DNA from: Candidatus Undinarchaeota archaeon
GTDB lineage: Archaea; Undinarchaeota; Undinarchaeia; Undinarchaeales; UBA543
NCBI GenBank assembly: GCA_964567575.1
Contig: CAZMMZ010000005.1
Coordinates: forward strand, 1,953 to 27,072
Reading direction: 5' to 3'
DNA length: 25,120 nucleotides
In this document: piece by piece, positions 1 to 25,120 of the stretch
Position numbering within the stretch: position 1 is the stretch's first letter
Layout of the letters: every line of letters starts with the position of its first letter
Notes under the pieces: model-generated
Seen by the model: only the letters and a program-made list of their open reading frames with translations
Database searches by the model: none
Told to the model about the DNA's origin: nothing
Position numbers and translations under genes: made by a program

Positions 1-99
1 TATCGTTACAACAATGTTGAATCCCCAAGCAAGAGAATGGGTGTTTATGGAAGTCCTTCTCAAATAAGTAATTGTATTGATGGTGATTGGGACATTTAG
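1..99 (+). CDS. 3' end of an unidentified gene entering from the left edge (partial)
   Basis: Frame 1 is open from base 1 (YRYNNVESPSKRMGVYGSPSQISNCIDGDWDI) to TAG at 97-99, converging on and overlapping the endoQ stop. It is too short to identify. Confidence 0.35.
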   Translation, partial: YRYNNVESPSKRMGVYGSPSQISNCIDGDWDI

Positions 100-1292
100 A
101 TTTCTGGAATTCCGTATTCTCCGTCATAACCTGGTTTGACTTTTATTTTGCTCTCACGATTTTTTATAATTAAGTTTGAAAGTTTTTGTCCTACAAGTTT
201 TTCTAAATCTTTTTCAGAAGTTTCTAACATTACTTTAAATTCATTTCCAAAATTTTCAATAAGTTTCTCGTAAATAGAATTTACTCTTGTGCTTGAAACA
301 CTTTTCACTCCAAGAGATAATGCAATTATTTCAGAGAGCGGAAGAAGAGTTTTGAATGGGACAGCGCTTTCTGGTTTGAACCCGTCTTTTCTATCTGCAA
401 GCTCTTCTACACGATTTAAAACTCCTACAGTTACTGGCTTTCCACATTTCGGACATTTACCTTTTTCTTTTATTGTATCTGCAGGATCCATACATACATC
501 GCACTTCCTATGTCCATCAAAGTGATACTTTCCATAAGATGGATCAACTTCAATTGTGAAATCAAAACCTTTTCTTGTTTTCAAAGCTTCTTGCATTGCA
601 TTGTAATTTGGTTCAATATCAAAAGCATTACATTCTCTTCCAATGCGCCATGGCCAATATGAATGCGAATCTGAATTTGATACAAGTGCAAATTGGTCCA
701 GTTGTGAAAGTCTCCAATTCATACTTGGATCACTGCTTAATCCAGTTTCTAGAGCGTGAATCTTGTTAGTATACTTGCCAAAGCATTCTTTAATTGAATC
801 GAATCCGCTTTTTGATCCAAGAACAGAGAACCACGGCGTCCAAATGTGTGCAGGAATAATTTCGATTTTATCAGAAATTTCAAAAAGATTTTCACAAAGC
901 TCAACGCAACTTAATCCAGAGAATATTGGTCTTCCATCACTTGCAAGTTTTCCACGTGGTGCAAAGAATTCATTAATCTGTTCCACAATTTCAAAACTTG
1001 GAGCAAGAATAATATTATGTACACGCCTTCCTTTGTCTTCGTGTCGATACATCTGACAAATTTCAGATTGTAAAACAAATTTAAATCCGCTTTTTGTTTT
1101 GTAAAACCCAGAGCCGTCGTCACTTAAATTTTCTTTCAGTTCTTCCAACCATTTTGGATGTGTGAAGTCTCCGGTTCCAAGAACATTAAGTCCTTTTATT
1201 CTCGCATACTTTTCCAAATTTGGTATTGTTAAATTTTTGCTAGTCGCACGGCTAAATCTAGAATGAATGTGCAAATCTGCATAAAGTTTCAT
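96..1292 (-). CDS. endoQ: Endonuclease Q family protein (PHP domain plus C4 zinc finger; TIGR00375-like)
   Basis: N-terminal DLHIHSRFSRATS, GTGDFTHP, PAHIWTPW, ETGLSSD, SNSDSHS, GKYH and CDVC...CPKC motifs, ending in PGYDGEYG. Confidence 0.88.
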   Translation of the reverse strand: MKLYADLHIHSRFSRATSKNLTIPNLEKYARIKGLNVLGTGDFTHPKWLEELKENLSDDGSGFYKTKSGFKFVLQSEICQMYRHEDKGRRVHNIILAPSFEIVEQINEFFAPRGKLASDGRPIFSGLSCVELCENLFEISDKIEIIPAHIWTPWFSVLGSKSGFDSIKECFGKYTNKIHALETGLSSDPSMNWRLSQLDQFALVSNSDSHSYWPWRIGRECNAFDIEPNYNAMQEALKTRKGFDFTIEVDPSYGKYHFDGHRKCDVCMDPADTIKEKGKCPKCGKPVTVGVLNRVEELADRKDGFKPESAVPFKTLLPLSEIIALSLGVKSVSSTRVNSIYEKLIENFGNEFKVMLETSEKDLEKLVGQKLSNLIIKNRESKIKVKPGYDGEYGIPEI

Positions 1293-1296
1293 AATA

Positions 1297-2106
1297 TTAA
1301 CCGATGTACTTTAGATCCTCTTCTTCGTCCTCTGCTCCTTCTTCACCTGGTTGTTCTCCACCTTGTTCTTTCTTCATCATTTTCTGCATCATTTTTTCCA
1401 GGTTAAGTCGGAATTTCTCAAGTTCTTTTGCTCGTTTGTCAAGTGCTCCCATTTCAATTTTGATTTTTTGCCACTTTCCAATAATTGTAAGAACTTTTTC
1501 TGCTGCTTTTGCATCAATAAGAAGAGGATGTCCGGGGGTTTCTCCCATAAGGCATACTGATTTCATGTCGCGAAGTTTGCTAAGTCCAACAAGTAATCCT
1601 GAAGTACCGACAATTCCTCCACGGTTTCCTTTTGTTTTGAATATTGCGCCGTGTTTTGAAAATTCTTTTATGTATTCTGGGCTGTTTGCTGCTCCGAAAA
1701 CTTTTGGTTCTTTTAGTAAGCGTCCTGTTGCGTATCCTCCAATTGTTATAACATCTTTAACTCCGTATTCTGCAGCAACATCGAGAATCTTCTCGCAAAT
1801 TTCATATTGTCCTGTAATGGTTGCTCCTTGCGCTTCTCCTATTACAAGAATCACATCTCTTTTCCCACCCATTTTTTTAATGTAGAAAAAGTTGTTTGTT
1901 ATCATGTCAATACTGCCATCATTTTGTATCATAACTTGCGGTGGGAAGTGAGGACTATAAAGTTCAGCAAATTTCTTTCCTTTGAATTCTTTTACAAGAT
2001 GCTCAGCAACGAGTCTGCCAACTTGTCCAAAACCAGGAAGCCCCTCAATAAGAATAGTATTAGTTAGTTTTGGTTTTTTCCCGAAATATTTTACGAAAGT
2101 ATCCAT
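1297..2106 (-). CDS. PAC2-family proteasome assembly chaperone
   Basis: EGLPGFGQVG, ELYSPHFPPQV, TIGGY and CLMGETPG motifs with a C-terminal YIG. It lies directly downstream of nop10, the conserved archaeal position. Confidence 0.9.
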   Translation of the reverse strand: MDTFVKYFGKKPKLTNTILIEGLPGFGQVGRLVAEHLVKEFKGKKFAELYSPHFPPQVMIQNDGSIDMITNNFFYIKKMGGKRDVILVIGEAQGATITGQYEICEKILDVAAEYGVKDVITIGGYATGRLLKEPKVFGAANSPEYIKEFSKHGAIFKTKGNRGGIVGTSGLLVGLSKLRDMKSVCLMGETPGHPLLIDAKAAEKVLTIIGKWQKIKIEMGALDKRAKELEKFRLNLEKMMQKMMKKEQGGEQPGEEGAEDEEEDLKYIG

Positions 2107-2169
2107 ATTATATCACGGTTTATGTTAAGAAATTCAGGTATTTATATTCTTTCAAACTAGAATGAGTTG

Positions 2170-2316
2170 TTATTTTTTCATGCGTCTGTACTTTGCATAC
2201 TTATCCTCAGCAGAATATTTCATAGGTTCAACAGTAACAGTATCAACTTTGCATTTAGCACACTTTTTTTCCATAGTGTAGCCGCCACATTTTGGGCACT
2301 TTAAAATTTTAGCCAT
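2170..2316 (-). CDS. nop10: H/ACA RNP protein Nop10 (48 aa; absent from ORF track)
   Basis: Manual translation MAKILKCPKCGGYTMEKKCAKCKVDTVTVEPMKYSAEDKYAKYRRMKK shows a Zn ribbon plus the P-x-K-Y-S-x-E-D-K-Y motif. The ATG overlaps the aIF2alpha stop (TAATG). Confidence 0.93.
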   Translation of the reverse strand: MAKILKCPKCGGYTMEKKCAKCKVDTVTVEPMKYSAEDKYAKYRRMKK

Positions 2317-3107
2317 TATTTTTTCCTTGTGATTTCAGCAGTTCCGTTGTTGCTGGTCATCTCTTTTGTCAAAGTCTTTGTGATAACTTCAAGATATTTT
2401 TCAAGAGTTTTGTAATCAAGAGCTGTTATCTCAACTTTGTATTTTGGAGCGCCAACATATTTGAAAACTGCTTCAATATCTTCAGGACATTGTTCTTTTG
2501 CTTTTTTAATTGCATTCTTTATTGTTTCAACACCTTCTTGTCCTTCTGCTTTTAGATCAATACTTGCTTTGATACTGACTTTTGGTATTGTAACATATTC
2601 TTCAACAATTTTTCCAAGTTCTTTTAACCATTTGTCATCAATGCCAGTATTTTTCAAAACTTTGATTCCATCTTTCTTCGCTTGAAGAAGAGCTTCAGTT
2701 GCATCATCAAATCCATTTTCAAGTTGTTCAATAATTTTATCTACATTGTCAGGGTCTTTTAATTTCTCAGCTGCAAGTTCCACAAGTTTTCTTGTTTTTT
2801 TATCTTGCTTGTGCTGATCAACAATCATCTTTTTCTGATTTGCTTTAACACCTTTCAGTGAAAGATCAATGTGCCCTTTTCCTGCATCAACTTTCAAAAC
2901 TTTTACAACAATTGTTTCTCCTTCTTTTGCATAATCTTTAATGTTCTTAACCCATTTTGAAGAAACTTCAGAAATATGAATCATACCCTCAACTTCTGGG
3001 TAATCATTTAATTTTACAAAAATTCCATAAGGAAAGACTTTGTTAGCAATGCCCATTAAGAGCTCTCCTTCTTCTGGATATTTGTTAGATTTTTTTTGGT
3101 CCTGCAT
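2316..3107 (-). CDS. eif2a: Translation initiation factor 2 alpha subunit
   Basis: YPEEGEL, S1 domain (EGMIHISEVSSKWVKNI, GHIDLSLK) and C-terminal YVGAPKYKV. ATG at 3107 preferred over the upstream GTG at 3116. Confidence 0.96.
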   Translation of the reverse strand: MQDQKKSNKYPEEGELLMGIANKVFPYGIFVKLNDYPEVEGMIHISEVSSKWVKNIKDYAKEGETIVVKVLKVDAGKGHIDLSLKGVKANQKKMIVDQHKQDKKTRKLVELAAEKLKDPDNVDKIIEQLENGFDDATEALLQAKKDGIKVLKNTGIDDKWLKELGKIVEEYVTIPKVSIKASIDLKAEGQEGVETIKNAIKKAKEQCPEDIEAVFKYVGAPKYKVEITALDYKTLEKYLEVITKTLTKEMTSNNGTAEITRKK

Positions 3108-3163
3108 AGGTCTCACTATTATTGAAGTTGGTTTTAAAGGTTTGGTTAAATAAAACTTAGAAT

Positions 3164-3337
3164 TTATTCAAGTGTTTTAACAATCTTTGCTTCGATTTTT
3201 GCTTTACCACTTGATGGTCTTGCAAGTATTGCATCACAGTTATTGCATTTTACAACTGTTGAAGCACTTCCAAAAATGTTCTGTTCTTTTCCACACTTGC
3301 ATTTTACTACAAGAAATTTACTTTTTGTTTCTCTCAT
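3164..3337 (-). CDS. rps27e: 30S ribosomal protein S27e (57 aa; absent from ORF track)
   Basis: Manual translation MRETKSKFLVVKCKCGKEQNIFGSASTVVKCNNCDAILARPSSGKAKIEAKIVKTLE. The ATG overlaps the rpl44e stop. Confidence 0.96.
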   Translation of the reverse strand: MRETKSKFLVVKCKCGKEQNIFGSASTVVKCNNCDAILARPSSGKAKIEAKIVKTLE

Positions 3338-3618
3338 TATTCTGCCACCAATTCGAATTTTTTAACTCGATAACTTTTTGAACGTGTAATTGACAGTTTG
3401 CAGTCTTCGCATTTGTATCGCATGTCCTGTCGTTGTGTTGGCTTCTTTCCTGAAGGCATAGGTTTTGGGAAAGATCCGTAACCTTCCATTTTCCTTTTGA
3501 AGCGTCTTTGACCAAGTGATTTCTTTCGTGTTTGTTTCTTTTTAGCAACCTCTAAGCTATGCTTAGTGTGCTTTCCGCACTTCTTGCAAAATATTTTTTG
3601 AATTTTTGGTACGTTCAT
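3337..3618 (-). CDS. rpl44e: 50S ribosomal protein L44e
   Basis: MNVPK...FCKKCGKHTKH...GQRRFKRKMEGYGSFPKP...KKPT...RYKCEDC, in the canonical rpl44e-rps27e-aIF2alpha order. Confidence 0.96.
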   Translation of the reverse strand: MNVPKIQKIFCKKCGKHTKHSLEVAKKKQTRKKSLGQRRFKRKMEGYGSFPKPMPSGKKPTQRQDMRYKCEDCKLSITRSKSYRVKKFELVAE

Positions 3619-3742
3619 TCTCCGTTACTCTCTCCTCTGTTTCTGTTTTTCCTCCAGTTCTTGAATGGGCGCCCGGAGGGTGCGCCTAGGACATTCAGCT
3701 CACGTTGTTCGCTGAAGTCCTGATTTGAAATTGGTTAGTTGG
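3619..3742 (-). repeat. Structured intergenic element, copy 1 of a dispersed family
   Basis: Fills the gins-rpl44e gap. Minus strand reads CAATTTCAAATCA-GGACTTCAGC[loop]GCTGAA-T-GTCC-TA-GGCGC-ACCCTCCGG-GCGCC...AGAGTAACGGAG-A-ATG, collinear with 19170-19300. Confidence 0.8.
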
Positions 3743-4342
3743 TTAACTTACTATTTCAGCTTTTTGTTTGTTTATGAAAATCTCGGCATTCTGTTCTGGA
3801 ATTTCAATAATGTCCCCTTCTTTGAAAGGCCCATAAGATTTAAAGTCCGCTCCAAGCATTTCCGGTAATTCTTGGAGAATTTTTACTTTTATATAAGTTG
3901 TGGTTGGTTCGTTTTCCTGTATAGTTTCCTTTATTTCCGGTTCAATTTTCTCTTCTTCCACAATTTCCTCTTTTTTCTCAACTTTCTTTACTGGTTTGTT
4001 TTGTTTCATGGAAAGTTCTCTGTGCTTTTTAATAATTTTAACAACATCTTTGAAAACTTGCTCTTCGCGCTTTGTCATTTCTCTTGTATCAATTCGCATT
4101 CCGCTACGTACCGCTGTTAATGCATTGTTTAGAATCTTTCGTTCACGCCTGTCAAGAATATCTTTGAGAATGTTTTTGGCATTTCGCATTTCAAGTTCTA
4201 CTAAATCGTCTTTTGGACCTTTTCGATCGAAATACTCGTCAACGCTTTTGTAAAAAGAATCATCTAATTCGTAAAGCTTTTCGCTCTTGCGTTCATTGTA
4301 TTGTATCTCACGTAATGTATCGTAAGTAATTACTTCAGTCAT
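3743..4342 (-). CDS. gins: GINS complex subunit (Gins15/Gins51 type)
   Basis: [14 protein letters not shown]...LYELDDSFY...RRERKI...TKREEQVF helical domain, a charged linker and a C-terminal B-domain ([21 protein letters not shown]). ATGA overlap with the primase gene. Confidence 0.88.
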
Positions 4343-5616
4343 TCCTCTCCCTGCTCCTTTTTCTGTACGCTCTCCTTTTTAACACTTTTCTTGCGCGGTT
4401 TTCTTCTGCGTTTCGCTACTCGTTTTGCTCGGTTGAGTGTGTAAGTAACTGGATTGTGGATTGTTTTGCAGAATTCATCTGGGGTGCAAACACTATAATC
4501 CTTATAGAATCCTGGGTTGTTGCAATTCGGTGCCATTTGAGGGTTTCCTGTTTTATATTGATGTTTTATTCCTGAAAGAATTACATTTTCCTCAATTGGT
4601 GGTTTGTTCTTTTTATTCCAATCTAAAATCATTTTCATAACATCTTCTTTTTTCCAGCCGATATTATGCAAAAATGTTGTAAGTGCAAATACGCTTCGCT
4701 TCTTTCCATCTTCAAGTCCTTCTAACGTAGTCTTAATGCACGGTGGGAAATATTTTGGTTCTATTGCATTTATTGGAACTTTGAATTCTCCAAGATCATG
4801 CTTTGGTTTTGCTTTCTCTCGCCGAGAATCCCAGAAGATTGCACTTCGCAAAAGCTCAACAGCTTCGTTTTCTACAACATCAAATTTCAAAAACGGTTTT
4901 ACTTCTTTCACATTCTCTGGCTTTGCATCATCTGGATTGAAATTCTCAATCTGATCTTTAGTGAGTGTTACACTTGCAAGGAAAGTTTTTTGATGCAATG
5001 AATACGGCATTCGGAACATGTGCCTGCTTGCAGCAACTGCTGCATCGAGTTTTAGAATGTTATCTGGATCTTCGCCAAATGCTTCTTGTAATTCTTTTTT
5101 AATAAAATATGAAAGGTATTCAATAATTATTTTCGGAACGCGTGGGTATTGTTTTTCAATATTTCCAATTCCAGTTATGCTTTCTGGAAATGATTCAAAT
5201 GGAACTCCGATGTGGAATCCGCGATTCCCTGAGAATTTTATTCCGTAATTATTAATCCCAAATTCTTCCAATGTTTTGCAAATTATAATTGCAGCTTTCT
5301 TTGAGTAACCAAGTCCTTTGTCGCAGTCGATATCGATTATCAAGTCCCATCCTGCTCGATTATCATCAAGTTCTTCTCGTTGCATTCCTGTTCGTAATGA
5401 TAATGGATTTTTCCAACGCTCAACTGAGCAGTGGAATGATACTGCGCCTTGGTTAATCATTTGGAGAAGATCGTTTTTGTAGAAAATCACATTTGGTCGT
5501 GAGCCAAAACCACCGGAAGGGAGTGATTGAACTACCTCGCGGTCTTCTGCAATTTTTGTCATTACTTTAAGAATCTCTGGGCGCGAATAGTATCGCGCGA
5601 TTTCTTCTCTGTACAT
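4339..5616 (-). CDS. priSL: Fused DNA primase PriS-PriL (DPANN type)
   Basis: The N-half has the AEP catalytic motifs WDLIIDID and [10 protein letters not shown]. The C-half has the PriL Fe-S cysteine pattern FPPC...PNC...VC...FC...NPV. ATG at 5616 preferred over TTG at 5625. Confidence 0.92.
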
Positions 5617-6064
5617 TCTCCCCAATGTATCTTTGAAGTTGGTGTATAAATATTTGCTTGTGGCTCGTTTGGTTAAATTTGTTAAAGCTAGTGGCTTGTG
5701 GCTCGTTTTTGTTTGATTTTATGCTTTTTATTAAATTACTTAATTTTTTCCCTAAGCAAGTTGACTTATTTAAAAAATCTGTATAATCATTAGCTGTAAT
5801 ATATCTTAAATTATTTGCAATATTTAAAAAGTGTGTTAATTCTTTCAAAGATCCTATTGAAAAATAAAGAAACCTCAAAAAATCTGCATCACTCTGGCGC
5901 CCTGTTCCTTCTGCAATGTTAGCACCTACTGAAAGTACAGTTTTTCTAATATGCTGCGTCATATTGTATAATTCTTCTCTTGGAAATTTTTTAGTAAGAT
6001 TGTAAATATCTTTTGTTAATTCTTCTGTTATTCTATAAACTTCTAAGTTTTGATAATTTTGCAT
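5567..6064 (-). CDS. Four-helix-bundle protein (23S rRNA-IVP / TIGR02436-like, bAvd-like fold), with a 3' extension
   Basis: YQNLEVY, FPREELYNMTQHIRKTVLSVGANIAEG, DFLRFLYFSIGSLKEL and LIKSI motifs. Visibly more AT-rich than its neighbours. The ORF runs about 45 codons beyond the usual end, into the primase start. Confidence 0.9.
   Translation of the reverse strand: MQNYQNLEVYRITEELTKDIYNLTKKFPREELYNMTQHIRKTVLSVGANIAEGTGRQSDADFLRFLYFSIGSLKELTHFLNIANNLRYITANDYTDFLNKSTCLGKKLSNLIKSIKSNKNEPQATSFNKFNQTSHKQIFIHQLQRYIGENVQRRNRAILFAPRDS
5643..5656 (-). promoter_or_regulatory. Putative BRE/TATA promoter for the primase-gins operon
   Basis: Minus strand CAAATATTTATACA about 30 nt upstream of the primase ATG. 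Similar TTTATA/TTTAAA boxes precede speB, rpoL, dph2, ppsA and the PfkB gene. Confidence 0.55.
5656..5706. repeat. 7-nt-period repeats downstream of the four-helix-bundle core
   Basis: GCTTG-TGGCTCG-T (5656-5668) and GCTAG-TGGCTTG-TGGCTCG-T (5687-5706). GCTTGTGGCTCGT occurs twice, at 5656 and 5694. Confidence 0.85.
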
Positions 6065-6127
6065 AAACTAGCGCTTTTCTTTAATTTTATAATTCTTTTT
6101 TAACTTGCGTTAGTTTATCAACAAAAT

Positions 6128-6158
6128 CTACTAGCCACAAGCTACCAGCCACTCGCTA
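6128..6158. repeat. 7-nt-period tandem repeat upstream of the four-helix-bundle gene, inverted relative to 5656-5706
   Basis: CTA-CTAGCCA-CAAGCTA-CCAGCCA-CTCGCTA. The last unit contains the fbp stop codon. Confidence 0.85.
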
Positions 6159-7253
6159 AATATCCTCAAACCTATCTTCCATTTTCTTAACAATGTCTGG
6201 CAAAGTGCTGTATTCAAGCTCATCTGCTGATAATCTGTGAGGTTCGAAAGGTCCGTGCCTTCGCATGTAATCAGAAATGTCATTAGCTTTTTGTCTTGCA
6301 TTGTCAAATGAAATATCTGCAAACAAATCTTTTGGTCCAACAAGCATTCCATTGCAGACTTGGAATCCAAGTGCAATAATTCGTGGCGGTCCGTCGAAAC
6401 GACCAATTACTGCATCTTGCTCAGAAACAGGCATTAATGGACCTCTGTGAGATCCGCGCATGAATCCTGCGACAAGATGTGGGAATGTGTATGGTTCAAG
6501 AACTTCTCCAACTGCTGGGAATCCGCTTTGGCAGCGAACAATTGCTACTGGGTCATCTTTGCCAACGTATTTGCCTGCAATGTGTGAAAGTTTTTCTGTG
6601 CAAACAACTGCTGCGATTTCTTTGTCTTTCTTTCTGAAAACTCTTTTAACAACATAAGTTGGTGTGGTTCCAATAAGTGAAAGCAAATCATAAACTTCTT
6701 CTGGAGTGTCAATCATAATTTTCTTTCCTTTCTTAATATCGTGAACTTCGAATGTGAAACCATCATGAAGATTTGGATCAATTACAAGTCCTGCAGTGTT
6801 GAATGCATCTGCGAATGTCTTGTACATTGGTAAGTTGAATGCTGCTGGTTCTGTCTTGTCAGCGCAGAATACAACAATAGGGTCTGAACCTCGCTCTTCG
6901 AATTCCATTTCTGCAACACCAGGTCCCATTCCTTTAACATTTCCTGAGAATGCGTCTTTCAAAAGATCTTGTCCAGCTCCGTAAAGTTTCAATTCTTTTG
7001 CTTTATCAGCTGCTTTATTGAATCCGTCCCAAGCAAGCTTGTGAACTTCTTCATTGTCAACACCTTTGAAGTGCGACATAATAAATTCTATATCATCACC
7101 GCATCGAGTGAGATAATAATCATTAATTACTTTGTCTTCAACTGCTTTTGACAAATGCTCATCGCAAACTTGGATAAGCTGTTCTGGAGCTTCAATGTGA
7201 CCAGGCAAACTGCCCACATCTGCTTTAATAACTGAAATTGTAGTTTTTACCAT
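6156..7253 (-). CDS. fbp: Bifunctional fructose-1,6-bisphosphate aldolase/phosphatase (FBPase class V)
   Basis: IKADVGSLPGH, CGDD, YGAGQDLL, GPGVAEMEF, DKTEP, GKYVGKDDPV (Schiff-base Lys and Tyr), MRGSH, RRHGPFEPHRL and the ELEY motif. Confidence 0.96.
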   Translation of the reverse strand: MVKTTISVIKADVGSLPGHIEAPEQLIQVCDEHLSKAVEDKVINDYYLTRCGDDIEFIMSHFKGVDNEEVHKLAWDGFNKAADKAKELKLYGAGQDLLKDAFSGNVKGMGPGVAEMEFEERGSDPIVVFCADKTEPAAFNLPMYKTFADAFNTAGLVIDPNLHDGFTFEVHDIKKGKKIMIDTPEEVYDLLSLIGTTPTYVVKRVFRKKDKEIAAVVCTEKLSHIAGKYVGKDDPVAIVRCQSGFPAVGEVLEPYTFPHLVAGFMRGSHRGPLMPVSEQDAVIGRFDGPPRIIALGFQVCNGMLVGPKDLFADISFDNARQKANDISDYMRRHGPFEPHRLSADELEYSTLPDIVKKMEDRFEDI

Positions 7254-7349
7254 TGTTCTCTCCTTAGAATCTGCTGTGGCGGGTATTTAACTGTTACTTA
7301 AAAGAATTCTATATGGGATACTTCGTGCGTATCAACGATAATTCACTCC

Positions 7350-7392
7350 AAATGTGAGGTTAACCTCACATTTTGTAACTTTAACCTCACAT
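7350..7392. promoter_or_regulatory. Perfect 24-bp palindrome plus an extra half-site upstream of fbp
   Basis: AAATGTGAGGTT|AACCTCACATTT at 7350-7373. TTAACCTCACAT recurs at 7381-7392, overlapping the DUF362 stop. Confidence 0.6.
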
Positions 7393-8367
7393 CTCAACTT
7401 CATACTCTGCTGAACCCATTCCTAATTTCTCAGCATCCTTTACATGAGTTAATGGATCTTTCTTATTCTCTTCTAAGAAAACATTTTTCCCTTCTTGTTT
7501 GTTTATGAGTTCAATTGAGGCAGTGTCAATTGCAACAGGATCTTCACCAGCAAGATAACCAATATCCTGCGCCACTATTTTCTTAGCATCATCGCAGTCG
7601 CATCTATCAGAAATCTGAACAACTGCATTTATGTAATAAGATTTTTTGAAAAGTTTGTATGCAGATACAGCACCTTCTGCTAAAAGCCAATCAAAATAAT
7701 CAACTTTTGGTTTAATTGCTTTTGTTGGGCAGAATATTGCGCAATTACTACAACCAGCGCAGAAAGTTTGTCCAAACTCTGGGCCATCATATCCAAGTTT
7801 TATATTTTTAGTATTACAATGTCGTACACATTCTCCGCATTGATTGCATTCACCAACATAAACTGGTTCGCCGCCTGCGTGTATTCGCCCTTTTGTTTCT
7901 TTTGTTAAAGAACCCATTCCAAGATTTTTCACAGCGCATCCGAATCCTGAACACCGATGCCCTTTAACATGACTGAACACCAGAACTCCATCAGCATCTA
8001 CTTGCGGTTTGCAAATATCAATATCATAATATTTTCCTTTTACAGTCAACCCTTCATTTGAAATTACAATAGGACATCCAACAGCTTCTTCAGTGAATCC
8101 ATGTTCGCTCGCAGTTTGCAAATATTGTTCAACAGTGTGTCGAGCGCCTTTGTAAGTTGTTGGAGAGTCAAATAGGAATGGCTCGACGCCTATTGATTTT
8201 AATTTCGCAATGACTTTTTTAATATATTCAGGGCGCAAAAAGAATTTGTTACCTTTTTCTCCCATGTGAAGCTTCACACAAATTTTTTCTCCTTTCTTAA
8301 AAAGTTCATTCCATTTAATTTTATCAAAAAGTTCTTCCAATGTTTTTGAAAATAATAATTTACTCAT
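7387..8367 (-). CDS. DUF362-family protein with a 2x[4Fe-4S] ferredoxin domain
   Basis: VKLHMGEKGN, FLFDS, SHVKGH...GFGCAVKNLGMG, CNQCGECVRHC, CAGCSNCAIFCP and DPVAIDTAS motifs. Confidence 0.88.
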   Translation of the reverse strand: MSKLLFSKTLEELFDKIKWNELFKKGEKICVKLHMGEKGNKFFLRPEYIKKVIAKLKSIGVEPFLFDSPTTYKGARHTVEQYLQTASEHGFTEEAVGCPIVISNEGLTVKGKYYDIDICKPQVDADGVLVFSHVKGHRCSGFGCAVKNLGMGSLTKETKGRIHAGGEPVYVGECNQCGECVRHCNTKNIKLGYDGPEFGQTFCAGCSNCAIFCPTKAIKPKVDYFDWLLAEGAVSAYKLFKKSYYINAVVQISDRCDCDDAKKIVAQDIGYLAGEDPVAIDTASIELINKQEGKNVFLEENKKDPLTHVKDAEKLGMGSAEYEVEM

Positions 8368-9229
8368 CTTTTCTAAATTTAAATCCCATAATTCTGTATG
8401 CTAATTTCGCAGCTAGGAAATCAGGAGCATGCATGCCTTTAATTGGGCAGAGTTCTGTGATATCAATTCCAACAACATTCCGTTCTTTGAAAACTTTCTC
8501 AAGGAATCGTGTAACATCTTCCCACAATAATCCGCCTGGCTCTGGAGTTCCAGTGCTTGGCATTATACTAGGATCAAACACATCCAAATCAAGAGTTATG
8601 TAAACATCATTATTCAATTTCTTAATTGCATCCTCATGCCAATCTGTATTTCCTTTAATGTCATGCGCGTAGAAAACAGAATATCGATGTTTCTTAATAA
8701 TTCCAACTTCATCTTCACTCAAGCTTCGAATTCCAACTTGAACAAAAGGAATTTTCATATTGTGAATATTAGTCATAACACAGGCCGGTGAATCTTCACT
8801 ACCTTTGTATTTGTCCCACAAATCTGCATGCGCATCAAGCTGAAGTACAGACACATCAGGATAAAGTTCTTTGATAGAAGCAACAGCACCAGGAGTTATT
8901 GAATGATCACCGCCAATAATTACTGGAAACTTCTTTGCACCTGCAACAAGTGTAACTTTGTCTCTAATTTTCCGCGTAACCTCTGCAGTGGTTTTTCCTT
9001 CAACAGCATGGCCAGTGTGAATTACATTCATTGCTGTGTTCTGTTGCAAATACTCGTCCCAAAGCTCCATGTTCTTACTGGCTTCAATAAAAGCGCTTGG
9101 CCCTTTCTCTGCACCTGCTTGCCAAACTGGCTCACCATCATAAGGCACAGGCAACACAACAATCTTTGAACCTTTCCAGTGCGAGAATTCCTCTGGCAGT
9201 GCTCCAAAATTATCAGGTACTTTATCCAT
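8360..9229 (-). CDS. speB: Agmatinase / ureohydrolase
   Basis: GGDHSI, DAHADL, QVGIRS, DLDVFDP and TGTPEPGG metal-binding motifs of the arginase family. Confidence 0.92.
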   Translation of the reverse strand: MDKVPDNFGALPEEFSHWKGSKIVVLPVPYDGEPVWQAGAEKGPSAFIEASKNMELWDEYLQQNTAMNVIHTGHAVEGKTTAEVTRKIRDKVTLVAGAKKFPVIIGGDHSITPGAVASIKELYPDVSVLQLDAHADLWDKYKGSEDSPACVMTNIHNMKIPFVQVGIRSLSEDEVGIIKKHRYSVFYAHDIKGNTDWHEDAIKKLNNDVYITLDLDVFDPSIMPSTGTPEPGGLLWEDVTRFLEKVFKERNVVGIDITELCPIKGMHAPDFLAAKLAYRIMGFKFRKDE

Positions 9230-9265
9230 GTGTAATCCTTAGTATTAGATTATAAAATAGTTTCT

Positions 9266-10018
9266 CTACTCACTCTCAATCCGTGGCGCTAAAACAAATC
9301 CCAACTGAACCTTATCCACGACTGTGAAATCCATTCGCATTGGATAATCATTTCCAATTTTTATATTCACAGTGTCAGCAAGCTTTGCAGCTTTGGACAT
9401 CTTGCGTAAATAATCTAATGGGAATGTGCTTTTCACATGATCCTTTGCAGTTAAATTAACCAGTGAATCATTTCCTTTCTCAAGTTTCAATTCAGTTCTT
9501 CGGGAATCCCCTTCACTGCGCATTGTGAAATTATCAGGATCTGCTTCAAGGATAACTGCATCAGAAATAAGTTCAGCATCACTGATACCGTCCTCAAGAA
9601 TTCCGCTTCGAAGTTGTACCTCAACAGGGAACTCCAAGTTTGGAGTTTTGGTCTCATGTTTCAAATCCAAAAGTGGAACTTTGAAAGCGCGACTAAATCC
9701 GCCTGCAAAGTTAATGTGAAGTGTGTTATCCTCAAGCTCAAGAGTTATAGTGTCAGATGCTTTTGCACGTTTTAGAATATTAGTAAATTCAATAATATTA
9801 ATTCCGATTCCAACTTCTTCTTGCACATCGAATTCTGAGAATGCACTTGCAAGGAGTTTCATATCAACCATTGCAACATTCGCGGAATCCATGCTAACAA
9901 GTTCAAGCCCATTCTTTGTAACCTTGAAAACTCCTTCATTCAACAGATTTGAGACAGCAGTTATACTGTCTTTTAACAACTCTGATTCTTTAATTACTAC
10001 TTTGAATTTCTTCGCCAT
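9266..10018 (-). CDS. pcn: PCNA sliding clamp
   Basis: SMDSANVAMVD, ILKRAK, FPLDYL, GNDYPMRMDF and LAPRIE motifs; 250 aa. Confidence 0.97.
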   Translation of the reverse strand: MAKKFKVVIKESELLKDSITAVSNLLNEGVFKVTKNGLELVSMDSANVAMVDMKLLASAFSEFDVQEEVGIGINIIEFTNILKRAKASDTITLELEDNTLHINFAGGFSRAFKVPLLDLKHETKTPNLEFPVEVQLRSGILEDGISDAELISDAVILEADPDNFTMRSEGDSRRTELKLEKGNDSLVNLTAKDHVKSTFPLDYLRKMSKAAKLADTVNIKIGNDYPMRMDFTVVDKVQLGFVLAPRIESE

Positions 10019-10106
10019 ATATTTTACCCTCTACTTTAAAGTCTAAGTAACCCTCTCCCAAGTGGGGTTATCTTGTCTGGTACGAATTAATAGTTTAAAA
10101 AACTAT

Positions 10107-10364
10107 CTAAAATCCGCCCCAGATTAAATGTGATACTATTGCAGCTAGAATTGCAACAAGTGCAAGTATGAGGATCGGTCCCATACCACCTGTGAAGAGA
10201 TAGACAACGCTTTCTGTAACCATTGCAACACTAAAAGCTGTTGCTGGTTTTGGAATGCATATTTCGTCGCCGTTGTCTCCGGCAGGAGCTCTTGCGTATA
10301 CTGCGCTGATTGCTACTGTGAACATCAGCATTGCAATCAATATTAGTGCATATTGTTTTTTCAT
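10107..10364 (-). CDS. Small membrane protein of unknown function (signal-like N-terminus plus hydrophobic C-terminus)
   Basis: 85-aa ORF coupled to the upstream gene (overlap at 10364), with hydrophobic segments at both ends. Confidence 0.65.
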   Translation of the reverse strand: MKKQYALILIAMLMFTVAISAVYARAPAGDNGDEICIPKPATAFSVAMVTESVVYLFTGGMGPILILALVAILAAIVSHLIWGGF

Positions 10365-10666
10365 TATAATCCTTTTGATTTAATTTTCTTATATATGTTG
10401 TCATTAAGCTCGCGTATGTCTTGAACAAGTTCTGAAGTCAATATCAAGATATTTTCTTCCTTCATTGGCTTGCCAAATACACGAACTTTGCTACCAGCAT
10501 CAACATTGTCATCTGAATTAATTTTTATGCTTCCGGTTTCATCTTCAAGAGTGAAACTGTTTCCATCTATATCTTTAATTGTGCCAATAACACGAACCAG
10601 TAAATCGTCTTCTGTAATTTCCGATACTCTCCGCTCTACTGCTGGTGGTTTTTTCGGTCTTTCCAT
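10364..10666 (-). CDS. Single OB-fold protein, probable RPA small subunit (RPA14/RPA3-like)
   Basis: PAVERRVSEI...VRVIGTI...FTLEDETGSIKI...VRVFGKP...ELVQD OB-fold pattern, located in a replication gene cluster. Confidence 0.72.
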   Translation of the reverse strand: MERPKKPPAVERRVSEITEDDLLVRVIGTIKDIDGNSFTLEDETGSIKINSDDNVDAGSKVRVFGKPMKEENILILTSELVQDIRELNDNIYKKIKSKGL

Positions 10667-10864
10667 CTATTTCTTATAACTAATAAGAATTGACTCAGAA
10701 AGAACGAGCAGAATTATTCCTATTACTGCAAGCACAAGTGCTCCTTGCGCTTCTGTAAATCTCTTTGCAAGAAGGAATGCTCCCCAAATTACTCCGAAAG
10801 CAAAAACTATTCCACCTGCTACAAGCATTGATTCCCAAACTTTTGTGTGACTTATTGAGGCCAT
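10667..10864 (-). CDS. Small two-TM membrane protein (65 aa)
   Basis: MASISHTKVWESMLVAGGIVFAFGVIWGAFLL...LVLAVIGIILLVLSESILISYKK. Only the 3' part of the 140-aa track ORF is plausible; the 5' part overlaps tfs. Confidence 0.65.
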   Translation of the reverse strand: MASISHTKVWESMLVAGGIVFAFGVIWGAFLLAKRFTEAQGALVLAVIGIILLVLSESILISYKK

Positions 10865-10919
10865 TTTAACATCAATGTCTAATAATCTTGTCTGGCTTAT
10901 AAAGGTTTTTGAAGAAGAA

Positions 10920-11246
10920 TTAGCTGTATTCTCGCCAAGTGTGTCTGCACTTTGTGCACTTGTAAAATCTGGTTGGTGCTTCATCTGCAGAACGCGTTTG
11001 TTCAATCCACCAATACGCTTTCTTGTTATGGCATTTCGGACACTCGTTATCTGTTTTAGGGAGTGTAGAATTATTTTCATCCATAACAACTATTCCTAAA
11101 TCTTTCTTTTGCTCTTCAACAGTATTGAAAGCTTCCTCATCAGCGCCGTCAACATATTTGCATTTCGGACAAATCAATTCTACATCCTCAGATCCTTTCT
11201 TTTCACGAGGATTCATCATGGCTCCGCATTTTGGACAAAATTGCAT
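10920..11246 (-). CDS. tfs: Transcription factor S (TFS)
   Basis: N-terminal FCPKCG...CPKC ribbon and C-terminal CPKC...QTRSADEAPTRFYKCTKC with the catalytic DE hairpin. Confidence 0.95.
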   Translation of the reverse strand: MQFCPKCGAMMNPREKKGSEDVELICPKCKYVDGADEEAFNTVEEQKKDLGIVVMDENNSTLPKTDNECPKCHNKKAYWWIEQTRSADEAPTRFYKCTKCRHTWREYS

Positions 11247-11247
11247 T

Positions 11248-11778
11248 TTAACCTCTCCCTGTAATTTTTAAGAATAGTATTTTAACATAACCAAGGAAAG
11301 GCACTCTTACAAGTGCGCGCCCTTGAATGTGTTCACTTTTCAATGGAGGAATATTGTCATCTTGATCAACATTCATGTTGTTGTCTCCTTTTGTGGAAAG
11401 TCCGTCGTCTTCTTTTCTAACAATTCGATGGATTATCGGCTCCCCACCATTCAATTTATAGACTATCACATCTCCTTTCTCCAACTCCTCATATGGAGTT
11501 CCTTTTACAAAAACAATGTCTCCTTTAGTTATTCCGTTTCGGAATGACCATTCATTCATATCTGCTTCATCATATTTTCTATCAACAAACCAGGTGTGAT
11601 AACTGTTAATTGTGTCGTGTTCCATACTTCCTGAAACAACTGCAACAACTGGATAATCAGTATTCATAAAAAAACCAAGCGCAGCATTAGCTCCAACTGC
11701 AATCAAATATCCTAATACAATATACGCTAGTGTTTCAATTATATCCTTCTGTCGTTTGCTTAGTTTTATTTTCTTCAA
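11248..11778 (-). CDS. sec11: Signal peptidase I (S26B, Sec11 type)
   Basis: TM helix, then VVSGSME (catalytic Ser), GDVIVY, IIHRIV (His) and TKGDNN. TTG start. Confidence 0.92.
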   Translation of the reverse strand: MKKIKLSKRQKDIIETLAYIVLGYLIAVGANAALGFFMNTDYPVVAVVSGSMEHDTINSYHTWFVDRKYDEADMNEWSFRNGITKGDIVFVKGTPYEELEKGDVIVYKLNGGEPIIHRIVRKEDDGLSTKGDNNMNVDQDDNIPPLKSEHIQGRALVRVPFLGYVKILFLKITGRG

Positions 11779-11823
11779 GATAGTATCCTCTATCCTCTAG
11801 AATAACATATACTACAAAATCGT

Positions 11824-12096
11824 TTATAAGGATTTTTTAGCCTTATCTTCAAGTTCTGCTGCGGTTTTTCCAAGACGAGTTATAGCGTCTTTGAGAGCTT
11901 TTTTTGCAGATTCCCCTTTTGTTTTAATTATTAATTTCGGATTTGATTTTAAAGGGTGATCTATAATGTAAGTAGCACTGGTCACCTTGCTGTCATTGTA
12001 GCACTCATCTGTGACTGCATTAACGAGCGTGTGTGTTTCCCCCACAAGCTCTACTTCGATTTGTTCTTTTTCGTCTTTTATAATGTTGATTTCCAT
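11824..12096 (-). CDS. rpoL: RNA polymerase subunit L (Rpo11)
   Basis: GETHTLVNAV...ATYIIDHPLKSNPKLIIKT motif, upstream of tfs. Confidence 0.93.
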   Translation of the reverse strand: MEINIIKDEKEQIEVELVGETHTLVNAVTDECYNDSKVTSATYIIDHPLKSNPKLIIKTKGESAKKALKDAITRLGKTAAELEDKAKKSL

Positions 12097-12137
12097 TTTA
12101 GTAGACTATTCTTGAGTTTTAACGTGTTTATAAATGT

Positions 12138-13103
12138 TTAGAACCGGTCCAATTTATAATTTTCCCATTTTCTAACACCTAATACAATTTCCAATTCTTC
12201 TGGTGTCAGCATTGGCTTGTCATAATTCCCTGCATCATCAATTGCAATTCTTGGGCAAGCTGTATTCACATAAGCATCCACATCAAATCCAAGCAATTTG
12301 TCAGGGCCTATAAAATCTGATACAATAATCTGTGCTTCTTTTCCTTTTTCTTCACAAAGCTTCTTTAATTTAAGTGCCAAGTCTTTGCGGTTTTGTCCTG
12401 GCTTTATGCTAACAAGGATTCCGAATTTCTGTGCCGTTTTTGAATTTTCAATTTTCGCAAATCTTTTTCTCAAAAACTTTTCCTTTTCATCTTCAAGAAT
12501 TCTAATTTCATTCATTTCTGGATCTGCAATGTAAACTTTTTTCCCAGTTGCAAGTGCAATTTCAATTGGGTGGAAATTTCCAGTTCCAATGTAAAGATAA
12601 GCATCTGCTTCTGCATTAAGTGCAGCACCTGGGTCGCATCCAAGAATTTGTCCAGGATATTTTGAACGTGAATCTGATTTTCCAATAACAACTTCTTTTC
12701 CAGCTTTCTCAAGAATTTGTTTAACACTGTCGAGTTTGTGCACATGCTGAACAGTTGTTACTAATCCGATTTTCTTTTCTTCAATTTGCTCTGCAGCTTT
12801 CTCTGCAATTTTTGAAATATCAATATCAGATTGGTATTCAATGTAAACAACAGGAATCTTTGTTTCAATTCCCAAATCTGAATGTCCCACGTGAATCAAT
12901 AGCTCGCAACCCAATTCTTTTGCTTCACAGTCCCACAAATCGCAAGCTCCGTAACATGGCCCTGCAAATAAATAAACAGTTGCTCCAGTTTTTTCAATTT
13001 CTTGTACCCACTCTACTGCCTTTTTCTTTAGGCCTTCTGGAACTTGCAGTCCAATTGTTTTTGCATTGCTTTCCTGAACTGCTTGTAAAATCTGTTCTTG
13101 CAT
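12138..13103 (-). CDS. dph2: Diphthamide biosynthesis enzyme Dph2 (2-(3-amino-3-carboxypropyl)histidine synthase)
   Basis: LQVPEGLK, CYGACD, HVGHS, QILGC, GTGNFH and TACPRI, with all three Fe-S cysteines present. ATG at 13103 follows a GAAGGA motif. Confidence 0.93.
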   Translation of the reverse strand: MQEQILQAVQESNAKTIGLQVPEGLKKKAVEWVQEIEKTGATVYLFAGPCYGACDLWDCEAKELGCELLIHVGHSDLGIETKIPVVYIEYQSDIDISKIAEKAAEQIEEKKIGLVTTVQHVHKLDSVKQILEKAGKEVVIGKSDSRSKYPGQILGCDPGAALNAEADAYLYIGTGNFHPIEIALATGKKVYIADPEMNEIRILEDEKEKFLRKRFAKIENSKTAQKFGILVSIKPGQNRKDLALKLKKLCEEKGKEAQIIVSDFIGPDKLLGFDVDAYVNTACPRIAIDDAGNYDKPMLTPEELEIVLGVRKWENYKLDRF

Positions 13104-13139
13104 AATAAATTCCTTCAAGTTATGGTATAAAAATGTTAG

Positions 13140-15779
13140 CTATTGCTGTTCTTCTTGCTCTGGTTGTGGTGCTTGTTCAGGTTCTTCCTTTTTCTTGTGA
13201 TGGAACAACCCAGTTACTTTCTCTCCAATTTCTTCAACAGCATCTTCAATTTTGTCAATAATCCCTTCTTTTTCTTGTGATTCTGGATTCTTTAATTTAT
13301 CTTCAAGATCTTGAAGTTCGTTTTCATCAGCAGGTGCAGTTGGTGCTTCAGGCACTGGTTCTACTGGTGCAGGTGCTGGCTGTTCTGGCGCAGGAGTTGG
13401 TTTCGGGGCAGGTGCAGCAACTTGTGGTGCAGGTTCTGCTTGTTCATCATTTGCAAGAGTGATTTTGCTTTCTTCTTGCGCAACTATTTTCATTGTTTGC
13501 ACAGCAACATCAGCATTTGCACTAATTGAATTGATTCCTTTTTCAACAAGGAATTTTATAATTTCAGGTTTTGTTGATGGTGCTTGTCCACAAATTGAAA
13601 CTGTTATGTTTTCTTTGTGTCCGAGTTTTATTAAACGAGCAATTGATCTGAGAACTGCTTCGTCTTGTTCATTAAAGTAACCCAGTCTCTCAAGAGTTTC
13701 AGAATCGCGATCAGCTCCCATTGTTAATTGTGTTAAATCATTACTGCCAATTGAGAATCCATCTACAAGTGGTGCGAATTTGTCAGCAAGAACAACAACT
13801 GAAGGGACTTCTGCCATTATCCAGAGTTTGAAATCTTCTCCTCGTTCCAATCCTTCTGCTTTCATCAGTTCTGTAACTTTAGTTACATCAGAAACTGTTC
13901 TGACAAATGGTAACATGACCCAGACATTCTTCAATCCTCCATCGCGAACTTTCTTGACTGCTTTAAGTTCTAGTTTGAAAGCTTCTTGGTATTTTTCAGA
14001 AGTGTATCGTGAACATCCTCTCCAGCCGAGCATTGGATTGTCTTCATGCTCCTCAAATTTCTCTCCACCTTTCAAGTCCTTGTATTCATTTGTTTTGAAA
14101 TCACTAAGTCGCAAGACAACTGGTCTTGGATTGAAAGCTTCAGCAACTTCTTTTATTCCGTCTGCAAGTTTGTCAACAAATTCTTGCCCTGCTCCGCGTT
14201 CTATCATAGCAAGTGGATGCTCTTTAACTTGTGTTGCAATTATGAATTCTTCTCGCATTAAACCAACACCATCAACTGGTAGTGCTGCAACTTCCTTTGC
14301 TTTGCTGGGGATTCCGAGATTAACATAAATTTTAGTTTTTGTAGGAATCTTTTCAGCAGTTTCTAATACTGGGCTTCCTTTCTGTTCTGTTCCTTCTGCA
14401 ATTCCTGAATAAACTTCTCCTTTCCTCGCATCAACTGTAACTTCTTGATCCTCTTTCAAAACTTGTGTTGCATTTCCTGTTCCAACAATACATGGTATTC
14501 CAAGTTCTCGAGAAACAATTGCAGCGTGGCAAGTAACTCCGCCTTCATTTGTTACAATTGCAGCTGCTCGTTCCATTGCAGGAACCATGTCTGGGTTTGT
14601 CATTTTTGAAACCATAACATCTCCTTTCTGAACTTTGTCCAGTTCACTCACTTCTTCAATAAGTTTAACTTTTCCAGAACCGATTCCTGGACTTGCTCCA
14701 AAACCTTTTACAATAGCATCACTACCTGATTCAATTACTGGTGCGGCTGCTTCTGGTTTTTCTTCAGTTTTTTCTTGGGGTTTGTCATCTCCCATTGTTG
14801 TAACTGGTCTTGATTGTAAAATGAAAATTTTATTATCATCAACTGCCCATTCAATATCTTGAGGATATCCATAATGTTCCTCAATTTTCTTTCCAATTTC
14901 TGAAAGCTTTAAAGCTTCATGATCTGTTAAGGAACTTTTTGATCCAGTTTCATCTGTTAAAGTGACTTTAGTTGTATCTCCAGTTCCGACATCCCGTGTA
15001 TACATGAAATCTTTTTTTGAAACTCTTTTATCAACAATCTGCATTGTTTCTTTATCAATAAGGAAATGATCTGGTGTAACTTGCCCACCAACAATTGCTT
15101 CTCCAAGTCCCCACGCTGAATCAATTGAAATTTTTCCTTTATCATTGTCAACTGGATTGATTGTGAACATAACTCCTGATTTATCAGAATCAATCATCTT
15201 CTGAACAATTACACAAATTAAAACATCCTCATGTTTGAAACCTTTTTTAACACGATAATAAATTGCGCGTGCTGTGTAAAGTGAAGCCCAGCAACTGCGT
15301 ACAGCATCAATTAAATTTGTCGCGCCTTTGATATTAAGGAACGTTGCTTGCTGTCCTGCAAAACTTGCACCTGGTAAATCCTCAGCAGTTGCAGAAGAAC
15401 GCACAGCAACATATTGTCCTGGTTCTTGATTAGTTCCTGCAATTATAATTTCAGATGATTTTGGTAATTGAGAATAAGCTTGTTTAATTTCTTCTTGTAC
15501 ATCTTCAGGTATAGCAGTGCCTTTGATTATTTTTTGTATGGTTTCTGCAGCATTCTGTAATTTGTCATTATCTTCAACATCAAGGTCTTTCAAGACCTCA
15601 TTAATATCTTCATTAATTTTCTCATCTTCTACAAATTTTTTGTAGGTCTGAGCACTAACAACAAACCCGCCTGGTACTGGAAGGCCTGCATTAACCATCT
15701 CACCGAGATTGGCTCCTTTGCCACCAGCTACTGGTATGCTGTCTTTATTCAAATCTTTGAACCATACAATGTAATCCAT
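13140..15779 (-). CDS. ppsA: Phosphoenolpyruvate synthase with a low-complexity C-terminal extension
   Basis: GGKGANLGEM, AVRSSATAEDL...SFAGQQ, PQDIEWA, GGVTCHAAIVSRE (phospho-His), EDNPMLGWRG and SIGSNDLTQ motifs. Confidence 0.96.
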   Translation of the reverse strand: MDYIVWFKDLNKDSIPVAGGKGANLGEMVNAGLPVPGGFVVSAQTYKKFVEDEKINEDINEVLKDLDVEDNDKLQNAAETIQKIIKGTAIPEDVQEEIKQAYSQLPKSSEIIIAGTNQEPGQYVAVRSSATAEDLPGASFAGQQATFLNIKGATNLIDAVRSCWASLYTARAIYYRVKKGFKHEDVLICVIVQKMIDSDKSGVMFTINPVDNDKGKISIDSAWGLGEAIVGGQVTPDHFLIDKETMQIVDKRVSKKDFMYTRDVGTGDTTKVTLTDETGSKSSLTDHEALKLSEIGKKIEEHYGYPQDIEWAVDDNKIFILQSRPVTTMGDDKPQEKTEEKPEAAAPVIESGSDAIVKGFGASPGIGSGKVKLIEEVSELDKVQKGDVMVSKMTNPDMVPAMERAAAIVTNEGGVTCHAAIVSRELGIPCIVGTGNATQVLKEDQEVTVDARKGEVYSGIAEGTEQKGSPVLETAEKIPTKTKIYVNLGIPSKAKEVAALPVDGVGLMREEFIIATQVKEHPLAMIERGAGQEFVDKLADGIKEVAEAFNPRPVVLRLSDFKTNEYKDLKGGEKFEEHEDNPMLGWRGCSRYTSEKYQEAFKLELKAVKKVRDGGLKNVWVMLPFVRTVSDVTKVTELMKAEGLERGEDFKLWIMAEVPSVVVLADKFAPLVDGFSIGSNDLTQLTMGADRDSETLERLGYFNEQDEAVLRSIARLIKLGHKENITVSICGQAPSTKPEIIKFLVEKGINSISANADVAVQTMKIVAQEESKITLANDEQAEPAPQVAAPAPKPTPAPEQPAPAPVEPVPEAPTAPADENELQDLEDKLKNPESQEKEGIIDKIEDAVEEIGEKVTGLFHHKKKEEPEQAPQPEQEEQQ

Positions 15780-15839
15780 TTTGATACCTGTGCGCACTAG
15801 GTAATGTTAATTTAAATAAGTTTAGGGAGAATTCAATAA

Positions 15840-16373
15840 TTAAGCTTCTGCTACTTTCTCGACTTTCAAACTGCACTTTACAGGGAATTTCATTTTTGCT
15901 CTTCGAAGTGCGTCTTTACCAACAAGCTCATCTTTTTTATCCACGAATACACTCATGATTTTTCTTCCGCGTCTAATTCTAGCTGCACATGCAACTGGTC
16001 TACCAAAAGATTTACTCATTCCACTTGAGAAACGGTCAGCTCCAGCACCAGTTGCCATTGAGTTTTCTCTTAGCACGTGGTGTGGATACTTTCTAATAAG
16101 AAGATGATAATTTAAATCTCCAAGTTGTTTTGTTAGTGTTTTTGTTGATGCAATACGAGCTGCTTCCAAAGCATTGTGTTTAATTTGCACATCGTGTTCA
16201 GTAACTAATGATAATTCAGTATTATACTCTCCCTTTCTGTTTCCAGTGTGGAAGTGGTGAATTCGAAGACCAGGAATACCTTTCACATAACCTTTTCTTG
16301 GCTTGCGCTCGCTCTTTCTGCAATTTGGTCTTGCATCAAATCTTGCGTATATTCCTCCGCGTCGTTCACCCAT
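15840..16373 (-). CDS. rpl10e: 50S ribosomal protein L10e/uL16
   Basis: HNALEAARI, YPHHVLREN...ATGAGADRFSSGM..SFGRP and ALRRAKMKFP motifs. Confidence 0.96.
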   Translation of the reverse strand: MGERRGGIYARFDARPNCRKSERKPRKGYVKGIPGLRIHHFHTGNRKGEYNTELSLVTEHDVQIKHNALEAARIASTKTLTKQLGDLNYHLLIRKYPHHVLRENSMATGAGADRFSSGMSKSFGRPVACAARIRRGRKIMSVFVDKKDELVGKDALRRAKMKFPVKCSLKVEKVAEA

Positions 16374-16378
16374 TTATT

Positions 16379-17677
16379 TTAACCTCTAAATATTCGGGAA
16401 TGCATGAATGCCATGAACATTCCAAGTCTTGATGCAGATCCTGATGGGATGTTATCATCGTCATCATAATCTCCGCCTTTAGACTTTTTCTTGAAGAAGC
16501 CACGTTTTTGCTTTTGTTTTTCTTCTGCCTTTTTCCGCTTGGCTTCCTTCTTTATCGCATTTATAGTAGTATTTAAGTTTTTGTTTGTGTTAGGAATTCC
16601 ACACGTATTACCTACACCAATCACAATTAGGTTTGAACCTTTTGGCATTTCTTCTACACGCATTCTGAGCATGTCTTTTGCTTTGTCAATACCTTTCAAT
16701 ACACTAAGAGTCATTGGCTTTATTGCTTGGAATCCGCTCATTTTTATTGCAATTGCTTCAATAGGGATACTAAGTTTTACTGCAACATTCTCAATTTGTG
16801 ACTTTTGAACTCCTGGTCCACCCATTGCAACACCAACACCTTCTGCAACTGAACCGGTTTTCTCACCTTCTAGTTTCTGTGCAGCATCAATTGTGAATAT
16901 TCTTGTGATCTTTTTGCCTTTGCAAGCGTTCTCTATGGCTTGTCCAAGTTTACCAAGGCGTCCGCCTGGTCCTTTTGCTTTAATGAATGTGATGTTTCTA
17001 TCCCATTTCTTTTCTGTAATAGCAACTACATCAGGAGCAATTTCTTTACCTTCTTTATCAAGCATGCTTGCGATTGTCAATGGTCCTGCGGCATCTCCAA
17101 TTGGAAGTCCGCTGAGGAATGTTTCCATGCCATCATATTCTGCTTCTGCCATTTTCTCAATTATTGGCAATTGCATTTGAATTATCATAGCAATTTGCAG
17201 ATTTTTGAATTTCTTTGCAGTTTCTACAAAGTGTCTTACAATTTTTGAAAGAGTGTGAAGCATTGTAGCAGCTTGCAAACCCATATCAACATTCATGTGC
17301 TCTTCGCTGTTTGCTTTTGGTGCAATTTGTTTTGCAACTGTTTTGAATCGTTCCTCACTTGTATCTATTACCTGCTCGAGTTTCTTTACAATTCCAAAGG
17401 GGTCAATACTTACTGGTGGAATCATGAAGAAATCAATGAATCTGTTAAGTATATCTTTAGAAGCATTCTTGCTTGTTGCTAATTTTCCAGTTTGTTTCAA
17501 AAGTTTTTTCTGAGCTTTTGCAGAAAGTGCTTCAAGCTTTTTTGCAGATAATTCTAGCTTTGAAAATATCTGGTAGAAATAAAGCTTTGGTAAGACAAAC
17601 ATGAAAAGGAATAACATGATGCCCCAGTTGATCATTGTTTGGAATGTAGTTGTGCTTCCGCCTGCTAATATTGACAT
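16379..17677 (-). CDS. DUF1512-family membrane-anchored protein
   Basis: N-terminal TM, FFMIPPVSIDPFG, PIGDAAGPL, KAKGPGG and IDAAQKLEGEKTGSVAEGVGVAMGGPG motifs, recognised as DUF1512-like. Confidence 0.8.
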   Translation of the reverse strand: MSILAGGSTTTFQTMINWGIMLFLFMFVLPKLYFYQIFSKLELSAKKLEALSAKAQKKLLKQTGKLATSKNASKDILNRFIDFFMIPPVSIDPFGIVKKLEQVIDTSEERFKTVAKQIAPKANSEEHMNVDMGLQAATMLHTLSKIVRHFVETAKKFKNLQIAMIIQMQLPIIEKMAEAEYDGMETFLSGLPIGDAAGPLTIASMLDKEGKEIAPDVVAITEKKWDRNITFIKAKGPGGRLGKLGQAIENACKGKKITRIFTIDAAQKLEGEKTGSVAEGVGVAMGGPGVQKSQIENVAVKLSIPIEAIAIKMSGFQAIKPMTLSVLKGIDKAKDMLRMRVEEMPKGSNLIVIGVGNTCGIPNTNKNLNTTINAIKKEAKRKKAEEKQKQKRGFFKKKSKGGDYDDDDNIPSGSASRLGMFMAFMHSRIFRG

Positions 17678-18369
17678 TTTATTTTTTTACCTCTAATTGA
17701 TTTTTTAATATATCTGAGAACTCCTATTAATGTATTTGCTTCCCGTCCAGTTACTACAGCTCTCCCAAGAATCTTCTTGAACATTGTGTTAAATACTTTG
17801 TGCTTTTCTGCCGGATAACCACTTTTCTTCATAATCTCTTTCATGTTTTGATTAATCAAAGAATTTTCTTTTGCACCTGCTAATCGACTATCACTTGTTT
17901 GTTTCAAATCTGATAATTCATACAATGTTACTGCAACAGCATGTGATAAATTCATACTTCGATACTTTGCAGAAGTTGGAATTGTTGTAATAATATCACA
18001 CTGTTCAAGAAAATCATTTGAAAGTCCATCAGGTTCTGGACCAAACACAATTGCGATTTTTCCTTTCTTATTTTTAATTTTTCCTTTCAAATCGCTAAGC
18101 TGCGTGGTCATACGCAGGAAGTAATCATCCTTGCTTGTTTCAATGCAAGTGGTTCCTATAACATAATCATACTTTTTGAAATTAAATTTCTTGGAATGCT
18201 TTGCATTTTGCAAAACATCTTTCGCATGAACAGCCATCATACTTGCTTCATCTGTAATTTCATGCGGATTAATCATCTCAAGTTTTGTAAAACCAAAATT
18301 CTTCATAGCTCTGCACACAGAGCCAATATTTCCTGAATAATGTGGTTCTATCAAAACTATTGTAATCAT
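17665..18369 (-). CDS. trmJ: SPOUT RNA methyltransferase, TrmJ/TrmH group
   Basis: EPHYSGNIGSVCRAMKNFG, IVFGPEPDGL and SMNLSHAVAVTLYE motifs. Confidence 0.88.
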   Translation of the reverse strand: MITIVLIEPHYSGNIGSVCRAMKNFGFTKLEMINPHEITDEASMMAVHAKDVLQNAKHSKKFNFKKYDYVIGTTCIETSKDDYFLRMTTQLSDLKGKIKNKKGKIAIVFGPEPDGLSNDFLEQCDIITTIPTSAKYRSMNLSHAVAVTLYELSDLKQTSDSRLAGAKENSLINQNMKEIMKKSGYPAEKHKVFNTMFKKILGRAVVTGREANTLIGVLRYIKKSIRGKKIKCQY

Positions 18370-19169
18370 TTTTTAGTTCCTAAAATATAATCTCGAATCT
18401 TCGCGTTTCCACAAACCAACAAATTCTTTGCAACAAGTTCATTTCCTTTGTAAATTGTTTCATTGCCTTTGAAATCTGTTATGACGCCGCCTGCTTCTTT
18501 TACAATAAAATTTCCTGCAACAACATCAAGGTATCTTTTTGAGCCTGCGTAAATAAGCGATTCAAAAGATCCACTTGCAATTTTACAATAATCTATTGCA
18601 ACTGCTCCTGCTAATCTTGAATGGCGAGCTGTGTGGAAGATGTCTGTTATTTTTTTAATGCTATCAAAATCTGCTTTGTATGAACATTCAAGTAAAACAT
18701 TTTCTGGGGTTTCTTTTTTGCTGGTGTAAACTCGCTCACTGTTTTTGTAAGCGCCTTGTCCTAGCATTGCATAGTATTCTGATTTGCTCACAAAGTTTTT
18801 TGTGTAACCAACAATGTCAACATTTTTCTTTGCATCAAGAACTGCAATTGAAGTTCCGAAATACCCAATCCCCATTTTGAAATTAAAAGAGCCATCAAGC
18901 GGGTCTACAAAAACAAGGTAATCAGCATCTCCGTTTCCAATATCTACAATTCCTGCTTCTTCTGTTGTGAGTTTAATATTCTCATTTGTATTTTCTAATT
19001 CTTTAATTATAATATCTTCAGCAACTTTATCAACAACCATTGTCATATCGCCGCCATAACCTCGTCCAACTTCTTCAGTTCCAGTTTGCTTTTTGTAAAA
19101 TTTCATAACTTCGTTTGTTGTTTTGGTTCCTATTGTTTTACAAACTTCAAGCCATTCGTCTTTCTTCAT
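18366..19169 (-). CDS. Inositol monophosphatase family (archaeal IMPase/FBPase class IV-like)
   Basis: VDKVAE, TEE, DPLDGSFNF, RLAGA and YLDVVAG motifs. ATGA overlap with trmJ. Confidence 0.88.
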   Translation of the reverse strand: MKKDEWLEVCKTIGTKTTNEVMKFYKKQTGTEEVGRGYGGDMTMVVDKVAEDIIIKELENTNENIKLTTEEAGIVDIGNGDADYLVFVDPLDGSFNFKMGIGYFGTSIAVLDAKKNVDIVGYTKNFVSKSEYYAMLGQGAYKNSERVYTSKKETPENVLLECSYKADFDSIKKITDIFHTARHSRLAGAVAIDYCKIASGSFESLIYAGSKRYLDVVAGNFIVKEAGGVITDFKGNETIYKGNELVAKNLLVCGNAKIRDYILGTKK

Positions 19170-19300
19170 CTCCGTTACTCTTTCATTTTATCCTTTTTAT
19201 GCCTTATCCTATGATGGCGCTCCGGAGTGTAGCGCATACGACATGAAGTCCCATTCGCTTCGCGAAGGGACTTAAGTCCTTTAATTGAAATTGTAATAAT
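19170..19300 (-). repeat. Structured intergenic element, copy 2 of a dispersed family
   Basis: Fills the pfkB-IMPase gap. Minus strand reads CAATTTCAATTAAA-GGACTTAAGTCCC-TTCGCGAAGCGAAT-GGGACTTCA-T-GTCG-TA-TGCGCT-ACACTCCGG-AGCGCC...AGAGTAACGGAG-ATG. Confidence 0.8.
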
Positions 19301-20224
19301 CTATTCAGAAATTCGTGCGCCATCACTCATACAAGCGCGTGCTGCAAATGAACTTCCTTGTTCTCCAGCTTCTTTCAAAGTTTTCCCAGCTGCATATGCA
19401 GAAAGGAAACCAGCTGCGTAGGCATCGCCTGCGCCATTTGTGTTTACAAGTTTTTCCAATTGCACAACCGGAATCTTGTGGATTTCATCACCGCATCGTA
19501 TCATTGATCCATTTGCTCCGAGTTTTACAATTGCGATTTTTGCAATTCGTGCAAGTTCTTCTAAAGCATCTTCTGGTTCGCTGAATCCTGTGTATTCTTT
19601 TGCTTCTTCCTCATTTGCAAATAAAATATCAATTCCATTAATTGTTTGTTGAATATTTTCTTTGAAGTTTTTCACAACTCCTGGATCTGCAAGATCAAAA
19701 CTGATTTCAAGATTTTTTGATTTAGCGAGCTCGATTGCGGTTTTTGTTAATTCATTTGCACCGCTTAGCTCGTATGCAGTTGTGTGAAAAATTTGAGAAT
19801 TTTCAAATTGAGTTTCATTTATTTCAAATTCTTGTGAAACTCCGAAGTCCAGAACAAAAGTTCGTTCTCCATCTTCAGTTATGAATGTGTGGCAGACTCC
19901 GCTTTGCCCTTCTTTGTCTGTAATGTATGATTCAACTTCTCGTTGTTTAATATCACTATGATAAAGCTGGCCGATGCTATCGTTTCCAACTGTTCCAATA
20001 AGTCCGGTTTGTGCTCCGAGCATTTTCGCACCGACTACAACATTTGCTGCTGACCCGCCAGGGATTTTCAAACCAGTTTCAATTTCTTTTGCAAGCTTTG
20101 CTGATTGCTCTGGTGTTGCAATATGAAAGAGTCCTTTTGTAAAGCCAAGGGTTTGTATATGCTCATCGCTAGTATTTTGTATAATATCTGTTACGAGATT
20201 TGAAAGTGCTACTATTTTCTTCAT
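19301..20224 (-). CDS. PfkB-family carbohydrate/nucleoside kinase (adenosine-kinase-like)
   Basis: PGGSAANV, GTVGNDSIG, DGERTF, FANEEEA, KLGANGS and NTNGAGDAYAAGF signature. ATG at 20224 preferred. Confidence 0.9.
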   Translation of the reverse strand: MKKIVALSNLVTDIIQNTSDEHIQTLGFTKGLFHIATPEQSAKLAKEIETGLKIPGGSAANVVVGAKMLGAQTGLIGTVGNDSIGQLYHSDIKQREVESYITDKEGQSGVCHTFITEDGERTFVLDFGVSQEFEINETQFENSQIFHTTAYELSGANELTKTAIELAKSKNLEISFDLADPGVVKNFKENIQQTINGIDILFANEEEAKEYTGFSEPEDALEELARIAKIAIVKLGANGSMIRCGDEIHKIPVVQLEKLVNTNGAGDAYAAGFLSAYAAGKTLKEAGEQGSSFAARACMSDGARISE

Positions 20225-20272
20225 ATTGACATTTGTCACTCGTGATTGTTCTTGTTTATAAAAGTTGTGTTA

Positions 20273-20515
20273 TCAAACCCCTATGGTGTCTCTTGTTTTC
20301 CCTTTTACAACTATCAAAAATTTTTCACCATTTCCGCATTTTTCGCACGTATCAACAGCATATTTCCTAACACCTGCTGCTACTTTTTGCTTATAATTTT
20401 CCTTATCAGTATAATCAAATTGTCCTGCATATGCTCAACAGTTTCTGCATACAATTGTAGCAAACTTTGTTTTCTTCTCTTTCTTTTCGGTTTTGTTCTT
20501 CTTTTTTCTTGCCAT
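20273..20515 (-). pseudogene. Small basic Zn-ribbon protein gene with an in-frame TGA at codon 27 (absent from ORF track)
   Basis: MARKKKNKTEKKEKKTKFATIVCRNC*AYAGQFDYTDKENYKQKVAAGVRKYAVDTCEKCGNGEKFLIVVKGKTRDTIGV. Preceded by GAGGA and a GAAAGGTTTAAAAG promoter-like box. Confidence 0.65.
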
Positions 20516-20600
20516 AATATATCCTCTTTATCTTCGTTTTCTTTTAAACCTTTCTGAAAACCAGTATCTTTATAATATAACAACAATTCTATATCTTGAT

Positions 20601-21680
20601 ATGGGTGTAGAGGACGAGATTAAAGAACTTGAAGAAGAACTTGTAACAACCAAGTACAACAAGGCTACTCAGCACCATATTGGAAAAATCAAAGCAAAGC
20701 TCGCGCGTTTGAAAGAACAGCTTGTGAAATCAGCAAGTGTTGGTAAGGCGCAGGGTCTTGGTTATGGTCTACGAAAAACCGGCGATGCCACTGTAATTCT
20801 TGTTGGGTTTCCTTCAGTTGGCAAATCAACTCTTCTTAATCAATTAACAAATGCAGAATCTCCTGTTGGCGCATATGAATTCACAACTTTGAATGTTGTT
20901 CCAGGAATGATGAATTACAATCACGCAAAGTTTCAAGTCTTTGATGTTCCTGGGCTTGTGTCAGGCGCAGCTGGTGGGAAAGGCCGTGGGAAAGAAGTTC
21001 TTTCAGTTATCCGAAATGCAGATCTTGTTATTCTTCTTATTGATGCTACAAAACCAGAACAGCTTGCCAGAATGGAAAAGGAACTGCACGAAGCCAACTT
21101 CCGACTTGATCAAAAAGAACCTTCAGTTACAATCAAAAAGCGAATGTATGGTGGAATCACAATTGACAAATCAAGTTCTGTTAAAATTGACAAGCAATCA
21201 ATTAAAGATGTTCTCACAGAATTCGGTTATTTGAATGTTCATGTTTCAGCTCGCGGTAAGTTAAATTTTGATGATTTTCTAGATGCAGTTGTTGCAAATC
21301 GAAAGTATGTCCCTGCATTGCGAGTTCTGAATAAGATTGATGCAGTTAAAATCCTTCCAAAAATAAAATACGATATTGCAATTTCCGCAGATAATGGTCA
21401 AAATATTGATAAGCTTCGCAAAATGATTTTCAAAAAACTTGGTTTCATTAGAATCTTTATGAAAAAGCAAGGGAAGAAAGCAGATCTTGAAGAACCATTG
21501 ATAATCAAAGACGGTGCAACTGTTGAAGATGTGTGCAAGCAATTGCACAAATCATTTATCAAAAGATTCAGATATGCAGAACTTTGGGGGCCAAGTGCAA
21601 AATTCGATTCACAGAAAGTTCACTTGAAACATAAATTAAAAGATAATGATGTTTTGGGATTGATTTTGGAGAAAGAGTGA
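20601..21680 (+). CDS. DRG/OBG-family GTPase with TGS domain
   Basis: TKYNKATQHHIG, GFPSVGKS (G1), YEFTT (G2), DVPG (G3), NKID (G4) and a C-terminal TGS domain (RYAELWGPSAKF). ATG at 20601. Confidence 0.95.
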   Translation: MGVEDEIKELEEELVTTKYNKATQHHIGKIKAKLARLKEQLVKSASVGKAQGLGYGLRKTGDATVILVGFPSVGKSTLLNQLTNAESPVGAYEFTTLNVVPGMMNYNHAKFQVFDVPGLVSGAAGGKGRGKEVLSVIRNADLVILLIDATKPEQLARMEKELHEANFRLDQKEPSVTIKKRMYGGITIDKSSSVKIDKQSIKDVLTEFGYLNVHVSARGKLNFDDFLDAVVANRKYVPALRVLNKIDAVKILPKIKYDIAISADNGQNIDKLRKMIFKKLGFIRIFMKKQGKKADLEEPLIIKDGATVEDVCKQLHKSFIKRFRYAELWGPSAKFDSQKVHLKHKLKDNDVLGLILEKE

Positions 21681-21888
21681 ACGATTAGGGAATTTATTTG
21701 GATTTAAATTTGGGAATTAAAGAAATACTTATATAGTATATCCTTGAGTATATACTTCGGTGTGTGAAGATTTATTACTAATCTTTTATGCGCCATTCGG
21801 CGCGTCTCAAAGATAAAAATGTTCGTAGAGGAGAGGAGGAGTCTTGACCGTCTTCCACCACTTCCTCGACGGGCACCATAATTACCAT

Positions 21889-22075
21889 CAAGACGGTTAC
21901 CACCCACATAATCTTTTGAGACGCACCAGTATTTTAACAAATTTTAAATCAGGGCTTCGCGAAGCGAATGCCCTCTCGCCATCCTCTGTGGCGAGACAGA
22001 GCCAGCAAGACGGTTACCACCCACATACTCTTTGGGACGCCCTATATTTTCATAAAATTATAATCAGGGCTTCGC
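21889..22075 (+). repeat. Imperfect tandem duplication with ~117-nt period
   Basis: CAAGACGGTTACCACCCACATA is identical at 21889-21910 and 22006-22027, and AATCAGGGCTTCGC is identical at 21947-21960 and 22062-22075, with related sequence in between. Confidence 0.9.
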
Positions 22076-22120
22076 AGTCCGGCAGAGTTTTAAAGTATGG
22101 AGAAGAATAGGATGTTATAG

Positions 22121-22735
22121 ATGGCAATTTGGAGAACTTTAACAACAAGTGAAGAAAAGATATTAGAACATTTGTATTATTACGCATACTTGTTAATAAA
22201 TCCGCCTCGCAAGTATCCTGTAGATGTAACTCAAACGTATATGATAAACTCAGGCGAATTTAAGCGAGGGGTACAAGCCTGCCTATCTAATCTAAAAAGG
22301 AAAAACCTCATTGAAGAAGGGAGTGCAAATATTAGTGTGTCTGGAGAGGCTGGCAGATTTGTCAGAGATACAAAGCATAAATATAGAATTTTTTTAATAA
22401 CAAAAAAAGGAATAAACGCAGTTGAAAAGCTAAAAGAAAGAGGAAGAGATAATCTCTCAAGAAGAAGGTATAGAAATGAAATACTAGAAGAGCGTTTTCG
22501 TACAATTCTTATTTTTCTAAATGCACAAGACCACACACTTTCAAGAACAGAAATTGAAAATAGTCTTGACATAAAATCTAAATTCATGCCATACGCATTG
22601 TTAGAATTAGAAAATGAAAACCTAATTGAGAAAACGAAAGATTATACAAGGCCACAAAACATTCTTGTTTACAGAATAACATCTGAAGGTAAAAAAGAAG
22701 TGGAAGATTATCAAAAAGATCAAAACAAAGATTAG
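22121..22735 (+). CDS. Tandem winged-helix DNA-binding protein (two MarR/PadR-like wHTH domains)
   Basis: Two repeats of helix-L-x2/3-L-x3-NLIE...wing-(F/Y)xITxxG (LSNLKRKNLIEE...FLITKKG; LLELENENLIEK...YRITSEG). AT-rich codon usage. Confidence 0.65.
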   Translation: MAIWRTLTTSEEKILEHLYYYAYLLINPPRKYPVDVTQTYMINSGEFKRGVQACLSNLKRKNLIEEGSANISVSGEAGRFVRDTKHKYRIFLITKKGINAVEKLKERGRDNLSRRRYRNEILEERFRTILIFLNAQDHTLSRTEIENSLDIKSKFMPYALLELENENLIEKTKDYTRPQNILVYRITSEGKKEVEDYQKDQNKD

Positions 22736-22747
22736 AATTTTGAAACT

Positions 22748-23296
22748 TTATTCCAATTCCGACAGCACAATTTCTTCAAATGCAACTTTCTTTGCAGAAA
22801 TAATTTTCCCAGGAACTTTAATCTTAGAAAGCGAGCTATGAACCAATAGTGCGCGGCCTTCTGGTTCTAAATGATTTTTGTATTGATCTAAGAATATATT
22901 TATTTTATCAGCTCCTGCGTAGCTCAAATCCAAAAGAGTTTTTTCTTTTGGAGCACTTCCTTCTGGCAAATACGGTGAATTAAAAATTATTAAATCAAAT
23001 TTCTTTCCTTTAATTGGTTCAAACAAATTTCCTTGCAGAAATTCAATTGCAACTCCAGTGTTCTCTGCGTTTCTCTTTGCGCATTTAATTGCTTCTGGAT
23101 TAATATCAGTTGCAATAACATTTGCTCCTTGCTTTGCGCAAATAATTGCTTGCAAACCAGAACCAGTTCCGATATCAAGAACTTTCATTCCTTCATTTAC
23201 TTTCAAATTATCAGCAAGCAAATACGAATCTTCCCTTGGTTCATAAACTTGCTCAAAAATTTCTAATTCAATGTCATTGTAAAAAATTTTGTTCAT
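22748..23296 (-). CDS. HemK-related N5-glutamine methyltransferase (archaeal aRF1 methylase type)
   Basis: VYEPREDSYLL, LDIGTGSG, ATDINP, GNLF and IIFNSPYLP (NPPY variant). Confidence 0.88.
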   Translation of the reverse strand: MNKIFYNDIELEIFEQVYEPREDSYLLADNLKVNEGMKVLDIGTGSGLQAIICAKQGANVIATDINPEAIKCAKRNAENTGVAIEFLQGNLFEPIKGKKFDLIIFNSPYLPEGSAPKEKTLLDLSYAGADKINIFLDQYKNHLEPEGRALLVHSSLSKIKVPGKIISAKKVAFEEIVLSELE

Positions 23297-24320
23297 TCGT
23301 TAATCTCAAGATCATCAGCTGTCATAAGTGTGAGGAAACCTTGAAGCTCTTCCTTCCACTTCTTGATAGCGGTTTTAGCAAATCCTGTAGAGCTTATAGC
23401 AATTGCTGGAGTTTTTCTTGACACAGCATCCATGCCCAGACTGTAGATATCCTTTGAACCCACTTTCTTTTTCCCGCGGTCATAAACTCTGATAATATAA
23501 TGCTGAGTTCCAAGAACTGTTGGGACCTGCGCGTCCAATTCGTATTCACTTCCCTTCTTCACAGTTTTCTGATCTTTAATATCAATATTCTGCTTTTCAA
23601 GAGCATGGAATACATTATCTAAAAAGCTTCCTTTAATTTCTGCTAGAACTTCACGCCTTATTTCTTCTTTGATGTCTTCTTCGGTTTTCTTTTTCTCGTG
23701 GCTTTCTTTTTCTGGTTTTTTTGGCTCGAGCTTTTCCTGTTTTGTTTCTTTTTTGCTTTCCTTTGGCTTTTCGTGATTTGGGTTTTTTTTTTAACTTCAG
23801 GTTCTTTTTTGGAAGGGGGTTTAGGTTCAGGTTTCGGTGGCTCCTTCTTTGGCTCTTCTTTTACAACCTCTGCTGCTGGTTTTATTTTCTTCAAAACATC
23901 TTCGCGTGCTTTCTCCTCTGGAATATTTGGAGAACTCCATCCTCGTACAATTCTATTATCATATTCAAAAGTAAATCCTTGAATCAAATCTTCAAGGCCT
24001 GAAAGAATGCTAATATCTTGTGGCGATATTGAAAGTTCGCACATTATTTTTTCATTCATAATGCGTTGAACCATTTCTTTGTCCTGCGGAGTTAGAATAG
24101 AATTAATTCTTTTTTGTAATTGTGAAACTTGTTCTGGGTAGTAATAGTATCTGTTGCCCGCTACTCTTCGTTTTGATCGTTTTATCTTCTGCTGACTAGC
24201 TGCATCTACCAGAATTGCTGCAACTATAATAGAATCAGAACCAACCCTACCTGCCACTTCAATCGGGGTGCAGGGTCCTGTTCTCTTCACATAGTCAAGA
24301 ATTTTTTCGTCTAGTCTCAC
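23293..24320 (-). pseudogene. Single ~342-aa gene (N-terminal wHTH-like domain, K/E/P-rich linker, C-terminal alpha/beta domain) split by a frameshift at an A10 run
   Basis: Track ORFs 23658-24320 and 23293-23562 join without a stop if one base is added, or a -1 shift occurs, at T10 23783-23792. The distal frame overlaps the HemK start (ATGA). Confidence 0.75.
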
Positions 24321-24429
24321 AATATTCCAGCTTAGTCCATTGAGCTTTTAAAGTTATCGCTATTTTTCTGACTTTTGTCCATAGCCCTAATTATTTAAAG
24401 TCAAAAATTGTATTTTTCAACTTACTAAT

Positions 24430-25059
24430 ATGAAAACTAACTCACGTCTCCAGTGGTGGTCAATTCGCATTCTTGTAATCTGCGTTATAGTGTTTCTATT
24501 ACAACTTATTTTTGGAGGTATTACAAGAAATTTTGTACTAGTCTCTGACACAGTTTGGTATCGGCCTTGGACTTTAATTACTCACGCATTTCTCCACGGC
24601 TCAGCAACTCATCTTCTTTACAACATGTTCGCGCTAGCGCTTTTCGGAACAATTCTTGAAAAATTAATTGGCAGCAAACGTTTTTTGATTCTGTATATTT
24701 CTGCAGGATTTGCATCTGCATTTGTTTCAATTCCTCTTTACGGAGCAGTTCTTGGTGCATCTGGAGCCATTTTTGGGGTTATGGGAATGCTCGCAATTCT
24801 CAGGCCAAAGATGATTGTATGGGTTTTCGGGTTTCCAATGCCAATGGCTTTAGCTGCAGTCTTTTGGGCAATTGGTGATTTCGTGGGATTGTTTTTGCCA
24901 AGCGGAACTGCAAATGCAGCGCATCTTGCTGGTTTAGCAGTAGGTCTTGGATTTGGTTTTTATTTCTATAAAAAAATGGGTGAAGTTAAACACAAGAAAA
25001 AATCCGATATTAAAATTGATGAGGATTCTTTTGAAGATTGGGAAGATCGCTGGATGTGA
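24430..25059 (+). CDS. Rhomboid family intramembrane serine protease
   Basis: WTLITHAFLHGS..HLLYNMFAL, GASGAIFG (catalytic Ser) and AHLAG (catalytic His). Confidence 0.95.
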   Translation: MKTNSRLQWWSIRILVICVIVFLLQLIFGGITRNFVLVSDTVWYRPWTLITHAFLHGSATHLLYNMFALALFGTILEKLIGSKRFLILYISAGFASAFVSIPLYGAVLGASGAIFGVMGMLAILRPKMIVWVFGFPMPMALAAVFWAIGDFVGLFLPSGTANAAHLAGLAVGLGFGFYFYKKMGEVKHKKKSDIKIDEDSFEDWEDRWM

Positions 25060-25120
25060 GTAACTTTATTATATCATTACAGTCTTAATTTATTTGATAA
25101 AAATGTTAATGCTCTATATA

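Follow-up and report, generated by a model that had tools for sequence, protein, structure and literature searches.

Hairpin-pseudoknot repeats between packed genes of an Undinarchaeota archaeon: a probable family of gene-less mobile DNA elements

Two gene gaps in the genome of a Candidatus Undinarchaeota archaeon, one between gins and rpl44e and the other between a pfkB-family kinase gene and an inositol-monophosphatase-family (IMPase) gene, are filled almost from stop codon to start codon by collinear structured sequences, which raises the question of what these sequences are and how they came to lie between unrelated genes. The Undinarchaeota belong to the DPANN archaea and have tiny genomes, for which, to our knowledge, hardly any mobile DNA is known. 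The window analysed is the whole stretch of 25,120 nt at positions 1953-27072 of contig C5 of genome G000 (745 kb, 18 contigs, 82% complete). The results indicate that the two sequences (copies 1 and 2, both of a long form) and a third copy of a short form probably belong to a family of gene-less, non-autonomous mobile DNA elements that is confined to a few Undinarchaeota lineages. The two gaps and the elements in them are composed as follows.

3743-4342, minus strand: gins, upstream of copy 1 (Gins51_C, E 1.4e-19)
3620-3736, minus strand: copy 1, a long form of 117 nt that fills the gap between gins and rpl44e
3721-3736, minus strand: AT-rich leader of copy 1, conserved genus-wide (alignments A1 and A2)
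3689-3720, minus strand: hairpin 1 of copy 1, a 10-bp stem with a bulged T at 3693 and an 11-nt loop with GA at both ends
3668-3686, minus strand: hairpin 2 of copy 1, which is stem 1 of the pseudoknot, with the loop pentamer at 3674-3678
3651-3657, minus strand: nearby alternative partner for the hairpin-2 loop of copy 1 (7 bp with one G-T, from the alignment to model R1, see below)
3620-3624, minus strand: terminal pentamer CGGAG of copy 1, the 3' strand of the long-range pseudoknot, within the 12-mer at 3620-3631
3337-3618, minus strand: rpl44e, downstream of copy 1 (Ribosomal_L44, E 9e-20)
19301-20239, minus strand: pfkB-family kinase gene, upstream of copy 2 (E 1.9e-48)
19170-19293, minus strand: copy 2, a long form of 124 nt that fills the gap between pfkB and the IMPase gene (extension alignment A4)
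19246-19273, minus strand: hairpin 1 of copy 2, a 12-bp stem with a bulged T at 19253 and a GAA triloop forming a mini-hairpin apex
19217-19235, minus strand: hairpin 2 of copy 2, with the loop pentamer at 19223-19227
19170-19174, minus strand: terminal pentamer of copy 2, pairing with the hairpin-2 loop and adjoining the IMPase ATG (19167-19169)
18366-19169, minus strand: IMPase gene, downstream of copy 2 (Inositol_P, E 3.6e-36)

Both elements start 7-9 nt after the gins and pfkB stop codons and end 1 nt from the rpl44e ATG and 0 nt from that of the IMPase gene, in agreement with the preliminary description of this DNA, and the bulged-T hairpin 1, the TA linker, hairpin 2 and the common 12-mer (3620-3631 and 19170-19181) that it listed are all present. 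Along each copy the order is an AT-rich leader, the bulged-T hairpin 1, a linker, hairpin 2, a linker of 47-48 nt and the 12-mer, the 11-nt core of which occurs only three times in G000. The purine-rich spacer described at 34-36 nt does exist, and is really the fixed-length 47-48-nt linker common to all long forms. The identical 12-mer abutting the ATG is likewise there, and it holds the 3' strand of a long-range pseudoknot.

Two further relatives had been noted at 21939-22001 and 22055-22075. The former turned out to be a canonical short form (copy 3) and the latter the left part of a truncated second copy within a tandem duplication.

21936-22004, plus strand: copy 3, canonical short form, 69 nt (model R1, 83.3 bits)
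21952-21973, plus strand: hairpin 1 of copy 3
21976-21981 with 21989-21994, plus strand: stem 1 of copy 3
21984-21988 with 21997-22001, plus strand: stem 2 of copy 3
21889-21910, plus strand: left unit of a 22-nt exact direct repeat flanking copy 3
22006-22027, plus strand: right unit of this repeat, beginning 2 nt past copy 3
22003-22078, plus strand: second tandem unit, with the repeated flank, the leader and, at 22067-22075, the 5' arm of hairpin 1, beyond which the sequence is unrelated (pairwise alignment A3)

Copy 3 has the same leader and hairpin 1 as copies 1 and 2, followed by a compact pseudoknot, and its DNA fold has a z-score of -3.6. The 22-nt repeat around it belongs to a tandem duplication of about 118 nt, the second unit of which stops inside hairpin 1. 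On the minus strand, an ORF of 78 aa without a Pfam match lies at 21704-21940; its first codons and upstream region are duplicated beyond copy 3 (22003-22030), so that the duplicated target here is the 5' end of a gene and not a 3' end. A tandem winged-helix gene adjoining copy 3 was considered as linked to the element and rejected; it is confined to G000 and G001, and its distribution does not follow that of the element.

For the identification of further copies, a covariance model (R1) was built from 11 canonical copies, with copies 1 and 2 left out. Both nhmmer and R1 found 14 copies in G000. Over 61 archaeal genomes, R1 gave 36 further matches, which are located in G001 (5) and G002 (13), both of the same genus as G000, in G004 (17), a member of another family of the same order, and weakly in G011; in the 56 other archaeal genomes the R1 search found none. 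Database records with copies of the same element belong to Undinarchaeota or UBA543, and the exact 22-nt hairpin 1 was also seen in Naiadarchaeum. Hairpin 1, stem 1 and stem 2, in this order, were found in copy 3 and in copy 1, the latter being a full-length match to the model from which it had been left out (3649-3736, 39.3 bits, E 8e-8). On copy 2, R1 matched the hairpin-1 core alone (19252-19267, E 0.02). This copy represents a subfamily of its own: over 79 nt it is 91% identical to a copy in G002 (contig C20), and the subfamily has seven more copies in G002 and two in G001; judged from the alignments, copy 2 is a member of the family through this subfamily and through the common linker and pseudoknot. 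No Rfam family was matched in the window at the gathering threshold, and a search with 11 copies and their flanks at E up to 10 returned only neighbouring tRNAs and sub-threshold noise; ARAGORN found no tRNA in the window. In the literature no description of an Undinarchaeota hairpin-pseudoknot element family was found.

Several other repeated motifs were seen along the way. An identical 22-nt hairpin 1 is present in two MAGs of the Woesearchaeota, a different DPANN phylum, and in groundwater metagenome contigs (loci L080-L082, L097, L100, L102, L105 and L107) in a different repeat context, where the stem is longer by 3 bp and is followed by a different second hairpin; this hairpin may be a module common to several repeat families. 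Two copies in G001 (C2:84224-84292 and C1:13185-13255; L028 and L032) have extra hairpins and a second leader-like motif within the hairpin-2 loop region, and may be nested or recombinant elements. At four loci of G002 (L053, L060, L061 and L040), a conserved module of about 35 nt with hairpin potential of its own lies just upstream of elements of the copy-2 type, which suggests composite or nested repeats. Right after two G000 copies, in the regions of C5:55276 (L001:126-162) and C7:13377 (L007:126-160), there is a perfect palindrome of 18 nt, in the former region with an extra half-site ahead of it; it looks like a second dispersed motif that often adjoins the element.

Copies of the family have one unit in common: first a hairpin, in which there is usually a bulged pyrimidine and a loop of GAA or GA...GA type, and then an H-type pseudoknot. 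Among 37 distinct copies of the short form, pairing was found in 94.7% of the cells and changes on both sides at 18 of the 20 pairs across three helices, a result equalled by none of 500 shuffles; shifting the 3' partners cut the pairing to 36-47%. Stem 1, which was no part of R1, therefore tests the structure independently, and its pairing reached 92.5%, with covariation at all four pairs. The hairpin-1 stem as seen in copy 1 covaries family-wide, and one copy has a hairpin 1 of entirely different sequence and the same shape. The compensatory changes noted in the preliminary description are part of a significant covariation, seen in copies well beyond the window; with further copies present and Rfam unmatched, none of the results that would have refuted that description was obtained.

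In all 12 long forms, hairpin 2 is followed by the essentially ungapped linker of 47-48 nt, and the 3' extension of copy 1 aligns without gaps to those of the others. A reading of its purine-rich spacer as a duplicate of the gins 3' end, suggested by the likeness of the spacer to the G001 junction, was dropped, because the same ungapped 48-nt extension is found in three independent long forms. The last five bases of the long forms are complementary to the hairpin-2 loop, usually as CTCCG with CGGAG, with three different compensated variants. When the long forms were aligned by MAFFT without regard to structure, 12 of 12 had this long-range helix paired, and three of its five pairs are compensated. 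The 12-mer is therefore the 3' terminus of the element, and the short forms are the same pseudoknot with a linker of 1-3 nt. The nearby alternative partner of the hairpin-2 loop, of the type present in copy 1, was seen in only two of the 12 long forms. The copies in the window extend the picture of the family by its long form, by the long-range pseudoknot and by two empty sites.

These empty sites were found at the orthologous junctions of close relatives, as proposed in the preliminary description. The gins and rpl44e matches of G001 are about 6 nt apart, compared with 134 nt in G000, and the gap contains no element; a reading of the junction suggests that the gins stop codon and the rpl44e start codon overlap there. 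In G002, 34 nt separate the pfkB and IMPase matches, compared with 131 nt in G000, with a TATA-like spacer and no element, and the IMPase gene of G001 has no element upstream either. At the level of sequence comparison, this shows that the element entered both junctions after these species diverged. Since the empty sites contain the ATG and the codons after it, the ATG belongs to the target genes and not to the element. The suggestion of a portable translation-start cassette was not supported: GGAG lies 0-1 nt from the ATG in these copies, in contrast to the Shine-Dalgarno peak of the genome, where GGAG/GAGG upstream of ORFs peaks at 5-11 nt from the ATG and is found at 0-1 nt in only 7 of 724 ORFs (G000). 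Two observations at these junctions count against a mobile element. At the pfkB/IMPase junction the element replaces the 34-nt spacer and is no simple interruption, and no target duplication was detectable around copies 1 and 2.

Target duplications were found elsewhere in the family. Exact flanking repeats of at least 10 nt surround 16 of 34 copies, compared with 14 of 646 controls with mismatched flanks, and the right-hand repeat begins no more than 9 nt from the element's end. Around about half of the copies there is a duplicated target of 9-40 nt, often the 3' end of a tRNA gene. Three G000 copies lie behind tRNA-Ser, tRNA-Gln and tRNA-Arg, respectively, and each has behind it a duplicate, 16-18 nt long, of the 3' end of that tRNA. 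The duplicated ends begin at the T-stem and extend just past the end of the tRNA, as they also do in G001, G002 and G004. One copy in G001 follows one tRNA and is trailed by the 3' end of another; on such evidence, some copies appear to carry flank from an earlier site. Split tRNAs, tRNA mimics and primer-binding sites were considered for the duplicated ends and rejected; the ends keep the genomic trailer and have no added CCA, and the upstream tRNAs are complete. One long-form copy in G002 (C17:13491-13615; L044) is followed by about 17 nt resembling the start of rpl44e (5-6 codons), fused to an unrelated membrane-protein ORF. This start may be a carried flank that now provides the ORF with a new N-terminus.

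Most copies are located just 3' of stop codons or tRNA genes. Twelve of the 14 copies in G000 share their strand with the upstream gene, and seven have their start no further than about 8 nt from that gene's stop codon; in the other genomes, a crude count gave 15 to 8 in favour of the same strand. Some copies are situated between convergent genes. In G004, a short form (C9:26240-26304; L031) lies, as read by eye, apparently in frame within a coding region rich in Lys, Glu and Pro, with the frame open on both sides. In five to six of the long forms an ATG is found 0-3 nt from the terminus, and in one tRNA-associated sublineage a T-loop-like tail stands ahead of four different duplicated tRNA ends. 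The position of the ATG may reflect short homology between the element tail and start-codon contexts.

Could these copies be cis-acting structured RNAs (3'-UTR stabilisers, processing sites or start-sequestering 5'-leaders) which were duplicated and kept for the regulation of their neighbours? The co-orientation with the upstream gene, the starts close to stop codons and the strong covariation of the pseudoknot would fit such RNAs, and the hairpin-2 loop is anti-Shine-Dalgarno-like, its partner lying close to an ATG in the long forms just mentioned. Copies are also better conserved between species (81-91% identical) than the flanking genes (70-79%), a difference that speaks for mobility and yet could reflect function rather than recent spread. 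Against this, the same junctions exist without the element in sister species, the neighbour genes are functionally unrelated, and the sites of copies also include gaps between convergent genes, positions behind tRNAs and, apparently in frame, the inside of an ORF. Furthermore, wobble pairs are nearly absent, GGAG is off the usual Shine-Dalgarno spacing of this genome, the stem-2 sequences of many copies are not Shine-Dalgarno-like, and there is no Rfam match. The mRNA-processing or regulatory RNA proposed in the preliminary description is disfavoured, and a cis-acting role as the reason for the family is unlikely. Ribozymes of the HDV-like, twister, pistol and hammerhead types were rejected as well; their helix order does not fit, and Rfam gave no signal.

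An RNA could also have spread in the manner of a SINE-like retroposon; a reverse transcriptase acting in trans would copy it, and target-primed reverse transcription would insert the copy. The precise 3' end with a left leader of variable length, the target duplications of 9-40 nt, the 3' flanks brought from earlier sites and the placement where read-through transcripts would contain the element would all suit such a process. It is nevertheless quite improbable, given that RVT_1 was not found in the four element-bearing genomes (which are incomplete, and a virus-borne reverse transcriptase is possible), that there is no A-rich or other tail, that wobble pairs are scarce and that the apex of the hairpin has its stability as DNA, being weak as RNA. 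As for the tRNA-linked duplicates, they reach from the T-stem as far as the 3' end of the tRNA, which is the classic footprint of integration, and might be attL/attR scars with a short remnant of deleted viruses or plasmids that had integrated by a tyrosine integrase. Against this, one and the same structured unit of about 52-70 nt lies between different duplicated targets, mostly not tRNAs, the duplications vary in length, no Phage_integrase was found in the four genomes and copies 1 and 2 are not at tRNAs; this origin is very improbable. The reading as an unannotated mobile element family in a DPANN archaeon, one of those put forward in the preliminary description, is backed by the empty orthologous sites, the target duplications, the restriction to a lineage and the subfamilies.

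A search for the machinery that moves this probable mobile element gave negative results. RVT_1, Phage_integrase, Y1_Tnp, the TnpB nuclease domain, Cas1, IS110 DEDD, DDE_Tnp_1 and rve were not found in G000, G001, G002 and G004 (78-82% complete), and the controls were matched. Within the order, RVT_1 (PF00078) was found only in G011 and Cas1 (PF01867) only in G010, which has no element. Phage_integrase (PF00589) was matched in 14 of 14 control genomes. A Y1-HUH (RAYT/TnpA) gene, which the preliminary description proposed to look for nearby, was not found: Y1_Tnp (PF01797) was not detected in 13 genomes of the order (75-98% complete) and was detected in six control genomes. Scans with the exact hairpin-1 pattern found no gene-carrying parent in genome or metagenome contigs, with no match whatever in IMG/VR, and BLAST against phages and plasmids gave no match to the element. 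A gene of 578 aa between two inverted copies on contig C5 was considered as a transposase and proved to be ABCE1. The four element-bearing genomes, at 78-82% completeness, also yielded no XerA-type recombinase of the Phage_integrase family, a notable observation with regard to chromosome dimer resolution.

Whether the element acts as DNA or as RNA can be approached through its pairs. Counted over the stems, 669 pairs are Watson-Crick, 5 are G-T and 9 are A-C, and one-sided changes are nearly absent; this scarcity of wobble pairs and one-sided changes is unusual for a selected RNA. At the apex of hairpin 1, most copies have a 7-nt DNA mini-hairpin with a GAA loop, and in the others the loop begins and ends with GA. 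This mini-hairpin has a Tm of 76.5 C as DNA, compared with 39 C for a closely related RNA mini-hairpin, and the motif occurs at single-strand priming sites (PMC13037366). Together, the near-absence of wobble pairs and the DNA mini-hairpin apex suggest that the element would act as folded single-stranded DNA and not as RNA. Nearest-neighbour DNA folding showed no strand asymmetry, both strands folding equally well. The span of the pseudoknot, about 50 nt, is more in keeping with RNA than with DNA, which counts against the DNA reading. The orientation bias fits selection on a transcribed RNA and a replication-linked single-stranded-DNA step alike.

A mechanism can be sketched tentatively from these features. 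The mobilising machinery would recognise the fold of the element, the pairing of the hairpin-2 loop with the terminus would mark its 3' boundary, and short homology of the tail to its target, be it the T-loop of a tRNA gene or the surroundings of a start codon, could help to pick the insertion point; the target duplication would leave the struck gene or tRNA intact. The mobiliser could be a protein encoded in the missing part of the genomes (78-82% complete), or the host's own replication and repair could move the element through template switching. On a bolder reading, the element would spread in the form of a single folded strand of DNA, with no transposase of a known family dedicated to it, its 3' end set by the loop-terminus pairing and its landing guided by the target-like tail, for example by template switching at replication that copies 9-40 nt again and spares the gene; taken as a whole, this is unlikely. 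We know of no homology-guided, self-limiting insertion described for prokaryotic repeats.

The closest known systems include the Rickettsia palindromic elements (RPE) and the Correia, BOX/RUP and ERIC repeats. Like these, the Undinarchaeota family consists of short gene-less repeats with a conserved fold and subfamilies in a reduced genome, which are scattered in intergenic regions, at times in frame in ORFs, with no evident transposase. No sequence relationship to them was seen, the comparison with RPE being one of described features. The Undinarchaeota family differs from them in having a hairpin and a pseudoknot instead of one long palindrome or terminal inverted repeats, as well as variable target duplications and a preference for the 3' ends of genes and tRNAs. 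The palindrome elements of IS200/IS605 and the REP/REPIN-RAYT system, in which a HUH Y1 enzyme acts on folded single-stranded DNA, share with it a core hairpin with an extrahelical base, an end base-paired to an internal segment, an orientation bias and stems of Watson-Crick pairs only. The REP/REPIN-like character proposed in the preliminary description stands as an analogy only, as no Y1/RAYT gene was found, the copies are single direct asymmetric units and not inverted doublets, and target duplications are present. IS200/IS605 elements use a fixed target of 4-5 nt without duplication, unlike the diverse targets of this family, duplicated over at least 10 nt in nearly half of the copies scored, and neither TnpA (Y1) nor TnpB was found in G000, G001, G002 and G004.

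Classical MITEs are also small, non-autonomous, multi-copy and flanked by target duplications. The ends of the Undinarchaeota element, an AT-rich leader and a GC-rich pseudoknot strand, do not read as inverted copies of each other, the duplication is not fixed and ranges from 9 to about 40 nt, and no parent IS is known. With tRNA-targeting integrative elements and casposons it shares the insertion behind the tRNA T-loop and a 3'-end duplication that keeps the tRNA intact, and direct repeats of the tRNA 3' end at both ends were found for the tRNA-linked subset only. It differs from them in its size of 52-125 nt, its lack of genes and its targets, which are mostly not tRNAs; the tyrosine recombinase of the former (PF00589) and the Cas1 of casposons were not found in the element-bearing genomes, nor is the duplication of the fixed 14-15 bp of casposons. 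The reverse transcriptase (PF00078) that a SINE-like retroposon would need was likewise not found in G000, G001, G002 and G004, all of which are incomplete genomes. Integron attC sites resemble the element as fold-defined single-stranded-DNA recombination sites with extrahelical bases, situated between a stop codon and the next start codon. On reading, however, the ends of the element are not complementary (no R''/R'), no IntI/PF00589 match was obtained, and the copies are dispersed and form no cassette array.

For the organism, these results mean that a structured unit of 52-125 nt has probably moved recently between essential, tightly packed genes and behind tRNA genes, with none of them broken. 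Copies 1 and 2 now separate rpl44e and the IMPase gene from their upstream genes: rpl44e has lost its overlap with gins, and the insertion of copy 2 leaves the IMPase gene without the 34-nt promoter-like spacer of the sister species. Copies of such an element can pass for riboswitch-like RNAs, and operon junctions are reshaped by them. Should the mechanism be new, with folded single-stranded DNA, an end defined by internal pairing and homology-guided targeting, it would add a class of mobile elements and provide a natural case of gene-sparing insertion in a minimal genome.
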